In this document: one piece after another, positions 1 to 64,000 of the stretch
Position numbering within the stretch: position 1 is the stretch's first letter
Layout: the number at the start of each line of letters is the position of its first letter
Virus record (IMG/VR): IMGVR_UViG_3300045988_120055
Coordinates: 53,031-117,030 of that record
Source of the DNA: a virus
DNA: 64,000 nt
Direction: 5' to 3' (one strand)
Position numbers and translations under genes: made by a program
Notes under the pieces: generated by a model
Told to the model about the DNA's origin: nothing
What the model saw: the letters and a program-made list of their open reading frames with translations, nothing else
The model's database searches: none

Positions 1-648
1 TACGCCATCAATTTTGACTAACTCAAATGCTTTATAGGCGAGCTTTCTTTCCTTTGCTACATTCGCATCTAACTGTCTAATTGTGCCTGCTGCCAGATTT
101 CTTGCGTTCTTGTATTTACCATGTAACACTTCATTGATTTTCTGGAAGTTTTCATAACTGATAACTGATTCGCCACGTACCTCAATACTACGCTTATCAG
201 GAATCTCAAGAGGTAAATTGAAAATCATACGAGCCGTATGAGTCACATCTTCTCCAATTTCTCCATTTCCCCTTGTAATTGCTTGTTTTAAGCGTCCTTT
301 TTCGTACCTTAGTACTACCGTCAAACCGTCTTCCTTCCACGATAAAACACCAATTTTATCCGCAAGAAATTTTTTGACCTCATTGACATCCTTCGTCTTC
401 TGAGCTGATAACATTGGGCGTGTATGCTTTACTTTAGCCAGAGAATCAATTATAAATCCTTGAACGTGGTGGATGGGCGAATTATTCAAAACAACGCCAG
501 AATCTCTCTCAAGTCGTTCTAAAGCAGCGCATAAATCGTCAAATTCTTTATCTGAAATGATCGGATTATCCTCTGCGTAGTACGCATATGAAGCATCATT
601 GATTCTGTCGATCAAGACATTCATTTCTTTCACATATTCAGTTTTCAT
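1..648 (-). CDS. ligA: NAD-dependent DNA ligase (LigA-type), N-terminal part; gene runs off the window start
   Basis: Minus-strand ORF with ATG at 646-648 and AGGAAAA RBS; translation MKTEYVKEMNVLIDRINDASYAYYAEDNPIISDKEFDDL...VKHTRPMLSAQK...ELVKIDGV shows LigA adenylation-domain motifs (YY..D.P.isD.eFD.L; KxDG). Absent from ORF track because truncated. Confidence 0.75.
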   Translation of the reverse strand, partial: MKTEYVKEMNVLIDRINDASYAYYAEDNPIISDKEFDDLCAALERLERDSGVVLNNSPIHHVQGFIIDSLAKVKHTRPMLSAQKTKDVNEVKKFLADKIGVLSWKEDGLTVVLRYEKGRLKQAITRGNGEIGEDVTHTARMIFNLPLEIPDKRSIEVRGESVISYENFQKINEVLHGKYKNARNLAAGTIRQLDANVAKERKLAYKAFELVKIDGV

Positions 649-731
649 AATTTTTGGATTTTCCTTTTCTTGTTTATATTGTTTAGTTAATTATTTTAAT
701 TTGTGTTTCTATGTCTTTCAGTAACTGCCAA

Positions 732-1370
732 TTACTTCACTACATATATTTTTCTGTGCTGTTGCACATTTATTGTTTCGGAATGTGTTGATTTGAACAC
801 GTCTACATGCATTCCTTTTACTTTGCCTCCACAATCTTCTGCCACAAAGATTGTATCGCCATATCCCTCAATCTTAACTCTTGTTCCATAAGGGATAATG
901 TTTTTATCAACCGCAATCGTATGATACGGTCGAGCAAATTTATGCCCTGCATGATTCCAAGCAATCTTAGATCCATATCCTTCAGAACATTCATAACATG
1001 GACAATATGCCGTGATCAAAAATGTTCCAAGTGAACTCTTTTCAAGTTCTCGCTTTCGCTTCAGCCGCTGTCGTTTAATTCGCAATCGTTTCTTCCGAAG
1101 CTTTTCTAATCGAATCTGCCTTGCCTTCTCTTCATCGGCTTCCTTACATTTCTGATAATGCTCATGAACGTCTTTTAATTCAACGCTTTGACTGATTGGA
1201 TTATTTGAAATCACATTGTCTTGCTTATTTTCTGCAACAGTTGTCTCTGTTGATAATGTTGAAGTCTCCACCGAGGGTCGCTCCTCTGCTTTAACTGTGT
1301 GAGTCATAAAGCCTGAACACATTGCTAAAAAACTAAACGAAATAACTTTCATTAAAAATCTTTTTCTCAT
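732..1370 (-). CDS. secreted 3D-domain protein (YocH/MltA-like cell-wall binding / lytic transglycosylase-like)
   Basis: Signal peptide MRKRFLMKVISFSFLAMCSGFMTHTVKA; KR-rich coiled coil; C-terminal 3D-domain motif ITAYCPCYECSEGYG...AVDKNIIPYGTRVKIEGYGDTIFVAEDCGGKVKG. Start moved from track ATG 1412 to ATG 1370 (AAAGGAG RBS 10 nt upstream; the -10 box lies between the two ATGs). Confidence 0.6.
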   Translation of the reverse strand: MRKRFLMKVISFSFLAMCSGFMTHTVKAEERPSVETSTLSTETTVAENKQDNVISNNPISQSVELKDVHEHYQKCKEADEEKARQIRLEKLRKKRLRIKRQRLKRKRELEKSSLGTFLITAYCPCYECSEGYGSKIAWNHAGHKFARPYHTIAVDKNIIPYGTRVKIEGYGDTIFVAEDCGGKVKGMHVDVFKSTHSETINVQQHRKIYVVK

Positions 1371-1402
1371 TTTTTTGCATCTCCTTTCATTAACATATTG
1401 GT

Positions 1403-1440
1403 ATCTTATCATACTTTTTGCACCCTGTCAATAGGTGCAA
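1403..1440 (-). promoter_or_regulatory. sigma-A-type promoter TTGACA-17-TAAGAT with -35 embedded in palindrome TTGCACC-N9-GGTGCAA (copy 1 of duplicated 48-bp element)
   Basis: Minus-strand reading TTGCACCTATTGACAGGGTGCAAAAAGTATGATAAGAT; -35 at 1426-1431, -10 at 1403-1408; near-identical copy at 44463-44500. Confidence 0.55.
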
Positions 1441-1449
1441 GAAAGAAAG

Positions 1450-3702
1450 TTAATTTTTTAAGCTTAACCAGGTGCGCCTCTTATTATGATTTGTTACGAT
1501 ACATCTCTTAAACGCTGCTGGCTCTGCAATGAGCGCAAATCTTTTCTTAGCTCGTGTTAACATCGTATATAGCATACAGTTATCAAGCAATTTGTAATGT
1601 GTGTTGTCAATGATACCAATGACAGTTTGAGCAGCCGATCCTTGAAGCTTATGCGTTGTTAATGCATATGCCAATTGAAGTTGTCCTAACTGAGCGAAAG
1701 AATATTCAATCATCTTCTTATCCATGTCTGGATTCATCATGGCGTGAACAACTTTCTTATCATAATCAATGCCAGTAATGTATCCAATATCTCCATTAAA
1801 TGTGTTTCTTTCATAGTCATTACTGGTTTGAAGCACTTTATCTCCCACATAAAACTTCTTTGTTTTGCCATATGTAACAAACCTTGCATTGGATTTATTT
1901 TTATACACTTCTTTCTGAATTGCTACATTAAGTTCTTCTGTAGAGTTTATGCAACCTGACTTACGAGGAGAGATTACAACCACATTATCCATACCGTCTT
2001 GTTTAACACACGTCATGAACTGCTTTACAACCAAATTAAAAATATTCTCACGATTATTTCTGAAAATGTAAAACATATCATGTAACTCTCCATGAACTTG
2101 TTTAGCACTAAAATCCTCAATTGGAGAAATTGCTCTACGCACTTTTCTAGCATCACTAAGAATACCAGACTTTTCTGCTTGTCTCATTGGCTTCGTTAAT
2201 TGCACTGAATCCAACTCATCCATTTTGAGTAGATCAGAGAAAATGTTACCATATCCAATTGGTGGCAACTGCATATGATCTCCGCTAATAATAATCTTTG
2301 TACCTGGGCGAATTGCCAAAAGTAATTGATAGAACAACCCTGCATTAACCATACTTGCTTCGTCTAAAAGAACTACATCAATTGGTAATGGATTGTTAGC
2401 ATCGTGCATAAACGAGTCTACGCCTTGTGCTTCAAGTAATCGATGAATAGTTCTCGCTTCTAATCCTGTTGCTTCTTGGATTCTCTGTGCCGCCTTAGCA
2501 GATAACGCACATGCAGCAATGCTATAATTTCGTTTCTTATAACATCTGATAATTGGTTTTAATAAGGTAGTTTTACCCGTTCCAGCCTCACCACTAATTA
2601 AAACAACATTTGTCTGTAATGCAGTGTAGATGCCTTTGTTTTGCTCTTCGCTGAACGTAAAACCTTCTTCTTTTTCAACTTCAGCAATAACTTGTCCAAT
2701 TTCGTTTACAGTGATTATCTCTTTCTTCTTGGTAGAATTAGTATCTCTGCGTTCTTGCAACAATGCCAGTATATTCATTTCTGTATCATGGTACTTTTTC
2801 AAACCAATTAGCTCGCCACTAACATAGATGTCTGAAGGAAAATCATTTTCAACATAATCGTCAAATATATGTAGACATTCCCCAACCGTTGCACTAACTT
2901 CTGATCGCAACGTGGCAATCGCCATATATGTATGCCCGTCACTCTCGCCAAGATTCGTTAAATAATACGTCATAAAATAATCAAGTCGATACTTGGAATC
3001 TCTCAACTCTGGACGAATCTTTAAAGCAATATCATCAACTTTCTTAAATCCAAGACCTCTAATCTTAGTTAAAATGTAAGGATTTGTGTTGATTTTATAT
3101 TTTAACTTTTCTGGATCTGGCTCAGCTTCTACTAATTTCTTAATCATATTAAAGGTAATCCCATGAGGCTGTAGCATAACTACAACCTCGGAAATCACAT
3201 AATTATTAATGATCTTCTCTCTGAGCTTCGCCCATGTCTTGTTGCCAAGTCCTTTAATCATAGATGTATCGATAGTCTTGCATTTTCCTGCCATAACATC
3301 CTCAATGATATTTGGATATTCAGCAAGCAAGCTTTCAGCAATTGATTCTTTCGCTTGTGTTTTTAAAAACATTAGCTGATCGGTCTGTGTTTTTGGAACA
3401 TCTGCAACAACCGAAATCGGCTTATATTGATATTCGTGATATTTTTGAGAATAAATACATGTCGCTTTTACATGATACTTTGTCCCAATATATAACTGTT
3501 GAACTTCTCCAACAAGTTTACTTGCAACATATTCTTTATCTCCTGAGTCATCAAATTTATTATCATTGTATGGACTGAATTGTGGTATTTGGTCTTTTGT
3601 ACAAAACGCATAGATACCAAACATTGATTCTTCATTATAAAATATCTGATATGTAGGAATCATTTCAAACTCGCATACCTTTCCGCATGTCTGACTCTCC
3701 AT
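1450..3702 (-). CDS. RecD-like SF1 DNA helicase (ATP-dependent exoDNase alpha-subunit family)
   Basis: Walker A GEAGTGKTTLLKP, Walker B VVLLDEASMV, C-terminal TTHKLQGS motif typical of RecD/Dda/TraA-type helicases; 750 aa. Confidence 0.7.
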   Translation of the reverse strand: MESQTCGKVCEFEMIPTYQIFYNEESMFGIYAFCTKDQIPQFSPYNDNKFDDSGDKEYVASKLVGEVQQLYIGTKYHVKATCIYSQKYHEYQYKPISVVADVPKTQTDQLMFLKTQAKESIAESLLAEYPNIIEDVMAGKCKTIDTSMIKGLGNKTWAKLREKIINNYVISEVVVMLQPHGITFNMIKKLVEAEPDPEKLKYKINTNPYILTKIRGLGFKKVDDIALKIRPELRDSKYRLDYFMTYYLTNLGESDGHTYMAIATLRSEVSATVGECLHIFDDYVENDFPSDIYVSGELIGLKKYHDTEMNILALLQERRDTNSTKKKEIITVNEIGQVIAEVEKEEGFTFSEEQNKGIYTALQTNVVLISGEAGTGKTTLLKPIIRCYKKRNYSIAACALSAKAAQRIQEATGLEARTIHRLLEAQGVDSFMHDANNPLPIDVVLLDEASMVNAGLFYQLLLAIRPGTKIIISGDHMQLPPIGYGNIFSDLLKMDELDSVQLTKPMRQAEKSGILSDARKVRRAISPIEDFSAKQVHGELHDMFYIFRNNRENIFNLVVKQFMTCVKQDGMDNVVVISPRKSGCINSTEELNVAIQKEVYKNKSNARFVTYGKTKKFYVGDKVLQTSNDYERNTFNGDIGYITGIDYDKKVVHAMMNPDMDKKMIEYSFAQLGQLQLAYALTTHKLQGSAAQTVIGIIDNTHYKLLDNCMLYTMLTRAKKRFALIAEPAAFKRCIVTNHNKRRTWLSLKN

Positions 3703-3717
3703 TATTTAGGCAGCACC

Positions 3718-4200
3718 TCATTTCCCTTTTAAATAATTTTTAAAGTAATACTCAAAATACAATCGAATAAACAGCCCAGAATATTTATTATCTGGCATGA
3801 AGAATATCGGCACATCGTATTTGAACCAGAAGCTATGCAATGATCCAATGAATGATTTCTTGTTATACTGCGTGTTATAATTGCCCTCTGCAATATCTGA
3901 GTAATTGGCATTTTCAAGTAAAATAACTTTTGTCTCTGGTGCAAGACTTAGCTCTTTTTCGAATCTGGCACGATCTTTTGATAAATTGCCACTGATTTCT
4001 TCAAGACTTCCTTTGCGCTCAACACACACTTTGCTGTCAAAATACATATCTCTCTGAATACCAAGCTTCTCATGTGCAGGAATCATGAAACTGTAGTCTC
4101 CATAATCCAATGCTTTCTTTTTATGATTTACACCTTTTCTATCGAAGTAGTCTATGATATGATCAGCCTTTTGCTCCCTTGTGTCGACAAGGATTGTCAT
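3718..4200 (-). CDS. ERCC4-type (XPF/Mus81/Hef-like) nuclease domain protein
   Basis: N-terminal ILVDTREQ ... LDYGDYSF matches the ERCC4 nuclease signature (hhVDxRE ... GDY). Confidence 0.5.
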   Translation of the reverse strand: MTILVDTREQKADHIIDYFDRKGVNHKKKALDYGDYSFMIPAHEKLGIQRDMYFDSKVCVERKGSLEEISGNLSKDRARFEKELSLAPETKVILLENANYSDIAEGNYNTQYNKKSFIGSLHSFWFKYDVPIFFMPDNKYSGLFIRLYFEYYFKNYLKGK

Positions 4201-4250
4201 CGAGCTTATTAGCTCTTTGACTTCCTTATCTGTGTATTTATAAAATTGAA

Positions 4251-7200
4251 TTATACTAATTCCTCCTCTACGTCATTTTTAATAGTGAAATTCTTAAGCC
4301 AAAACTCAAATTTATCTGGTACATCTTTGTAGATTTTCTTTCCTGTTTTTGTATTGATCTCCCCAGTTGGTTCTTTTTTATGTTTCTTCTCAACTGATTT
4401 CAGATATAGAATATCTCCTTCATCGAATGGGTTCTTCTTATATTGGGTTGTCCACATTTTTACTTTCTGTGTTTTTCCAGAGTAAATTTCATATAACTGA
4501 ATGTTAACGATGGATTTTGTTACAGATAAATCTTTGACATAGTAATATCGCTTGCCGATGTTTGGGTTAATGTAACTGATGTAACCAATATATTCTTTCT
4601 GATAATCCATCCGTTCAGTTATTGAAACTGGTGAATATGCCATACTTGATGTCATAACTTTCAAAAATCCAATATAATCAAATTCTTTCAATGTTTTTTC
4701 TGTCTGTTTCTGACAATACTTTTTGATTAATTCAATATCTTCGCCTTCTTTTTGGAGCTTCGAAATTGTAAACTGTTTTCTGCCATAGAATTTGTCATAA
4801 CATTCAACTTGTTTGAGCAAATAATTAATATCCCCAAACTCAGAAAAGAAATCTAATTTAATTAAAATATCCAACTGTTTAGAATTGACAGATGTATTAG
4901 AGATATCTTGCAACAAATCTATAAAAGAATCATATTGATTGTCTCGCAATTCATATAATTCTTCTCCAACATTGTCCCCAACAAATTTTATAGAAGACAT
5001 GCCTTTGAATATTGTATGGGTTTCTTTATCATAAGAATATTTTGAGTTAGAGTGCCTAAACTTAATATCACTTAATTTAATACCAAAATACTCTAACTCA
5101 TTTGTCAGTTTATTAGTTCGTTCTTTGTCTCCAACGTAATTATTGAAGCAAACACTGTAGTATTCGTAAGGATAATTGACCTTTAGATATGCTCCATAAC
5201 ACATGTCCAATGAGGTTGCTGCTGCATGGGCTGAACAAAATCCGTAGCTCATACAACTTTGTACCAAATGCCATGTTTCGGAAAACATTTCTTCTGAGCC
5301 AGTATTAATAATCCATTGCTTTTTGATTCTTTCCTCAAGATTATCAAAATCCGATTGTTTAATTTTTTTCTTGGAAATTTTCTTAATTAAACCAATAGAT
5401 TCAGCTGGGCTAACCCCTAACCAGTCAAAATATTGCATTAATGATTCTTGAAATAAAATGTATCCATGAGTATCTTTCAAAACATTGTCTAGCTGATCTG
5501 AACCAGTTGTATATGGTTTTCTATCTAAAAACTGTTCTCTCCATGAATCAAAAGACGGTCTTATGGCTGCTGCAATATGGGCGCCATCCTCAAATGACGA
5601 AATACCATACTGTTTTGCTTGTCTACATCCATTGTCGCTATCAACCTGATTTAAAGTACATGTAATACCATTTTTAAATAAATCCCATATTCGCTGATCA
5701 TCTTTAATTTTATCCAATAATTCATTTGCCTTAATAATCGGAATTCCAATCTCTTTAAATGTTTCATCAATAAGCTTCCAAACCGTGACGATAAGATAAT
5801 CGTTTTTAAGTACCTTATATTCATCTGCTTCAGATGAAGTAATTAAAACACATACGTTTTCGCCTAAACGAGTAACACCATACTCATAAAGCAAATTAGT
5901 GTTGCTTAAAATATGGGCGCAAGGATGTACAGAACCAGATATAATTGTTCCAACATAGCGATTTGCCTCTTCGATAATCGGTTTCCACTTCGGATCATCT
6001 TGATATTCTTCCAGATTTTTTGCCACATGATTAAATTCGTCAAATGACATATTCTTAGATCGACATACATTTCTAAATGCTTCAGATATTTGCATGGTTC
6101 CTGGTGCATACATTGGATAACACCCGTGTTCACCAAGCAATTCCCTTGAAGCTTTAATAAATGGTTCTTGGGATTTTACGTTAAAATCTATATCGGGCAA
6201 TGAGCGATTCTCTAGCAATCTGGCAGTGGAAGCAAATCTGTCTGGGAAAAGCGGAAGATTAATTTTAAATCTATCTAGTTGTGTCATTCCCAATATCCTA
6301 TTTATATAGAAGGAACCGCAACTACCTCTTCCACCACGAGTCAATACACCACCATATTTATTAACTGCAAGATCTACATTTTTCTCATTAAACAAAAAAT
6401 AGTCCGCTGTATGTATTTCATCATTAGTATCCTCGATGATTTTCATCTCATATCGAATTCCATCTTTATATTTTTTAAACTCTTCTCCTTCAATATGTTC
6501 TTCTTTTCGAATCTCCTTGAACCGTTTATTTACTTCTTTTTTTAGAAGACCCACTCTTTGTTCGGGAGTCAAGTTAGGATAAATCGTAGGCATTTTAATT
6601 GAATAATCGAGTTGTATTTCTTCACATTCATCAAACAACAATGTGTTATTTAATGCATCTGAGATTTGTCTATCTGTCAAAACGCCTTGTTTTTTGAATC
6701 TTTCAATCATTGTTTCAGCAGTAGGATAATCTAATATAAAATCGTCTTCACTGCCGTAATTGATATGTTTACCTCGCAATAATTCCAGACGTTCTTCTTT
6801 GCCTGATTCGTCAATATAGTGTGAATCATTTGCAGCAATTAAGCTTAACCCATATTGATCAGACAGATATATTGCCTTTTTATTGATTTCAATTTGCAAC
6901 GGATCATCATGAGTCTGAACTTCTAGCATTACATTTTCTTTAAAATGCTTATATAGAGGCATAAAAATCCCATTAATTGAATCCTCATCTCGTAATAATC
7001 CTGCTACACATGCAGTTGTAATATAAACATCATTGGGATCAAGCTTTAGTAAATCAGATAGAAAAAATCTTGGCTTATAATAAAACCCTTTGATGTTTGC
7101 CATACTTGATACATAATTCATCTTTTTTCTGGCTTCATCAGTTTTAGGAATTACTATAATATGATAATTTCTTTTGTCTTTTTGTGAGGCATCTGGGACA

Positions 7201-7415
7201 ATATATCCTTCGATGCCTGCAATACAACGTAATCCATATTTATTACACAATGTTCTTGCTTCAAAGACGTCCCCAAAACTACCATGATTGACTGTATAAT
7301 AACTTGTATGTCCATACTCCAATGCTTTTAGGATATAATCTTCTTGCTTAGTGTTTGTATCTGGAGTAAAGATATTTGATACATGATCGTGTTTATGATA
7401 ATTGTTATACCGCAT
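4251..7415 (-). CDS. DNA polymerase III alpha subunit (DnaE-like, PHP domain N-terminus)
   Basis: 1054 aa; N-terminal PHP motif YHKHDHVSNIF...EYGHTSYYTVNHGSFGD; size and architecture of phage DnaE-like replicative polymerase. Confidence 0.8.
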   Translation of the reverse strand: MRYNNYHKHDHVSNIFTPDTNTKQEDYILKALEYGHTSYYTVNHGSFGDVFEARTLCNKYGLRCIAGIEGYIVPDASQKDKRNYHIIVIPKTDEARKKMNYVSSMANIKGFYYKPRFFLSDLLKLDPNDVYITTACVAGLLRDEDSINGIFMPLYKHFKENVMLEVQTHDDPLQIEINKKAIYLSDQYGLSLIAANDSHYIDESGKEERLELLRGKHINYGSEDDFILDYPTAETMIERFKKQGVLTDRQISDALNNTLLFDECEEIQLDYSIKMPTIYPNLTPEQRVGLLKKEVNKRFKEIRKEEHIEGEEFKKYKDGIRYEMKIIEDTNDEIHTADYFLFNEKNVDLAVNKYGGVLTRGGRGSCGSFYINRILGMTQLDRFKINLPLFPDRFASTARLLENRSLPDIDFNVKSQEPFIKASRELLGEHGCYPMYAPGTMQISEAFRNVCRSKNMSFDEFNHVAKNLEEYQDDPKWKPIIEEANRYVGTIISGSVHPCAHILSNTNLLYEYGVTRLGENVCVLITSSEADEYKVLKNDYLIVTVWKLIDETFKEIGIPIIKANELLDKIKDDQRIWDLFKNGITCTLNQVDSDNGCRQAKQYGISSFEDGAHIAAAIRPSFDSWREQFLDRKPYTTGSDQLDNVLKDTHGYILFQESLMQYFDWLGVSPAESIGLIKKISKKKIKQSDFDNLEERIKKQWIINTGSEEMFSETWHLVQSCMSYGFCSAHAAATSLDMCYGAYLKVNYPYEYYSVCFNNYVGDKERTNKLTNELEYFGIKLSDIKFRHSNSKYSYDKETHTIFKGMSSIKFVGDNVGEELYELRDNQYDSFIDLLQDISNTSVNSKQLDILIKLDFFSEFGDINYLLKQVECYDKFYGRKQFTISKLQKEGEDIELIKKYCQKQTEKTLKEFDYIGFLKVMTSSMAYSPVSITERMDYQKEYIGYISYINPNIGKRYYYVKDLSVTKSIVNIQLYEIYSGKTQKVKMWTTQYKKNPFDEGDILYLKSVEKKHKKEPTGEINTKTGKKIYKDVPDKFEFWLKNFTIKNDVEEELV

Positions 7416-8670
7416 TCATTAATCCTCCAGCTTTTAATCTATTTAGTAGATCAGCTTCTTGAATTCGAGAGATATTGTGCTCAATGACATATTTTCTTGT
7501 CTTTTCATATGGAATATCATGAGATCTACAATATGTAGATAAACCAATCTGTTCTCCGTTCTGCGTAACAACATAAATGTATCTTGCTTTTTTAGAAATT
7601 TTATCGTTTTCTAATATCTTCTTTTTGATAATGTCAAGCGAATTAGGAATATTGCTTAAAATAATTTGATCAATAATTCTACTTGAATCTGAATCGAATC
7701 TTATATATCTTTTATCTGACTGCTGTTTGGCATATAACCCAAACCTCTTTTTACACAGCTTAATATACAAATCAATTTCTTGCTGAGTATATTCTGCCAA
7801 ACATAGTTCCCATGCCGATTTACCTCTACTTCCATCGTCTAAGCAATGAAGAGACAAACCAAATTCATTCAGTTTCCAAATCTTATTAATTCTTGGCATG
7901 TCTCGAATCTCTTTTAATTGATTAATAATCCTTGTCTCGAATCTGTAGTGTGGTTTACACCAATACTTTGTTCCAGAGCCAAAATCTTTATAGCCACCTT
8001 CATAATACTTTGGTTCAGAATTACATAAGTCTTTTAATTCTTCATACTTCCAAAACACATAGTCTTTTTCTGCTATAGAATGACATTCAATATATAGAGG
8101 TTGCGTTTCTCTTTTGTCGATGTGTCCATCTCCTAATGTGCCAAATAAAATAATTTGATACTGTTTATCGGTTAATGTCTTGTTATTTTTAAAAGTCCAA
8201 CAATTTAATTTATGAACTTCGGAACACCATTTCTGAATAACTCTTAACGAGGCACCGCATTCATCTGCCATTTCTTGATGAGTCATTCCCTTAACAACAT
8301 ATCTTTCATAGCACCAATCATAATCCTGATATGCCGCTTTAAAATTAGGATTATTAGACCTCATATACTTATCGCCAAGATTCAAATGACGACTTCGAGC
8401 CGCTATAGTTGCCACCGATAACTTCATTTGTTTACTAATTTTTTTAAAAGAAAGTCCTTGTTTATACAACTCTTCTAATCTGGCTTCTTCTTCTGGAGTC
8501 CATCTATGTCTCTTTTTAGGAATCACCATGTCTTTATCTAACAGTTTCCCATGTTTTTCTAATTGCATATTGTGTCTATTGCATAACTTCTTTTCTTTCC
8601 AAAAATGTCCGTCCAAAGTAGATGATAAACCGCAGACTGAACAAAATACTTCTTTTCCTGCCATAATCAT
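7405..8670 (-). CDS. LAGLIDADG-family homing endonuclease with N-terminal zinc ribbon and HTH
   Basis: CSVCG...CNRH zinc ribbon, sigma-r4-like HTH (LSFKKISKQMKLSVATIAARSRHL), two LAGLIDADG-like motifs (ILFGTLGDGHID; LHCLDDGSRG); overlaps both flanking replication genes by a few nt. Confidence 0.5.
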   Translation of the reverse strand: MIMAGKEVFCSVCGLSSTLDGHFWKEKKLCNRHNMQLEKHGKLLDKDMVIPKKRHRWTPEEEARLEELYKQGLSFKKISKQMKLSVATIAARSRHLNLGDKYMRSNNPNFKAAYQDYDWCYERYVVKGMTHQEMADECGASLRVIQKWCSEVHKLNCWTFKNNKTLTDKQYQIILFGTLGDGHIDKRETQPLYIECHSIAEKDYVFWKYEELKDLCNSEPKYYEGGYKDFGSGTKYWCKPHYRFETRIINQLKEIRDMPRINKIWKLNEFGLSLHCLDDGSRGKSAWELCLAEYTQQEIDLYIKLCKKRFGLYAKQQSDKRYIRFDSDSSRIIDQIILSNIPNSLDIIKKKILENDKISKKARYIYVVTQNGEQIGLSTYCRSHDIPYEKTRKYVIEHNISRIQEADLLNRLKAGGLMNAV

Positions 8671-10286
8671 CCCACCTCTTCAAGTGAATCACACACAGCT
8701 TTCAGCACAAACTTTCTTCCAAAGAATCCGCAATCAAGTGTAGTAACTGCACAAAACTCATCATTCATCATAGAATGGTCTTCCATATCCTCAAACGATC
8801 CATCATAGTTCCATTTAATGATCCACAATTTATCATTGTTACATGGTTTCAGGACAAGATGTTTATAATTGCTCATCTGACCAATGTCATAGTCGTCAAT
8901 CTCTTCAATATAAACTCTTACAGGCTTAAATCCCTGCCCAGAAATACGATCAATTTTCTTAATCGTGTCAACCATTTTTCTTGTAATGTCTGAAATATCA
9001 AGCATAATATCGACATCAACTGTTGTATCTTCTGGTTTATCTGGAAGAGTTTCTTCTATATAAGAGGTGAACTCAGCAAAGTTCTTTCTAGGAATTTCAA
9101 TACCACTGGCAAGTTCATGTCCATTTGCTTCAGCCAACTGACTGTTATTACACATCTGTCGGAAGTCTTTTACACCAACTGCTCGCATAGATCCTGCATA
9201 TGTATCTTCATTTTTCTTTAGCACAAGAATCGGCTTCTGGTATTTTTCAAGCAATTTGTTTCCAATTAACCCAGAAATACCATAATCAGTGTCGATAAAA
9301 GTTGTGATCATCTTTTTATCACTCTGAGCTTCACACTGTTCCGCAATCATTGGCATCAGCTGTGCGACCTCTTCATTTTGGTCTTCTTTGCATTGCTTTA
9401 ACTGTTTAATATATCCTCGTAACTTTTTATTGTCATCTTCAAGGAAAGCATTTAGAGCAATTTCATTCTGATCCATTCTGTTTGCAGCATTAACCAACGG
9501 TGCAATACTAAAAGCAACTGCTGTGCTGTTGAATTCAAATCCGCCAATAATCTTCTTAATCGCAGGATTTCTAATTTCTTTCAACGCTTCAGATACAATG
9601 TAACGATTCTCCATTACTCGCATATCCATCATATCTGCGATCAGCCCTACACCTGCAAGATCGACCAGATTATTTGCGTAATCTGTACCATTCTGCTCAT
9701 CAATGTATTTGCAAAACTTCCAGACAACACCTGCACCAGATAATTGCGGATTTTCATATTCTCTCTGAGAAGAAACCAGTGTGCAATAATCATCATAAGG
9801 AATATTTGAATCAATGGCATGGTGGTCTAGCACAATCACATCAACCCCTGTTTCTTTTAAATCCTTATACTGAGTCTCATCTTTATCTAAGCTATCAACA
9901 ACAATCAGTAAATCATAACCATAAAACTTGGCAATGTCCTGATTTGCTAACCCATGCTGTTTGCCTCGATTAATGTACACATCTACTGGATTTTCTGTCA
10001 TGTTTTTTAAATATCGTGCCATAATGGCACCAGATGTGATACCGTCAGTATCTGTATCAAAATGTACTGCAATACGTTTATCTTCATTTACCGCACTCAT
10101 TACAAGTCCGTATGCTTTATCAATATTTTTTAAGTCATCAAGAGGAAGTAAATCATCTTCCGTAGGATTTAAAAAATGCTCTGGGTCGTCAATACCACGC
10201 TCCTGCATGATAATTTCAAATACCTCATCTTCAAAAAATCCTCTGCAATCGTTCAAAATGTTATATTTCTTCTTCGACGTCTTCAT
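8667..10286 (-). CDS. RecJ-like DHH/DHHA1 single-strand DNA exonuclease
   Basis: DHH motifs HFDTDTDGITSG and VLDHHAI, C-terminal DHHA1-like NGHELASG; same position as the RecJ-like exonuclease of SPbeta-type replication modules. Confidence 0.55.
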   Translation of the reverse strand: MKTSKKKYNILNDCRGFFEDEVFEIIMQERGIDDPEHFLNPTEDDLLPLDDLKNIDKAYGLVMSAVNEDKRIAVHFDTDTDGITSGAIMARYLKNMTENPVDVYINRGKQHGLANQDIAKFYGYDLLIVVDSLDKDETQYKDLKETGVDVIVLDHHAIDSNIPYDDYCTLVSSQREYENPQLSGAGVVWKFCKYIDEQNGTDYANNLVDLAGVGLIADMMDMRVMENRYIVSEALKEIRNPAIKKIIGGFEFNSTAVAFSIAPLVNAANRMDQNEIALNAFLEDDNKKLRGYIKQLKQCKEDQNEEVAQLMPMIAEQCEAQSDKKMITTFIDTDYGISGLIGNKLLEKYQKPILVLKKNEDTYAGSMRAVGVKDFRQMCNNSQLAEANGHELASGIEIPRKNFAEFTSYIEETLPDKPEDTTVDVDIMLDISDITRKMVDTIKKIDRISGQGFKPVRVYIEEIDDYDIGQMSNYKHLVLKPCNNDKLWIIKWNYDGSFEDMEDHSMMNDEFCAVTTLDCGFFGRKFVLKAVCDSLEEVG

Positions 10287-11289
10287 CCCCTATCATTTTT
10301 ATTTCGTTTTCTAATATGTAATTTAACTTTTCTTTTCCCATATCGGACGGTGATACCTTATTGGAATACTCACTTAAATTAAAGTCCCAGTATCCTAACT
10401 CAATCTCAGCAAATCTTGAATATCCTTTTAGCATGTCAATATTTCTCATGATATTCTTAATATCATAGCCAACGTCATGCATAAATATTACTTTTTTAGG
10501 ATTTAATTCCAATAATAATTGCACCTGTTTCTTGCTGATTGTTCCACTACCAAGTGCCACACAGTTTCTAATTCCATATGTAAAACACTGCATTACAGAT
10601 TTCTCTGCCTCAAATATCAACACAACACCGTTGGCTAAATACTGATAATTCTGAGAATATCCATATAATGTTTGAGACATTTGACACGGAACATCGTAGA
10701 AATATTTCATTTCACCATCTTCAACGTCATAGTTAAATCTTTCTTTTACACCAATTAGTTGTCCTAATTGATTTCTAATCGGAATTGCGATCCCTTGAGA
10801 TGATGTATCAAACCGAATGCCAAAAGTTCTTTGTGCTTCAAGTGATATATTATCTTTAAGGAATCTTAAATTTCCTACATTATTGTATTTATCTAATATA
10901 GATTCATCATAAGTTTGGATTCGAACTACATTGTGATTTCTAATCCTTTCATAAAATCCGCCAAAAATACCTTGTCTATCAAAGAAATCATAGTAATCAG
11001 TAATCCCTAAGATGTTTTTAACAACTCCTAAAACCTCTGCAAAATCAACTCCACGTTGCTGCATAATATATGAGAACAAATCTTTTTGGATTGCTCTAGC
11101 ATAATCATGCACAAACAACGCTTTGTTATTTTTTAGATTGATTACTATGGACTTCTTTGAAGAAACCTCATCTCGACCAAATGACATATATGTGTTTCTG
11201 ATCACTACATGACAATAATCAAAATGTTCCAAGACTTCTCTTATTTTTTCAGGATTAGACAATAGTTCTTTTTTTATATTGTCTAACAT
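10261..11289 (-). CDS. DnaG-like DNA primase (Toprim domain)
   Basis: Toprim segment VVLIFEAEKSVMQCF...VIFMHDVGYD; located between RecJ-like and DnaB-like genes. Confidence 0.5.
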   Translation of the reverse strand: MLDNIKKELLSNPEKIREVLEHFDYCHVVIRNTYMSFGRDEVSSKKSIVINLKNNKALFVHDYARAIQKDLFSYIMQQRGVDFAEVLGVVKNILGITDYYDFFDRQGIFGGFYERIRNHNVVRIQTYDESILDKYNNVGNLRFLKDNISLEAQRTFGIRFDTSSQGIAIPIRNQLGQLIGVKERFNYDVEDGEMKYFYDVPCQMSQTLYGYSQNYQYLANGVVLIFEAEKSVMQCFTYGIRNCVALGSGTISKKQVQLLLELNPKKVIFMHDVGYDIKNIMRNIDMLKGYSRFAEIELGYWDFNLSEYSNKVSPSDMGKEKLNYILENEIKMIGDEDVEEEI

Positions 11290-11310
11290 ATATCACACCG
11301 CACATTTTAA

Positions 11311-12801
11311 TTATTTAATCTCTCCATGTTTAAATCTTGCCTGCGCAACCTCTCTAAAGATACAATGATCACCATCGAATTTAAGTAGATAACCAACTCC
11401 TGTATCTGATGAGTTTGAACCGCTTCGACATTTCTCAACAAATAAAGCTCTCCATACCGCAGTGCGGTCAGGATGATATTCCTCCTCAATCCATTTGTCA
11501 TTGACTTTTTTTAGCCTAAATGGACGGCAATAGAATTTGCTCTTTTCGTCAAGCTCTTCATCATACACAGTTCTCATCAAGAAAAGATTTTCTAATACTT
11601 CTTTGATCTGCTTAGAGTTTGAAAGAACAGAACTATCAAGAAATAGTCTTCCTCTCATATACTCTGCTAACTGCACAGATGCCAGCATGATAATGTTATA
11701 TTTTTTCGCAAGTTTATCTAACTCTCGACTGTCATGAACCAAAGATAAGTCAGTACGATTGCCTTTAAAATCTCCTTCTTGAATCTTAAAAGTGTCATAC
11801 AACACTGTGTCATATCCATAGCGAAGTACATGCTCTCTGATTTTCTTCTTGACAACAGTCATATCAGCATCATTGATAAGTAAGAATTTCACTCTACCCT
11901 TATACTGTTCTCGCCATAACTGTTGCACGTCTTTTAGTTCTCTTCGGCTTGCATCATCAATCTGCCCAGACATCATTTTCTTCTTTGTCAGCTTAAAATA
12001 ACGATTATGCTTCGCTAAAAGCCAGATCATAAACTTGACTTTAAATTTCTTTACTTTTTCTTCGTTTGAAATGATCAATACTTTCCTATCATAATTCAGC
12101 AATGCCATAAGCAAAGTGATAAACCATGTTGATTTACCTGCACTGCTGAATCCACCCATCATAGTGAGCGTTCCCTCAAGAATACCCATGATCTGTCTGG
12201 ATAAGAACGGAAAGCAGTTCATTTCTTCGCCATTAATATCAATCCCTGCTACATCGAAAGGAACTCCATTTTCTTCCCCTTCGACGCAAGAATCAATAAA
12301 ATCATCATCAAAATCAATTTCTTCTTCTTCCAGAATCTTACTGGAATATCCCGTACCATATGTACTTAGTCTTGCATCGTACCAATCTGTAACTTCCTCG
12401 GCAGTCATTCTTCTGAAAAGTGTTACTGGTACGATTTTCTTGCCGTCAATGTCTATCTCTTTGAACAGGTTAAATCCATCATCATACATCTTCAGCATAG
12501 TGTTTTCTCTATACAGAATGTCGATATACACATCAAAATTCTGTGTGTTGATAATATCTATCTGATGTTGAATAGAATCCCATCCTCCCATGTCAGTGTA
12601 TCTTTTTATAGCGTTCTCAGACAGGTTGGATAAAATCGTGATTTCATCCAGAGAATAGAAACCCTGTTCACGTAATTTTTTAAGCATAGAAAAGTAAAAA
12701 AGTCCATCTTTTGTAATGAAATCGTGTTGTTCAAATGTCGTATCATCCAATAGCAACATATCTTTAAAGAAACAACTAATTACATTTCCTTCTGCCTCCA
12801 T
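11311..12801 (-). CDS. DnaB-like replicative DNA helicase
   Basis: Walker A GGFSSAGKSTWFITLLMALL in C-terminal RecA-like domain plus N-terminal helical domain; 496 aa. Confidence 0.7.
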   Translation of the reverse strand: MEAEGNVISCFFKDMLLLDDTTFEQHDFITKDGLFYFSMLKKLREQGFYSLDEITILSNLSENAIKRYTDMGGWDSIQHQIDIINTQNFDVYIDILYRENTMLKMYDDGFNLFKEIDIDGKKIVPVTLFRRMTAEEVTDWYDARLSTYGTGYSSKILEEEEIDFDDDFIDSCVEGEENGVPFDVAGIDINGEEMNCFPFLSRQIMGILEGTLTMMGGFSSAGKSTWFITLLMALLNYDRKVLIISNEEKVKKFKVKFMIWLLAKHNRYFKLTKKKMMSGQIDDASRRELKDVQQLWREQYKGRVKFLLINDADMTVVKKKIREHVLRYGYDTVLYDTFKIQEGDFKGNRTDLSLVHDSRELDKLAKKYNIIMLASVQLAEYMRGRLFLDSSVLSNSKQIKEVLENLFLMRTVYDEELDEKSKFYCRPFRLKKVNDKWIEEEYHPDRTAVWRALFVEKCRSGSNSSDTGVGYLLKFDGDHCIFREVAQARFKHGEIK

Positions 12802-12857
12802 ACGACCTTTTAATAATTTTGACGGATATTTGTCTTTAACTCCTGCAACAAAATCTG

Positions 12858-13394
12858 CTATTCTTTCTCACCAACTTCCGTCAAAATATCGTCAATACAT
12901 CTACGAGATTTCTTTTTCTTCTTGTATTTAGTTTTTTCGGCTCCGATATTTTCATTGATCTGTTTATTTACATCATGGTGCTTAACTGTAGCTTGTTTTC
13001 TCTGCGGAATCTTTTCGTCAGAATCCATATAATCAACCAGACTATTTTTTAAAATTGCTGAAAAGTATTTAATCTTAGCAAACTCGCTGTTATATTCTCT
13101 CCCAACAATTCTTGTTAAATATTCTTGATTGTCATGCAAGTATTCTAATATCAATTTAAATCCGTAAATCTTGCCAAGAGCATTTACTTCCTTATTTAAT
13201 ACAGTGTTCGTTACCGTATATCCGAAAATATCATAAATACAATAATATGTATCATTCCTATTTTTGCGGTTTTCCATCATTTTGTTATACTCAGCTTCTG
13301 AGCAGTAGTAGGCATTTGGTTTACCTTCTACTGCTACTTTAAAAGCTTCGTTTCTGTCTACTTTTTTGCCGCAAATTCTACATTTTACAAGCAT
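12858..13394 (-). CDS. hypothetical protein with N-terminal CxxC zinc-ribbon
   Basis: MLVKCRICGKK...AYYCSE; K-rich C-terminus; no known family recognised. Confidence 0.35.
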   Translation of the reverse strand: MLVKCRICGKKVDRNEAFKVAVEGKPNAYYCSEAEYNKMMENRKNRNDTYYCIYDIFGYTVTNTVLNKEVNALGKIYGFKLILEYLHDNQEYLTRIVGREYNSEFAKIKYFSAILKNSLVDYMDSDEKIPQRKQATVKHHDVNKQINENIGAEKTKYKKKKKSRRCIDDILTEVGEKE

Positions 13395-13405
13395 TGCTCA
13401 GACTC

Positions 13406-14614
13406 CTATTTCAGCAGATCATACATTTCTTTTAATCCATCATCGTCGACTTCACTAAGTTTTCCATACTGCTTAATGATTCCTTTGACTTTTGTTTTTA
13501 ATTCTGCGTCTTCACAAGTTTTACACAACTCTTTTACATGTTCTCTTAAATCTTCTGGATAGTTGTCTGATGTATCTTCATCAATATCATCAATAACATC
13601 TTCCATTAAATCTTCGTCAGCTTCTGTAATATCATCTTCAATAATATCATCGATGTCTTCCTCGATCTCATCTTCTGGTTCTGGCTGAGGAGTTGGCTTT
13701 TTAGTTTTTTTAGAAAGAACTGTTTTAGATTTCTCCATTCCGTCTTCTACCACTTCAATGAAATCTTCTCCCATATTTCCTTTGTCAAATACCATATATT
13801 CAGGAACTGCATCAGAAGCAAATCTACCACCAGCGTCAATTAATGTTGTTCCACGGAAATAAAGTTTTCTAATTTCATCTGTAGCATATCTCTTAGCTTT
13901 ATCACCTTCACCTCTGACTTCAACATTTCTGTCAATTACACCAGTGAAAGTTACATCAAAGATATCACCAAAAGCAGATTCATAAGCACTTACAAGATTG
14001 GATGTTAACTGCTGGTATCCGTCTTCTTCTAAGCCACCTTTTTCTCTGATAGTTTTGAATTTTGTATGAGCAATTCCCCAAACACCAATGCCAGCATCTT
14101 CGATATCACTCATGTAAGCTTTGATCATGTCTGCTGTATATCTCTGTCCTGCCTGATAGCCACCCATAGCAGCGTTGATAGTTTTGCACTTTTTCTGTCC
14201 TTCTTTATTGCTGATCCTGATTGTCTCTTCTTCAAATAATGGACAAATTTCATCAACGGTATCAAAACAAACCATCTGAATATTGTGTTTTACTGGAACA
14301 TATTCTGGTTTTCTCTTTTCATTGCGAACAATTTTGCCAGACTTATCTCTTTTGAATACTCTTTTGTTAATTAAGTATTCTTTTAACTCTACCGCATCTT
14401 CATATGAAGTAATACGCAGAGTGTTAATATTATCTAACATCCTTGTTCCTTTTTCGAATCCGCACTGTACGAGAAGTCCATATGACGGATCTCCATATTT
14501 TGCAACAATTACATCTCTGAACAATGTAGTTTTTCCGAACTTTTTAATTGATCTAAGATAGATTGACAGGTTTTTAATATCTGGTTTAATTTCGTTAATT
14601 ACTGGTAATTCCAT
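13406..14614 (-). CDS. hypothetical replication-module protein with extremely acidic C-terminal tail
   Basis: 402 aa, weak P-loop-like FGKTT, C-terminal DEIEEDIDDIIEDDITEADEDLMEDVIDDIDED; position between helicase and SSB-like gene suggests replication/recombination accessory role. Confidence 0.35.
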   Translation of the reverse strand: MELPVINEIKPDIKNLSIYLRSIKKFGKTTLFRDVIVAKYGDPSYGLLVQCGFEKGTRMLDNINTLRITSYEDAVELKEYLINKRVFKRDKSGKIVRNEKRKPEYVPVKHNIQMVCFDTVDEICPLFEEETIRISNKEGQKKCKTINAAMGGYQAGQRYTADMIKAYMSDIEDAGIGVWGIAHTKFKTIREKGGLEEDGYQQLTSNLVSAYESAFGDIFDVTFTGVIDRNVEVRGEGDKAKRYATDEIRKLYFRGTTLIDAGGRFASDAVPEYMVFDKGNMGEDFIEVVEDGMEKSKTVLSKKTKKPTPQPEPEDEIEEDIDDIIEDDITEADEDLMEDVIDDIDEDTSDNYPEDLREHVKELCKTCEDAELKTKVKGIIKQYGKLSEVDDDGLKEMYDLLK

Positions 14615-14692
14615 ATGTATAATTTCTCCTTTTAAAGACAGTATTTTGTTTTATAAATCATCAAGCGAGTAAAGAGCTAAAAGCTCTAAACT

Positions 14693-15937
14693 CTAATCGA
14701 ATAAGTCATCATCGTCATCATTATCATTATCGATTGATTCTTCTGAGAATAAATCTTCGTTCTCGTCAATCTCTAATGCAGGTACTTCCATATCTTCTGC
14801 TGTATAAACCGTGTCCTGAACGCCCTCTTTAATACCGTTGCGTGATGGCTTAATTAACTGATACTCTTTGACTTTATCTCCATAAGCACTTCCGCCAATC
14901 GCCTTTTGAATCTCTTCCATAGTAATGATTCCACATTCAAGATCATCTCTCTGTTCTTCTGAGAGCATGTCCTCTGTAAGTTCTACACGCTGAGAACCAT
15001 TGATCATATCTACGACAATGCCGTATTCCATGTATTTGTCTTCATCGTCGACAATGAATTTTCTCTTTAAGCCATTAGCCTTCTTGTATCCGCTTTCGTC
15101 TTTTTCTTTATCAGGAACTGGAATAACAACTGTTGTTGGAACGGCTAATTTTTTCTTTCTGCTCTGGATGTATTCAAAGACAAATCCATTAACGTAATAT
15201 TTACCGTCTTCCTCAACACTTGTTTCGTCTAAGCTCTCAGCTCCAAATACAAAACTCATTGTTGCTGTAGAATATGGTTCATCATCATCTGCTGCGAGAT
15301 AAATTCTGTTAGGAATTAGATTCTCATAAAATCTTTCTTTGTCATCAGAATATGAATAATCTCCACGTCCTCTGATATGGAAATTGCAATCATCATATTT
15401 GCCACTATCAATGACTTTTTTGATAAATTCTGCGTAATCCCATTCAGAGATAAACTCATGATGTCTCTTTTTGCTCTTTTCGTACTCTTTTTCAAGCTCA
15501 TCTATGGACGTTAATCCAACTTCGGCAAGATCTTTATCCGTAATATCTTTACCTTCTTTGATTTTTTCTAAGGCATTTTTTAATTTGTATCTTCTTCCTG
15601 GTTTTTCTAGGTCAAAAACAAATTTTCTGAAATCTGATACTTCTTCCAATTTTGGAGATGTTAATCTGTCTTTAAAAGGAATCTGAATTTTTTCTCCATC
15701 TTTGATTTTCTTACCACTTGAGTCGTATTCTGGTTTGGAATATGTATAGACATCACCGTGTCCATCTTCGAAACTTCCTGCGTCAACAGTTAACATATGT
15801 CTACTGTCACCGCATGTCACATTAAATAACAGTCTTCTTCGTACCCAGCCTGACTTTTCATATTTTGTCTCACTGTAAGGGTGAAATTTTTCTGTGTCCT
15901 TGCTAATGCTGAGCTTTCCTGTCATTTCAAAATTCAT
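14693..15937 (-). CDS. putative ssDNA-binding protein (acidic C-terminal tip)
   Basis: 414 aa ending ...DNDNDDDDDLFD, reminiscent of SSB acidic tails; placement in replication module. Assignment tentative. Confidence 0.3.
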   Translation of the reverse strand: MNFEMTGKLSISKDTEKFHPYSETKYEKSGWVRRRLLFNVTCGDSRHMLTVDAGSFEDGHGDVYTYSKPEYDSSGKKIKDGEKIQIPFKDRLTSPKLEEVSDFRKFVFDLEKPGRRYKLKNALEKIKEGKDITDKDLAEVGLTSIDELEKEYEKSKKRHHEFISEWDYAEFIKKVIDSGKYDDCNFHIRGRGDYSYSDDKERFYENLIPNRIYLAADDDEPYSTATMSFVFGAESLDETSVEEDGKYYVNGFVFEYIQSRKKKLAVPTTVVIPVPDKEKDESGYKKANGLKRKFIVDDEDKYMEYGIVVDMINGSQRVELTEDMLSEEQRDDLECGIITMEEIQKAIGGSAYGDKVKEYQLIKPSRNGIKEGVQDTVYTAEDMEVPALEIDENEDLFSEESIDNDNDDDDDLFD

Positions 15938-16149
15938 TAAATAGAATTCCTCCTCTTGTTATTAAATTTGTTTAGTTAGTTTTTAGTTTGTAAATAAGTC
16001 ATCAATTTATATCCACTGTCAACTCTGCCAAAGTCAACAGGAACAAAAAATAATTTTATCTGATCGTCTTATATTGCTATAATCGTTCTAGTACGTTTAT
16101 AACAAATGCGTCAAAAAAAATAATAAAAGTTGTTTGCGTTATTCAACTT

Positions 16150-16692
16150 TTATAATCTGGAAAATGTTGTTGATCGCATTCTTTTAATCTTTTGTTGTAT
16201 CGCTTGAAATGATGTGCCAAACATTTTTGCGATTTCTTGATATGTATAACCTTTTGATTTTAAATCAACAATCATTCTGTCCTTATTATTTAGTGTGTAA
16301 CATTTATCTTGAAAATTCAACTTGAAAATAATATTTTTTTCAAAATTTTCTTCATCCTTTAAAAGAAATGAATTTTCATTTTTGTCTTCATCCCAATCAT
16401 CTAACATATGATTATATGAAATAGTATTCATATCACCCTTTCTTCTCTGCCGAAATCTGTATTTGTTATATACCGTTATTTCATTTTGTATACATAAATA
16501 CGCATATGTCGAAAATGATTTAGATCGTGTTTCATCATAATCAATTGCTGCCTTACACAACCCAATGGCAGCGAATCCATAATAGTCATCAAAATCTTGT
16601 CTGCGGATACCGCATTTTGTCATAGCAGAGTAAATCAAATTATGATTTTGTTCTACTAATTTTCTCTGTTCGTCATTTAATTTCAACGACAT
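16150..16692 (-). CDS. sigma-70 family sigma factor (phage-encoded)
   Basis: Region-2-like N-terminus (YYGFAAIGLCKAAIDYDETRSKSFSTYAYLCIQNEI) and region-4 HTH (YTYQEIAKMFGTSFQAIQQKIKRM). Confidence 0.7.
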   Translation of the reverse strand: MSLKLNDEQRKLVEQNHNLIYSAMTKCGIRRQDFDDYYGFAAIGLCKAAIDYDETRSKSFSTYAYLCIQNEITVYNKYRFRQRRKGDMNTISYNHMLDDWDEDKNENSFLLKDEENFEKNIIFKLNFQDKCYTLNNKDRMIVDLKSKGYTYQEIAKMFGTSFQAIQQKIKRMRSTTFSRL

Positions 16693-16722
16693 TTACTCCT
16701 TTATTTACTTGTTCTTATGTAA

Positions 16723-16959
16723 TTATCCCTTGCAAAAAGGCACCCATTGTTTGGGCGGAAATTCGTTCAATCTCCAATAACCAGGATGACTAGAGGTAAT
16801 AGGACATATTTGCCTAGTCCCGCCATCTAGTAATTTTAAAAACGGACATGTGATATTACAACCACAACTATCTTTGTTAATAGTACAAATATCTTGAATT
16901 GTTTTTAATGCAACAGCAACTGCTTCTTCCGTATACTCTCCATAATTTTTCTCACTCAT
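16723..16959 (-). CDS. small Cys-rich protein (paralog A)
   Basis: 78 aa; shares ALxxIQDxC...CxxCP...W...P..W..F pattern with the adjacent 79-aa ORF. Confidence 0.4.
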   Translation of the reverse strand: MSEKNYGEYTEEAVAVALKTIQDICTINKDSCGCNITCPFLKLLDGGTRQICPITSSHPGYWRLNEFPPKQWVPFCKG

Positions 16960-16972
16960 AAATCTTCATCTC

Positions 16973-17212
16973 CTACTTTTCAAATGCTCGCCACGTAGTA
17001 TCTGGATTGTCTGCAATACTCCAATTATCAGGCTCTAAATCTGTAATTGTACACGTATCATTATCTTCGATTCTCGTGCATAAAGGGCATTGCTTACACC
17101 GATCTCTATCGACAATATTGCTCTGATAATATTCGCACGTATCCTGAATCACATGCAGTGCATTTAAAATTTCTTCAGATGTATGTAATTTATTTTTCTT
17201 TTCTTTCTCCAT
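16973..17212 (-). CDS. small Cys-rich protein (paralog B)
   Basis: 79 aa; tandem paralog of 16723..16959. Confidence 0.4.
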   Translation of the reverse strand: MEKEKKNKLHTSEEILNALHVIQDTCEYYQSNIVDRDRCKQCPLCTRIEDNDTCTITDLEPDNWSIADNPDTTWRAFEK

Positions 17213-17217
17213 CTACA

Positions 17218-17625
17218 TTACTCTCCTAACTCAATACCGCAAATTTCTTTTGCTAGTTCTCTTACTGCAACACGACCTACCCAATCTGTCTGCCAGCCAT
17301 TTATAGATTTTGATGACCAATCTGTGAGATCATTGTCATACATAAATTTCAGCAAATCTTCTAAAGTATGAATGTCTTTTTTAACCTCATTTACCTTGCC
17401 ATAAAACTCTCGTTTTAGAACCGCTTTTATTTCTGATTCAGTGCGATATATCTCTTCTAAAAGAACCATATATAAACCATGTGTTATACTGTCTTGTATC
17501 ATTATATATGTTAGATCGCCAAGACATTTAATCTCCGTAATAATTCCAGACTTAACAGTATATGGTTCACCGTACCAAGCAAAATACACTTCGTCTCCAA
17601 CTTTGAAATCGCCCATCTTTATCAC
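17218..17625 (-). CDS. hypothetical protein
   Basis: 135-aa minus-strand ORF in the same-strand gene array; no motif recognised. Confidence 0.4.
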   Translation of the reverse strand: MIKMGDFKVGDEVYFAWYGEPYTVKSGIITEIKCLGDLTYIMIQDSITHGLYMVLLEEIYRTESEIKAVLKREFYGKVNEVKKDIHTLEDLLKFMYDNDLTDWSSKSINGWQTDWVGRVAVRELAKEICGIELGE

Positions 17626-17631
17626 CTCTTT

Positions 17632-17835
17632 CTAGCACCAAGCCCATAGAATTAGCTCAATTAAGAATACTACATGTAACATAATCCAGAAAAGAAATAC
17701 CGCATGGGCAGGTGAATCCCAATTGTCCGAGTCATCACGAGCAGTAATTATGAACCAAACCCAAGCAGCTACATACAACAATACGCACACAGCAATTGAA
17801 AATATTCTGATTGTTAATTTAACATTATCTATCAT
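17632..17835 (-). CDS. small membrane protein
   Basis: 67 aa with two hydrophobic helices. Confidence 0.35.
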   Translation of the reverse strand: MIDNVKLTIRIFSIAVCVLLYVAAWVWFIITARDDSDNWDSPAHAVFLFWIMLHVVFLIELILWAWC

Positions 17836-17844
17836 TGCATCCTA

Positions 17845-18384
17845 CTATTCATTGACTTCAACTGGCTCTAATTTGTCTTTATTTTTAACAAAATCCAACA
17901 TGACTTCTTCTTGTATATCTTCATATAATTTGTCATAGTATGTTTTCTTTAATTTAAAAAATGCTACTTTCAAATCTTCACAATAAAACCTACCTCTTTG
18001 CCCATTTTTAATTTGCCGATAAGGATTTTCAGGGTGCTCATACACAACAGAAATTGTTCCATCTCCATCATATGTAGTCTCCATCGAAATACTACCACTC
18101 TTAAGAGCATGATACATAACCTGATTATCTTCAATAAAACCATATGGATGCCACTCATAATCATCAGGAATAACAGTTGGTTCAATAACATCAAAATATT
18201 TTTCCAATTCATCTCCTGACATCACGCCAAGATGTACTCCATCTACACCAAATCTAAAATTAATAACATTTTCATCTGTATCAATCTTAACAATCTCACA
18301 TACCTCGCCAAGATTATCGAAGCATCCCATTGATTTCTTTAATTTAATCTTATGATCTGTAGTTAATTCATGAATATTGATCAT
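17845..18384 (-). CDS. hypothetical protein
   Basis: 179-aa ORF abutting neighbours. Confidence 0.4.
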   Translation of the reverse strand: MINIHELTTDHKIKLKKSMGCFDNLGEVCEIVKIDTDENVINFRFGVDGVHLGVMSGDELEKYFDVIEPTVIPDDYEWHPYGFIEDNQVMYHALKSGSISMETTYDGDGTISVVYEHPENPYRQIKNGQRGRFYCEDLKVAFFKLKKTYYDKLYEDIQEEVMLDFVKNKDKLEPVEVNE

Positions 18385-19415
18385 GCTGCCACCTTACCTT
18401 TCTTGCTAAAATGTTCATTCCATGCATCGACCGCTTCTTGCTGATCAGCGGTTAGAGGATCATTGAATCTTTGCAGTGCTTGTACGATTCGTCCATTTTG
18501 TATTTCAATCGTCACTAACGATTTGTTTGGTTCTTTTACTCTTCTCAAGAACATAATATGGCATTCGCCATCAATGACTCGATCTATGTAACTTGCCACA
18601 CAATTATTTTGCTGCACCGCTTCGTCTTTAATGTCTTGAGTAGAATCTGGATAAAAGAATCTCAGTCCTTTATATGTAAATTCGTATTCTTTATTAATAC
18701 GGTTCTTAAAGACTTCTTCCGAAAATTCTTTTTGCAATCTTTTGTAATTTCTTGTGACAATATCCATTGTTGTTTTGAAATGTCTTGGATATCTATCAAA
18801 TTTATGACTGATTGCGTCCATCATACGGGCATAATCACGCAATTCTCCGAGTAACCAATTTATACTATTGGTAGCAGCTTCAAATGTAATTATTCTATCT
18901 ATATAAACAAACACATCTGCAAGATTATAGCCATAATCCTGATTTAAAGCCTCCAAAATTTTCGTAAAACGATATCTATGATTATCCTCGAAGAAATTTA
19001 TTAAATATTCTTTAGTTAATGTCATATACTCTGTCTGTAAAATCGTTTGTACATAATCTGGATACATCTTATAAAAATCAACAAAATCATTACTTAACAA
19101 TCGTCTATTCTTCACACCAAGACAATAATTTCTTAACCATTTTGGTACTTCATTGATTGAATATTTAAAATCTTCTGTGACTTGTTTATGTGTAAATCCT
19201 ATAGCAAAGAACTGCTCACATACCGAATATTTACTTGCATATTTAAACAATGTTCCTAAATTATAATCAATGAAGCCCCATGTAGTTCTTCCCATTTCAC
19301 AATTTTTTCGCCAGTTTACATATTTTAAAAACTCTGCATAATGTGGATCGGACACAAATAATTTATCCAATTCATCAGCCGAATGCCCAGACAGAATATT
19401 ATTTAAAGCTTTCAC
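18381..19415 (-). CDS. PcfJ-like protein (tentative)
   Basis: 344 aa; C-terminal NNCVASYIDRVIDGECHIMFLRR segment resembles the PcfJ-domain signature; probable GTG start. Confidence 0.3.
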   Translation of the reverse strand: MKALNNILSGHSADELDKLFVSDPHYAEFLKYVNWRKNCEMGRTTWGFIDYNLGTLFKYASKYSVCEQFFAIGFTHKQVTEDFKYSINEVPKWLRNYCLGVKNRRLLSNDFVDFYKMYPDYVQTILQTEYMTLTKEYLINFFEDNHRYRFTKILEALNQDYGYNLADVFVYIDRIITFEAATNSINWLLGELRDYARMMDAISHKFDRYPRHFKTTMDIVTRNYKRLQKEFSEEVFKNRINKEYEFTYKGLRFFYPDSTQDIKDEAVQQNNCVASYIDRVIDGECHIMFLRRVKEPNKSLVTIEIQNGRIVQALQRFNDPLTADQQEAVDAWNEHFSKKGKVAA

Positions 19416-19543
19416 TTTCTTACCACTTTTGCCATAGCAATCACCATTTGATAAATCATATTTACAAGTTTTACCATCATCCAGATGGAAAATAATAAAC
19501 TTGCCTTGTTTCTCTGCCGTGATAGTGATTCAACTCCTTTCAT
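19412..19543 (-). CDS. small hypothetical ORF (43 aa), possibly translationally coupled to downstream gene
   Basis: ATG at 19543; stop overlaps the GTG start of 18381..19415 (GTGA); weak RBS. Confidence 0.2.
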   Translation of the reverse strand: MKGVESLSRQRNKASLLFSIWMMVKLVNMIYQMVIAMAKVVRK

Positions 19544-19576
19544 TTTGCCTCAAATTCCTATTTTATATCATTGCAT

Positions 19577-20050
19577 TTACACCCATGCTCGAATACTACA
19601 ATGACCCATCTTAAGATAAAAATCATATATATATGTACATAATTTTTTCTCATCGTCAAATATCTTGTCAGACATTTGCACCCACCAAGCATGTAATCTT
19701 TTCTTTTCTGTATTCAAAACCAGTACAGGAATATGACGTTCATATGCAATTGCAATCTCCATAGATGTACCAATGCTTTTCGGATCATTCGCATTTACTA
19801 CAACAAGATCACTATTTCTAACAAAATTTGTATCAAATCTCATTACTTCTTTTTCTGTATCATGCAACTCTGTTTGAAAATTGTAATAATCAACAGGGTT
19901 AATAATATTAACTTCTTTCATATTAACATTAAGAATCCTACGCATAGTAATAATTTGATTGCAAATTCTTTCTCTCCAAGCATTCTGCTCTTCAAACGAT
20001 AAATCCTGCATACCGCCTGCTAAATAAATCTGAAATACATTATTTTGCAT
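19577..20050 (-). CDS. nucleoside 2-deoxyribosyltransferase-like protein
   Basis: N-terminal IYLAGGM and SDLVVVNANDPKSIGTSMEIAIAYERHIPVLVL match the NDT/Rcl-like Rossmann-like family pattern. Confidence 0.5.
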   Translation of the reverse strand: MQNNVFQIYLAGGMQDLSFEEQNAWRERICNQIITMRRILNVNMKEVNIINPVDYYNFQTELHDTEKEVMRFDTNFVRNSDLVVVNANDPKSIGTSMEIAIAYERHIPVLVLNTEKKRLHAWWVQMSDKIFDDEKKLCTYIYDFYLKMGHCSIRAWV

Positions 20051-20378
20051 TTAATTTCTCCTCCACTTTCTTCGTTAAATAATCTAAAATATCCTTATCT
20101 GTCTTAAATGTCTGAGTGTCTTTCATAATTCTTTCTGCACTGAGGATACATTGATTCATCTTTTTAAAATTATCCACTGTAATATGTGTGAAGAATCTGG
20201 AATCTTCTTTAACAGAGGCAGAATCCTCACCTATCTTTGTATAATGAAATTCTTCACAGATCAATAGCATATCTTTACTACTTGGAAATCCACCCATTCT
20301 AAATGAAAAATTAATTACATGTTGAATTACTTTTGGATTACATTTGTTCTGCCAAAAATCTCCAATATGTATATCCAT
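20040..20378 (-). CDS. hypothetical protein
   Basis: 112-aa ORF. Confidence 0.4.
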   Translation of the reverse strand: MDIHIGDFWQNKCNPKVIQHVINFSFRMGGFPSSKDMLLICEEFHYTKIGEDSASVKEDSRFFTHITVDNFKKMNQCILSAERIMKDTQTFKTDKDILDYLTKKVEEKLNAK

Positions 20379-20920
20379 TATTTTCTTTCTCCTTTCACAA
20401 CATATGACTCAATCAATCCTTTTCTTAAACGATCATTCATATCCTGAATGGCTTCCTCAATTGTCTTAAATTTACACGAACAAATATGCTCTTTTGTCAA
20501 ATTAACAAATGAATATGTGTCATCGGATTTATTTTTAAAAATAACAACCACTGATTCTTCTCCATCTGGTTTTTTAACAATGAATCTGAGCGAACCTTTT
20601 TGTGTTTCCTTTTTGTTTTCAAGTAAGATAGTATAATTGATTTTTAACCATACACCATCTGCCCATACTTGTTTGATTTTTTCTTCAGCATTTTGAAGTC
20701 TACAATGTCTATAATCAATACTCTCGATATTATAAGCAAATGATTCAATGGCTTCTTTATCATTTTTGATTGTAATTTGACCATACGTTCCATTTCTTCC
20801 ATCTGCAATCGCATCAATAAATTCTTCCACAGTATATTCTTTATCAAGCACGACATCATATTTAGTAGATTTATCGTTATCAGAACGTGCTTGTTTTATT
20901 AATTTAAACATCTCTATCAC
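20378..20920 (-). CDS. hypothetical protein
   Basis: 180-aa ORF. Confidence 0.4.
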   Translation of the reverse strand: MIEMFKLIKQARSDNDKSTKYDVVLDKEYTVEEFIDAIADGRNGTYGQITIKNDKEAIESFAYNIESIDYRHCRLQNAEEKIKQVWADGVWLKINYTILLENKKETQKGSLRFIVKKPDGEESVVVIFKNKSDDTYSFVNLTKEHICSCKFKTIEEAIQDMNDRLRKGLIESYVVKGERK

Positions 20921-21173
20921 CTACTTTCTTATCAAATGTCTCTTGTAAATTTAACCAGAACTGCCCATCGTCAGCAAATCCATAATGGTCTGCCATTGCT
21001 TTCGCAAATTCTTTTGTAACGCTTTGTGATCCGTCAATCAGCCTTTGCACATAATCAACGTCCATACCGATTTTACTCGCAAGCTGATAAGGAGTCATCA
21101 TGCAAGATTCAATAAACTCTTCTAAGCATTCGCCAGGATGAAAAGCAATTTCATCTCCAATCTTTACATACAT
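20904..21173 (-). CDS. HigA-like HTH (XRE-family antitoxin-like) protein
   Basis: FHPGECLEEFIESCMMTPYQLASKIGMDVDYVQRLIDGSQSVTKEFAKAMADHYG resembles the HigA antidote HTH. Confidence 0.5.
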   Translation of the reverse strand: MYVKIGDEIAFHPGECLEEFIESCMMTPYQLASKIGMDVDYVQRLIDGSQSVTKEFAKAMADHYGFADDGQFWLNLQETFDKKVGDRDV

Positions 21174-21174
21174 A

Positions 21175-22005
21175 TCACACCATTCCTCTCACAATTCGTT
21201 CATTTGTAGTCATCAAAAAATCATTGATACGATCCCAATCTGGTTCGTCTGGCAAATCAGTAGTTTTAAATGCATTTTCGAAAGCTTGATAAAAGCAATC
21301 AAATAGCTCCCCAAAATCATTAGATGGAACAAATCGTTTGATTATATCATCAGTCGCTCTTCCTTTGACCACCATACTACTACAATAGGCTCCGTCTCTC
21401 AGCAATAATAAACTTCGTCTGAGAAGTTCGAAGTTGTAAGTTTGCATTGTAGATGTTTTCAATAACGCTGTTCCATTATGTATTACTCTAATTACATGCA
21501 TCATTGCCTTACAAACCTTCTTCTTTACTAAATTAATCTGATCTTCTGTTAAAATAGTTTCGTCATACAATCTGATCGTTTGTTCTTCTAAAGCCTGTGA
21601 ATATCCGTCAAATGCATACCAAATTTTCTTTGATAAAAACATATCACGATTCTTAATCAGCTCCATGCCGATATCAGAAATATATAAATAACATTCTGGA
21701 CGATTATATAAAAGTTCTAACACAGTCGGATTACCCTTGGCACATAAATCAACATATTTTTTTAATGTATACATTACAGTATCAGTATCCTTTTTGGTAT
21801 CCACTAATTTTGCATTGTCGTTCAACAAAATCTCTCTTTTATCACTAAGGAAAACACCACGTAAATCAATGTCAGAATCCTCTGTATTTGTTCCGTAGGC
21901 ATAACTTCCACCTAATGTTAGAAAAGCGATTTTATGAGGATAATCTCGCAAAAAATCATACTCTGTAGACGAGTTTATGTAATCCTTTACTTCTTCAATT
22001 GTCAT
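21175..22005 (-). CDS. minimal nucleotidyltransferase-fold protein (GS...DxD)
   Basis: LGGSYAYGTNTEDSDIDLRGVF is a canonical pol-beta-type NTase motif. Start moved to ATG 22005 (AGAGAGGTG RBS), which removes the overlap with the sigma gene. Confidence 0.5.
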   Translation of the reverse strand: MTIEEVKDYINSSTEYDFLRDYPHKIAFLTLGGSYAYGTNTEDSDIDLRGVFLSDKREILLNDNAKLVDTKKDTDTVMYTLKKYVDLCAKGNPTVLELLYNRPECYLYISDIGMELIKNRDMFLSKKIWYAFDGYSQALEEQTIRLYDETILTEDQINLVKKKVCKAMMHVIRVIHNGTALLKTSTMQTYNFELLRRSLLLLRDGAYCSSMVVKGRATDDIIKRFVPSNDFGELFDCFYQAFENAFKTTDLPDEPDWDRINDFLMTTNERIVRGMV

Positions 22006-22018
22006 GATCTCACCTCTC

Positions 22019-22552
22019 TTAACTACATAATGCTTTCTTAAACTGTACAATATTTTGACTAACCCACTGATGAGTGATTCCAAGTTGATTTGCAATTTGT
22101 CTTTGTGTTAAACCTTTCTGCTTTAAAACAATAATCTTTTTATTTCTCGGTGCCAATTTATCAAACTCATTTTGAAAATGTACCTTTGTAAGTACCTCAT
22201 CTTCTACGTTATCCCCACTCATCAGTGTTGTTCCGATTGTAATATCATCTTCTGGTTCATATCCTGCCAATGGCGTATCTAACGATTCAGCATTCCTATT
22301 TATTTTTTCTGTTGGTCTGTGCCATTTTGTATAATATTGATTCACTTCTGAACGTAATACCCAGAAGAGATATGTACCAAAAGTTCCTTTAGACTCGTCC
22401 CATTTTAATGCTGCTTTACAAATTGCCATACGACCAAGATCCATATATGTATCAAAATCTGTAAACTTTGTAAAATATTTTTCATGTAAATGCCAAATTA
22501 GAGAATAATTATCTTCAATCAGCTTTCGCTGTTCGTTATTTAGTTTCTTCAC
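22019..22552 (-). CDS. sigma-70 family sigma factor (second phage-encoded copy)
   Basis: Same architecture as 16150..16692; C-terminal HTH LTQRQIANQLGITHQWVSQNIVQF. Confidence 0.7.
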   Translation of the reverse strand: MKKLNNEQRKLIEDNYSLIWHLHEKYFTKFTDFDTYMDLGRMAICKAALKWDESKGTFGTYLFWVLRSEVNQYYTKWHRPTEKINRNAESLDTPLAGYEPEDDITIGTTLMSGDNVEDEVLTKVHFQNEFDKLAPRNKKIIVLKQKGLTQRQIANQLGITHQWVSQNIVQFKKALCS

Positions 22553-23321
22553 ATTTCTTAGCCTCCTGTTCTTTAATGAATTTTTGTACTTCCTCTACAT
22601 AACTTAATTCAAAATATCTTTCAATATACCCGCCCATTGGAACTCCAGTATATTTAAAATTAGGAATAGTTTCTTTTAGTTGACCACAAACCTCAGATCT
22701 AAATGTGTTTGTATATTTTTTCAAATCATTCATGGAATATGTTTGTTTAAAATATGGCATATCAAGAGTGTTAAATAGTCTCCATAAAAAACTACTATTT
22801 CTATACTTTGTTAACTTACTGTCACGCAATACATCCATAAAATCTCTCATAAATCGGATTATCTTATCAACATCTTTTGATGCTAATTCAAATACTAATT
22901 TTTTTGATTCATCATAATATGTATAATCATCATATTTCGTATTTGAATAAATCTTGTATACCTCATTTTCGCCTGATAGATTTGCTGATATATTATCAAC
23001 ACTCAAAACTTTGCCATTTTTCATAACTATTTCATTGCTACACAATATCGCAGGAGATGTTATAGAAAACTTATCCAATAAAACATATTGAGGGCTAAGA
23101 TTAAAATGTGGATTATGATCGTCAAAATTACAAAACATCTCCGCTAACTCAATCCGATCCTTATTTCTCAATGAATTAATTTCTGTCCATTCATCACCAA
23201 GACAAATACCACGTACTGTTTTTAAAATCCTTTTTCCATAAATTTCTACATCGGCTTCCCAATCTGGATCTCTGCTTTTACTAAAAGCACGTTCAATTTC
23301 TCTTGTATTTTTCTTTGACAT
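22536..23321 (-). CDS. hypothetical protein
   Basis: 261-aa ORF. Confidence 0.4.
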   Translation of the reverse strand: MSKKNTREIERAFSKSRDPDWEADVEIYGKRILKTVRGICLGDEWTEINSLRNKDRIELAEMFCNFDDHNPHFNLSPQYVLLDKFSITSPAILCSNEIVMKNGKVLSVDNISANLSGENEVYKIYSNTKYDDYTYYDESKKLVFELASKDVDKIIRFMRDFMDVLRDSKLTKYRNSSFLWRLFNTLDMPYFKQTYSMNDLKKYTNTFRSEVCGQLKETIPNFKYTGVPMGGYIERYFELSYVEEVQKFIKEQEAKKCEETK

Positions 23322-23324
23322 ACA

Positions 23325-24278
23325 TCACACTCCTAACACATATTTCTCACTTCTAAATCCAGCTGCATTCGGATGACCGCCACCACCATATTTCACAGCA
23401 AGCTCATACACATTTACTTTATCCTGTTCTGCGGATCGCAACTGATATTCCCACATACTTCCATTGAACGAAAAACCAATGAACATATCATATTTAGAAG
23501 CATCAATAGATTCAAAGAAATCAGAATTGATTAATGCTCGGTTGATTGCATAGACTTTATGTCCCTCAAATATGGTTTCAAAACCATATGCTCTAAGATA
23601 TTGTTCTGCATTTGCTGCTAAATACTCAATAATTGATAAGCCATCTGCTATCATATCACCAATAATTTTTGCTGCTTCATAAATTCCTTGATCTTTATTT
23701 AACGTGTTTAGCAATGGACTTAACGCATCAAAATCATACGATTCAAATGCATAGTGAAATGCTTTTACGAATTGTTTTGACGTTTCACCAAAATAAAATG
23801 TATCCCACATGGCTGTATATTCTGCCAGTTTTGGATAATCTGCTTTATATTTATATATATTGAGTAATCTTTTTACATTTTTCTCATCCGTCCTCTCAAT
23901 TTGCTCCCAATTTTCATCACACATATATTTAAAATATAACCATGTCAAATTCGCTCCTGAAATACCCGCTCCAGTAATTCTGATTCCTTTTACATCACAC
24001 TTGAAATCTTTATACGCTTCAATCGTAGACTGATGATGGTCGATCCAAAATACATTCTTTGTAATACTGAGCAACTGCCACATCTCTTCTGGCTCAATAC
24101 TGTAGTCTACAATAAACACAAATTCATCCTGCTCAATGTCATGAAACGGGAATTTCATGCCGTAATTAATTTTTCGGAAGTCCTCTGGTTCAAATGCTAA
24201 ACCTCGCTGTTCGCAAGCTTTTCTGACGTAAAAACCAGATACAATTCCGTCTTGATCAACGTGATAAAAACATTTCAT
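23325..24278 (-). CDS. DHH-DHHA1 phosphoesterase (NrnA-like nanoRNase / pAp phosphatase family)
   Basis: DHH motifs CFYHVDQDGIVSG and IDHHQST; DHHA1 motif GGGHPNAAGF near C-terminus; 317 aa stand-alone catalytic core. Confidence 0.65.
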   Translation of the reverse strand: MKCFYHVDQDGIVSGFYVRKACEQRGLAFEPEDFRKINYGMKFPFHDIEQDEFVFIVDYSIEPEEMWQLLSITKNVFWIDHHQSTIEAYKDFKCDVKGIRITGAGISGANLTWLYFKYMCDENWEQIERTDEKNVKRLLNIYKYKADYPKLAEYTAMWDTFYFGETSKQFVKAFHYAFESYDFDALSPLLNTLNKDQGIYEAAKIIGDMIADGLSIIEYLAANAEQYLRAYGFETIFEGHKVYAINRALINSDFFESIDASKYDMFIGFSFNGSMWEYQLRSAEQDKVNVYELAVKYGGGGHPNAAGFRSEKYVLGV

Positions 24279-24676
24279 TATTTTTCCTCCTTTAATTTAT
24301 TATTAATAAATTTTGCACACTCTTGCATAGCATTTTTACCACTAAAAACTTTAGCTATTCCATTATCTTTACATAGATTCTCAACGGCTTTAAGATCATG
24401 TGCGATTGTGTCTCCGCTATATAAATTTAAGAAGATTGTTTTTTCTGGACGTTTATTTACATCATCTACCAATTCTGCTATAGAATATACTCCTCTAATT
24501 CCTTTTGTAATACCATACACGACATAATCTGCTGTTTCTCTTTCATAGACTTCTTTTTGCCTGTCTTTTTCACTCCAACCATGAGTGATTGGATTATAAT
24601 AATTGCATTCAAGCATTTTCTGGAATTTATTTCTCCATTTCCATCCAGAAGTTGTACCACCTAAAAATACTTTCAT
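24278..24676 (-). CDS. nucleoside 2-deoxyribosyltransferase-like protein (second copy)
   Basis: MKVFLGGTTSGW ... ADYVVYGITKGIRGVYSIAELVDDVNKRPEKTIFL pattern of the NDT/Rcl-like family. Confidence 0.45.
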   Translation of the reverse strand: MKVFLGGTTSGWKWRNKFQKMLECNYYNPITHGWSEKDRQKEVYERETADYVVYGITKGIRGVYSIAELVDDVNKRPEKTIFLNLYSGDTIAHDLKAVENLCKDNGIAKVFSGKNAMQECAKFINNKLKEEK

Positions 24677-24993
24677 TCTTCTTTCTCCTTCACTATTTTT
24701 ACTTTATGACCAAGTTCTTTTTCAATTTCTGAAATTGTCATTTCTTTCTGACTTGCTTTATCGTTCATTATATCTACATCAGCATATGTACCTGATTGTC
24801 TTTTATAATAGAGGTGTGCAAGAAGAATATTAATTGCATCACTCACTTCCTCCTCTGTTGGTTGATGAAAATTCATTGCTTTAAGAATGTTGCGACATTC
24901 GGCTTCTGATAAAACCGACCAATCTACTGTATATGCAGGTATACCCAACATTGTACTTGTATCAATTATCGCAATCTGTAACATTTTATTCAT
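24673..24993 (-). CDS. hypothetical protein
   Basis: 106-aa ORF. Confidence 0.4.
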   Translation of the reverse strand: MNKMLQIAIIDTSTMLGIPAYTVDWSVLSEAECRNILKAMNFHQPTEEEVSDAINILLAHLYYKRQSGTYADVDIMNDKASQKEMTISEIEKELGHKVKIVKEKEE

Positions 24994-24995
24994 CG

Positions 24996-25163
24996 TTATA
25001 TCTCTCCTTTTTCAATTTCTTCTTTTATAGTTCTATATGAAAGAGCCTCATTGGACTCTTTATCATTAATTCCATTTCTTTCTAATAGCTTGTCCAATTC
25101 CTCAGGACTCAGCCGATCAAAGAATCGTTTTATTTCCTGTTTACGTTCTTGTCTTGTTTTCAT
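24996..25163 (-). CDS. small hypothetical protein (55 aa)
   Basis: ATG at 25163, TAA at 24996-24998; translation MKTRQERKQEIKRFFDRLSPEELDKLLERNGINDKESNEALSYRTIKEEIEKGEI; below the ORF-track length cutoff; fills the gap downstream of the tandem repeats. Confidence 0.35.
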   Translation of the reverse strand: MKTRQERKQEIKRFFDRLSPEELDKLLERNGINDKESNEALSYRTIKEEIEKGEI

Positions 25164-25173
25164 AATTTTCCTT

Positions 25174-25260
25174 TATTTTTTATAGTTGTCAAACCAATTC
25201 ATAAGCATCTGATCCAGCAATCTAGTTTTGTACCTATGTTATTTTTATAGTTGTCAAACC
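25174..25260 (-). repeat. two direct 21-22 bp repeats TATTTTT(T)ATAGTTGTCAAACC (minus-strand GGTTTGACAACTATAAAAA(A)TA), 65 bp apart
   Basis: Copies at 25174-25195 and 25239-25260; each carries a TTGACA hexamer in the direction of the downstream genes; in a 250-bp region without a convincing ORF. Confidence 0.5.
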
Positions 25261-25416
25261 CCAAATAACATAAATCCGACAATATAACATAGATTTTAGT
25301 GAGTGCTATAGTAAGCCTCACTTTTGGCGTACTCAATATTATTTGAGCAGAATATTTTATATATTCCCAAAACACACCAAGTATTTTAAAATTTTTATTT
25401 TGTTTCTTAGCCATAT

Positions 25417-25602
25417 CTACTTCACTACCTTACCATCTGGCATTATAAATTCCCAATACCCATCACTATTTTCAACTTCTTTTGGCTCTTCTTTATCTAT
25501 TTTCTCCATCAACTTCTGCGCTCGTTCAATATCTTCTTTTGTCCAATTTTCTACTTCGTCAATCAAACCTTGCAAAAACTTCAATGATTCTTGTTTACTC
25601 AT
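25417..25602 (-). CDS. small hypothetical protein
   Basis: 61 aa; GAGGA RBS 9 nt upstream. Confidence 0.4.
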   Translation of the reverse strand: MSKQESLKFLQGLIDEVENWTKEDIERAQKLMEKIDKEEPKEVENSDGYWEFIMPDGKVVK

Positions 25603-25607
25603 GAGTC

Positions 25608-25889
25608 TTATTCCTCACATTTTCTACCATATAGTAAGAATCCAAGATCTCGTATTCTACCTATCTTACGATCATCCTTGTTTTCAAAAAATTCTAAAGA
25701 GTAAATATCACGATTAGAGATGTTTACTGGTTTGTCAAATTTAACGGTCATATATCTATACCCATATCTACGACCAATCTCATCTGTTCCGATGCGAGTA
25801 ATTGTACCTTTGTCGTTATTTCTAACCAAACCTCCTTTAGCCGCTGGCTTCATTCTATAAATATAAACTCTATCTCCGACCTTTAGCAT
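25608..25889 (-). CDS. hypothetical protein
   Basis: 93-aa ORF. Confidence 0.4.
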   Translation of the reverse strand: MLKVGDRVYIYRMKPAAKGGLVRNNDKGTITRIGTDEIGRRYGYRYMTVKFDKPVNISNRDIYSLEFFENKDDRKIGRIRDLGFLLYGRKCEE

Positions 25890-26198
25890 TTACTTACCTT
25901 CCATTTCTTCATAAAGCTCTCTAAATTTTCTAAAATCATCCGCACTACCACCATTGTCTGGATGACTTTTCTTCATTGCATACTTCACTGCATCCTTAAC
26001 ATCTGAACGAGTTTCTTCCTTATTATATGTACCATTTTCTTTGTCGTTCGCATCAGCCATGAATGACATTTTATCTAAGATCAGATTTACATTTGTCTGT
26101 CTCATCCGATCTAACTTTCTTTCATATCTTAGAAATACAATCACTCCAACGATACAAAACCCAATGGCAAACTCAATATTAGCTCCCATATTAATCAC
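25890..26198 (-). CDS. membrane-anchored J-domain (DnaJ-like) protein
   Basis: N-terminal TM helix and C-terminal KYAMKKSHPDNGGSADDFRKFRELYEEM with HPD tripeptide. Confidence 0.5.
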   Translation of the reverse strand: MINMGANIEFAIGFCIVGVIVFLRYERKLDRMRQTNVNLILDKMSFMADANDKENGTYNKEETRSDVKDAVKYAMKKSHPDNGGSADDFRKFRELYEEMEGK

Positions 26199-26222
26199 CT
26201 CCCTTTACATAAAACTCAGATT

Positions 26223-26390
26223 TTACTCTATTACATATCTTTTCTCACAGCCACATTTCTTGCAGCGATAAACCTTCTCACATCTATAAGGTTTTGTAGA
26301 TCTGTCGCCATAATATATTGCAGACTCAAATATCTGTTCCCAATCATGTTTACAGAAACAAGACCTGATATACCAAATTAATCTTCTCAT
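26223..26390 (-). CDS. small Cys-rich zinc-ribbon-like protein (55 aa)
   Basis: ATG 26390, GAGGT RBS; translation MRRLIWYIRSCFCKHDWEQ...RCEKVYRCKKCGCEKRYVIE; fills an otherwise empty 200-bp gap. Confidence 0.3.
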   Translation of the reverse strand: MRRLIWYIRSCFCKHDWEQIFESAIYYGDRSTKPYRCEKVYRCKKCGCEKRYVIE

Positions 26391-26405
26391 TTAATACCTT
26401 GCACC

Positions 26406-26714
26406 TCATATTTCACTCAATAAGTCTTTCACAATTACTCGATCTTCGTCTTTAACTTTTTTTGATTTTGTTGTTGCCATAAACTCTAACCACTCTTTTC
26501 TCATTTTCTTTTCGTCATCATTTAAGTGTTCGATTACAATTAATTGCTTAGAATTAAGTTTGTCGTGACTAGAAATATAGTTATTCCATCCGTCTTTCCA
26601 AAACAACTTGTTTGAGATAACTAATGCATATCCCATCAATGTTTCTCCATTTACTATTCTTGATCTAAAACACAGATTTCCATTTTCAATGGGATTATTT
26701 CTCATATCTTTCAT
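26406..26714 (-). CDS. hypothetical protein
   Basis: 102-aa ORF. Confidence 0.4.
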   Translation of the reverse strand: MKDMRNNPIENGNLCFRSRIVNGETLMGYALVISNKLFWKDGWNNYISSHDKLNSKQLIVIEHLNDDEKKMRKEWLEFMATTKSKKVKDEDRVIVKDLLSEI

Positions 26715-26893
26715 TCTTCATCACCCTCTTCTGGTCTTAGCATAATCCCAAGACCTGTACACATTCCTGTAAGTTTCTTGTCCATTGCCTTGATTCTTTT
26801 GTAGTTGTAATATGTCATATATGGTACTCCAATTCCAATTGCTATGATCACCATAAACGCCAATACCCAAATTATGTAAAACAAAACGTCCAT
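26711..26893 (-). CDS. small membrane protein
   Basis: 60 aa, one TM helix. Confidence 0.35.
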   Translation of the reverse strand: MDVLFYIIWVLAFMVIIAIGIGVPYMTYYNYKRIKAMDKKLTGMCTGLGIMLRPEEGDEE

Positions 26894-26894
26894 T

Positions 26895-27161
26895 TTATCT
26901 TTCTCCTTTTCTTCGATCTCTTTCTATTTTTCTGAGATACCTTCTTTGTTTTTCGACCACATTAAATGCAAAATCATCTATGTGTCCATACGATGCGAAG
27001 TTTCGTGCCATTGTCAAATCCCCATAAATCTTATGATATGTTTCGTTTTTGACCATTTCTTTTCTGCAATAATACAATGCGTTACATAATGTTGTTAGCT
27101 CTGTTGCATCCAATCTAATGATCGCCTCACTATCTTCTTTGGAAAGATTTAAAATCTGCAT
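26895..27161 (-). CDS. hypothetical protein (start revised)
   Basis: Track ORF 26895..27302 overlaps the upstream gene by 116 nt; internal ATG 27161 has an AGGAG RBS 9 nt upstream and sits 25 nt after the stop of the upstream gene. Confidence 0.35.
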   Translation of the reverse strand: MQILNLSKEDSEAIIRLDATELTTLCNALYYCRKEMVKNETYHKIYGDLTMARNFASYGHIDDFAFNVVEKQRRYLRKIERDRRKGER

Positions 27162-27186
27162 ATCAACAACTCCTTTCTGTCTACTA

Positions 27187-27507
27187 CTATCTCCTAAAAT
27201 CAAACCACCATACTGTGTAAAAATTCTTCTGAAAATATGTATCGTCTCCGTCATCAAGTTCTGTAAAATATTTTCTGCCTCGTTCCTTAACATCGTCTTC
27301 ATTGAAATAACTATATGCCCATGCAGGAATTGTGTAAGATTCCTTATCTTCTAAGCAAAGATTCAACAAATCTTTGACCATCATCTGCAATTCTTCTTCA
27401 TCATATCCCTGCGTCATTACGTCAAAATATGGGATATATGCCATATATGGAACCGAGTCATTTTCATCTTTTAGAACTACGACAGGAAATGTTAGATTGT
27501 AATTCAT
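27187..27507 (-). CDS. HicB-like (UPF0150) antitoxin-fold protein, orphan (start revised)
   Basis: NYNLTFPVVVLKDENDSVPYMAYIPYFDVMTQGYDEEELQMMVKDL resembles the HicB N-terminal domain; ATG 27507 has a GGGAG RBS; the track start 27696 would overlap the upstream gene. Confidence 0.4.
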   Translation of the reverse strand: MNYNLTFPVVVLKDENDSVPYMAYIPYFDVMTQGYDEEELQMMVKDLLNLCLEDKESYTIPAWAYSYFNEDDVKERGRKYFTELDDGDDTYFQKNFYTVWWFDFRR

Positions 27508-27601
27508 ATCAGCCTTGCTCCCTTGAATTGTAAATATTATTTTTTCTTCATCGGTTGTATCGTCAGTAAGTGCAAATAGCGAAACATCTCTAAGTGCGTA
27601 T

Positions 27602-27802
27602 CTAATATTGTTTACATCCTTTCTTCTTATGTTTTTTCTTCTTATATGGCGTACAATCACGAACATTAACCCATGACCATCTAAATGCTTCATCAAGATA
27701 AATCAAAAAGGCTGTATAAGTGTCTCCACAACTGCTAGAATCACATTTGTCTGTGCAAACTCCATACACTTTATATGGTTTTGCATGATATAAAACTTTC
27801 AT
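27602..27802 (-). CDS. small Cys-rich hypothetical protein
   Basis: 66 aa from second ATG downstream of a GGAGGAG RBS; ends K-rich. Confidence 0.3.
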   Translation of the reverse strand: MKVLYHAKPYKVYGVCTDKCDSSSCGDTYTAFLIYLDEAFRWSWVNVRDCTPYKKKKHKKKGCKQY

Positions 27803-27804
27803 AA

Positions 27805-28242
27805 TCATTCTCCTCCAAAATAAATCCACCACTTAGTAACATTGTAATCAATTTCTTTTTCTTTTAATTTTGCAATCTTGCGATAATTGCTTTGGTATGT
27901 ATCCATCTGTTCTTTAACAAGTTCATTACTTCTTAATTCAGGATATGTTGTGATCAATGCCATTCCATCACCAGCTTTAAATTCTTTGTATGTATCCTTT
28001 TCATGATTCATGTAACTCTTAACAGTCACATCAATCTTTCTCTCAAGTTGCCAATTTTGTGTTTCATACATTTTAATTTTCTGATTGACGCCTTGATTTT
28101 CATACAAGTTACTCAGTAGCAAACATAAAACTACGATGACAGCAAAGTTAATCGGAATTAACACAACATCAAAATCACCAGAGAAGCAACCTTTGTAGAT
28201 TATTAAAGCAATTATGGCGATTATAAGTACCAATATCACCAT
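27805..28242 (-). CDS. membrane protein
   Basis: 145 aa, two N-terminal TM helices. Confidence 0.4.
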   Translation of the reverse strand: MVILVLIIAIIALIIYKGCFSGDFDVVLIPINFAVIVVLCLLLSNLYENQGVNQKIKMYETQNWQLERKIDVTVKSYMNHEKDTYKEFKAGDGMALITTYPELRSNELVKEQMDTYQSNYRKIAKLKEKEIDYNVTKWWIYFGGE

Positions 28243-28787
28243 TATTCATCCACCTCACAATCAACATCAAATAGATATTTCATGATACGTTTTGTACCGA
28301 TTTTGTTGGCAGCATCCTCTGCAATTTCTGGAGAAGTAAAATAAATGCCATTGATTGTTTGTGATGCATATAAATATGCCGTTGTTAAATCTCTATCTAC
28401 AATGTCATACCTAATACAACAATGCTCATTTTCACCATCCCAAATTAGTTTTTCAAGATCATTGTGTTCGTCAGCAAATCTTTGAAGCTCGATCTTAATT
28501 TTCTGTTTTTCTCTTGCAAATTCTGCTTCTTCTTTAGTTCTGAAGCAATTTCCCATAGAATATCTTCCCTGGTCTACGCGATCATTTTCCCATTCACAAT
28601 TATTGATTTGTCCATCAGTGCCGATAAACCAATACCATTCTCTACATTCGGGTTTCCAAATTTTAGGCTCTGATTTCTTTTCTTCTTTCTTGTTTGCTCT
28701 CTCGCAGCATTTCTCAAATAATGCTTTTATTAGATCCTGTTCTGCCTCTGGCAGCACTGAAATATCAATTGTTTTTGCTACACTCAT
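28242..28787 (-). CDS. hypothetical protein
   Basis: 181-aa ORF. Confidence 0.4.
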   Translation of the reverse strand: MSVAKTIDISVLPEAEQDLIKALFEKCCERANKKEEKKSEPKIWKPECREWYWFIGTDGQINNCEWENDRVDQGRYSMGNCFRTKEEAEFAREKQKIKIELQRFADEHNDLEKLIWDGENEHCCIRYDIVDRDLTTAYLYASQTINGIYFTSPEIAEDAANKIGTKRIMKYLFDVDCEVDE

Positions 28788-29179
28788 TTATTTCCCTCAC
28801 TTTTAAACTCTTCAATCTCTCTCCACGCCAAAACACTTTCGTCGTTATAGTATAAAATGTTACTGTTACGCCTTCTCCATCCATGAGAATCGTGCCATGA
28901 CCTATGGGTGCATTCACCTTTTATAAAAACCCAAACGTACTTAATATCTTCTGGCAGATCATCAGGATTCTTTCTTAAGTCATGCCATCTATACTTTTCT
29001 TTATATTCTTTTAACTCTTTCAATTCTCCCAGCCACTTCGCAAGTTGCTCATGATTTAAGGCACAGTCAATCAATCCATCAAGTTCTTCATCATCTGGAT
29101 TTGCATGGCACAACATAGCTTCTGTGTATTTCTTGGTTGCCATATCATTTGCGTATTTAATAGTTTCTTCTAAATTCAT
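28784..29179 (-). CDS. hypothetical protein
   Basis: 131-aa ORF. Confidence 0.4.
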   Translation of the reverse strand: MNLEETIKYANDMATKKYTEAMLCHANPDDEELDGLIDCALNHEQLAKWLGELKELKEYKEKYRWHDLRKNPDDLPEDIKYVWVFIKGECTHRSWHDSHGWRRRNSNILYYNDESVLAWREIEEFKSEGNK

Positions 29180-29193
29180 TTGTCTTCTCCTCT

Positions 29194-37739: not shown

Positions 37740-39809
37740 TTAAAATTTAATTTTAAGAACTCTTTCTGTTGCACCCTTGACTTTAACAATCACATCATCT
37801 CGCTTTGTAGAGCTGAAGCCAATTCCTGATAACTGGTTTGGATCATCTGCGACATGCATTTTGTTTCCTAAAGCCTCGAATACTCTCTTGTGCTGTACTA
37901 ATTCCTGCTTCAAAAACTCATTGAAGAATCCATTTGGAGTATCTTCATTTACACATCCGTTTAACATAAACAGATAATGTTTATGTCCAATACCTGTCTG
38001 CTCGTCCCAATAGTTAGGTGAATAACACATTACTGTTACTGGCACAAACTGATTTGTATTGATTCCCCAGATTTCTCTTGAAGATGTTGTTGATGGAAGT
38101 TTCTCTTTGATTGTGAATACTCCATCTTTTAATGTAACTGTAGCCACTGGAACATCTTCGTTCTGACGTAAAGGCTTATCATATTCAAATTCATAAATCT
38201 GTCCATCAAATTCAATCTCTGCTGTAAATCCAGAAACTCCATTTCTATGAGCAAAATTTCTTACGAAAAATTCATATTCTCCGTCAACCATTTTGGATTT
38301 ATCTGCCCATGTAATATTTTCTACGGCAGGCTCTCCTCTATGTGGATGAGTTACATCAACATCAAGGCTTCCACCAGTTGCATAATCATGCATTGAAGCA
38401 TAATAGATATGATGACGTGGAGTTCTGCAATGTGCATCAAAATCATCCTGATTCCAATCTGTATTTGCATTCCACTGAATTGAGAATCTTAAAACTCCAT
38501 CAACTGCACCACCTGCGTTCTTAACTCTTTCTTTCATTTCACTGTCTGTCATATTTCCTGAATATGCCCAGCTGAAAGGATTACTCCACTTCATCATGTT
38601 CTTAGCATCTTTATTTACAGGTGCGATCAGTGAAACCATATTCTTCTTGTGACGATTTTCAAACAGAACTTCTAATTCTTTTGCCGTTGGAAGTACATCT
38701 GATACGAATTTCTCTGCACTGATTTCTTCGACTTTAGAGAACTTCTTAGGATTTACAGCAACTTCCTTACTCATCTCATCGAAAATATCTAAACCGCCCT
38801 GAATACGTGGTGCTGCATCACGATTACAAAACAGGATATTGTTGACTGTAATATCATCAAGTTTCGCAAATCTACGCTGTAATGAATCCATATATCCTAA
38901 ATCAGTCACAGTTTTCTTTGCATCCTCAAGCATTTTCTTTGTAAAAATTGCCTTTGGTCGTTTGTAATTCGCAGGAGCTACAACATTTTCATAAGCCTTA
39001 ACCGCATTATCTAAGTCCATATCCTCACTGATATTTACAAGCAATGTACCAATACTATGGTTTCTAATACGACCAATTACATCTCCGATCGTCATGGCTT
39101 TTGCCCATGTGTATGTATCTTTCTCTTCATCGGATAAACTATTGTATTCTCGCTGATATTTTCTAAAGTCCTTTAAGATTCTTTCCCATTCCTGTCCTCT
39201 ATAAAGAGTATTTGAAGCGATCAGTTCTAATACCGTATCAACAGCTTCTTCTGTGATTTCATCAAGCGATCTTTTGAACACGCTCTTTCGATCTCTAACT
39301 TTTGCTTTTGCTGTAGGAATATCGGATTTTCTTTCTAGTAATCTCTCTGGAATCGGTGTATACATATGAGTCCATTTGATAATCTGCTTATCTTCTGTAT
39401 ACTCATTTGTACTTTTTACTCCAACTGTATTTGTAAAATGTCTCCAAATATCTTTGATTGGCTTTGATTCTACATATGTTCGTAAAGCATCAACTACTGG
39501 CTGAAATACGACATCATCAGTGTCGATCTCCCAGATCGTATGAATCTTACCGTCAACAATTGTCACAGCTCCACCGATTGTTTTAATAAAGTTTCGACAA
39601 TGACCACAGTCATATTCTCTTCGCTTGCGATACATTTTGTTAGTTCCTTCAGGGAAACTACTCAGATATACTTCCCAAAGTTCATCCTTATCAATATCGG
39701 TTTCATACAATGTAGAATTGTTTTTCTCTACATAGTCGAGCATTTTATTTAAACGCTCTGACAATTTGCTTAAAAAGTTACTCCAGCTTTCATTCATTGG
39801 TGTACACAT
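37740..39809 (-). CDS. large hypothetical protein (689 aa) with CxxC motif
   Basis: Long ORF; RKRREYDCGHCRNF; no family assigned. Confidence 0.45.
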   Translation of the reverse strand: MCTPMNESWSNFLSKLSERLNKMLDYVEKNNSTLYETDIDKDELWEVYLSSFPEGTNKMYRKRREYDCGHCRNFIKTIGGAVTIVDGKIHTIWEIDTDDVVFQPVVDALRTYVESKPIKDIWRHFTNTVGVKSTNEYTEDKQIIKWTHMYTPIPERLLERKSDIPTAKAKVRDRKSVFKRSLDEITEEAVDTVLELIASNTLYRGQEWERILKDFRKYQREYNSLSDEEKDTYTWAKAMTIGDVIGRIRNHSIGTLLVNISEDMDLDNAVKAYENVVAPANYKRPKAIFTKKMLEDAKKTVTDLGYMDSLQRRFAKLDDITVNNILFCNRDAAPRIQGGLDIFDEMSKEVAVNPKKFSKVEEISAEKFVSDVLPTAKELEVLFENRHKKNMVSLIAPVNKDAKNMMKWSNPFSWAYSGNMTDSEMKERVKNAGGAVDGVLRFSIQWNANTDWNQDDFDAHCRTPRHHIYYASMHDYATGGSLDVDVTHPHRGEPAVENITWADKSKMVDGEYEFFVRNFAHRNGVSGFTAEIEFDGQIYEFEYDKPLRQNEDVPVATVTLKDGVFTIKEKLPSTTSSREIWGINTNQFVPVTVMCYSPNYWDEQTGIGHKHYLFMLNGCVNEDTPNGFFNEFLKQELVQHKRVFEALGNKMHVADDPNQLSGIGFSSTKRDDVIVKVKGATERVLKIKF

Positions 39810-39830
39810 ACTTTATCTCCTTTTTATGTA

Positions 39831-41156
39831 TTATTTAATTGCTACAAAAATTTCATCGTTCTTGTTACCATTCACATAAATTTCTTTACCCTGAAGTTCT
39901 GGAAAATATTTCTTGGCAAGTTTTTTGAATTCATTAACATACTTCATATCACAGTTTTTGTAAATCAGTTTACCAGCAACAGAACCACCTGAAAGCAAAC
40001 CTATTCTTCTTAAGAACTTCGCATGAGGTAAACCTTTCTGATCATCTTTTCTATACTTATCTTTCTCCAGAATCTTTTCCAATTTACATAAGTTTTCTGT
40101 CACTTCAATACAGCTGCTTGGATATTTCACATATTTGTTTGTCCAGAAATCAACTGCATCATAAGCCCCTGCGTTGCCGCAAAGGTATTTTAATACACAG
40201 GTTTTGAAGCCATTTTCTCTGTCATACACATCATTTCCTTCTACATACGCAACAGTTTCCGCTCCAGAAGTCCATAAGATTTTAACCATTCCATGATAAT
40301 GTTTTACTTTAAACACTGGTTCGCCATCTTTTTCAATCTGTTTACCGTTATTGTCTAACATTGGTTCTTTTACTGTAATTTCTTTATCAACATAAATCGG
40401 TCTCTTAATCATTTCTTTTAGATTTTTTATATTCATATCTTTCTCCTCTTCGTTTCCTGTAAGTTCACTCATGATTTCATCCAATTTTTCTGACGCAAAT
40501 GTTAAAGTTGCACTCATTTCACCATTCCAATCATCAAGTGTTGGTGCGTCTGCTCGTAATCCACGTTCAGTTTCGGATCCTCCACAACATTCTTTCCACC
40601 AATTCTTTTCTGCTTCTGACGTTGCGGTAATTGGTTTTTGCTGATAGTGTGGCAGAACAGACACTCTTCTTTCTGAAAGTGGTGGTGGGGCTAATGTTCC
40701 AATTTTTATTTCGTCAGCTAAAATCGTACCTGTATGAATCTCAAGATCCTCATTCATTGTTCTTACTGATTCCTTTCTTGTTATAGTAATGCTCGCTTCT
40801 GTTGATCGTATGCACTGATTTCTATACTGTTCTTTTTTATACCATGGTGGAACAATAACCAATATCTTATCATTGATGTACACATCCATTTCGATTGATT
40901 CAGCATCATGAAGTGCAACATATCGCCAAGGATGTGTTGTTCTAATAATCTTACCTTGAGGTTTTATTGTGTAAGTAGCAACAATTCGTGAAGCATTTTT
41001 TAATTCAACAATCTCAATTTTAAATTTTGCATATACATCATCATTATCTACTTCGACAATATCTCCTACATCAAATAATTTCATCATACGTGAATTATAT
41101 TTAAGTTCTTGTCCATTTTTAGTCCGTATCCAAACGCCCGTTTTATTTTCTTCCAT
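39831..41156 (-). CDS. hypothetical protein (441 aa)
   Basis: Long ORF, no family assigned. Confidence 0.45.
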   Translation of the reverse strand: MEENKTGVWIRTKNGQELKYNSRMMKLFDVGDIVEVDNDDVYAKFKIEIVELKNASRIVATYTIKPQGKIIRTTHPWRYVALHDAESIEMDVYINDKILVIVPPWYKKEQYRNQCIRSTEASITITRKESVRTMNEDLEIHTGTILADEIKIGTLAPPPLSERRVSVLPHYQQKPITATSEAEKNWWKECCGGSETERGLRADAPTLDDWNGEMSATLTFASEKLDEIMSELTGNEEEKDMNIKNLKEMIKRPIYVDKEITVKEPMLDNNGKQIEKDGEPVFKVKHYHGMVKILWTSGAETVAYVEGNDVYDRENGFKTCVLKYLCGNAGAYDAVDFWTNKYVKYPSSCIEVTENLCKLEKILEKDKYRKDDQKGLPHAKFLRRIGLLSGGSVAGKLIYKNCDMKYVNEFKKLAKKYFPELQGKEIYVNGNKNDEIFVAIK

Positions 41157-41170
41157 TCCTATCTCCTTTC

Positions 41171-41635
41171 TTATTTCGTCAATTCATAAGGTGTTTTAAT
41201 ATTAAAATAATCTTCACGTTTGTATTTCCCAATTAATAAAGTAATGGTAACGTCTCGATCTAACGTATCAACAAATGAACGTTTACAATATCTATTACGA
41301 CCATTTCTTTCAACGTCAAATGAATCATAAATTCGTAAAATCCATCTTTCTCTATCCAACAGCGCTGAAATACTAAACATATAGATATTATCCAAATGTT
41401 TTTCTTCACAAAGTCTATAACGAACTCTTGGAACTACTTCTCTTGTGTGTAAGAGTATACTTCCTAAGTCTTCATTAATTACCACGTATGTTTTTTCTTT
41501 TCCATTTTTTCTATTTAAGACTTTGATACAATCTCCTGAATGTGGAGTATGTCTCATTTCATCTAGCTCAAAATATTTTTGTCCTAAATGCCCAAATTTT
41601 TGTATGTAAATGCCCATATTTCTCCTTTCTAACAT
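41171..41635 (-). CDS. hypothetical protein
   Basis: 154-aa ORF. Confidence 0.4.
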   Translation of the reverse strand: MLERRNMGIYIQKFGHLGQKYFELDEMRHTPHSGDCIKVLNRKNGKEKTYVVINEDLGSILLHTREVVPRVRYRLCEEKHLDNIYMFSISALLDRERWILRIYDSFDVERNGRNRYCKRSFVDTLDRDVTITLLIGKYKREDYFNIKTPYELTK

Positions 41636-41700
41636 AATATTTACATTTTAATTTTGCACAAATGCCTGTGCGAGTCATCATGTATAATAAGGAAGAAACT

Positions 41701-42357
41701 CTACCCGATTATATTCTGGATCAGCTCATAATACTTTGTTCTACCGACATATTCATTCGGCTCTGAGCTTTGTAACTTCTTTTTCAATGTACCAATATCT
41801 TCTTTATTATTAATGCTTTCCTGCATTACTTCTACATATCGAATACATTTCTTAATCTGTGTATGTAGCTCTCTCATTGTCTTAAGATATCCAACAATTA
41901 CAGCTCTCTTCGCAGCATTGATTTTCTTTCCTTCAATTGCATGAAGAATATCGCTGATTGCAGAATCCGTGTAAGATAATGACTGTTCCATCTCAAATTT
42001 CTTCTGGCTTAACTCTTCGTAGTCATATGCCAAAAGACCTACTATAGCACGTTCTTCTGCTTCAATATCGTTTAGGATAGATTTATCCCATTCAAAGTCT
42101 TTAAAACAATTTCCGTTGCTTCTACGCTTACTTTCTCTACGAGACATAACATTTCCAGTGTTACTGCCATCAAATTCTTGGATATAAAAGCCTGATTTTA
42201 TCCACTTCATATCACGATTCTTAGATCCAAGAATACGCTTTGCTTGCTTTGATGTGAACTGAGTTGCCAGATCAAGACAATCTGCTTGATAGTATTTATT
42301 GGCTTGGTATGGATTTCGTGCTACATACTTACTTCCATCCGTAATTATGTATTTCAT
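41701..42357 (-). CDS. hypothetical protein
   Basis: 218-aa ORF; GGAGTG RBS. Confidence 0.4.
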   Translation of the reverse strand: MKYIITDGSKYVARNPYQANKYYQADCLDLATQFTSKQAKRILGSKNRDMKWIKSGFYIQEFDGSNTGNVMSRRESKRRSNGNCFKDFEWDKSILNDIEAEERAIVGLLAYDYEELSQKKFEMEQSLSYTDSAISDILHAIEGKKINAAKRAVIVGYLKTMRELHTQIKKCIRYVEVMQESINNKEDIGTLKKKLQSSEPNEYVGRTKYYELIQNIIG

Positions 42358-42403
42358 ACATCACTCCTATATTTAATTGTAGTTTTTTGGAAAAATTTTC
42401 ATG

Positions 42404-42432
42404 TTGACGAACATGTTTAGAATTGTTATAAT
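42404..42432 (+). promoter_or_regulatory. near-consensus sigma-A promoter TTGACG-17-TATAAT on the plus strand
   Basis: -35 at 42404-42409, 17-bp spacer, -10 at 42427-42432; no plus-strand protein gene downstream. Confidence 0.5.
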
Positions 42433-42439
42433 GATTTTA

Positions 42440-42535
42440 AGGATATTATTATCCTTTCAGATTAAACAATTCTAAATATCAAATTCGATTTTCTATCGTG
42501 CTGCCAACACGGTAGATTCAAAAAATCTTTTTTTG
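42440..42535 (+). ncRNA. candidate ~95-nt small RNA between promoter and intrinsic terminator
   Basis: Hairpin AAGGATA-TTAT-TATCCTT (42441-42458); terminal hairpin CTATCGTG-CTGCCAA-CACGGTAG (42493-42515) followed by AGATT-CAAAA-AATCT and TTTTTT (42529-42534). Confidence 0.4.
42493..42534 (+). terminator. rho-independent terminator of the candidate sRNA
   Basis: 8-bp GC-containing stem, then short A/T stem and T6 tract. Confidence 0.45.
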
Positions 42536-42550
42536 TTATCTATGATTTGT

Positions 42551-42916
42551 TTAGTTGAAATTTTTAGTTTGTGTGAAAGTAGAAGTTTTACCAAAGACTT
42601 CTGCTTTCTTTTTTATTGTCTGTATTTTTATGCCAACATTGTATCTCTCTTTGTATGTAAATTGCAGGCATTTGATTATGTCAAATATGTCGTCCTGCCT
42701 AATATGAGAGAACAAATTCTCATCTTGAATAAATTCGATCCAATGATATGAAAGATCTTTATCTTTGCCATAGATCTTCATCTTTCTATCATCTGCTCGA
42801 ATCTTATATTCGCTCAGAAACCACGATGACATTTCTGATGAGTGTAAATCAAGTACATCAATATGCATTTGATTTGATTGATTCGCTGCTAACATTTCTA
42901 ATATTTGATTGTCCAT
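42551..42916 (-). CDS. hypothetical protein
   Basis: 121-aa ORF. Confidence 0.4.
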   Translation of the reverse strand: MDNQILEMLAANQSNQMHIDVLDLHSSEMSSWFLSEYKIRADDRKMKIYGKDKDLSYHWIEFIQDENLFSHIRQDDIFDIIKCLQFTYKERYNVGIKIQTIKKKAEVFGKTSTFTQTKNFN

Positions 42917-42930
42917 ACATATACCTTCCT

Positions 42931-43959
42931 TTATTCTGCCATGATTTGATGTACACGATAATTCTTATAGTCCTCATCTTTATATAAATAACCAATAGTT
43001 TTACCAATTACAGTTTGACGATCACTAAATTGTTTCTTTTTTAATCTATATGATATATAATAATTATAATAAAATTTAATTGCAATTTCACTAAATTGAC
43101 GTGCGATTACAGATCGTGCGATTCCTTCTTTTGATTTAATATAATACAAATCTGCAATTGCCTTGATATCCATTTTAGATTTTAAATATTGTATAAAACC
43201 AGAATTAATAACATCAATGGTTGTCAATTTTTCATAAGATAAAGTGTTACCAGTTAATTCTAATTGAGACTGCACATTAGTATATATCCTCTTTTGCTCT
43301 GCTTGATATTCTTCTATATTATTACATTTTTTTCGTGGTATTAATACAAAATCATCATATATATTCGTATCTCCCATTTTCAATTTATATTCATTCAATG
43401 TCTCGATAAAATCTTTGGAGACTGGTTTCCCAAAAATTGTTAAATCATTTTGATTAATATCTGAGAATTTTAGATTTCTTAACTCCTTTCCATTTATCCC
43501 ATTATATAAACTCACAATGTGAAATCTAGTATTCAATTTGGTATCGGCTGATGCATTGCACGACATCAGATTCGAAATAAACGCATTTATTTTATCTGGT
43601 GTAACATAATTAACATTAACTCTATTTGAAAAATATATATCAACTGCTAATTGCAAGTTTATAAATTTATCATTAACAAATGGATTATATTTAATGTAAT
43701 TTTGTTCATATGCATAAGTATATAGTTTGACGAGCTGGTCATATCTTTTTTTAATAGAATTCATACTTTTGGTTTTTTTACCTCTAGTATCTGATAATAT
43801 AGCCTCTTGTATTGTACCTGGTGCATACGTTAACCCAGATTCATTGTCGTCCGCAATATCAGAATCTAATAACCAATTCCATGTTGGGCGACGTGATTCT
43901 GATACGTGAGAATCTATATAATTTTGTATCAATTCTTTATTATTCATAATGTTCTCCAT
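42931..43959 (-). CDS. hypothetical protein (342 aa)
   Basis: Long ORF directly downstream of the MazF-like gene; no catalytic motif recognised. Confidence 0.4.
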   Translation of the reverse strand: MENIMNNKELIQNYIDSHVSESRRPTWNWLLDSDIADDNESGLTYAPGTIQEAILSDTRGKKTKSMNSIKKRYDQLVKLYTYAYEQNYIKYNPFVNDKFINLQLAVDIYFSNRVNVNYVTPDKINAFISNLMSCNASADTKLNTRFHIVSLYNGINGKELRNLKFSDINQNDLTIFGKPVSKDFIETLNEYKLKMGDTNIYDDFVLIPRKKCNNIEEYQAEQKRIYTNVQSQLELTGNTLSYEKLTTIDVINSGFIQYLKSKMDIKAIADLYYIKSKEGIARSVIARQFSEIAIKFYYNYYISYRLKKKQFSDRQTVIGKTIGYLYKDEDYKNYRVHQIMAE

Positions 43960-43961
43960 TT

Positions 43962-44411
43962 CTAGGATGCCATTGCATTCATGTACGATAACATGCCGTT
44001 TTGTATTAAAATGCCATGTCCTATTTTTAACATTAAAGATAGATCAGATATTCTTCCCCAATACTCTAAAAGATTATTCTTTGGAATTGTTCTTCCTTGC
44101 TCTAAATACACTTGTGATACCATTTTTAATCCATTACTGGTATTTGGATAAATGGTCACATGTGTCGGTATCCAGTTCCTTAATTTTTTTGTAATTGGAT
44201 ACACGTTAATCTCTGTGCTCGTATTGTTACAAATATTATTAGAATAGACAATAACTGGTCTTTTCCCATGCAAGATATGGCTACCTTCGATTTTCGGCAA
44301 ATCTGCAAAATATATTCCCCAAACTTGAGGATTTTGATATTTACCATATACATATTCTTTTCTTTTTCTGTTATCGTTTCCTTTTCTTTCTTTGTTAGTA
44401 TATCCGTTCAT
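43962..44411 (-). CDS. MazF/PemK-family endoribonuclease toxin-like protein with K/R-rich N-terminal extension
   Basis: GIYFADLPKIEGSHILHGKRPVIVYSNNICNNTSTEINVYPITKK...PTHVTI fits the PemK/MazF pattern (G.E..g.RPvlVvS....N......v.P.Ts). Start moved to ATG 44411 (GAGGGA RBS); the track ATG 44456 coincides with the predicted TSS. Confidence 0.6.
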   Translation of the reverse strand: MNGYTNKERKGNDNRKRKEYVYGKYQNPQVWGIYFADLPKIEGSHILHGKRPVIVYSNNICNNTSTEINVYPITKKLRNWIPTHVTIYPNTSNGLKMVSQVYLEQGRTIPKNNLLEYWGRISDLSLMLKIGHGILIQNGMLSYMNAMAS

Positions 44412-44462
44412 TTTTACGTCCCTCAACTTTCCCCAGTTGTATTTTTTTGTTTTCATGAATTA

Positions 44463-44500
44463 AATATACCATACTTTTTGCACCCTGTCAATAAGTGCAA
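44463..44500 (-). promoter_or_regulatory. sigma-A-type promoter TTGACA-17-TATATT inside palindrome TTGCACC-N9-AGTGCAA (copy 2 of duplicated 48-bp element)
   Basis: 47 of 48 nt identical to 1420-1467; -35 at 44486-44491, -10 at 44463-44468. Confidence 0.55.
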
Positions 44501-44572
44501 GAAAGAAAGTTAATTTTTATTGTGAACAAAGAATCTCTACATTTCTTATTATAATGCTACCATAGAACAAAA

Positions 44573-44893
44573 TCAAGATATTTTTCGAACAAATGTTCTC
44601 TTTTTGTTCGAACACTTTACTTTGTGCTTACTTGGAAGTGGGAAATACTGTCTAACTTGATGAGGATTATCCAGTTTCCATTTCTTTTCTTCAAAATCAT
44701 AGTCACAGAAATCAAGCACTTCGTCCACACATCCATCATTATATTTGTAATCCACGATTACAGGATATGTTTTATATCTCATATAACGTGATGCGTTATC
44801 TGGTTTTAGTGGTGGAATCTCTGCTGAAATCCACATAAGATTCTGGTTTGCTTTCTTTTCTTCCTTATTTTGTCTAATCGTATTTATCTTCAT
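44573..44893 (-). CDS. hypothetical protein
   Basis: 106-aa ORF; 3' end contains palindrome TTCGAACAAA-N-TTTGTTCGAA. Confidence 0.4.
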   Translation of the reverse strand: MKINTIRQNKEEKKANQNLMWISAEIPPLKPDNASRYMRYKTYPVIVDYKYNDGCVDEVLDFCDYDFEEKKWKLDNPHQVRQYFPLPSKHKVKCSNKKRTFVRKIS

Positions 44894-44904
44894 ACAAAAT
44901 TCTC

Positions 44905-45669
44905 CTATAAAATCCTAATAATTTGTTCGTAAATTGCAATCGCGTTATCTTCTGGAAAGTTCTGATTAACATGCATATGCCCAAAGAACCACTTTTTATA
45001 TTCGACAGATTCTTTAATCTCTTGCAAATAATCCGTCAATATATCTGTTTTGTACACTCCTGATCCTTGATCCATTTGATGTAATGCAGATGTGTATGGA
45101 CTATGTGTAATTATATAATCCACTTGCGATCCATTCTGCTTCAGATTCATCATACCTTCTGTCATTTCTTCTTCTGAAGGCAACTCCTCTTTCCACCATG
45201 ACGTATGATTGATCCTAAACATTTTGTCATAATCACGATACCACTCATTAATTCTTGGATCGTCTTGCTCTAAAATCCCATCCTGAACATCGTGAGAACT
45301 AGCTCCACCAAACGTAAAGAATCTCTTTCCCTGGATATCAAATACCTGTCCTCGCATGAGATGAAAAACAGAGCTACAAATCTTATGAATCTTTCCTCCA
45401 TTCCATTCTTCTACAGGATATTCGTACAGCCGATCATAATTTTCATGGTTCCCACATACAAACAAAGTAGTAAATGGTTTGTTGTCCAACCATTCCAGAT
45501 TATGTCGTTCTTCTTTTGTGTCGTGCCACAATCCAAAATCTCCGCAAATGATCACGTAATCATCTTTAGTTAACTCTACTCCTTCTAGGAAAGAATGACT
45601 GTTTAATCGAGTCATCCAATCCCCATGCGTATCTCCTGTTACATAAATCATAATACTACCTCCTAGCAA
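44905..45669 (-). CDS. calcineurin-like metallophosphoesterase
   Basis: MIYVTGDTHGDW, VIICGDFGLW, VCGNHEN motifs. Confidence 0.7.
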   Translation of the reverse strand: MLGGSIMIYVTGDTHGDWMTRLNSHSFLEGVELTKDDYVIICGDFGLWHDTKEERHNLEWLDNKPFTTLFVCGNHENYDRLYEYPVEEWNGGKIHKICSSVFHLMRGQVFDIQGKRFFTFGGASSHDVQDGILEQDDPRINEWYRDYDKMFRINHTSWWKEELPSEEEMTEGMMNLKQNGSQVDYIITHSPYTSALHQMDQGSGVYKTDILTDYLQEIKESVEYKKWFFGHMHVNQNFPEDNAIAIYEQIIRIL

Positions 45670-46361
45670 TATCCTCTAACTTTGTATCTATAATCGTCAT
45701 ATCGTATTGTTTTTGAATTTCCAGACTTATATCTAATGAAATTATCTTCTTCATCTGATATCATTTCAAATAATAATTGAGATTCTATCAATATTGATCG
45801 AACTATATAATTATATACAACTAGAAACATAAAATCTGTTACTTTTGTATTTTTAGGAATCATAATGTCTGTTAGATTTATTACGCACACCCTATCAAGA
45901 CGTTCTGCTGCATTAAGTAATTGATCTTTAATTTTTTGCTCTATTTTATCTTTTTTCTGTAACAACTTATGATAAATCTCAATAATTTCTTGAGAAAAAA
46001 TATCATCGTTTGCAAAATTAATACAATCAGAATATTCGCTGACCAATTTTGGCTTGTATTTAAAATCGAAATTATTACAAATTTCCTGTACGGTTTTATT
46101 TTGAAATTTCACAATAACATCTGTATCAGAGACTTCACGTATTCCAACATAAAAAATATTCAAGATAGACATAATTATAGATCTTGTATATGAAACTGAA
46201 TATCTTTTATCATGAAAACGATCAATCAACTCCTCTATGGTAAATTTATTATTTTTTCGGATATAATTCTCTAGCCATTGTTGTAATTGTAATTCATAAC
46301 TTTGTTGAGATTTTTCCAATGCTTCGTTATATACATCCTTTATCTCTGCTTTATTAATCAT
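45663..46361 (-). CDS. hypothetical protein
   Basis: 232-aa ORF. Confidence 0.4.
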   Translation of the reverse strand: MINKAEIKDVYNEALEKSQQSYELQLQQWLENYIRKNNKFTIEELIDRFHDKRYSVSYTRSIIMSILNIFYVGIREVSDTDVIVKFQNKTVQEICNNFDFKYKPKLVSEYSDCINFANDDIFSQEIIEIYHKLLQKKDKIEQKIKDQLLNAAERLDRVCVINLTDIMIPKNTKVTDFMFLVVYNYIVRSILIESQLLFEMISDEEDNFIRYKSGNSKTIRYDDYRYKVRGYC

Positions 46362-46375
46362 CTTATCACCTCTTC

Positions 46376-47374
46376 TTACTTAATAATCTCATTCAATAAT
46401 TCTTCCAATGTTTCTAAATTATCCATATGCACGTTATAATCTTGTTCATTTGCATCTTGCTGCCCCATATCATAAGCACATTTAATCAAATCTAAGATGT
46501 AGTCTTTGCTTGCTGTCACAAGATTCTTATTCTTTCCATCAAAAATGCCTTTAATAATATCCTTGTACGTATCAGAAATGTCGCAGAATAACTCATGTGT
46601 TTCTTCCTCGGTAATTGTTGCGTACAAGAATGTCATAGCTGGGTTGCTATGGTTCATCAATCGCATTAACTCATACAGTACGTTCTGATCATTCTTGTGA
46701 GTTACAAGAGTCCAGTAAACAAAGTTTTTTCGTAATGTATGAGTTCCTACGTTATCTTCAATACCTACTGCTCTTGCTCCCTTTTTCACAAAATCTAAGG
46801 CATTAGCTTCTGTCATATGTCCATCTGATCCTGACTTACATGTGCAGAAAATATAATTATCCATTGGAATTTCTCTATTAACTCTAATATCATACCTTGT
46901 TCCTGCAATTGCATCAAAGAAAATCTCTACTGCCTCTTTGACAATATCATTGAAAAATACAGTTCTGAACTTCTTTGTTTTTTTCTCTTGCTTTCTCACA
47001 CGATCATTATCTCCTAACAAATCACACCATTTAAGTCTGACGATATCAGAAATACGATAGGCTGTATTGTTTCCAATGCATACTAGAAGATAGTTTCTAG
47101 CAGCAACATATTTCTTATAATCCGTATACACAGAATCAATCTGCTCAAAAAAATAATCACAGAAAGCCTTAAACTTCTCTGGATTCTTAATCGGATAAAC
47201 TAAAGATGATACACCTTTCTGTTTGTTAGATCGAGTCCATTTAGGGTTTCCGTCCTTGCGTCTTTTAATCTTTGTTTCGGATTCTTCTGCGTTATTATTG
47301 TTTGCTGTTTCAATAACTTCAAATTGTGTTGCTGCCATGATAATCTCTCCTCTCTTAGTTGTTACACTGTTCAC
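46376..47374 (-). CDS. tyrosine recombinase / phage-type integrase
   Basis: Catalytic-domain motifs: R in TAYRISDIVRLKW, H-x-x-R in GTHTLRKNF, and H...Y in NHSNPAMTFLYATI. Confidence 0.65.
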   Translation of the reverse strand: MNSVTTKRGEIIMAATQFEVIETANNNNAEESETKIKRRKDGNPKWTRSNKQKGVSSLVYPIKNPEKFKAFCDYFFEQIDSVYTDYKKYVAARNYLLVCIGNNTAYRISDIVRLKWCDLLGDNDRVRKQEKKTKKFRTVFFNDIVKEAVEIFFDAIAGTRYDIRVNREIPMDNYIFCTCKSGSDGHMTEANALDFVKKGARAVGIEDNVGTHTLRKNFVYWTLVTHKNDQNVLYELMRLMNHSNPAMTFLYATITEEETHELFCDISDTYKDIIKGIFDGKNKNLVTASKDYILDLIKCAYDMGQQDANEQDYNVHMDNLETLEELLNEIIK

Positions 47375-47437
47375 GTACTTCTGGTCTAATTTCTACCTCG
47401 ATTAATTCCATAATTCTCACTCCTATTCTCTAAATTT

Positions 47438-47470
47438 AGGCAAAACAAAAAGAAGCCACTAAGCTTCTCA
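47438..47470 (-). terminator. rho-independent terminator downstream of the replication-initiator-like gene
   Basis: Minus strand GAGAAGC-TTAGTG-GCTTCTT followed by TTTTGTTTTGCC. Confidence 0.45.
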
Positions 47471-47517
47471 AAATTGCCATTATTCAGTTTACAATTATCA
47501 TCATCCACCATACAGGT

Positions 47518-48237
47518 TCATCCTGTCATCTGCTTCTCAAAAAGCTGTCTTTCCAACGCACCGAAATCATAGTCACGATCACACTCCAAGCGTGCAAGGT
47601 TTGTTACCTTGGACTTTTGTTTAGCATTCTTCTTAGCTTGATTACGTTCCCAGTTTCGTACTGCTGCCTTCCAGTCTTGCATTTTGCTATTGCCAATCAT
47701 CCAGTCTTTGGCTGTGTAATAATCCACAAACTCTTCTGGATCAATCCCGTTGTTTCTTTGTTGGCAATATCTGGAGACTTGCTCACAATCAGGCGGTGTG
47801 AATCGCTTTATATTATTATTATATTTATTATTATTCTTTACTTTCTTTTTATGTGTCGCTTCTGCGTCGTTTTGGTGTCGTTTCTGTGTAGTTTTTTCAT
47901 CTACAAAACCTTGATAAACACTGTAATTTACTATGGTTATGACTGTCTTTTTAGTGTCGCTTTTTACATGTATGATACTGTCGTTTTCCAGTGTCTTTAA
48001 AAATTTGACAACCTTTGAATTACTCCACCCCCATCGATCACACAATCTTCTGATCGAAGTAACCATCGATCCTCGCTCGACTGTTTCTAAGTTTCCATCA
48101 ACATACTTAGGTTGATCATTATAACCTGCGAGAATCAGTAAGTCAATCATTGCTTGTCCTCTGGCAAATGGTTTATCTTCCCATAACCAGTGATCTGTAA
48201 TTTTCCGATGGAGTTTAATCCATCCTGTATTACTCAT
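47518..48237 (-). CDS. replication initiator / replisome-organizer-like winged-helix protein
   Basis: N-terminus MSNTGWIKLHRKITDHWLWEDKPFARGQAMIDLLILAGY... resembles phage and plasmid replisome-organizer / DnaD-like N-domains; basic C-terminus. Confidence 0.45.
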   Translation of the reverse strand: MSNTGWIKLHRKITDHWLWEDKPFARGQAMIDLLILAGYNDQPKYVDGNLETVERGSMVTSIRRLCDRWGWSNSKVVKFLKTLENDSIIHVKSDTKKTVITIVNYSVYQGFVDEKTTQKRHQNDAEATHKKKVKNNNKYNNNIKRFTPPDCEQVSRYCQQRNNGIDPEEFVDYYTAKDWMIGNSKMQDWKAAVRNWERNQAKKNAKQKSKVTNLARLECDRDYDFGALERQLFEKQMTG

Positions 48238-48277
48238 GGCATCACTCCCATCTATATACGGAGATAAAATTCTCCTT

Positions 48278-48523
48278 TCACTGTTTTAAATGCTCACCTG
48301 TTAATTCATCAATTGCATAATGTGTCATAAATTCATCATAACTCATTATACGTTTACCACAGTCACAGCATGTCATAGATTTATTATATGTGCAGCATTC
48401 AGTAATTTCCTCATCTTGAAAATGTCCATCAAAACTATATATATCGGTTCCATTAGCTTTAAACCTAACAGCCATTCCACGATCACTTCCGCAGTGCGGA
48501 CATTTTGTTATTCGTTTTTTCAT
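48278..48523 (-). CDS. zinc-ribbon protein
   Basis: CPHCG...CCDCG; 81 aa. Confidence 0.4.
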   Translation of the reverse strand: MKKRITKCPHCGSDRGMAVRFKANGTDIYSFDGHFQDEEITECCTYNKSMTCCDCGKRIMSYDEFMTHYAIDELTGEHLKQ

Positions 48524-48708
48524 TTACAATTCCATCCCCTTGGTTTTAATTTACTCAACTCTCGATTGGCGATTTCAAAAGCTATACTTATATACATTCT
48601 ATATTGATGGATTGTTAAGTTATCTTCTCCGATTTCTTGATACCGCTTATATTCTTCAATAAGTTCATTGTATGGTTTATTTGTATAGATACTTTTCATC
48701 TTTATCAT
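48520..48708 (-). CDS. small hypothetical protein
   Basis: 62 aa. Confidence 0.35.
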   Translation of the reverse strand: MIKMKSIYTNKPYNELIEEYKRYQEIGEDNLTIHQYRMYISIAFEIANRELSKLKPRGWNCK

Positions 48709-48754
48709 CTCCTATAATATACATTATTTTTCAGACATAAATTCTACCCAGCGA

Positions 48755-49351
48755 TCAGAAATTTCCACAATCAGCAAAATAATAATTGAATTCTTTTAAT
48801 TCCTCTGGAAGTCCTTTATAATTATCTTTCTTTACTCCGTGAAGATCTTCTACACTTCTACGAATTGTATTTGTTTCTACGTTTTCTTCTATCGGTTGAT
48901 CATCTTTATCATCAAAAACCGACCACGCTAAGGTTCTGCAAAAATCTCCTGACCAGTTTGAAATTATGGTACAAAATGGCGTTGGGATATCTACAATGAA
49001 CGGCAGTTCAGGATGATATTCACCCAAGGATTTTCCAAACAAATCTTTGTAAGCGCACTCTATTGATTTCATTGCAAGGGATAATCCGCTTCTATCTTTG
49101 CATCCTACTGTTGTCAGCAATACAATATTTTCGCCTTCAGCCTCTAATATAACTTCTGCACAATAGAAAGCTCCATCCGCAGTAATATGCAATTTAGTTC
49201 CATCCATAAACGGTACTGTGTAATTAGATGATACATTCCTATCAAATTCAATAAGCTCTCTCATTCTAGTTCTTATTTCACTACTGATTTCCTCTGAATA
49301 AGATTTTCTCATATGCCCTGTCAACAGAGTATAATGATTAATATATTCCAT
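48755..49351 (-). CDS. hypothetical protein
   Basis: 198-aa ORF. Confidence 0.4.
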   Translation of the reverse strand: MEYINHYTLLTGHMRKSYSEEISSEIRTRMRELIEFDRNVSSNYTVPFMDGTKLHITADGAFYCAEVILEAEGENIVLLTTVGCKDRSGLSLAMKSIECAYKDLFGKSLGEYHPELPFIVDIPTPFCTIISNWSGDFCRTLAWSVFDDKDDQPIEENVETNTIRRSVEDLHGVKKDNYKGLPEELKEFNYYFADCGNF

Positions 49352-50364
49352 TACTTGTCCACCTTAACCCTTCTCATTTCTCTAACTTCTTTTTTATACT
49401 GTTCGATAGCATCAAGTGCATTTTCAGTATAACAAAAATCATACTTTTTCGCAAAGTTATTTACAGACCTGTAATTGGCTATAGGTACTTCCACACACCC
49501 TTTATCCCGACTATACCGATTATTCATAATTTTCCTTGCAGCATTGTAAATTTCATTACTCCTTGCGCTCCAACGCAATGTTAGAACTTTATCTTCTGAA
49601 TCGTAATTAATCCAACGAGTGTTTTCTTTTTTATAATTTCCACTGATTGCCATTTCTGTAATTTCACTATCATGAATACAAATTGCAAATCCATTCTGCA
49701 ATAAGCCATGTCCAATTTCTGCTACTCTATCAGCATAATTTCCGCTTTTCTCGGTCAGACAACGACACCAACAACAATCATCTTCATTCCATCTATAATC
49801 TTTTGATTTAACCAAATTGATGAAGTCCTGATCTTTCAGGTAAAACAGGCATATTTTATCAAGTTTTTTAACAATTTCCACAACACCTTCATGTTCTAAT
49901 ATTTCTGGTGCCACAGCATCAATACTAATGATTCTTTCTCGACGTTCTTTCTCCCTCTTAGTTCGTTTATATTTTCGCAGAAAATCTTGTTTACTAATAA
50001 ATCGGTCTAAGTCTAACCAAAAAGAAGCTGTCGTTTCATTCTCAATAATAGATTGTGCCGTTCTGTCGTTTTCAAACTCATTGTAAAAACTCAATCGAAT
50101 TGTATTACCCCATGCTACTTGTTTTTCCGTTCCTGTTAGGTTTGGAAATCCGTATTCTTCTGATAATTCTTTAGACTTTTTGTTTTCTTCTGCAATTTTT
50201 CTTTCTTTTTCTTCTTTTGCACATTTCGGACATAAATGAGAAAAAGCATAGTCAGCTTTTCGCTGTCTTTCACTCATTTTTCCGATCACATTTACTACGC
50301 CATCATGCCCACAAGCGTAAGTCCCTTCATATTTAGCCATACTTACCACTTTCCTTTCTATCAA
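49351..50364 (-). CDS. hypothetical protein with N-terminal zinc-finger-like Cys/His cluster
   Basis: 337 aa; CGHDG...CPKC. Confidence 0.4.
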   Translation of the reverse strand: MIERKVVSMAKYEGTYACGHDGVVNVIGKMSERQRKADYAFSHLCPKCAKEEKERKIAEENKKSKELSEEYGFPNLTGTEKQVAWGNTIRLSFYNEFENDRTAQSIIENETTASFWLDLDRFISKQDFLRKYKRTKREKERRERIISIDAVAPEILEHEGVVEIVKKLDKICLFYLKDQDFINLVKSKDYRWNEDDCCWCRCLTEKSGNYADRVAEIGHGLLQNGFAICIHDSEITEMAISGNYKKENTRWINYDSEDKVLTLRWSARSNEIYNAARKIMNNRYSRDKGCVEVPIANYRSVNNFAKKYDFCYTENALDAIEQYKKEVREMRRVKVDK

Positions 50365-50864
50365 AGTTTCATTTTATCTATATGATCGTCACATTCCCAT
50401 ACCGCTTCATAGCAGACATCTAACATATCTCTTACGATTTGTTTCCTCTGACTTAACTTTTCTTCTTTTTTTTCAATATCCTCTTTCTCACGCAATAAAT
50501 GTGTATATATTTGATACGGCATGTTTGTATCTGCTAGTTTTTCTTCTATAGCGATCCTTTCATTAATTACTTGTCTTAATTTATTACCTAATTCCTTATG
50601 CTTATCTTTAATCGCTTTAATGACTGCATATTCATACATTCTTTGATATTTAGACTCAAATTTTCCATCTTTGAATTCATAACGATCCTCAACTTTGCAG
50701 GCATCTAAAATCTTATCTCCATTTTCTCTGCACTCATTTAACAATTCCATTAAAGCCTCTTCGTTGTCAAATGTCGCATAACCAATTCCATCTTCTTTTG
50801 TTTCGTAAACACACATATATGGTTTTTCTGGTGTATATGCTTTAGATTTTTCCATTTTAATCAC
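50361..50864 (-). CDS. hypothetical protein
   Basis: 167-aa ORF. Confidence 0.4.
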   Translation of the reverse strand: MIKMEKSKAYTPEKPYMCVYETKEDGIGYATFDNEEALMELLNECRENGDKILDACKVEDRYEFKDGKFESKYQRMYEYAVIKAIKDKHKELGNKLRQVINERIAIEEKLADTNMPYQIYTHLLREKEDIEKKEEKLSQRKQIVRDMLDVCYEAVWECDDHIDKMKL

Positions 50865-50879
50865 TCCTTTTTAATTACT

Positions 50880-51263
50880 TTATTCTTTACAAGCTACAAT
50901 GCAAGTTGGAGCGTTATACTTTCCAATATCCACATAAAAATTATCCAATACAGATTCTAATTTCGCATACACTCCATCTTTTCTCATATCTTTTTCCGTT
51001 TCTACATTAGAATAAATAACAATATAATCAATAGGTTCATACACAACTGTCTCCATGTGTTTAATATACTGTCCAACACTACTTTCTACAAATTTAATAT
51101 CGTCTGTTTCTGCACAAATACAGCCATATGGAATCCAACTTTTAGAAACATTCTGTCCTTTATAGATAATCATTAAAGCTCGTTTTGATTCACACTGATT
51201 CATTAACTGCATTAGCAGTTTAGATTTTCCATTGCCCTTCAATGTTAATATTTCCATTTCCAT
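50880..51263 (-). CDS. hypothetical protein
   Basis: 127-aa ORF. Confidence 0.4.
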   Translation of the reverse strand: MEMEILTLKGNGKSKLLMQLMNQCESKRALMIIYKGQNVSKSWIPYGCICAETDDIKFVESSVGQYIKHMETVVYEPIDYIVIYSNVETEKDMRKDGVYAKLESVLDNFYVDIGKYNAPTCIVACKE

Positions 51264-51274
51264 TACCTCAATTT

Positions 51275-51868
51275 CTAAATTCTAATACCATGCTCTGCCT
51301 CATATCTACACCAGCAATCAATATATCCATCTTCATCATTAACATCTAAATACTGTTCGTATTTATCCATGAGTGGATACATTTCATTATAACAAATATC
51401 TTCGTTGATAAAGCTCCAAATATCCATATAAATTGTATTATAAAAATCTTCTGGGACATAATCATATACATCTGCACAGATGATTTCTACCTTATTGCTC
51501 AATGGCAACTGACTTGCTACCAAATCAATAACTTCCTGATTCTTTTCCACTACAGTTATCTTATCTACCATTGGATCATCTTGAATCGCAAGTAAAATCA
51601 AGCCAATTCCAAGTCCACCAATAAGAACTTTCCCATGAGCATTTGTTACAAAATCTTCATTGGTTCTTTTTTCCATTGGCGTATTAGACATTAAGACACT
51701 TCCTCTATGTTCTAATCTTACATAATCTCCTGGTTTAATTCCATGACACATGGCGTACATATCATGATTGTTTATTGTAAAATGAGATAACTTAAAATCC
51801 CCAATCTGTCTATCTTTTAGAATCTTATTCATATCTTCATACATGGATATATCTTCCATTTTCATCAC
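51275..51868 (-). CDS. class I SAM-dependent methyltransferase-like protein (tentative)
   Basis: Glycine-rich motif-I-like KVLIGGLGIGLILL followed by acidic residue VVEKN; 197 aa. Confidence 0.3.
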   Translation of the reverse strand: MMKMEDISMYEDMNKILKDRQIGDFKLSHFTINNHDMYAMCHGIKPGDYVRLEHRGSVLMSNTPMEKRTNEDFVTNAHGKVLIGGLGIGLILLAIQDDPMVDKITVVEKNQEVIDLVASQLPLSNKVEIICADVYDYVPEDFYNTIYMDIWSFINEDICYNEMYPLMDKYEQYLDVNDEDGYIDCWCRYEAEHGIRI

Positions 51869-51895
51869 TCCTTCTGACCAAATATTTGTTTTATT

Positions 51896-52165
51896 TCAAT
51901 ATCCCATATTGGTTTCTTTTGTAATTTTTGTTGCTACAGAATCTAATACCTCATATTTTTCAATAATATTAGATACTTCTTCTTTTGTTAGGAGTCTCCA
52001 TTCATCAGTTCCATTCTTTTTAAACTCTAGTGTATGAGAGCCACGATCTACCCATACAGGAATACCAAATGTAATTCCCACGTATTTATCCATTAAAGCT
52101 AAACATTTATCAACTAATTTCCTATATTCTTTAGCTTCTTCTTTTCTCTTTTCTAATTTATCCAT
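51896..52165 (-). CDS. hypothetical protein
   Basis: 89-aa ORF. Confidence 0.4.
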   Translation of the reverse strand: MDKLEKRKEEAKEYRKLVDKCLALMDKYVGITFGIPVWVDRGSHTLEFKKNGTDEWRLLTKEEVSNIIEKYEVLDSVATKITKETNMGY

Positions 52166-52213
52166 CCGAGACAGCTCCTTTTCTGTTTTGTTTCATAATT
52201 ATATCACACCTTC

Positions 52214-53308
52214 CTACTCTTCTGAAATAATTTCCACCGCAGCTTCATAAAATCTATTATATAAAGTTGCATTTGTTTTAATAAGCTGAGATTTAGACAG
52301 TCCATGAGCATACTCATCCCAGTTAACGCCATTCTCTGTCATCTTAGTATAGATTTTCCGATAAACAGAAGTTCCACCTTTAGACTTATTTCCAATATGA
52401 TTAGCATAATTGGTAATCTTGATCTTCATTTCTTCCCAATCAGGCTGTGCATTTTCTTTTCTGAACTGTCGCAGAAGTTTTTCCAATGAATTAACTAGCA
52501 GATCAGGGTATTTATCATAACAAAGGTCAATTGTTGGGACATTACCTCTTTCTCCAATATTATACTTCTCTTTGTATTCTTTTCGATCCTGTTCCCACAC
52601 AATCCCATATGTGTTGGTAAGATACCTGTATGCCTCTCTAAGAATATCTCTAGTAGTGGTTCCTAGTTCGTCAGATTCTTTTAGAATATCATCAATGATA
52701 GAGTAGACATTAGATTTCCATTCATTAAGTTTGTATTCTGCAATAACGCTTTCCGTATCTACTACTGGAATATCTTTCGTAGGTTTACCGATCTGCTTAT
52801 ACAGTTCTTTCCGTTCGGCTTTCATTTCTTTAACAATATCTGCCAGCTGATTAAATCCCTTGATAGTAACCTTATACAGGCGTTCATTGTTTCTTTCCAT
52901 CTGCTTCATAAGTTCTGTCTGCTCTGTAAAAAATTGCTCCACTGTTGTTACAGGAGTGCCTGTTCTTAATTTTCCATGACGATAAGCTCCAATCACATCC
53001 CATACCCAATCCATAAAGGCATCAGCTTTGGGCTGTCTACTTCTTCTACAAATTTCATAAATGCCACGTTCATTATAGATATAACTAGAATAAGATTTTC
53101 CATCAGTTGTTTCCAATTTGGTAACAACTGAATCTCTATCTAGTCTTTCTTTATTGGCATCGTGAATTTTTGCAATGGCGACTCTAGGATCTTTATATTC
53201 TAATGCAAGTCCAATCTGTTGCCTGCTCATCCACAACTGATCGTCAGCACTATAAAAATCACACGTTATATCGTTAAAATTTTCCGTTTTTACTAACTGT
53301 ATGTTCAT
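52214..53308 (-). CDS. Bro-N domain phage antirepressor-like protein
   Basis: Bro-N signature ...LWMSRQQIGLALEYKDPRVAIAKIHD...SYIYNERGIYEICRRSRQPKADAFMDWVWDVI. Confidence 0.6.
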   Translation of the reverse strand: MNIQLVKTENFNDITCDFYSADDQLWMSRQQIGLALEYKDPRVAIAKIHDANKERLDRDSVVTKLETTDGKSYSSYIYNERGIYEICRRSRQPKADAFMDWVWDVIGAYRHGKLRTGTPVTTVEQFFTEQTELMKQMERNNERLYKVTIKGFNQLADIVKEMKAERKELYKQIGKPTKDIPVVDTESVIAEYKLNEWKSNVYSIIDDILKESDELGTTTRDILREAYRYLTNTYGIVWEQDRKEYKEKYNIGERGNVPTIDLCYDKYPDLLVNSLEKLLRQFRKENAQPDWEEMKIKITNYANHIGNKSKGGTSVYRKIYTKMTENGVNWDEYAHGLSKSQLIKTNATLYNRFYEAAVEIISEE

Positions 53309-53577
53309 TCTTCATCTTCCTTTCTAAACTGTCTCATTTTTCTCTACACTCATTATTTTTGTATAACTGTATTCCGTAAACCAATAGGAATAAAATCAAC
53401 ATTTAATTCCAACTATTAGTGTGCCAATCCTAATAGAAACCTATTCTATTCCTATTAGTTCTCTATGTAATTAACACCTTACCTATTAACAATTCTATGC
53501 TTAGTTAATCATTAATTTGTGTATAATAAATTTGACAAAGAACCGACCTGCCAAATCGGTTCTCGTCAAATATTTCC

Positions 53578-53610
53578 GTAAAATAAAAAGAACCTTCCGC
53601 TCGGTTCTTT
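53578..53610 (-). terminator. rho-independent terminator
   Basis: Minus strand AAAGAACC-GAGCGGAA-GGTTCTTT followed by TTATTTT; a second perfect 8-bp hairpin AGAACCGA-CCTGCCAAA-TCGGTTCT at 53539-53563. Confidence 0.5.
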
Positions 53611-53630
53611 GCCAAAATTATTATATGGAA

Positions 53631-53876
53631 TTAAATCAGCTGATAAATAAGCATTCCGAAAGCTACGATAACCCATAATGTCGTCATTGCTTTCATAGGC
53701 TTCATAATAGCTTCTAATATTTCCTCTAATACGTCTATATATTTGCTTAAATATACCTTATTATGTTCACGATCAATTTTTCTTAGCGATAACCAAGCTA
53801 GGAAAACAATCACATATAACACAAAGGATATTCCGCAGAACTGTTCAAAGAAATGCATAATCTGTTCTAATTCCAT
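53631..53876 (-). CDS. small membrane protein
   Basis: 81 aa, two TM helices. Confidence 0.4.
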   Translation of the reverse strand: MELEQIMHFFEQFCGISFVLYVIVFLAWLSLRKIDREHNKVYLSKYIDVLEEILEAIMKPMKAMTTLWVIVAFGMLIYQLI

Positions 53877-55219
53877 ACTTCATCATCCTCATCTTCATTA
53901 TCATATAAATTTTCCACAGGTGCCGTCTGTTGGAACATATCTGTTGGAGATAGGTTTCTAGCTTCACACATTGCACAAAAGACTTTCAGTACCTTATCCC
54001 ATTCATATTCTTGAATCCACTGTAGAAATGGTTTCTTTCCACGTTTCTTAACATCAATATGGTATTTGTATTGCAAGTTCTTATACAATTCATTCCACAT
54101 AACAGAGAATTGTGTTCCTGTTACCGCAGCCAACTTCCTAATACCAGCGTTCATCTTATTGCGATCATCCCACGTCAAAATTTCCGCTGCTAATAACTTG
54201 TTATCATTCTGTAACTTCTGATTCTCTTCTTTGAGTTCTTTGTTCTGTGTTCGTAAATCAGTTACCATAGCAAGCTTGACATCCTCAGAAAATGATGGGA
54301 AGTAGTGTTCAATGAACTGTGACTCTTTCCCAAAGTCAACTGCACCGCCTGTCTTACGGATGTTTCTAAGGTATTCTTTGATCTGCTTCTTCATCTGCTT
54401 GGCAATCGGTTTACGTGACTGCATACACACTTCATAAAGCCCATCTTCTGTGAGGAATAAGAATGGTGCTTTAGTTTTTCCGTTGGCGTCTAATTGACCT
54501 AAATTTTGAGTACCAACATTGTTGGTAGTTAAAATTTTAGTCTTGAATTTTTCCTCTTGATCAATTGTTTGTAGCATTACATTGACATTATACTTCCCAG
54601 TTCCAGTCTTTGCATAATCAATCCATTCTGCCACGTCTTTAGCCAAGAATAACGGATCTTCAATGCTTCTATACAGATCAATTCTTCTGCCTAAAATTTC
54701 CGTTGTGTCAACAAGCTTAACGCCTGCCTCTACCTGTTCTTGTTCTCTCTGTTCTTCTATCGTTATATAATCGTTGATAAAAACATAATATCTCACGCTC
54801 TCGGCAAGCTTTGAAGTTTCCATCAGCAAAGATAATCTGATTAAGCATTTAAGAGTAAACACCTTAGCACCTTTATAGCCGAATGAGATATTTAATCCGT
54901 TCGGATACGTTACCATGATTCTTCCCTTCTGTTTTTCCGTTGTTGCGTTCTGACCGTCAATGATCTCTTGCACTGTCTTAACTTCCATTCCATCGTCTAA
55001 AAACTCTTTGCGATACTTCGTACACAACCGCTTAACCTCGTCAACGTCTCCATCAAAGAATCGTGCTACCTGTTCTGTAGTAATATAATCTCGTCCAGGA
55101 AGCCACGGGATCGGCTTGATTGTAACCTGTTTCAAAAGTTCTGTGTTCTGTACCAGTTCATCTCTCTTTGCTTTATCCAAAATTGGATCGCAAGGAATTT
55201 CCATTTCGTTTAAATCCAT
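53867..55219 (-). CDS. antirepressor-like protein with Bro-N-type domain
   Basis: PFLFLTEDGLYEVCMQSRKPIAKQMKKQIKEYL matches the conserved Bro-N segment; 450 aa with an additional N-terminal domain. Confidence 0.5.
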   Translation of the reverse strand: MDLNEMEIPCDPILDKAKRDELVQNTELLKQVTIKPIPWLPGRDYITTEQVARFFDGDVDEVKRLCTKYRKEFLDDGMEVKTVQEIIDGQNATTEKQKGRIMVTYPNGLNISFGYKGAKVFTLKCLIRLSLLMETSKLAESVRYYVFINDYITIEEQREQEQVEAGVKLVDTTEILGRRIDLYRSIEDPLFLAKDVAEWIDYAKTGTGKYNVNVMLQTIDQEEKFKTKILTTNNVGTQNLGQLDANGKTKAPFLFLTEDGLYEVCMQSRKPIAKQMKKQIKEYLRNIRKTGGAVDFGKESQFIEHYFPSFSEDVKLAMVTDLRTQNKELKEENQKLQNDNKLLAAEILTWDDRNKMNAGIRKLAAVTGTQFSVMWNELYKNLQYKYHIDVKKRGKKPFLQWIQEYEWDKVLKVFCAMCEARNLSPTDMFQQTAPVENLYDNEDEDDEVWN

Positions 55220-55254
55220 AGTTATTCCACCTTTCTTATGTAAAAATTTGTATT

Positions 55255-55288
55255 AAAAAAGACACTCTGGAATTTTCCATAAGTGTCC
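55255..55288 (-). terminator. rho-independent terminator
   Basis: Minus strand GGACACT-[15-nt loop]-AGTGTC followed by TTTTTTAAT. Confidence 0.45.
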
Positions 55289-55379
55289 TAGTTACCTATA
55301 TTAATTTGTATTCACTATAATTCTAGTTCATCAATTTCTGGCGTATCAGAATGATCCATTTCAAATGATATTTTCCATT

Positions 55380-55604
55380 CTATCTTCCATTCCAAAGATC
55401 GGAAAAGAACTTATAAATTCCATACAGAATAGCAACAAATGCTATAACCATTAAAATTCCATAGCCACCACCTAAGATAGCTCCTAACATATATTCCAAA
55501 CTATCCTCTGGAACGATAAATATAATTATTAATAATAAAACCAATGGCATAATTTTACTCTCCTTTGCTAAAAAATAGGCACTATTAAAAGTGCCTATTG
55601 ACAA
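55380..55604 (-). CDS. small two-TM membrane protein
   Basis: 74 aa. Confidence 0.4.
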   Translation of the reverse strand: MSIGTFNSAYFLAKESKIMPLVLLLIIIFIVPEDSLEYMLGAILGGGYGILMVIAFVAILYGIYKFFSDLWNGR

Positions 55605-55627
55605 TAAATTAATCGTTTTTATATATA

Positions 55628-56098
55628 TTATTTATTATAATTTGGTCTATCAGTAACATTCAATACTTGAATAAGTGCATCTTGTAACACTTTAGAAACA
55701 TTAATTCCAGAATGTTCTGCTTCATAATTTAACCAACTAGGTAATGCAACATTTCTTCTTACAGATTTTGTATCAATTTTTCTTCGATATTCTGTTGAAT
55801 CAATATCAACCAATGAAATAATAGTTTCTCCTTCATCAAAAAATGTGCTTTTCGCAATATCGATATCTGTAATATTTGTTGGTTTAGGAATTTCCACCTC
55901 TCTATCTTCCATAGAAACACAAGTTAATTCCATTGCGTCTCGTGCCATTTTAATAGCATCCGACATATCTTTTCCTTCCGTTAATACATTTAAATCTGGT
56001 GCCTCAATTAAATATTTTCCGTCATCGGTTTTTGTAAATAGTACAGGATATACTGCTTTCATATTTTCACCTCTATTCTTATATATGATTGCAAACAA
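55628..56098 (-). CDS. hicB: HicB-family antitoxin
   Basis: MKAVYPVLFTKTDDGKYLIEAPDLNVLTEGKDMSDAIKMARDAMEL... (UPF0150/HicB fold); immediately downstream of hicA. Confidence 0.65.
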   Translation of the reverse strand: MFAIIYKNRGENMKAVYPVLFTKTDDGKYLIEAPDLNVLTEGKDMSDAIKMARDAMELTCVSMEDREVEIPKPTNITDIDIAKSTFFDEGETIISLVDIDSTEYRRKIDTKSVRRNVALPSWLNYEAEHSGINVSKVLQDALIQVLNVTDRPNYNK

Positions 56099-56120
56099 GA
56101 TTTTCCAAGGGCAGGCTGTA

Positions 56121-56294
56121 TTATAACAGCCCGTTCCTTCTTAGAATCTCTTTAGCAAGTCTTTCATCAACTTCCTTGTGCCGTGGAACTGATTCTGATA
56201 TATCTCCTTTAGTGTAGATATCATGGTTACCGCCATGTCTGTCAAAGACAAATCCGCCTGCTTTGAGCTTCTTGATTAAATCTTTCTGCTTCAT
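56121..56294 (-). CDS. hicA: HicA-family mRNA-interferase toxin (57 aa)
   Basis: Manually found ORF, below the ORF-track cutoff: MKQKDLIKKLKAGGFVFDRHGGNHDIYTKGDISESVPRHKEVDERLAKEILRRNGLL shows the YcfA/HicA pattern (GF...R..GSH..y....g..vPrH.el....lk.IL.q.gl). Confidence 0.65.
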   Translation of the reverse strand: MKQKDLIKKLKAGGFVFDRHGGNHDIYTKGDISESVPRHKEVDERLAKEILRRNGLL

Positions 56295-56322
56295 TGTATT
56301 GTCTCCTTTACTTACTTATATT

Positions 56323-56378
56323 ATACACAATATCTACACACTGTCAATAATATTTTACACACTTTTTACACAATATTA
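56323..56378. repeat. four TACACA(A/C) direct repeats in the hicAB upstream region
   Basis: TATACACAATAT / CTACACACTG / TTTACACACTTT / TTACACAATAT between 56319 and 56378; candidate operator sites. Confidence 0.4.
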
Positions 56379-56400
56379 TTTTAATAAAATTGACATTTGA

Positions 56401-56631
56401 TTAATTAATAGATCCATCTGCGTTGACAAGTTTATTTTCCATTTCCGCATTGTTGTCTGCGATATTGTGTAACACATAATACAGCGGATCATCTTCTTTG
56501 GCTAATTTTCCAATGCTTTCAGTCAGCATTTCCATATCTTCTTTATAATCATCTATAAACGTGTCATAGTCCATTCCTAAAGACATATTAAATAAGATGT
56601 TTGCGATTATTTTTACTTCATTGTTTCCCAT
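56401..56631 (-). CDS. hypothetical protein
   Basis: 76-aa ORF. Confidence 0.35.
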   Translation of the reverse strand: MGNNEVKIIANILFNMSLGMDYDTFIDDYKEDMEMLTESIGKLAKEDDPLYYVLHNIADNNAEMENKLVNADGSIN

Positions 56632-56637
56632 AACTAA

Positions 56638-57450
56638 TCACTCCTCTACAGCATATTGGTTAACAAAATCTCTAATTTCTTCTATGTCTGAATCTTCCAA
56701 TTCAAACCATTCACAACCACCATCTCTTAATCGCTTGTTTTTATATCGTTCATGCAATGCTGTTTCAACTTTATTATAATTTCCGACAATAGCCTTGATT
56801 ACATATTCTGGTTCTTCTGGAAGTTTTGTATATTCCCCAAACCTACTACTTCCTATCTGTGCTTTTCCAATCTTATAATATCCACAATTTTTCATAACGT
56901 AGATATATCCTTTTGGATTTTTCGCAACTGCTGGTGTCTTTTTAGTTGGCTTTGGAATATTTAAACTGTATTCTCTTTTCAATTTCAGGCAATTTTCAAC
57001 AAATAAATCCAATTGGTCATTCATATAATCTTCAAAGTATTGATCGTAATTTTCCAATATACTATTTAAATCGTTAATTGTTTCTTGTATAGATTCACGA
57101 CTTAAATAATTTCTTCCTGTTGTACTCAACACTCCATTTTTATAAATATCCATCAATGCTGCTTTATCCGTAATATATGAAATACAATCACAACACTTGT
57201 TTTGAAATTCGTTATCAGTTATTTGATATCCAATTATCTGTTCTGCCATATGTTTATTTATCATCCAAAAATCATATATATTTCTGGAAAAACAATCACT
57301 ATCTTTGGGAAACGATTTATAATCTGCTTTAATGTTTGGAATAGATTCTATTTGTTTTCCTGTCTTTTTATCAAATATTACATAATCATGATCTAACATA
57401 TATTTAAGATCCCGTCTTTTAATCAATTCTTTTGCTTTAATACTTTCCAT
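56638..57450 (-). CDS. T5orf172 / GIY-YIG-like domain protein
   Basis: C-terminal GYIYVMKNCGYYKIGKAQIGSSRFGEY...RDGGCEWFEL matches the T5orf172 (Mug113-like) domain. Confidence 0.5.
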   Translation of the reverse strand: MESIKAKELIKRRDLKYMLDHDYVIFDKKTGKQIESIPNIKADYKSFPKDSDCFSRNIYDFWMINKHMAEQIIGYQITDNEFQNKCCDCISYITDKAALMDIYKNGVLSTTGRNYLSRESIQETINDLNSILENYDQYFEDYMNDQLDLFVENCLKLKREYSLNIPKPTKKTPAVAKNPKGYIYVMKNCGYYKIGKAQIGSSRFGEYTKLPEEPEYVIKAIVGNYNKVETALHERYKNKRLRDGGCEWFELEDSDIEEIRDFVNQYAVEE

Positions 57451-57464
57451 AACTAATCACTCTC

Positions 57465-57659
57465 CTATTCTCTAATCTCGTTTGCAATGTCATTTCTTGT
57501 ACCTCTGATTGAACATCCTTCTGTATCATGTCGCATCAGGATCTCATAAATCTGTTCTTCCTCTTCATCTGTCAGAGAAAATCCTTCCCAGTATCCATAA
57601 TCATGCTCTCCGTGACACATAACGATTCCGATAATTTCCTGTTTTATTTCTGTATTCAT
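57465..57659 (-). CDS. small hypothetical protein
   Basis: 64 aa. Confidence 0.35.
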   Translation of the reverse strand: MNTEIKQEIIGIVMCHGEHDYGYWEGFSLTDEEEEQIYEILMRHDTEGCSIRGTRNDIANEIRE

Positions 57660-57665
57660 AATCTC

Positions 57666-57941
57666 TCACCCTTGTTCTTCTACAATGTCAATGTCATATT
57701 CTAAAAAAATTGACAGGTCATAATTATCTGTAACGCCCCATACACTTCTATATCCATCTTCTGCAAGATCTTCTCCACAATTGATGTCTGCTAAGATGAG
57801 TGCTTTTGTTGGAATATGTGTATGACAAGCAGTATCAATTTTTGCGTCAAGAATCTCTTTTCGTTTTGCTTCACACTCTTTAATGAAATACTCGACTTGT
57901 TCTTCGCCAGCCTTTGTTAATTTCCATTCTTTATCATTCAT
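57666..57941 (-). CDS. hypothetical protein
   Basis: 91 aa. Confidence 0.4.
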   Translation of the reverse strand: MNDKEWKLTKAGEEQVEYFIKECEAKRKEILDAKIDTACHTHIPTKALILADINCGEDLAEDGYRSVWGVTDNYDLSIFLEYDIDIVEEQG

Positions 57942-57976
57942 AATTTACTCTCCTATTCTGTGATAAAACTTTTCTT

Positions 57977-58261
57977 TTATGCTACTGCTTCAATCAATCG
58001 AATCATTGATTCTTTATAAATAGATGTTCCATCCATATCCAATCGTTCAATACATTCAACTACTGACATAGGTTTATTCTTTTGCAACTGCCATGCATAC
58101 ATACCAACCCAATCTTGTAATAAATTTAACATTGAATAATTTCCAAACGGACATCCTTTTGGCTTGAATTCAGTTAAGATTTCTTCTACTCTACTTGTTA
58201 ATGTTGCACGTACTGTTCCGCCTGATGTAACTACAATATAATTTTCTTTCATAATTTCCAC
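57977..58261 (-). CDS. hypothetical protein
   Basis: 94 aa. Confidence 0.4.
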   Translation of the reverse strand: MEIMKENYIVVTSGGTVRATLTSRVEEILTEFKPKGCPFGNYSMLNLLQDWVGMYAWQLQKNKPMSVVECIERLDMDGTSIYKESMIRLIEAVA

Positions 58262-58282
58262 TCCTATCTGTAATAAAACTTT

Positions 58283-58573
58283 CTATAAGGCTTTCAATTC
58301 TTCTTTTGTATACTTACTCCATTTTCCAGTCTGAACACCATTCATTCTTTCCTTAAAAGTTCTTTTTCTCATGCCATACTGTTCCGTTGCAACTCTATAA
58401 AAGTCATAGACAAGATCTTTTTTGGTATCAATAATCATAAAATCATGTGGATTATTCGTATTATCAAGAATGTATTGCATAAAATCTCTGAATGTGACAA
58501 GATCATTTGTCGTACACCAACATATTGCTTTATCATTTTCCTTTGTTACAAATTTTACTGTCTGCATATTCAT
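58283..58573 (-). CDS. hypothetical protein
   Basis: 96 aa. Confidence 0.4.
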   Translation of the reverse strand: MNMQTVKFVTKENDKAICWCTTNDLVTFRDFMQYILDNTNNPHDFMIIDTKKDLVYDFYRVATEQYGMRKRTFKERMNGVQTGKWSKYTKEELKAL

Positions 58574-58585
58574 TCCTCCTAGTCT

Positions 58586-58756
58586 TTAAAACATTAATCC
58601 ACCTAAGTCTGCTTTTGCCTTATGATCTTTTGCTAACCAAAAATTTCCGTCAAGCTGCACAAGGTCATATTTCCGTTTCATTCTTTCCAGCTCTTTATCA
58701 GTTTTACAAATATATGGATTAGATCCATCTTCAAATTTAATATGATTCCATACCAT
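58586..58756 (-). CDS. small hypothetical protein (56 aa)
   Basis: ATG 58756 after GAGGTGG RBS; MVWNHIKFEDGSNPYICKTDKELERMKRKYDLVQLDGNFWLAKDHKAKADLGGLMF; below ORF-track cutoff. Confidence 0.35.
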   Translation of the reverse strand: MVWNHIKFEDGSNPYICKTDKELERMKRKYDLVQLDGNFWLAKDHKAKADLGGLMF

Positions 58757-58767
58757 AATTTCCACCT

Positions 58768-59247
58768 CTATTCTTCTATATCAAACCATTCAGGTTTTCC
58801 ATCAATATAGCAACCACAATCCTCTGCCTCGAATTCTACTTCCTCAGGATTGAAGTCAATATTATCCATCACATAAGTTTTAATTTGTTCTTTTCTAAGA
58901 TCAACATTGTATTTTTCAGCTACAGCATCTAAAAAATCATCAATCTGATATGCGTCAGAACAATCCATGATACCGCTAATCGGGAACTCCTCTGCATAAT
59001 ATTTTCCATGAACCTCTACAATGTCACGCCATGTAAATTGATGTTCTTTGAATTCATTGATAATATCACTTGCAATCATTCCGACGATTGGTTGTTCTCC
59101 ATATTTCTGTCGTTCTAACTCACAATCAACTAATTCCAAAACATCAATATCTAATCCGTTTTCTGTTTCTACAATTGCACTATAATAATCTCTATATTTG
59201 TTCATAATTTCCACCTCATATCTTTCCATTAAAAAAGGAAGATACAT
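58768..59247 (-). CDS. hypothetical acidic protein
   Basis: 159 aa. Confidence 0.4.
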   Translation of the reverse strand: MYLPFLMERYEVEIMNKYRDYYSAIVETENGLDIDVLELVDCELERQKYGEQPIVGMIASDIINEFKEHQFTWRDIVEVHGKYYAEEFPISGIMDCSDAYQIDDFLDAVAEKYNVDLRKEQIKTYVMDNIDFNPEEVEFEAEDCGCYIDGKPEWFDIEE

Positions 59248-59292
59248 TTCTGCATCTTCCTAGATTACTTTGTTCTTGTATTAAATTTTCCG

Positions 59293-59637
59293 TTATTCTT
59301 TTTCCCCGATAAGCTGAATAATGCAACCAAAATCTCCAGCACGATATACTCTAATTTTGTCTGCCTTATAATCTGCCATCAATCCTATATCGTCATAGAT
59401 TTTGAGCCATGCCCTGAATCCTGATGATGTTTCAAATTCCATCTCTAAGGTATAGTGATCTCCGATCTTTGCATTCTCATCCACAATATAAGCATTATAT
59501 CTTCCATCACAGCCAAAATTTAAGATATTCGCCTTCAATCCGTCTTTTGTTGTGCCTACAAAAATTAAAGCCGCAATATCACTATCTCCAATAAACTCTC
59601 TTTCGTACTCTTTATATGATTTCATAATTTCCACCAC
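59293..59637 (-). CDS. hypothetical protein
   Basis: 114 aa. Confidence 0.4.
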   Translation of the reverse strand: MVEIMKSYKEYEREFIGDSDIAALIFVGTTKDGLKANILNFGCDGRYNAYIVDENAKIGDHYTLEMEFETSSGFRAWLKIYDDIGLMADYKADKIRVYRAGDFGCIIQLIGEKE

Positions 59638-59643
59638 CTTATT

Positions 59644-60363
59644 CTATAAACAATAACTAATTAACCATTCTTTTCCATCGTACTTTACAAAACTATACCC
59701 ATCCATTGGAATTTTTGTTTCCAACATCTTCTTAATTTTCTTATCAGCTTCAATTTCATCTGCATCTTCATGAAAATTTTTCATAAATTCAAAATTTTCT
59801 GTAAAATCTTCTAATGTATAAACAACTGTGCCATTGTTTAAATGCTTTTCTGCTTCTTTTCTAGTACAGCCATCTTCCATTAAAATTTCAACATTTTTTT
59901 CCATAGCCCAGAGTTCTTTTAAAAGCTGGATCACAAATTCTGGATATTCCATAAAGTAATACCATTCATAAGCTGATTCTATCTGATCCATTTCTTCTCT
60001 AGTGAGATCTTCATAGTATTCGTCGGTATATCCGTTTACATTTGCCCACGTTTCAAAATCCATTGCTGTTCTCTGGAATTCTTTTACCTTGCTACTGATT
60101 CGTTGCAAGTCATTTTTTTCAATTGTGATCAAAGGTTTTCCATAATCATCATAAAGATCTTCCCATAAGTCGTTATTCCATTTTGATTTTGGTTCATGCT
60201 GTATGTAAATGTTTGTTGATCCATTTATATTCCAGCCCGTTGTAGCAACTAATTTTCCACTTTCTTTTTCTATTCCATAAAACATTCCAGGCTTCACGCA
60301 AAATCCAGCGTATGAAGCATGGTTAAAATGTTCTGGCAAGATCATTTCTTTAAATTCGTACAT
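59644..60363 (-). CDS. hypothetical protein
   Basis: 239 aa. Confidence 0.4.
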   Translation of the reverse strand: MYEFKEMILPEHFNHASYAGFCVKPGMFYGIEKESGKLVATTGWNINGSTNIYIQHEPKSKWNNDLWEDLYDDYGKPLITIEKNDLQRISSKVKEFQRTAMDFETWANVNGYTDEYYEDLTREEMDQIESAYEWYYFMEYPEFVIQLLKELWAMEKNVEILMEDGCTRKEAEKHLNNGTVVYTLEDFTENFEFMKNFHEDADEIEADKKIKKMLETKIPMDGYSFVKYDGKEWLISYCL

Positions 60364-60504
60364 AATTTCCAGCCTTTCTGCCTATTTAGGACTTTAAAAT
60401 ATTAACTGTTCTCTTATATTATACACGATAATTTCCATCGTGAAAAGTAGCGAGGGCGGAATTAAACCGCCCGATAAAAGCACTCTTTTATCTACCATAC
60501 GCCA

Positions 60505-60605
60505 CCGTTTTTCCGTTCCAATACGTCACTACCATCAACCAGTAGTACAGTCATTCCGTTCATTTAAAGTAACTATTAGCTTCAATAGTCGAGTCTTTCC
60601 GTTAG
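60505..60605. repeat. three spaced TTCCGTT repeats (about 42-bp periodicity) inside a GC-richer, hairpin-rich noncoding island
   Basis: TTTTTCCGTTCC (60509), CATTCCGTTCA (60552), TCTTTCCGTTAG (60595); flanking hairpins CACGAT-N7-ATCGTG, GGGCGG-N7-CCGCCC, GTAGT-N7-ACTAC. Confidence 0.45.
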
Positions 60606-60640
60606 GGTGTAGTCTGCTTCACTACAGACAGTAAAAGCCT

Positions 60641-60898
60641 TTAATTGGCTATGTAACTGAATAATTTTGACGGATCTTCTTTTAAAATTTCCGTCATATC
60701 TTCTATTGCTTCTTCTTGTATTCTATACTTCCGAAAAATTCCGAACGTGTTCTTGAATAGCAAGAAATATCTGTATCCAAACAAATCATCGTCAATTCCA
60801 GCGTTTGGCGGATTTTCCGTAAAGTACAGTGTGCTATACTTGCGTTTTATCTGCGTTGCTAATGCTTCCATGGTCGTTCTCTTACTCATTCTTTCCAC
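60641..60898 (-). CDS. hypothetical protein
   Basis: 85 aa. Confidence 0.4.
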   Translation of the reverse strand: MERMSKRTTMEALATQIKRKYSTLYFTENPPNAGIDDDLFGYRYFLLFKNTFGIFRKYRIQEEAIEDMTEILKEDPSKLFSYIAN

Positions 60899-60905
60899 CT
60901 ATTTT

Positions 60906-61103
60906 CTATTCTTCTTTATATTTAAAATAAACATCTACGTTGTTCTTATCATCACGGCTCCAACTAGATCCAACGTATTTTCCACTTGCTCCACAATCTT
61001 CAAGATTGTATTCACAGCATAAGTCATTGTATTCATCGGGTGTATCACAAAAAATCTCCGTTCTACCACCTGCATAAGTGTTTTTTACTATCATAATTTC
61101 CAA
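60906..61103 (-). CDS. small Cys-containing hypothetical protein
   Basis: 65 aa. Confidence 0.35.
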   Translation of the reverse strand: MEIMIVKNTYAGGRTEIFCDTPDEYNDLCCEYNLEDCGASGKYVGSSWSRDDKNNVDVYFKYKEE

Positions 61104-61190
61104 CTCCCTTCTAAAAGATTGATGATTTTACAATATCTTGATAAATTGTTCTGCCAATATTATTGATATATCCATACTTATCCGTTCCAA

Positions 61191-61763
61191 CTAAATCTTT
61201 AAGTCGTTGCAAGGATTCCATACACAATAGCTTGTGACGTGTTTTCCTTTGCGTACACGTTTGTTATATGCAATGTAATAGTTTTTTCCATACGTTCCAT
61301 GTCTACCTCCGGCAGAAACACTTTTAATAATTTCCACATAAATCGTATGCTTTACAGCACGTTCACGGATCATTTTATCGGTTAATTTTCCAGTGCTGAT
61401 ATACTTTACTCTATAGGCTTTTAAGTCGTACTCGTGGCGTATATAATCGTTTACAAGCTGGATGTTCTTATTCTTTGCATTGATCTTTACGATCGAATCA
61501 TCGAGCTTGTTTCTAGTGCCGTGAGTATTGAATTTTACAGTTACAACGGTAGTCTCTGGATAGGCATATGATTCTTTGCGTACTTTCCAGCAATAGCCAT
61601 CTGCCGTATCAATTGTGCCGTCACTGTTATAAATGCCGTTTATCGTTCTGTACGTGCTTCTTTTTGTCTTTGCGTGTACTGTATTTTCCATCATTAAAAA
61701 AGCCGTAAACATGAGTGCTACGGCTAATAAGATCTTGATTGTTTTGTTCTGTTTTGTTTTCAT
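61191..61763 (-). CDS. secreted protein (signal peptide)
   Basis: MKTKQNKTIKILLAVALMFTAFLMMENTVHA signal sequence; 190 aa. Confidence 0.45.
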   Translation of the reverse strand: MKTKQNKTIKILLAVALMFTAFLMMENTVHAKTKRSTYRTINGIYNSDGTIDTADGYCWKVRKESYAYPETTVVTVKFNTHGTRNKLDDSIVKINAKNKNIQLVNDYIRHEYDLKAYRVKYISTGKLTDKMIRERAVKHTIYVEIIKSVSAGGRHGTYGKNYYIAYNKRVRKGKHVTSYCVWNPCNDLKI

Positions 61764-61783
61764 TGCGTTCTGTACCTTCTTTC

Positions 61784-61978
61784 CTATTCTTCTATATCTG
61801 TATCATCAAAAAATCCAACGCAAGCAAGCATATAGACAGCGGTAATCATTACCAATAATGCTTCTAAAATGAAGGCTTGCGGTATTCTTATAAACGTAAC
61901 AATAGCCGTTACAATCCATACAAGTGCAACGGCTATATCTGTTAGTTTTGGTTTATGTAATTGTGTCTTATTTTCCAT
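61784..61978 (-). CDS. small two-TM membrane protein
   Basis: 64 aa. Confidence 0.4.
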   Translation of the reverse strand: MENKTQLHKPKLTDIAVALVWIVTAIVTFIRIPQAFILEALLVMITAVYMLACVGFFDDTDIEE

Positions 61979-62279
61979 TGTTCTTTCCTCCTGGTTTATT
62001 TAAATCAATAATAATCGTATTATTTTCGTTAACAAAACTTCCATAAGAAAATCCATTTCCTTTTATATCGTGGCATTTTCTACCATTGGAAAGTATAGTA
62101 AGCTGATACGTTGCCTTTTGTAATCTGCGGATCAACTCGGTTACATTGTTTTGGCTCGCTGGATATCCCATTTTCTCACAAATTTCTTTGGCTAAACATA
62201 CTGTTTTATTTTTCTTTTCTGTTTTAACAAAAACATCTTTGCAACCCATCAAAAAGTAAAACCCATTCATTTTATTCAT
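61968..62279 (-). CDS. hypothetical protein
   Basis: 103 aa. Confidence 0.4.
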   Translation of the reverse strand: MNKMNGFYFLMGCKDVFVKTEKKNKTVCLAKEICEKMGYPASQNNVTELIRRLQKATYQLTILSNGRKCHDIKGNGFSYGSFVNENNTIIIDLNKPGGKNNGK

Positions 62280-62292
62280 ATCTTTTTACCTC

Positions 62293-62544
62293 CTACTCGT
62301 CAACTCTTTCTATCATGAAATTACCACCATGATATAAATTAAGTCCGTGATTTCCACCAGTAATATACATATCATCATTGATTCCATCACGTTCTATGTC
62401 ATCATCTGAAACAAATACACCAATATTTCCATCAGATTCTAGTTGATCGATCGCAAGATCTAAAATTGTGCCGTAGTCCGTTGTAGGTTCGTCAACTGTT
62501 ACAAGTTCGCTGAAATAACCAAAAATCACTCTGTATTTTGTCAT
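62293..62544 (-). CDS. hypothetical acidic protein
   Basis: 83 aa. Confidence 0.4.
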   Translation of the reverse strand: MTKYRVIFGYFSELVTVDEPTTDYGTILDLAIDQLESDGNIGVFVSDDDIERDGINDDMYITGGNHGLNLYHGGNFMIERVDE

Positions 62545-62635
62545 AATATCCTTCTTTCTGCCCTTTACGGGACTTTCTTTTTATAAGTTCAACAAAATAG
62601 ACAAGTCAAAACACGACTTGCCTATAATATTCAAT

Positions 62636-62998
62636 CTATAAATACGCCACAAACTCTGAAAAATTAACCGTATCATATAAGTTCTTGATTTTCTCATGAT
62701 ACACGTTATCCAGTTCTTCTTGAGTATCTACCCACGGCATACCATTAAAAACCTTCTCAGCTTCTTGCAAGATATACTGTTTTGCTAATGGCTGTAAATC
62801 ACAAACAACCGTTTCTGCTTCTTTATGTGGACAAAACGGTTCAATAAGATCCATTCTTATATTGTCTTTAATATAATCATCTAAACTTGAACCGTTCTTT
62901 TTATCATCCGATTTATTAAAAAATTCTAACAGTTGTCCAACCGTTAGAATTTTAATCTCATTGTCATCATATTCATCAGCATATAAATATTGTTCCAT
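62636..62998 (-). CDS. hypothetical protein
   Basis: 120 aa. Confidence 0.4.
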   Translation of the reverse strand: MEQYLYADEYDDNEIKILTVGQLLEFFNKSDDKKNGSSLDDYIKDNIRMDLIEPFCPHKEAETVVCDLQPLAKQYILQEAEKVFNGMPWVDTQEELDNVYHEKIKNLYDTVNFSEFVAYL

Positions 62999-63022
62999 AA
63001 TTCAAACACTCCTTTTATTTCT

Positions 63023-63535
63023 CTAATATGGCTTAACAATAGTTCCATAGATTGCATGGAACAAAGTATTTTCATACTTTTCATTTTCACAACCACTTAA
63101 TTTTTTTAGCTGATTTCTCATATTTTCATATACTTCCTGGAATTCTGTATATGCTTTTTTAGATACTTCTAACTGTTTTTCTAATGAAACAAGATTGTCT
63201 TTTAAATCGTCAATCCTATTATTGATCTTTTCTTTAATCTGATTTACGTCATAAAGAATAGGTATATATTGCCTATTCTCGTATTTTGTTTCGTGGCAAA
63301 AAATAGAGTCGTGTTCATAACCGCTGAACTCAGACCATCCACAGATTGATAATTCTGCACTATTATCTTTTGCCGTATATGTAGCTCCGTCAAAATTCTT
63401 TGACATATTTTTGAATGGTGCACCATCTTTTTTGGTTGGATATGTAACTTTCTCCCATTTTTCAATTAAGCACTTTGTTCTTTCGATCTGTCTTTTGATT
63501 TCTGTCTGAATTCCATCTAAATCATAATAGTTCAT
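63023..63535 (-). CDS. hypothetical coiled-coil protein
   Basis: 170 aa; GGAGGT RBS. Confidence 0.4.
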   Translation of the reverse strand: MNYYDLDGIQTEIKRQIERTKCLIEKWEKVTYPTKKDGAPFKNMSKNFDGATYTAKDNSAELSICGWSEFSGYEHDSIFCHETKYENRQYIPILYDVNQIKEKINNRIDDLKDNLVSLEKQLEVSKKAYTEFQEVYENMRNQLKKLSGCENEKYENTLFHAIYGTIVKPY

Positions 63536-63546
63536 AATATACCTCC

Positions 63547-64000
63547 TTAATTTAAAATTGAAATGTAGCCGTTAAATGCTTTAGAATCAACATACCAACC
63601 ACGAATATCCATTTCACGACCGTATTTTTCATAATCAAAATAATTTGATACACTCGTTGAAATGTTTTCGAGTAGTCCAGTATTATCAACATACTGATAA
63701 GCAACGTCTTTCATGCTGTCGCAATCTGAATAGATGATATAGTTACCATCTTCTACAATGTCAAAGGCTTCATCTAAAGTTGATGTTTCTGAACTAATTT
63801 CATTAAATACCGTTCTTTCTTCATCTGAAAGTTCTGAATACCGTTCTCCAATTTCCTGGAGTCTTGAAAGTGGTGTGTATTCTCCTAAGTCCGTTGTATC
63901 AAACTCTGCATCATAATCAGCGACAAAGTATTCTTCATATTTTGCATTGATACCGATTTCTTTTAAGATGTTCTTGATTTCATCTTCATCAGCAAGTGGG
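63547..64000 (-). CDS. ardA: antirestriction protein ArdA, C-terminal part (gene starts beyond window end)
   Basis: Minus-strand translation ...IIYSDCDSMKDVAYQYVDNTGLLENISTSVSNYFDYEKYGREMDIRGWYVDS... closely parallels the ArdA C-terminal signature (IIHSDCDDMYDVARYYIEETG...NYIDYQAYGRDLDLSG); stop at 63547. Confidence 0.7.
   Translation of the reverse strand, partial: PLADEDEIKNILKEIGINAKYEEYFVADYDAEFDTTDLGEYTPLSRLQEIGERYSELSDEERTVFNEISSETSTLDEAFDIVEDGNYIIYSDCDSMKDVAYQYVDNTGLLENISTSVSNYFDYEKYGREMDIRGWYVDSKAFNGYISILN

Follow-up and report, generated by a model that had tools for sequence, protein, structure and literature searches.

Lambdoid phages of different immunity (imm434, imm21, P22) have a repressor allele swapped together with matching changes in all operators. 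In these phages promoter hexamers and operators overlap, the repressor controls its own synthesis, and all operators, grouped next to the repressor gene, are exchanged along with it as a single block. Type II toxin-antitoxin promoters (mazEF, higBA) are likewise autoregulated, and the core-type sites of recombinases include loxP (13-8-13), dif (11-6-11) and FRT. T4-type phages reportedly carry PeSLs, mobile early-promoter cassettes with a stem-loop, which Arbiol et al. in 2010 are said to have found to be numerous and to flank variable ORFs in hyperplastic regions. Master repressors with an integrase fold are, to our knowledge, known only from the Bacillus phages SPbeta and phi3T, where they are monomers on asymmetric boxes. 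The SPbeta precedent comprises the SPBRE element, the protein MrpR (YopR) and a repressor operon that itself bears an SPBRE (PMC10516654); tyrosine recombinase targets are described there as 'typically palindromic' (PMC10516654). SroF of phi3T acts as a monomer, encircling a 26-bp A-tract box without symmetry, CAGTAATTTTATTTTTATTCTTAATG, and reading the major groove with CB helix alpha2 (bioRxiv 10.1101/2025.11.27.690993).

We analyzed a 64,000-nucleotide stretch of DNA, here called the window, from an uncultured ~160-kb SPbeta-like gut phage. The longest high-identity repeat within it is a 52-nt element that is identical at 50 of 52 positions between its two minus-strand copies. A preliminary description of this DNA had reported a 48-bp repeat, 43 kb apart and with a single mismatch; the repeat stands, with its first copy moved by 9 nt from the 1420-1467 given there, since the exact 48-mer lies at 1411-1458 and is found again at 44471-44518 with one mismatch. 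The overall span assigned to copy 1 in that description, 1403-1467, does contain it. In dinucleotide-shuffled sequence the 48-mer had 0 matches. The search for more copies of the palindrome that had been suggested returned none in the window at up to three mismatches, and a third copy past the right end. Lone half-sites occur dispersed within genes of the window. The relatives of this phage are ~55 viral contigs of 80-170 kb encoding a YonO-type RNA polymerase ~45% identical to that of SPbeta, and we recovered 131 element copies in three contexts only: 47 in context A (3D-domain gene, then putative DNA ligase), 52 in context B (MazF-like gene, then the 342-aa integrase-fold protein) and 32 in context C. 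Their features are as follows.

1..647, minus strand: second gene after P_A, 5' part of a putative NAD-dependent DNA-ligase-like ORF with a KxDG motif, which exits the left end of the window
732..1370, minus strand: first gene after P_A, secreted 3D-domain protein, start MRKRF... after the RBS AAAGGAG
1403..1431, minus strand: putative promoter P_A of context A, with -35 TTGACA at 1426-1431, a 17-nt spacer with TATG, TG at 1410-1411 and -10 TAAGAT at 1403-1408
1407..1458, minus strand: repeat copy 1, context A, comprising upstream flank, operator, -35, spacer and the TG of the extended -10
1415..1443, minus strand: putative operator copy 1, 10-9-10 inverted repeat TTCTTGCACC / TATTGACAG / GGTGCAAAAA, 9/10 symmetric
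42551..42916, minus strand: third gene after P_B, 121-aa protein, not partitioned by arm type and 92% identical between main and divergent lineages
42931..43959, minus strand: second gene after P_B, 342-aa tyrosine-recombinase-fold protein, candidate repressor
43962..44411, minus strand: first gene after P_B, PemK/MazF-like protein, conserved start ATGAACGG after the RBS GAGGGA
44463..44491, minus strand: putative promoter P_B of context B, with -35 TTGACA at 44486-44491, a 17-nt spacer with TATG and -10 TATATT at 44463-44468
44467..44518, minus strand: repeat copy 2, context B, 52 nt
44475..44503, minus strand: putative operator copy 2, TTCTTGCACT / TATTGACAG / GGTGCAAAAA, 8/10 symmetric
~4.2 kb past the right end of the window, opposite direction: context C (putative promoter P_C), divergent, heading the RNA polymerase operon

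The two copies in the window had been described as lying upstream of unrelated genes, one for a 3D-domain and one for a MazF-like protein, and both assignments are borne out by Pfam (PF06725, E 4.7e-12, and PF02452, E 1.7e-15). What had seemed a stretch without ORFs after the 3D gene is in fact occupied by an ORF that runs past the window end; its product, which is 663 aa long in the relative L013, appears to be NAD-dependent DNA ligase-like. A longer version of the MazF-like ORF, from 44456, has its frame broken in relatives. The RecD-like helicase gene upstream of copy 1 has its stop codon (1450-1452) within the 52-nt repeat. The P_C operon encodes a 942-aa YonO homologue that is ~45% identical over >80% of its length to those of SPbeta, phi3T and SPR, and a weak RdRP Pfam match is on record for homologues of this protein. 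Neither p106 nor p121, which lie beside the MazF-like and 342-aa genes, gave a Pfam or PHROG match.

This locus resembles the SPBRE/MrpR and SroF systems in several respects. In each, a large SPbeta-like phage with a YonO-type RNA polymerase carries a short element repeated in the promoter regions of several operons; one element heads the operon of a tyrosine-recombinase-fold protein and another lies upstream of the polymerase gene, where transcription units diverge, while several specificities occur within the phage family and there is a link to MazF biology. It differs in others. SPBRE has about ten sites per genome, whereas we find three. The repressor gene of the known systems is the last of six, whereas the candidate here is second, after a phage-borne MazF-like gene. 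No sequence similarity between the 342-aa protein and MrpR or SroF was detectable, and a phmmer search of all PDB chains for such homology gave nothing at E<=1. SroF is a monomer on an asymmetric A-tract box, whereas the GC-containing 10-9-10 dyad described here implies two protomers, and such a site is therefore without direct precedent in the SroF protein class. From SPbetaL1 we recovered a repeated element, ATACA-N7-TGTAT, presumably SPBRE, which takes up the spacer between -35 and -10 in the yonP promoter, whereas the present element brackets the -35. A kinship of the element to SPBRE or the SroF box by sequence was rejected. Among 50,697 phage records, megablast gave no match to annotated close relatives and tblastn none to the 342-aa protein; a search of 185,579 reference genomes found neither a 23-mer core of the element nor a member of the 342-aa protein family, and no host or prophage.

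A promoter scan of the minus strand found the hexamers that had been claimed at both copies, TTGACA-17-TAAGAT (1431 to 1403) and TTGACA-17-TATATT (44491 to 44463). P_A and P_B are among ~6 sites of such promoter quality in 64 kb, both have TG before the -10, and transcription is predicted to start near 1396 and near 44456, respectively. The 17-nt spacing, the -35, the TRTG and the A2/T6 of the -10 are retained in all four lineages despite replaced arms, with TTGACT as the -35 in one lineage. All copies have TATGn or TGTGn, and AGTATG is unchanging in 40 unique main-lineage sequences. Each copy is a putative near-consensus sigma-A promoter with a TRTG-type extended -10.

In both copies, an inverted repeat of 10-9-10 layout encloses the -35 hexamer in its 9-bp spacer. 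The preliminary description had placed it in the palindrome TTGCACC-N9-GGTGCAA, which is perfect at copy 1 (1418-1440) and has one arm mismatch at copy 2; the -35 does lie inside the dyad, but the arms are better given as 10-9-10. The single-base difference between copies does fall in an arm, as stated then. It is an A at plus-strand position 44494, a private mutation of this genome that is missing from the closest contigs and from the B copies recovered from IMG/VR using anchors outside the element. Copy A of the window has flanks of the B type. To read main-lineage variation we used the 40 unique sequences, which were likewise fetched with anchors outside the element: the TGCACC/GGTGCA arms are invariant, and the flanks vary, as do two bases before and one base after the -35 (TA..G, CG..A, TA..A). 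The best reading of the inverted repeat is a putative operator for an oligomeric repressor that overlaps the -35, predicted to span about -47 to -19 at copy 1. The arrangement originally suggested, a promoter with its -35 in a dyad operator, is thus supported by invariant arms set against a variable spacer and flanks, and by the existence of four symmetric arm types.

These four types (GGTGCAArrA, GTGkCAATAA, GCAnnTAAAG and GmAGATAArG) share one register and are each symmetric at 8-9 of 10 positions, with identical -35 position and spacing, and the chance of at least 8/10 dyad symmetry in background is 8e-4 per position. Dyad symmetry is preserved by compensatory arm replacement. The main arm type occupies A, B and C in about 50 contigs. 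The CTTTAAnnGC type occupies the same three sites in four divergent contigs, and A and B in a fifth, 133024, the C copy of which was not recovered. A third type was found in one contig, at B as well as at C; of five metagenome matches to this type, three arose by chance in unrelated sequence. For three of the four arm types, then, distant copies within one genome have common arms. The divergent lineage is 93-99% identical elsewhere (helicase, 3D protein, nuclease, p106, DnaD-like protein, HicB). The earlier proposal of a small regulon under one regulator is upheld by arms that co-change at distant copies and requires amendment in its size, three promoters rather than two. We consider the combination of promoter, operator and regulon, as read from these comparisons, to be very probable.

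Lambdoid heteroimmunity offers a parallel for this pattern in that related genomes differ by a repressor allele (here a candidate) and matching operators. In the present phages, however, operators 24-43 kb away are replaced too, within a 97-98% identical backbone, and the candidate has a recombinase fold, whereas the lambdoid repressor is an HTH protein. A hypervariable XRE-type HTH cassette by P_C (L119 3864-4100) looked lambdoid and resembled a swapped immunity gene. It was rejected as the binder, since its variation is out of step with that of the arms: allele a3 is shared by genomes of the main and the divergent arm types, and main arms are accompanied by any of five or more alleles.

Alleles of the 342-aa and MazF-like proteins partition exactly with arm type, and no other gene tested does, in a comparison that covered ~45% of the divergent-lineage genome. 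Identity of the 342-aa protein is 97% within an arm type versus 55-73% between types, that of the MazF-like protein is 100% versus 70-87%, and more similar half-sites accompany closer protein alleles. The 342-aa protein has a tyrosine-recombinase fold (CB and CAT domains), like DNA-bound Cre, XerH and Tn1549 Int, and near the MazF-like gene no other DNA-binding fold was found. Differences between its alleles are clustered in helix 2 of the CB domain (residues 21-32) and in the N-terminal helices of the CAT domain. As judged by eye, N, S or D stands where the box-I Arg would be expected. The family comprises 7 clusters at 90% identity, with 2 further full-length representatives in 1.8 billion proteins. 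Because the 342-aa gene adjoins copy B, a link to copy B alone could be physical linkage; the case for this protein comes from the distant A and C copies following suit. It is not among the regulators put forward in the preliminary description. We regard the chances that this protein is the operator binder as evenly balanced.

The P_B operon also invites comparison with type II toxin-antitoxin loci, as a palindrome overlies the promoter of an operon that begins with a PemK/MazF-like gene, and the MazF-like protein co-varies with the operator. It differs from them in that scanning of the neighbours with Pfam and PHROG revealed no adjacent MazE-type, RHH or HTH antitoxin gene, and in that the same operator is also found at two unrelated, distant operons.

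We propose that the host primary sigma factor would drive P_A, P_B and P_C as strong promoters. One phage-encoded repressor would bind both arms, one protomer per arm, and would cover about -47 to -19, blocking sigma region 4 from the -35, so that the three operons would be switched off together. The most likely repressor would be the 342-aa protein, whose gene directly follows that of the MazF-like protein in the P_B operon; given that position, the circuit would be autoregulated, like those of MrpR and SroF in SPbeta and phi3T. Transcription from the sites, repression as opposed to another effect, binding as a dimer and the identity of the binder are inferred here from sequence, and any lysogenic role of the candidate repressor is hypothetical. 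Taken as a whole, this explanation (three promoter-operators, a phage repressor on the dyads, and the 342-aa protein as its most likely identity) is in our judgment moderately probable. More tentatively, and with somewhat less than an even chance, the 342-aa proteins may constitute an orphan recombinase-fold family that serves as master repressor in these phages and binds, as a dimer, lox-like 10-9-10 sites around the -35 of three early promoters, with at least four orthogonal specificities and, upon exchange of the cassette of repressor and MazF-like genes, matching replacement of operators 24-43 kb away.

If true, the integrase-fold repressor principle would also apply to a group of large gut phages that is abundant and uncultured, with a second, dyad-type and recombinase-like binding architecture that would link repressor function to the ancestral DNA recognition mode of recombinases. 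The switch points would be the RNA-polymerase operon, the repressor/MazF-like operon and the 3D-protein/ligase operon. The immunity determinant would be a dispersed, co-evolving set and not one contiguous immunity region, which raises the question of how dispersed operators get replaced together upon an immunity change. The four natural protein/operator pairs in nearly isogenic backbones would also provide a specificity-swap system and orthogonal repressor/operator parts.

A different binder would leave the promoter-operator real: the arms could be bound by another phage regulator or a host protein, with the MazF-like/342-aa cassette hitch-hiking. Candidates include a small HTH protein (30055-30258), a HigA-like protein (20904-21173) and a structural-arm protein. 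The divergent-lineage genomes are seen in part only, so that a gene in the remainder beyond the ~45% inspected could partition equally well; the loci at 35371, 36222, 39831 and 62636 and a DnaE-like gene are also diverged in that lineage; and SroF-type proteins are monomeric on asymmetric sites (bioRxiv 10.1101/2025.11.27.690993). Against this, all testable candidates outside the cassette fail. The XRE cassette is one of these. The recombinase int332 (46376-47374), which looks intact, shows 95-97% identity among genomes of three arm types and only 71% between two genomes whose arms agree, HicB, named in the preliminary description as a candidate for binding the element, is 98.7% identical in a lineage with different arms, and p218, p154 and p441 vary without arm change. 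The HTH node at 30 kb has separate, unrelated repeats, and a host factor is a poor fit to four arm specificities in near-identical phage backbones. We therefore consider another binder unlikely.

The inverted repeat could instead act as a nucleic-acid structure, either an RNA hairpin affecting the stability or processing of transcripts that read through from upstream genes or a DNA cruciform or hairpin to which a polymerase responds. Complementarity of the arms is indeed kept by compensatory changes, the arm types have predicted RNA hairpins of -4.8 to -11.7 kcal/mol, the element would be transcribed in context A, where no terminator separates it from the helicase gene, and the private C-to-T change of the window would lead to a G-U pair in the sense RNA. 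However, a hairpin requires complementarity alone, yet copies within a genome have the same arm sequence. In every copy of the divergent type, the mismatches occupy one and the same pair of inner half-site positions (GCAnnTAAAG), a pattern of uncontacted bases and not of a stem. Moreover, whichever of the three unrelated contexts and whichever genome orientation is considered, the loop coincides exactly with the -35 region of a consensus promoter whose spacing stays at 17 nt, and no Rfam family matched. A structural role of this kind appears very unlikely. An intrinsic terminator was rejected, as neither strand has a T-run.

We also considered whether the copies are tyrosine-recombinase core sites, or a mobile promoter cassette or scar that homologous recombination has spread, without a regulatory role. 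The 10-9-10 layout, two inverted ~10-bp arms around a short asymmetric spacer, recalls core sites such as lox, dif and FRT, two genes for proteins of recombinase fold are found nearby, and mosaic flanks (the A copy of the window with B-type flanks, and a C-like patch within the B context of contig L098) show exchange between copies. The patch in L098 indicates that gene conversion between copies occurs, which could help to homogenise the arms. In contrast to recombination sites, each of the three contexts has the same neighbours on either side throughout ~55 contigs, and no sign of inversion, deletion or chimeric junctions between copies was found in them. The 9-bp spacer holds the promoter -35, and the C spacer, CGTTGACAA, differs in most genomes at 3/9 positions from the TATTGACAG of A and B, which would block strand exchange. 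Alleles of int332 show no relation to arm type. Pfam Phage_integrase does not match the 342-aa protein, in which no R / H-x-x-R motif is apparent. PeSLs share with our element a repeated early-promoter sequence with a stem-loop and recombination between copies, but our element has three copies, each at a fixed place, and a given genome uses one arm type throughout. A scar would not retain a correctly placed consensus promoter before three operons in four versions, and we consider this explanation extremely unlikely.

Finally, that these are three strong constitutive early promoters, homogenised by gene conversion and with incidental arm symmetry, is barely credible: near-identical early promoters are often reused in lytic and SPbeta-like phages and conversion is seen in L098, but the 8-9/10 symmetry arose independently in four unrelated arm sequences against the background given above, the arms are invariant beside variable, promoter-neutral bases, and other strong sigma-A-type promoters in the window lack such arms.

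The duplication of a 48-mer with a single mismatch, as claimed in the preliminary description, was recovered in a search of the window, with the exact copy at 1411-1458, 9 nt off the 1420-1467 first assigned, and the copy with one mismatch at 44471-44518; shuffling the sequence left no matches. At its full extent of 52 nt the repeat covers 1407-1458 and 44467-44518 (50/52 identical); no other high-identity repeat in the window is as long. Read on the minus strand, the element is AAAAATTAACTTTCTTTC TTGCACC TA TTGACA G GGTGCAA AAAGTATGnTA..., and a promoter scan returned the proposed TTGACA-17-TAAGAT and TTGACA-17-TATATT at the two copies, each with TG ahead of the -10; by a stricter scan, there are only ~6 sites as good as these in the 64 kb. 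The genes named downstream also held, as a signal-peptide-bearing 3D-domain protein and a PemK/MazF-like protein. The operon of the predicted promoter P_A comprises the 3D gene and then a NAD-dependent-ligase-like ORF, with additional genes in relatives, and that of P_B the genes for the MazF-like protein, a 342-aa protein and a 121-aa protein (p121).

1-647, minus strand: 5' part of the NAD-dependent DNA-ligase-like ORF, with a KxDG motif, continuing past the left end

This ORF is missing from ORF lists, so that the region looks non-coding.

The exact 23-nt core matched 92 stretches in IMG/VR contigs, most of them 80-170 kb long; a search of 185,579 reference genomes of bacteria and archaea gave no match. 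With three bases next to the -35 left free (two before it, one after), the search yielded 131 copies, all assigned to three contexts only:

Context A, 47 copies: behind the helicase gene, upstream of the 3D gene
Context B, 52 copies: upstream of the MazF-like gene
Context C, 32 copies: ~4.2 kb past the window's right end, on the other strand

The small regulon envisaged earlier is supported as a shared promoter-operator at unrelated genes, with three contexts in place of two. Context C lies at the divergence point of the genome's two transcription arms, behind a ~3.7-kb ORF-poor stretch (3100-6800 of L119, a relative with context C) with C/A-rich strand asymmetry, which could contain an origin or non-coding RNAs; SPbetaL1 (L179) has a comparable ORF-free gap ahead of yonP/yonO (L179 4522-5536). 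The P_C operon encodes a 942-aa YonO-type RNA polymerase that shares ~45% identity, across >80% of its length, with the YonO-position protein of SPbeta, phi3T and SPR, which places the phage in the SPbeta-like supergroup; no close relative was present among 50,697 annotated phage records.

L119 13147-13536: second 3D-domain gene, inside the P_C operon

Forty unique main-lineage sequences agree, fully or nearly so, in the arms TGCACC/GGTGCA, the -35, AGTATG and -10 positions A2/T6; they vary in the spacer bases flanking the -35 (TA..G, CG..A, TA..A) and in the outer flanks. Because the first scan held the core fixed, loci were re-retrieved by anchors outside the element. A second lineage carries other arms at the same position, and further contigs contain two more arm types (left/right):

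Main: TTGCACC / GGTGCAA, contexts A, B and C
Divergent: CTTTAAnnGC / GCAnnTAAAG, contexts A, B and C
Third (L170-172): TTGACAC / GTGGCAA, contexts B and C
Fourth (L173): TTTATCTGC / GAAGATAAG, context B

Every version is 8-9/10 symmetric in a 10-9-10 register, indicating that symmetry was preserved by compensatory replacement; only 8e-4 of window positions reach 8/10 or better. None of the arm types shifts the -35, the extended -10 or the 17-nt spacing between the hexamers. No genome with recovered copies mixed arm types: ~50 contigs have the main type at every recovered copy, four divergent-lineage contigs have divergent arms at A, B and C, a fifth (133024) has them at A and B, the two copies recovered from it, and one 96-kb contig has the third type at both B and C. 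Judged by protein identity (helicase 98%, 3D protein 97%, nuclease 97%, p106 97%, DnaD-like protein 96%), the divergent lineage is otherwise almost the same phage, which means that at A a ~90-nt promoter patch was replaced between barely differing coding sequences. Taken together, these comparisons strongly support the element as a genuine, conserved promoter-operator that recurs at three operons and whose dyad arms differ between lineages.

Two proteins partition with the arms: the 342-aa protein (97% identity within a type, 55-73% between types) and the MazF-like protein (100% and 70-87%). More similar half-sites accompany closer pairs of 342-aa alleles, whose differences cluster in CB-domain helix 2 (residues 21-32, where W27 and W29 form an invariant frame) and among the N-terminal CAT helices, with conservation in the C-terminal third. 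SroF of phi3T uses its CB helix alpha2 to read the major groove (bioRxiv 10.1101/2025.11.27.690993). The 342-aa protein, which has an integrase fold, is the candidate repressor; its gene is in one of the operons it would control.

42931-43959, minus strand: 342-aa integrase-fold protein, an orphan with no recognisable catalytic motifs
46376-47374, minus strand: int332, a second recombinase-related gene 2.4 kb away, with R, H-x-x-R, H and Y motifs, resembling mid-genome 'integrases' of Streptococcus and Bacillus phages
L119 3864-4100, ~1.3 kb past the window's right end: hypervariable XRE-type HTH cassette

Other proteins were rejected as binders. Intact-looking int332 is 95-97% identical across three arm types and 71% between two same-arm genomes; p218, p154 and p441 vary without arm change; p106, p121 and HicB are kept across arm changes, and HicB, earlier suggested as a regulator, is 98.7% identical in the divergent-arm lineage. 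The small XRE-type gene near P_C was promising since its segment is swapped between lineages, but its alleles, at least five, assort independently of the arms. These unrelated alleles share one position in otherwise syntenic genomes, with a recombination breakpoint within the gene's 3' end and a common tail ...DNTSKDQ. The arms may instead be bound by a regulator outside the ~45% of the divergent genomes that was inspected, or by one of the in-window HTH candidates.

A hairpin formed by the inverted repeat is energetically possible but fits poorly, since the copies have arm sequence in common and not complementarity alone, mismatches return at the same inner half-site positions, and the loop is a correctly spaced -35 every time. 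A recombination site or scar also fits poorly: gene-conversion patches (e.g. in the relative L098), together with an A copy in the window that has B-type flanks, show sequence exchange between copies, but flanks are constant in all contigs, the C spacer is unlike those of A and B, and int332 is independent of the arms.

The single-base difference does fall in a palindrome arm, as described: the A at 44494 is the arm mismatch of copy 2. It is private to the window genome, carried by no public B copy, even in contigs encoding an identical MazF-like protein. Because of it, the promoter ahead of the candidate repressor's operon has a dyad of 8/10 symmetry rather than 9/10; the change may be an operator mutation or an error of sequencing.

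In SPbeta, the SPBRE occurs in ~10 promoter regions, including yonP (upstream of yonO) and yopM, whose operon has mrpR as its last gene; its binding protein MrpR has a recombinase fold but lacks recombinase activity (PMC10516654). In phi3T the homologue SroF binds as a monomer, encircling a 26-bp A-tract box that is asymmetric, and SroF forms multiple specific pairs with antirepressors (bioRxiv 10.1101/2025.11.27.690993). SPbetaL1 repeats ATACA-N7-TGTAT at four promoter-like sites (L179 1342-1430, 4572-4596, 5484-5513), filling the spacer between -35 TAGACA and -10 TATAAT at yonP; this is presumably the SPBRE, whose sequence is not spelled out in the paper's text. Our system shares with these the SPbeta-like background, a repeated element embedded in promoters, its location at the operon of the polymerase and at the one encoding the recombinase-fold protein itself, and the fold of the candidate. 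It differs in site sequence, in bracketing the -35, in a dyad architecture that, like lox or dif sites, implies two protomers, in the number of sites per genome and gene order, and in having no detectable sequence homology. The system is best classed as a variant of the SPBRE-MrpR/SroF kind, differing in site and architecture.

The window corresponds to a large phage's non-structural half, with genes for a RecD-like helicase, an ERCC4-type nuclease, a DnaE-like polymerase, a DnaD-like loader, one sigma factor, Ant/Bro proteins, HicAB and NAD-salvage enzymes. Every sizeable ORF is on the minus strand, and the strong base-composition asymmetry (plus strand G 12.7%, C 21.0%, T 37.7%, A 28.7%) matches this single coding orientation. 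Further features are:

33905-35374: NAMPT-like gene (NAD salvage)
36222-36773: isochorismatase/nicotinamidase-like gene (NAD salvage)
30299-30436, minus strand: tRNA gene (Rfam RF00005, 46.4 bits, full-length model)
42404-42432, plus strand: strong promoter TTGACG-17-TGtTATAAT
42575-42618: 15-bp-stem terminator ~145 nt past this promoter, convergent with the P_B operon
29973 (minus) and 30005 (plus): back-to-back strong promoters within 29900-30260
30055-30258, plus strand: 68-aa HTH protein gene with its own terminator, the window's only clear plus-strand gene

The tRNA gene, not called by ARAGORN, spans 138 nt and thus has an insert of ~67 nt. The 42404-42618 segment is a small-RNA candidate of ~180 nt without an Rfam match. 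Its identity across the four lineages, 92%, exceeds that of the flanking genes, and two internal hairpins show compensatory changes. Direct repeats ACTTCTTGAA surround the promoters at 29973 and 30005, and 29900-30260 is a separate regulatory node, its sequence unrelated to the palindrome.

Follow-up and report, generated by a model that had tools for sequence, protein, structure and literature searches.

A candidate gene for a structured, probably cis-antisense RNA at a gene junction in an uncultivated lineage of gut phages

To our knowledge, few regulatory RNAs of phages have been described beyond those of the model phages (lambda OOP, P22 sar, P1 c4, and the SR RNAs of SPbeta), and we know of almost none from uncultivated gut phages. 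In the immI region of P22, the antisense RNA sar originates between arc and ant and covers the ribosome-binding site of ant. The OOP RNA of lambda is cis-antisense to cII, and the hybrid of the two is cleaved by RNase III (PMC5869508). SR6 overlaps the 3' end of yonT and the 5' end of yoyJ on a polycistronic mRNA, the decay of which is RNase III-dependent (PMC5848175). In phage Phi3T, the biology of the SroF/MrpR-Sar system also involves a MazF-type RNase (bioRxiv 10.1101/2025.11.27.690993; PMC10516654). The word "antisense" has 0 occurrences in the text of the SroF/Sar paper (bioRxiv 10.1101/2025.11.27.690993).

The locus described here lies in a window of 64,000 nucleotides (the whole stretch of DNA that was analysed) of an uncultivated gut phage. 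An initial annotation, made from the letters of this DNA, had proposed a plus-strand transcription unit that is self-contained and has no ORF, and such a unit is backed by promoter conservation, by covariation of its hairpins, and by the asymmetry of their G·U pairs. It appears probable that the unit is an independent non-coding gene on the plus strand for a structured sRNA of ~176 nt, most likely acting as a cis-antisense RNA on the junction between a 121-aa and a 218-aa gene (Table 1).

Table 1 Features of the RNA locus and its flanking genes (window coordinates)
Feature	Position	Strand	Description
A+T-rich block TATATTTAATTGTAGTTTTTTGGAAAAATTTTCATG	42368..42403	+	Just 5' of the -35; candidate UP element/operator
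Promoter, sigma-70/sigma-A type	42404..42432	+	-35 TTGACG, 17-nt spacer, extended -10 TGtTATAAT
15-nt inverted repeat, left arm ATGTTTAGAATTGTT	42413..42427	.	In the promoter spacer
SL1 hairpin AAGGATA-TTAT-TATCCTT	42439..42456	+	7 bp, loop UUAU, 5'-terminal
Single-stranded A/U-rich linker	42457..42491	+	Unpaired in the consensus fold
SL2 hairpin	42492..42516	+	9-bp stem, 7-nt loop CUGCCAA (42501-42507)
U7 run after SL2 and weak lower stem	42528..42534	+	Possible leaky, clade-specific terminator
Antisense segment of the RNA	42551..42614	+	Opposite the 3'-terminal 20 codons and the stop of the 121-aa gene (from coordinates)
SL3 + U6	42575..42614	+	15-bp hairpin 42575-42608, U6 42609-42614; conserved intrinsic terminator
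121-aa gene	42551..42916	-	Convergent with the RNA, 3' end overlapped; last gene of its operon
218-aa gene	41701..42357	-	Downstream of the gap; lineage-restricted family

The geometry is that of lambda OOP (pO-oop-tO): a short non-coding RNA has its own convergent promoter (42404-32) opposite a gene of a regulatory region, and its terminator hairpin, and with it the 3' end, is located in the C-terminal coding region of the target, the overlap being 52 nt in lambda and 64 nt here. There is no sequence or structural homology to OOP, which is much shorter than the present RNA of ~176 nt with its three hairpins, and, unlike in OOP, most of the RNA (112 nt) is intercistronic and lies outside the ORF. 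The setting also differs from that of lambda, as it concerns an uncultivated gut phage of ~160 kb with Gram-positive-type signals in which the overlapped protein is not CII-like. A second likeness is to SR6 (and to SR4 and RatA) of the B. subtilis elements SPbeta and skin, which are prophage-borne antisense RNAs of ~100-200 nt from a Firmicute-type setting. As with SR6, the RNA is directed against a junction within a polycistronic mRNA, where it overlaps the upstream gene at its 3' end and points toward the downstream gene. The locus lacks the small hydrophobic toxin (38-59 aa) that defines the SR4, SR6, and RatA systems, and the downstream ribosome-binding site is not reached; sequence similarity to SR6 is lacking as well. 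The third likeness, to P22 sar, is that of a small antisense RNA with a promoter inside the intercistronic region of a phage regulatory operon, with Bro-N/ANT antirepressor-like proteins among the products of the downstream genes in relatives of this phage. In contrast to sar, from which it differs in size and fold, the RNA stops short of the next start codon: its 5' end is 82 nt upstream of that of the 218-aa gene and leaves the ribosome-binding site of this gene uncovered, so that any effect on its translation would be indirect.

The promoter consists of a -35 hexamer TTGACG (42404-42409) and a -10 hexamer TATAAT (42427-42432), the latter being of the extended type by virtue of a TG at 42424-25. 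It has the features by which sigma-70/sigma-A promoters are recognised (a TTGACA-like hexamer separated by 16-18 nt from a TATAAT one, and optionally a TGn), and it matches the consensus at 11 of 12 positions in addition to the TG; the TTGACG-17-TATAAT element initially reported at 42404-42432 is thus present as described. By chance, 0.165 sites with at least 11 of 12 matches plus TG are expected per strand per 64 kb, and this is the sole plus-strand consensus promoter with a good -10 within the 64-kb window. Among 35 distinct relatives, the -35 reads TTGAC[G/T] and TGTTATAAT is invariant; apart from the last base of the -35, neither the hexamers nor the TG nor the spacing of 17 nt varies. The hexamers are kept in all relatives, including those in which the flanking genes are only 60-75% identical, and L111-L113, three loci with a truncated or replaced 218-aa gene downstream, retain the promoter as well.

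Conservation within the locus is highest in the promoter block. The A+T-rich block upstream of the -35 belongs to the most conserved 60 nt, which are 90-97% identical as against 55-75% for the flanking genes, and it is kept in L111-L113 despite the loss of the 218-aa gene. Viewed on the minus strand, it is the leader adjoining the SD of that gene. The block is a candidate UP element or operator. Part of the conservation of the promoter block could stem from its use as a recombination linker; in one relative (L039), a mosaic junction is seen at 42362-69, the left edge of the region. A 15-nt inverted repeat (I2) flanks the -10 and +1, its left arm in the promoter spacer (42413-42427) being 93% complementary to the right arm at 42465-42479; the repeat may act as an operator. 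A repeated operator was rejected, as the SL1 palindrome and TTTAGAATTGTT occur elsewhere in the window only at chance frequency. A LexA/Cheo box over the -35 (CGAACATGTTTA) was also discarded: its spacing is wrong, and CGAAC is changed to CTTAC in L061/L111 (judged by eye).

The predicted start site is A42439, 7 nt past the -10 and coinciding with the first base of SL1; the spacing and the position of SL1, the stem of which begins 6-7 nt past the -10 in every clade, both point to this base. SL1 is the small hairpin that had been noticed behind the promoter (AAGGATA-TTAT-TATCCTT, found at 42439-42456) and has a folding energy of -6.7 kcal/mol. Its pair A43-U52 is replaced by G-C in 6 sequences and U·G variants also occur, and in L061/L111 the hairpin is expanded to 12 bp with a 24-nt loop by a 31-nt insertion. 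In the linker that follows, the 13-mer ACAAUUCUAAAUA (42466-42478) is invariant in all relatives; it is also part of the right arm of the inverted repeat (42465-42479). SL2 was first described as a GC-containing 8-bp hairpin with a CTGCCAA loop. Its core, CTATCGTG-CTGCCAA-CACGGTAG, was located at 42493-42515 and contains one U·G pair; the stem in fact reaches 9 bp (42492-42516). The loop CUGCCAA is invariant in the 35 distinct sequences, six of the nine pairs of the stem are changed on both sides with 99.7% of the cells being paired, and the fold is better on the plus strand (-10.8 kcal/mol) than on the minus strand (-8.8 kcal/mol).

SL2 had been taken for the terminator of a ~95-nt RNA. A weak lower stem is present below it (GAUUUU 42487-92 / AAAAUC 42522-27), and the short A/T stem of the initial annotation can indeed be found (GATT/AATC or A6/T7), while the T6 said to follow it is a T7 (42528-42534). 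Together, SL2 and U7 make up a terminator-like site of -11.8 kcal/mol. In an intrinsic terminator, a stable stem directly abuts the U-run and is conserved as such; here, the 9-bp stem and U7 are 11 nt apart and bridged only by the weak A/U lower stem, and the T-run degrades to TTTTGTTG in L058, while L114/L115 have none adjacent. SL2 is therefore an internal stem-loop. The strongest plus-strand terminator-like site in the window is SL3 with U6, 40 nt beyond the one first proposed, the fold of which amounts to -18.4 kcal/mol on the plus strand versus -10.6 kcal/mol on the minus strand. Both the stem and the U-run of this intrinsic terminator are retained in all relatives: the stem has two fixed U·G pairs, and the variants observed (UA->UG, UG->UA/CG, and AU->GC) are all compatible with pairing on the plus strand. 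In L061, the stop codon of the ORF falls within the SL3 loop, yet the 5' arm, now non-coding, is kept. With these ends, the RNA is predicted to be ~176 nt long (42439 to ~42614) and to extend into the 3' end of the 121-aa ORF instead of being confined to the gap between the two genes; a short form of ~95 nt, produced by a stop at U7, is possible in this clade. The case illustrates a limit of single-sequence reading, in that the apparent terminator is an internal stem-loop and the real one is hidden within the next ORF.

That the three hairpins covary was seen in several ways. Pairing in SL1, SL2, and SL3 is 98.4%, with eight pairs changed on both sides; this was reached in none of 500 shuffles (0/500), and controls with slid positions gave ~50%. 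A CM-based alignment of the hairpins gave 98.9% and nine such pairs, and RNAalifold independently recovered SL1, SL2, and SL3 with nine compensated pairs. The relatives form one fairly narrow lineage, and several of the compensatory changes are therefore shared by descent; what counts is 3 to 5 independent clades, not 35 events. Across the hairpin pairs, 101 cells are G·U and 4 are A·C, and this excess identifies the plus strand as the folded RNA. The fold of a 98-nt segment has a z of -3.3, that of 180 nt (to 42618) a z of -7.2. The long hairpin of the single-sequence MFE fold was rejected, since its pairing reaches only 89.8% of the cells and, for several pairs, 13-20 of the 35 sequences show a mismatch; its core (42461-69/42547-55) is equivocal.

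The same data bear on the view that there is no RNA gene at all. The promoter match would then be a coincidence, and the palindromes would either work at the DNA level, as an origin, a recombination linker, or a cluster of operators, or fold in the mRNA of the minus strand. The nested inverted repeats, including the 15-nt repeat around the -10 and +1, are in keeping with this view, as is the mosaic junction at the left edge in L039, and any DNA hairpin exists on both strands. The stems, however, change and yet keep plus-strand pairing, the cells being 101 G·U to 4 A·C, and folding on the minus strand is markedly poorer. Neither the SL1 palindrome nor the repeat motif is found again elsewhere, and the spacing, TG, and hexamers of the promoter are invariant except for the last base of the -35 (TTGAC[G/T]). 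We consider this view barely credible.

The RNA carries no conserved ORF, its sole ATG (42543) being destroyed in many relatives. Peptides encoded by plus-strand ORFs of 72 aa and 24 aa were dismissed: these ORFs have no SD, they run across the promoter or the terminator, and relatives do not keep their start codons. More than 80 contigs of about 80-220 kb, from gut metagenomes and viromes, carry the RNA, with one copy per genome; searches for paralogues by blastn-short and with covariance model R1 return just one copy, and with this model one copy is found per related locus and none elsewhere. A search of the whole window against Rfam 15 at gathering thresholds yielded only a tRNA (30299-30436), and the best match in a permissive Rfam scan of 42380-42640 had an E of 0.54 and 18 bits versus a threshold of 95. 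A DNA match was not found in GenBank phages or plasmids, and neither were matches in tblastn searches of phages with the 342-aa protein (see below) and the 121-aa protein, or of plasmids with the 342-aa protein. The single match in a genome_contigs scan for a prophage copy was rejected as a chance hit in a GC-rich Planctomycete coding region. That the RNA constitutes a new family, without a match in Rfam or GenBank, is well supported.

Nearly all genes of the phage are directed leftward. A Cro/C1-type HTH gene is located on the plus strand at 30055-30258, and the genome is thus not, as had been stated, otherwise entirely minus-strand. The 121-aa gene is preceded on the minus strand by a PemK/MazF-like gene and a gene for a recombinase-like 342-aa protein, in this order, the operon promoter being at 44491-44463. 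Searches with the neighbouring proteins in Pfam, PHROGs, PADLOC, NCBIfam, and PDB gave only the PemK_toxin domain of the gene heading the operon (Pfam E 2e-15), a weak integrase SAM-like match, and a PHROG integrase match, and the homologue families of the neighbours are tiny and lineage-restricted. The 121-aa protein, which is hydrophilic and belongs to a family restricted to this phage lineage, had no matches in Pfam, PHROG, PADLOC, NCBIfam, or PDB, and its AF2 model is poor (pLDDT 50). The 342-aa protein has no sequence match in PDB; its AF2 model is also poor (pLDDT 54), Foldseek returned only weak matches to tyrosine recombinases with it (E 0.017), and it appears to be without the box I arginine. 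A recombinase-like protein followed by a small protein is reminiscent of the SroF/MrpR-Sar lysogeny module of SPbeta-like phages, a likeness by context, given the weak Foldseek match (E 0.017) and the lack of a PDB sequence match.

The PemK-type gene at the head of the operon raises the question of an antitoxin RNA, either type I-like, with a toxic product of the overlapped operon as its target, or serving as a decoy or inhibitor of the PemK/MazF-like RNase. A MazE-like partner of this gene is not recognisable, and the convergent, 3'-overlapping geometry is that of the type I antitoxins of SPbeta and skin (PMC5848175). Type I systems have a hydrophobic toxin ORF of <60 aa opposite the RNA; here, only three ORFs of 20 aa or more are read from the minus strand in 42358-42620, namely the 121-aa gene and two that lie within it in other frames, and none of them is a conserved small membrane peptide, so that a small hydrophobic toxin is encoded neither in nor beside the overlap, and the overlapped protein is, at 121 aa, larger and hydrophilic. 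Type III (ToxI-like) RNAs consist of tandem direct repeats placed immediately before the toxin gene and in its orientation; here, tandem repeats are absent, and the PemK-like gene lies 1.4 kb from the RNA and converges with it. PADLOC gave no matches. An antitoxin function is, in our estimate, highly improbable. Attenuation of the inc18 RNAIII type, for which the sense leader has an attenuator terminator beyond the antisense target, does not fit the locus either, as a minus-strand terminator is lacking between 42550 and 42358 and there is no plasmid match.

A conserved promoter of its own was not found for the 218-aa gene; a minus-strand candidate at 42476-42448 was rejected, as it matches at 9 of 12 positions, has its -10 within the covarying SL1 stem, and is not conserved. 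Because no minus-strand terminator-like site is present between 42550 and 42358, the operon mRNA most likely continues into the 218-aa gene, which is probably transcribed by read-through across the region complementary to the RNA. The same arrangement would allow transcription itself to be what matters: a convergent promoter with a tight terminator might serve as an insulator that uses interference to keep transcription of the PemK operon out of the 218-aa gene and those downstream. The near-consensus promoter with its A+T-rich upstream block is the most conserved part of the locus, the gap is free of a minus-strand terminator, and the downstream genes in relatives encode, among others, the Bro-N/ANT antirepressor-like proteins, all of which would suit such a role. 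Selection for interference alone would not account for three covarying hairpins, plus-strand G·U pairing, a 5' stem, and an invariant loop, and we regard it as very unlikely to be the whole function; it can coexist with an antisense mechanism.

In the cis-antisense reading, which we prefer, host RNA polymerase would start at the near-consensus extended -10 promoter, with the A+T-rich block 5' of the start, and SL1, from its position at the 5' end, would stabilise the RNA. Most likely, the mRNA of the PemK operon reads on into the 218-aa gene, and such an mRNA would consequently be perfectly complementary to the whole sRNA. The sRNA would pair with the 121-aa gene at its 3' end and with the junction between this gene and the 218-aa gene. 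Pairing would probably begin as a loop-loop contact at SL2, as the mRNA-side loop, UUGGCAG, has a YUNR-type UUGG. By analogy with OOP and SR6, RNase III could then cut the long duplex formed with the sense mRNA, resulting in down-regulation: expression of the 121-aa gene and the genes downstream would be lowered or uncoupled. The strong convergent promoter would add transcriptional interference.

Complementarity in cis survives any mutation, and cis pairing therefore leaves the invariance of the SL2 loop and of ACAAUUCUAAAUA unexplained; this invariance hints that they may be bound by a protein, recognise a target in trans, or serve as a site at the DNA level. The RNA might thus be a real sRNA acting mainly in trans, on phage or host mRNAs or on a protein, through CUGCCAA and/or ACAAUUCUAAAUA, with the overlap with the 121-aa gene being incidental. 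A loop and a 13-mer that stay the same while six of the nine SL2 pairs change would agree with this, as cis pairing needs no such thing. It had been proposed that the loop links the RNA to a hairpin at 53539-53563. This hairpin is a strong minus-strand terminator, the loop of which is complementary over 7 nt to that of SL2, and it is nearly invariant in close relatives and hence uninformative. In one relative, its loop is changed to UUUUGCAGG without a change in the sRNA loop, which breaks the complementarity. The 7-mer CTGCCAA occurs 9 times in the window versus 5.0 expected, a count at chance level (8 of 100 shuffles reach 9), and the proposed link was abandoned. Duplex energies with the 82 translation-initiation regions of the window do not exceed the shuffled background, the top scores being driven by a U-rich stretch, and across relatives the RNA unit always accompanies the 121-aa gene. 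A mainly trans-acting RNA is accordingly held to be unlikely.

The RNA sits in an accessory or regulatory module beside MazF-like and dead-recombinase-like genes. It provides annotators with a concrete non-coding gene to add and experimenters with a compact handle, consisting of one promoter and three hairpins, on the control of this module in the phage lineage. A bolder and distinctly doubtful proposal is that the RNA is part of a switch for lysis-lysogeny or toxin control, together with the PemK/MazF-like RNase, a catalytically dead recombinase-like repressor (SroF/MrpR-like), and the small 121-aa partner, with feedback through an operator. If this were true, a constitutive sRNA would govern the module in a large group of human-gut phages, a protein or a target in trans would be bound by the CUGCCAA loop and the 13-mer, and the recombinase-like protein would exert feedback on the RNA with the 15-nt inverted repeat around the promoter as its operator.

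On comparative sequence evidence, the intergenic locus is a genuine, conserved and structured small RNA (sRNA) gene on the plus strand, and it very probably yields an expressed, structured RNA. Its promoter lies where the initial annotation had placed it, as judged by reading of 41600-43000 and by a consensus scan. Two plus-strand sites matching at least 11/12 positions with a TG were found in the entire 64 kb, the second of which (14563) has a defective -10, TTTAAT. In first-order Markov simulations, each strand is expected to carry 2.3 sites matching 11/12 or better by chance, and just 0.165 if TG is required. Taken by itself the match is only suggestive; it is made convincing by its placement and conservation. 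Among 35 distinct sequences the 17-nt spacing, the TG and TATAAT do not vary and the -35 is TTGAC[G/T], so that the hexamers are kept in relatives, a check proposed at the outset. Pairwise profiles against five divergent relatives showed that conservation across the 3-kb locus is highest at 42370-42430, a block made up of the promoter plus the A+T-rich sequence preceding it, with 90-97% identity versus down to 55-75% in the flanking genes. Part of this conservation possibly stems from use as a recombination linker, since identity in one related locus (L039) rises from ~75% to ~97% at a mosaic junction (42362-42369) that coincides precisely with the 218-aa gene start. A 15-nt inverted repeat (42413-42427/42465-42479, arms 93% complementary) brackets the -10 and +1, one arm being within the promoter spacer and the other spanning RNA positions +27 to +41. 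Next to the 218-aa SD lies a third, degenerate copy (42368-42380). Elsewhere within the window the motif shows no enrichment, and the three copies may constitute an operator set.

Coordinates of the sRNA unit and of other features in the window
Feature	Position	Strand	Details
-35 TTGACG	42404-42409	+	sequence reading, consensus scan
TG, extended -10	42424-42425	+	5' of TATAAT
-10 TATAAT	42427-42432	+	17-nt spacer from -35
SL1	42439-42456	+	perfect 7-bp hairpin; RNAalifold
SL2	42492-42516	+	core CTATCGTG-CTGCCAA-CACGGTAG at 42493-42515; RNAalifold
SL3	42575-42608	+	GAAAGTAGAAGTTTT-ACCA-AAGACTTCTGCTTTC, then T6; RNAalifold
SL3+U6 terminator	42575 to ~42614	+	15 bp, -18.4 kcal/mol, T6 adjacent
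342-aa protein	42931-43959	-	integrase SAM-like N-terminus, PHROG integrase hit
PemK/MazF-like gene	43962-44491 region	-	Pfam E 2e-15
Operon promoter	44491-44463	-	TTGACA-17-TGgTATATT; consensus scan
Two tandem intrinsic terminators	53530-53605	-	3' of small membrane-protein ORF
HTH unit promoter and SD	within 30005-30292	+	TTTACA-17-TGcTACAAT
67-aa Cro/C1-type HTH gene	30055-30258	+	Pfam HTH_26, E 7.5e-14
HTH unit terminator	30270-30292	+	

RNAalifold, run on 12 representative sequences, predicted three hairpins and no others, in which 9 pairs show compensation on both sides. SL1 and SL2 correspond to two hairpins recognised initially, AAGGATA-TTAT-TATCCTT and the one with the CTGCCAA loop; the SL2 core contains one U·G pair, can be extended to 9 bp and is followed 3' by the short A/T stem listed at the time. 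The MAFFT alignment (A1) has 98.4% of cells paired and 8 pairs changed on both sides, the covariance-model alignment (A5) 98.9% and 9 pairs; the observed values were reached by 0/500 shuffles in either case, and slid controls had 45-53% and 43-53% of cells paired, respectively. SL2 is the best case of covariation, with 6/9 pairs changed on both sides; for instance, CUAUCGUG/CACGGUAG is CUGGUGUG/CACACCAG in the related loci L114 and L115, and the loop CUGCCAA is invariant. SL1, which varies from A-U to G-C, starts 6-7 nt past the -10, at the predicted +1, in all clades; in L061 and L111, where 31 nt have been inserted, its stem is 12 bp and its loop 24 nt long. In L061 the stop codon of the 121-aa homologue falls inside the SL3 loop and the 5' arm of SL3 is non-coding, yet kept, which argues that SL3 is not merely a by-product of protein conservation. 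The fold of the 180-nt sequence 42439-42618 has z = -7.2 and a 98-nt version z = -3.3. A long hairpin dominating the single-sequence MFE fold was rejected as a whole, being poorly kept (89.8% paired) with several pairs broken in 13-20/35 sequences. About half of the relatives have the SL1 loop ATAA, the exact reverse complement of TTAT (window 42446-42460), together with a block swap of TCAG to ATCT immediately 3' of the stem; the pattern suggests a template switch at a quasipalindrome and not point mutations.

The paired columns contain 101 G·U cells, pairing only in plus-strand RNA, and 4 A·C cells, which are G·U in minus-strand RNA. SL3 folds with -18.4 kcal/mol on the plus strand versus -10.6 on the minus strand, SL2 with -10.8 versus -8.8. 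The 101:4 excess and these energies rule out a fold of the minus-strand mRNA as well as a palindrome that is purely a DNA-level feature; as read from the pairing, the structure under selection is that of the plus-strand RNA.

The initial annotation had ended the RNA after ~95 nt, at SL2 and a T6 run. This run is actually T7 (42528-42534) in the window's clade and TTTTGTTG in L058, and no T-run adjoins SL2 in L114/L115, whereas SL3+U6 is conserved everywhere among relatives. The latter site lies 40 nt past the T7 run, in the final 20 codons of the 121-aa ORF, and no other plus-strand terminator-like site of the window is as strong. By its conservation, SL3 is the predicted family terminator, giving an RNA of ~176 nt (42439 to ~42614). 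This exceeds the length first assumed, and part of the RNA is antisense to the adjacent ORF. An additional ~95-nt form may arise in the window's clade via SL2, the weak lower stem and U7.

The window DNA had no match among GenBank phages. The 121-aa protein was found on 54 IMG/VR contigs, mostly of 80-170 kb, all with the intergenic block at 90-100% identity. Further contigs, reached via more distant 121-aa homologues (59-76% identity), have the gene order integrase, metallophosphatase (most loci), 106-aa protein, PemK-like, ~340-aa, ~121-aa, gap, ~216-aa and Bro-N/ANT protein. Another ~34 copies came from a metagenome pattern scan, on contigs of up to 218 kb, several of which carry a human gut label. 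The unit travels with the 121-aa gene, since promoter and RNA are intact in loci L111-L113 though the 218-aa gene is truncated or replaced. That it holds no ORF was upheld: its plus-strand ORFs are without SD and lose their start codons in relatives. Rfam scans gave no family near threshold, and a covariance model (R1) found one copy in the window, one per related locus and none in unrelated control loci. The sRNA is a new family of an already known kind of element, the phage cis-antisense RNA. In many relatives a mosaic replacement at window 41171/41634 swapped out the 154-aa gene (41171..41635), in some cases for Bro-N/ANT antirepressor-like genes. The only link found to cultured phages is a 689-aa protein (37740-39809, minus strand, phrog_1735), ~56% identical to proteins of ~155-165-kb Bacillus phages of the Tsarbomba and BCP78 types and of Clostridioides phage pCD1602_4; these matches suggest a large Firmicute phage.

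The 193-nt gap separates the 218-aa (41701..42357) and 121-aa (42551..42916) ORFs, both on the minus strand. Three genes follow the operon promoter: PemK/MazF-like, 342-aa and 121-aa. The listed ATG of the first (44456) is just 6 nt past the promoter -10 (44468-44463), and the likelier start is at ~44411, with GAGGGA as its SD; a MazE-like antitoxin gene was not recognisable beside this ORF. In box I of the 342-aa protein, as read from the sequence, NGINGKEL (…YNGINGKELRNLKFSDI…) stands where recombinases carry the catalytic Arg, which appears to have been replaced. Its Foldseek hits are tyrosine recombinases, albeit weak (E 0.017; model pLDDT 54). Its evolution is rapid, with relatives 55-67% identical in this protein and 65-95% in the sRNA. 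Possibly it binds DNA as a recombinase-like protein that has lost catalysis. Beside the small 121-aa protein, it recalls the SroF/MrpR and Sar lysogeny proteins of SPbeta-like phages, a dead-recombinase-like protein next to a small one; this likeness is a lead, not demonstrated homology. The operon mRNA probably reads through into the 218-aa gene, since consensus and terminator scans revealed no minus-strand terminator in the gap and the -10 of its sole minus-strand promoter-like site falls in the covarying SL1 stem. The predicted read-through mRNA would be fully complementary to the sRNA over 42439-42614.

The link from the SL2 loop to the hairpin at 53539-53563 was not supported, the count of the loop motif being at chance level and one natural variant contradicting the match. 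The hairpin concerned is the second (-19.5 kcal/mol) of two tandem terminators with related stems, AAAGAACC…GGTTCTTT and GAGAACCGA…TCGGTTCTT; its loop UUUGGCAGG, with 7-nt complementarity to CUGCCAA, is UUUUGCAGG in one relative. Nor is the genome otherwise minus-strand: a second plus-strand unit, with an HTH gene, occupies 30005-30292, and a strong minus-strand promoter (29973-29945) diverges from it. At 30299-30436 (minus strand, 138 nt) Rfam reported a tRNA (46.4 bits) and ARAGORN none. On visual inspection, the anticodon stem (GGCAA/TTGCC) is intact, as are the acceptor, D and T arms, and in place of the anticodon loop there are ~67 nt of inserted A/T-rich sequence. The locus represents either a disrupted tRNA or a tRNA gene carrying a short, unusual insert.

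The OOP RNA of lambda has its own promoter, its terminator falls within the part of the convergent gene that encodes the C-terminus, and its hybrid is cleaved by RNase III (PMC5869508). SR6 of SPbeta is an antisense RNA at a junction within a polycistronic mRNA, where it promotes RNase III-dependent decay (PMC5848175). The geometry of the window sRNA matches both, which favours cis-antisense action: the sRNA would control the 121-aa/218-aa junction and the 121-aa 3' end, with an added contribution from convergent-transcription interference. Pairing in cis accounts neither for the absolute invariance of ACAAUUCUAAAUA (42466-42478) and the SL2 loop nor for the inverted repeat. These features point to an extra partner, be it a protein, a trans target, kissing kinetics or an operator; scans for trans targets in the window stayed at background level. 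On balance, cis-antisense control of the adjacent operon is the somewhat favoured main job of this sRNA.

Follow-up and report, generated by a model that had tools for sequence, protein, structure and literature searches.

A probable structured RNA with a reduced tRNA-like element between early genes of a large gut phage

The window analyzed here is a 64-kb stretch (64,000 nucleotides) of an uncultured gut phage of ~160 kb, and every one of its genes lies on the minus strand. Between two of these genes is a 277-nt noncoding gap which very probably encodes a selected RNA structure in the minus sense, made up of a hairpin-rich leader and, at its end, a reduced mimic of tRNA that is followed by a promoter. 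The job of this region is most likely RNA processing or regulation rather than DNA replication or packaging. As a whole, we read the gap as a composite RNA-level regulatory region of an early operon that would combine processing of the kind known from t-elements with a protein-binding leader, an account we put forward with slightly less than even confidence; its mechanistic part, processing and regulation, is offered more tentatively still.

The phage, the gap and its relatives

The window has a GC content of 33.7% and encodes a DnaE-type polymerase, a helicase, a RecJ-like exonuclease, NAD-salvage enzymes, Bro-N anti-repressor-like proteins, and an ArdA-like fragment. The polymerase has 42% identity to its counterparts in large Clostridioides and Clostridium phages such as phiCD211 and c-st. 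The hosts of the nearest cultured relatives are Clostridioides and Clostridium, and plasmid-like prophages are found among the relatives of the phage. The host is probably a Firmicute, because of this kinship of the polymerase and because strong Shine-Dalgarno sequences can be read directly in the window. The early region that holds the locus is shared with ArdA-like anti-restriction and toxin-antitoxin-type domains, and a switch to divergent transcription lies ~4.4-5.3 kb upstream (L230). Elsewhere in the window, at 30.3 kb, there is an interrupted tRNA-shaped gene that lacks a normal anticodon loop and is conserved in the same phages.

The gap is bordered upstream by a gene for an 85-aa protein and downstream by one for a 239-aa protein. 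The proteins adjoining the locus have no matches in Pfam, PHROG, or PADLOC, no recognised initiator, partition, or terminase genes stand next to it, and the AlphaFold model of the 85-aa protein (pLDDT 51) is too poor for use. The original prediction described a GC-richer island with stable hairpins and no credible ORF. The difference in GC is modest (0.39 versus the window mean of 0.337) rather than marked, although the gap does rank highest of the 16 noncoding gaps of at least 90 nt, the range being 0.22 to 0.36. The hairpins are borne out, as the minus strand folds better than shuffled sequences (z = -3.0), and the lack of coding potential also holds up. Two candidate ORFs can be drawn, a 64-aa ORF on the plus strand (60440-60634) and a 23-codon ORF on the minus strand, and both are broken in relatives by indels or loss of the start codon. 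A leader peptide is likewise ruled out by an indel that shifts the frame in L013, by loss of the start codon in L025, and by loop changes that are non-synonymous.

The locus is carried by more than 60 related gut-phage contigs. These are IMG/VR contigs of ~150-170 kb, mostly from human-gut samples. The 21 loci retrieved with the 239-aa protein have it once per genome, and it is also present in ~36 loci among the matches of a 14-mer scan, in 13 metagenome contigs, and in loci retrieved with homologues of the 85-aa protein. A BLAST search with the locus as query found no match in 50,697 phage records, and two scans of GTDB species representatives (185,579 searched with the repeat unit) found no host or prophage copy. 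Within the family, the leader is 87-99% identical to that of the window while the DNA of the adjoining 85-aa gene is only 67-87% identical, which places the leader under tighter sequence constraint than the coding DNA beside it. Coding is not the explanation for this conservation, since the upstream ORF ends ~20 nt earlier in many relatives and the stretch is conserved nonetheless.

Three equally spaced copies of TTCCGTT had been noted in the gap at a distance of about 42 bp. The copies start at 60511, 60554, and 60597 on the plus strand and their spacing is exactly 43/43 bp; on the minus strand they read AACGGAA. In a scan of the whole window for any 7-mer occurring three times at an equal spacing of 15-100 bp, five events were found, whereas 40 Markov simulations gave 0.1 on average. 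The TTCCGTT triple is the sole one of the five that is noncoding and has a spacing not divisible by 3, the remaining four being inside genes at spacings of 33, 36, or 48 bp. A scan for triple motifs turned up no other family with 43/44 spacing beyond plain tandem or coding repeats. TTCCGTT itself is enriched in the window (17 copies versus 6.75 +/- 2.6 in shuffles), but enrichment of the motif was rejected as a genome-wide signal. The related claim that TTCCGT(A/T) recurs in other intergenic spots is correct for the sites themselves, at 53372, 53574, and 59288, but 18 of the 24 sites in the window are coding, where they represent purine-rich codons of the sense strand. The flanks of the other intergenic sites have no context in common with the repeat units, and the recurrence of the core elsewhere in the window looks like chance.

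The leader and the tRNA-like element

The correct reading of the gap is on the minus strand, and the features in Table 1 are listed in that sense. The helices are conserved and covarying, and by a hand count G-U pairs make up 66 of 690 cells of the leader and 27 of 378 cells of the tRNA-like element. On the other strand these would be A-C mismatches, and the functional RNA sense is for this reason the minus one. The earlier suggestion of a noncoding RNA is thus strengthened and given a direction.

Table 1. Features of the gap and its borders, in window coordinates
Feature	Position	Strand	Remarks
Upstream gene, 85-aa ORF	60641-60898	-	
H0 hairpin, AGCC-AAUUAAA-GGCU then UUUU	60636..60655	-	stop codon of the 85-aa gene in the loop
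H1 hairpin, GUCUGU...GCAGAC	60612..60629	-	two-allele swap
AACGGAA motif 1	60597..60603	-	single-stranded H1-H2 linker
H2 hairpin, G-ACUAUU GAAGCU AAUAGU-U	60571..60590	-	nearly invariant
AACGGAA motif 2	60554..60560	-	H2-H3 linker; invariant in 30/30 variants
H3 hairpin, ACUACU GGUUGAU GGUAGU	60528..60546	-	pairing-preserving stem changes
AACGGAA motif 3	60511..60517	-	immediately 5' of the tRNA-like element; AAAC follows
tRNA-like element, 61 nt	60446-60506	-	covarying helices, covariance model
Acceptor 5' strand, GUGGCG	60500-60505	-	
D-loop-like UAUGGUA	60493-60499	-	
Optional arm, 8-bp stem and 4-nt loop	60473-60492	-	
T arm, GGGCGG-UUUAAUU-CCGCCC	60454-60472	-	
Acceptor 3' strand, CGCUAC	60447-60452	-	one unpaired U before; U after, in a run of UUUU
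Sigma-70-type promoter of the 239-aa gene, UUUUCA-N17-UAUAAU	60418..60446	-	10/12 match
Palindrome in promoter spacer, CACGAU-N7-AUCGUG	60424-60442	-	
RBS AGAAAGG and start codon of the 239-aa gene	60361..60379	-	
Downstream gene, 239-aa ORF	59644-60363	-	

The leader is ~150 nt in length, lies 3' of the 85-aa gene, and is made up of four hairpins (H0 to H3) and three single-stranded AACGGAA motifs. Across 30 distinct leader variants, 99.9% of the cells are paired. H0 forms the 5' edge of the conserved noncoding block and is invariant in all 30. H1 occurs as two alleles, GTCTGT/GCAGAC and ACTCAT/ATGAGT, which have no sequence in common and yet pair in identical alignment columns; five of its six pairs display two-sided change and 100% of its cells are paired. 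The stem of H2 has a single change, C to U in L260, which produces a U-G wobble. The H3 stem alternates between U-G, U-A, and C-G with 99.4% of cells paired, and in the divergent member L416 it reads ACTATC/GATAGT, a two-sided compensatory change from C-G to U-A. The AACGGAA motifs are nearly constant in linkers whose adjacent bases vary. The sole variant seen of motif 1 is AACGGAT (L260/L261), and that of motif 3 is AACGGGA (L010 and a few other contigs). Most relatives space the motifs at 43/43, roughly one in four at 44/43, and L416 at 44/44. Read from the alignment, motif 1 with H2 and motif 2 with H3 are diverged 43-nt paralogues, i.e., old tandem duplicates. A pairing of the 5' end of the leader with the downstream RBS appeared in the minimum free energy fold and was rejected, as variants of the RBS in relatives break this long-range pairing. 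An antisense role was also sought by RNAduplex, comparing leader and tRNA-like element with the 98 translation-start regions of the window, and no target was found; the best value of -29 kcal/mol is no better than the -30 to -37 obtained with shuffled RNA.

The tRNA-like element has neither an anticodon arm nor a D stem. Its structure was tested on 20 distinct aligned variants, in which 97.6% of the cells are paired compared with 47-63% after a shift of the partners by 1-3 columns, and RNAalifold, run unguided, predicts the same two helices. Three pairs of the T stem display two-sided changes, with the alleles GGGCGG/CCGCCC, GGTGGG/CCCACC, GATAGG/CCTATC, and GGTAGG/CCTACC. The first of these is the GGGCGG-N7-CCGCCC hairpin of the original prediction, which is present as described, its T-arm nature having been overlooked. 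In the acceptor helix, the 5' strand GUGGCG is invariant and the 3' strand changes only opposite its G, G, and U. These changes are only C/U or A/G, and the pairs therefore toggle between Watson-Crick and wobble. An alternative acceptor pairing with GTAGTGA is conceivable but not preferred, being 86% paired compared with 99% for GTGGCG. The homologues all come from one closely related phage family, so that many of the 'compensatory' cells trace to few allelic events.

Several further details are tRNA-like in character. The T loop is TTCAATT or TTCGATT in 16 of the 20 variants and the loop-closing pair, equivalent to G53-C61 of tRNAs, is G-C in 19 of the 20; a UUCRAUU T loop with G-C closure is the universal tRNA pattern. 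The copy in the window reads TTTAATT, with U instead of C at position 56. The GG of UAUGGUA is near-invariant and stands in a position equivalent to G18-G19, and a U8-like residue is also kept. The optional arm is dispensable, as short variants of 47 nt carry AUUUGY in its place. The stack itself is non-canonical, with a 6-bp T stem, one unpaired pyrimidine, and an acceptor of 6-7 bp. No CCA is encoded, and all variants have U as the discriminator base. Searched with a covariance model, the window yields a single copy (92 bits) and the relatives, for which 20-kb early regions were covered, yield one to two; no further copy turned up in the window, in L256 (a distant phage), or next to distant homologues of an ORF that is inserted in some relatives.

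Standard searches do not recognise this element. ARAGORN calls no tRNA and no tmRNA anywhere in the window and no tRNA at the locus in relatives. With Rfam 15, at gathering-level and permissive settings, all matches at the locus in the window and in relatives are sub-threshold, and the proposed check by covariance models accordingly returned no family at the gathering threshold. The best weak match of tRNA type is to tRNA-Sec (19.7 bits versus a cut-off of 47), and the sole local match is to the T arm of tmRNA/tRNA, the tmRNA model matching only 17 nt of that arm. A canonical tRNA can be rejected on the missing anticodon arm (5-bp stem, 7-nt loop) together with the negative ARAGORN result and the Rfam tRNA threshold. 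A tmRNA can be rejected as well, there being no tag reading frame or pseudoknots, the ARAGORN result being negative, and the acceptor strands lying 48-61 nt apart. Some alleles resemble E. coli tRNA-His, whose sequence was confirmed against 5,426 genomes, in a 5' GGUGGC, a T arm of GUGGGUUCRAWUCCCA, and a 3' GCCAC. The resemblance may be taken as a hint of origin only. Compared with a canonical tRNA, the phage element is missing the D stem and the entire anticodon arm, and an additional base separates its T stem from the acceptor strand.

The promoter and exchange of gene cassettes

The last 55 nt of the gap hold the promoter and 5' UTR of the 239-aa gene, which had also been overlooked. This promoter is the best match of the region and is invariant across relatives; it has GTGTATAATATAAG in common with a canonical TTGACA-N17-TATAAT promoter at ~56.3 kb. 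No terminator and no terminator-like U tract were found in the gap. The other intergenic gaps of the phage that were read mostly contain a hairpin-plus-T-run terminator and/or a promoter, and the structured block with the tRNA-like element stands directly before the promoter, where other gaps have the terminator.

The genes downstream of the locus differ among relatives. L001, L010, L016, and others carry an insertion of 746 bp that contains a 219/234-aa ORF and is bounded by the 13-nt direct repeat GTGGCGTATGGTA, so that a short tRNA-like element precedes the inserted ORF and a long one follows it. The product of this ORF is not related to the 239-aa protein. Chimeric T arms with breakpoints in the T loop also occur, and these point to crossovers within that loop. 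In L250, the leader is fused within the optional arm to a different gene, and the T arm and promoter are lost; the parts are therefore separable. In L232, the region is absent. Compared across the family, the locus is a gene-cassette hotspot. A role as attP for the integrase-like gene at 42931-43959 is unlikely, as that gene is 17 kb distant, and it is also opposed by the variable 3' strand, which keeps its complementarity to an invariant, phage-borne 5' strand.

Proposed function and alternative readings

In the account that we favour, the gap would be part of a minus-strand transcript that also covers the upstream genes. The tRNA-like element would then act like a t-element of plant mitochondria, being cut by host RNase P at its 5' side and by RNase Z after the discriminator base. 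In Firmicutes, RNase Z processes tRNA precursors that have no encoded CCA. Cleavage would detach the upstream message from the read-through RNA and the leader would become its 3' UTR, while the next cassette would rely on its own regulated promoter, with the palindrome as a putative operator. The AACGGAA linkers may be a platform for a putative RNA-binding protein, through which the upstream message or the released leader RNA could be regulated in stability or translation. Finally, three stretches that are near-identical between phages may for that reason double as recombination anchors for cassette swaps, namely the leader, the opening 13 nt of the tRNA-like element, and the promoter. With only one to two copies per genome, the element is not a general punctuation system.

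The closest known counterparts are the t-elements of plant mitochondria, tRNA-like processing signals that were found through the motif GGTTCRANYCC (Forner et al. 2007, PMC1920247). Both are incomplete, non-canonical cloverleaves with a conserved T (pseudouridine) arm fitting that motif and an acceptor-like helix, and both are set between the protein genes of a polycistronic transcript. The phage element differs in belonging to a bacteriophage rather than an organelle and in being more reduced, with an optional replacement hairpin and a 6-bp T stem with one bulged base, and its cleavage by RNase P and RNase Z is something we entirely infer. In its T arm and acceptor helix, the phage element fits the tRNA-like processing-element type. 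An acceptor stacked on a T arm is also seen in the tRNA-like domain of tmRNA, the mascRNA of MALAT1, bacterial YrlA, and the tRNA-like structures of plant viruses, and these mimics likewise have a D-loop analogue and no anticodon. The phage element differs in having no tag reading frame, pseudoknots, Ro-binding helix, or encoded CCA. The C4 antisense RNA of phages P1 and P7 is an RNase P-processed regulator from the immI operon that lies upstream of ant. It is similar in being a small structured RNA in an early or immunity operon of a large phage, upstream of genes of anti-repressor type (Bro-N in our phage), and maturation by RNase P is a possible further likeness. In contrast to C4, the gap has no complementary targets at the translation starts of the window, and there is no similarity in sequence or in Rfam.

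The locus might instead be a mobile regulatory cassette that acts mainly at the DNA level, an idea that draws on the PeSLs of T4-type phages, in which cassettes of a promoter plus a stem-loop drive modular shuffling (Arbiol et al. 2010, PMC2839356). There too, a conserved promoter and a structured element border variable early genes, and insertions and replacements of genes are flanked by noncoding DNA that is conserved. On this reading, frequent recombination would keep the leader, the 13-mer, and the promoter alike, these blocks would be homology anchors with an ordinary promoter, and the hairpins would slow or stop read-through. The repeat-flanked insertion, the breakpoints in the T loop, the L250 fusion, the loss in L232, the variable downstream genes, and noncoding DNA that is better conserved than the adjoining gene all suit such a cassette. 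However, PeSLs occur as many dispersed copies with a simple terminator stem-loop, whereas the phage locus has one to two copies per genome, which is not a dispersed family, and has no detected U-tract terminator, a tRNA-shaped element, and its own 150-nt leader. Recombination alone also leaves unexplained the tRNA-type T loop, the wobble-restricted variation facing an invariant strand, and the replacement of H1 by another hairpin in the same register. We regard this reading as unlikely on its own; it is compatible with, and not exclusive of, the RNA-level account. The same tRNA-like features could alternatively serve in trans, which we consider improbable. Here the phage family would make anticodon-less tRNA mimics that early transcripts release, i.e., the present element and perhaps the interrupted tRNA at 30.3 kb. 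A released acceptor/T-arm minihelix, possibly CCA-tailed and charged, would be a decoy or sponge for host factors that act on the tRNA elbow or acceptor end, e.g., tRNA-targeting defence nucleases or transferases. The mimics would thus be decoys for tRNA-directed immunity or else substrates that hijack tRNA-modifying or CCA-adding enzymes, and the AACGGAA leader would act as a sponge for an RNA-binding protein of the host, for instance CsrA, with whose ANGGA pattern the motif is compatible. Retention of the elbow and acceptor features with the anticodon arm gone is what such a mimic predicts, and the second tRNA-shaped gene, the anti-restriction and toxin-antitoxin-type domains of the early region, and the tRNA-His-like alleles add to it. 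Mimicry of one particular tRNA is opposed by the free drift of the T-stem and acceptor sequences. The discriminator, U in all variants, is C in the E. coli tRNA-His taken for comparison. The searches for host copies or targets (the GTDB scans and RNAduplex on the window starts) found none, and the excess of GGA triplets, six in 277 nt compared with roughly three expected by our own estimate from base composition, is unstriking for a CsrA sponge.

The remaining alternatives have, in our estimation, only a very small chance each. The region was originally suggested to be an origin or iteron region or a pac-like site, and three in-phase TTCCGTT boxes, direct repeats about four helical turns apart, in strongly conserved noncoding DNA, with plasmid-like prophages among the relatives and the divergent-transcription switch upstream, could indeed describe an origin, a partition site, or a terminase (pac) site. 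This suggestion is not supported, since cumulative GC skew runs monotonically through the site without an inflection, the gap is the most GC-rich of the intergenic gaps and so has no AT-rich unwinding element, and the spacing shifts to 44/43 or 44/44 in some members. In many independent contigs of 150-170 kb, the locus is ~62-82 kb (usually 73-80 kb) from one contig end and so is not at a terminus. The variation obeys the pairing rules of RNA with strand-specific G-U wobbles, and the neighbouring genes include no recognised initiator, partition, or terminase. A repeat RNA like a type III antitoxin, acting against an endoribonuclease of the ToxN/AbiQ/CptN type, would account for tandem units that begin with an A-rich conserved motif, here a putative nuclease recognition site, and enclose a hairpin, in an early region of anti-defence-like character, and units of 43-44 nt are of a usual length for such antitoxins. 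Near-identical repeats would be expected, but the units are ~50-65% alike by our own reading, no ToxN-like neighbour was matched by PADLOC or Pfam, the downstream genes vary, and the unit was not found in the GTDB species representatives scanned. It is also conceivable that the element is a decaying, functionless tRNA pseudogene accompanied by chance repeats. The missing anticodon and D arms, the mutated T loop of the window copy, and the rejection of tRNA identity by ARAGORN and Rfam would all follow from decay. Pairing that is kept through several allelic replacements, duplication of the element around the inserted gene, and a leader far more conserved than the adjoining coding DNA would not, and purifying selection of that kind is at odds with decay.

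If the RNA-level account is correct, the locus would be a phage case of tRNA-shaped 'punctuation', which is so far known from organelle transcripts, and this punctuation would be coupled to an unusually conserved noncoding leader at a hotspot of cassette exchange. More broadly, reduced tRNA mimics in phage genomes escape tRNA finders and Rfam. The locus provides a concrete, testable RNA motif with coordinates, a covariance model, and predicted cleavage sites, in an abundant, uncultured family of large phages of the human gut.

Promoter elements and a possible alternative fold

The non-coding gap between the 85-aa and 239-aa ORFs (60364-60640), which is read on the minus strand, carries the promoter of the 239-aa gene, and this promoter has sequence partners elsewhere. 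One copy of a 9-mer, GGAAAUUAU, lies in the loop of its palindrome; the second reaches into the start codon of the 239-aa gene, overlapping the initial two bases. Most relatives keep both copies. The promoter also has a 14-mer, GTGTATAATATAAG, in common with a canonical early promoter in the window. The 14-mer may represent a family-specific extended -10/start-site consensus.

Within the same gap, GUAGUGACG shares bases with the 3' arm of leader hairpin H3, and it is complementary to the tRNA-like element's 3' acceptor strand as well. In UCGYUAC alleles all 7 of 7 pairs form, and the relative L005 provides one co-varying case of this type of pairing (GUAGCGA:UCGUUAC). It is possible, from complementarity, that the two strands form an alternative fold.

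Features of the window and of related contigs
Feature	Position	Strand	Basis or remark
9-mer GGAAAUUAU, two copies	window 60428-60436 and 60361-60369	minus	sequence repeat
Canonical early promoter TTGACA-N17-TATAAT	window 56300-56345	minus	sequence motif
GUAGUGACG	window 60521-60529, pairs with 60447-60453	minus	complementarity to 3' acceptor strand of tRNA-like element
Interrupted tRNA gene	window 30299-30436	minus	Rfam tRNA call, 46.4 bits
ArdA-like anti-restriction fragment, start of early region	window 63550-63714	minus	
746-bp insertion with 219/234-aa ORF	L001 3113-3858; also L010, L016, L244, L249, L466		
~1-kb intergenic region with diverging transcription	L230 8061-9021		related 156-kb contig

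Variation among relatives and pattern matches

In several relatives, a 746-bp insertion lies between two copies of a 13-nt direct repeat, GTGGCGTATGGTA, with one tRNA-like element on either side. Other phage families have homologues of its ORF, at 42-54% identity, but not the tRNA-like element. The most divergent leader copy among those compared, on a 2,059-bp ENA metagenome contig (L416), retains all three AACGGAA motifs at a spacing of 44/44 and has H3 rebuilt through compensatory changes; its divergence indicates that more distant relatives exist outside IMG/VR. Tandem arrays of 43-44-nt units that open with AACGGAA and are followed by a hairpin (e.g., AACGGAACACAGTGTCGAGTGTAACTCGACATCGGAACTAACAC) occur in JGI metagenomes (L341, L376, L381, L423, L427, and L431) and a giant-virus MAG (L141). 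They were picked up because of the search pattern and probably have no relation to the phage element.

Interrupted tRNA gene and early region

The tRNA gene at 30.3 kb has, by the Rfam alignment, an AT-rich insert of ~69 nt in place of the anticodon loop (81 nt between model anchors), and ARAGORN made no call there. At least 18 distinct variants keep the interrupted gene within the same phage family, at a total of 134-142 nt. Read by eye, the insert holds a promoter-like TTTACA-N17-TATAAA, and its opposite strand GGAGG-N7-ATG.

A Pfam census of 87 ORFs as a set returned PemK/MazF toxin, HicA toxin, LAGLIDADG endonuclease, PcfJ-like, Phage_integrase, and RlaP domains, the last being an RNA-repair nucleotidyltransferase. 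The intergenic region of L230, which lies 4.4-5.3 kb upstream of the counterpart of the gap, is likely where the early operon is controlled, and it is a better origin candidate than the gap itself.
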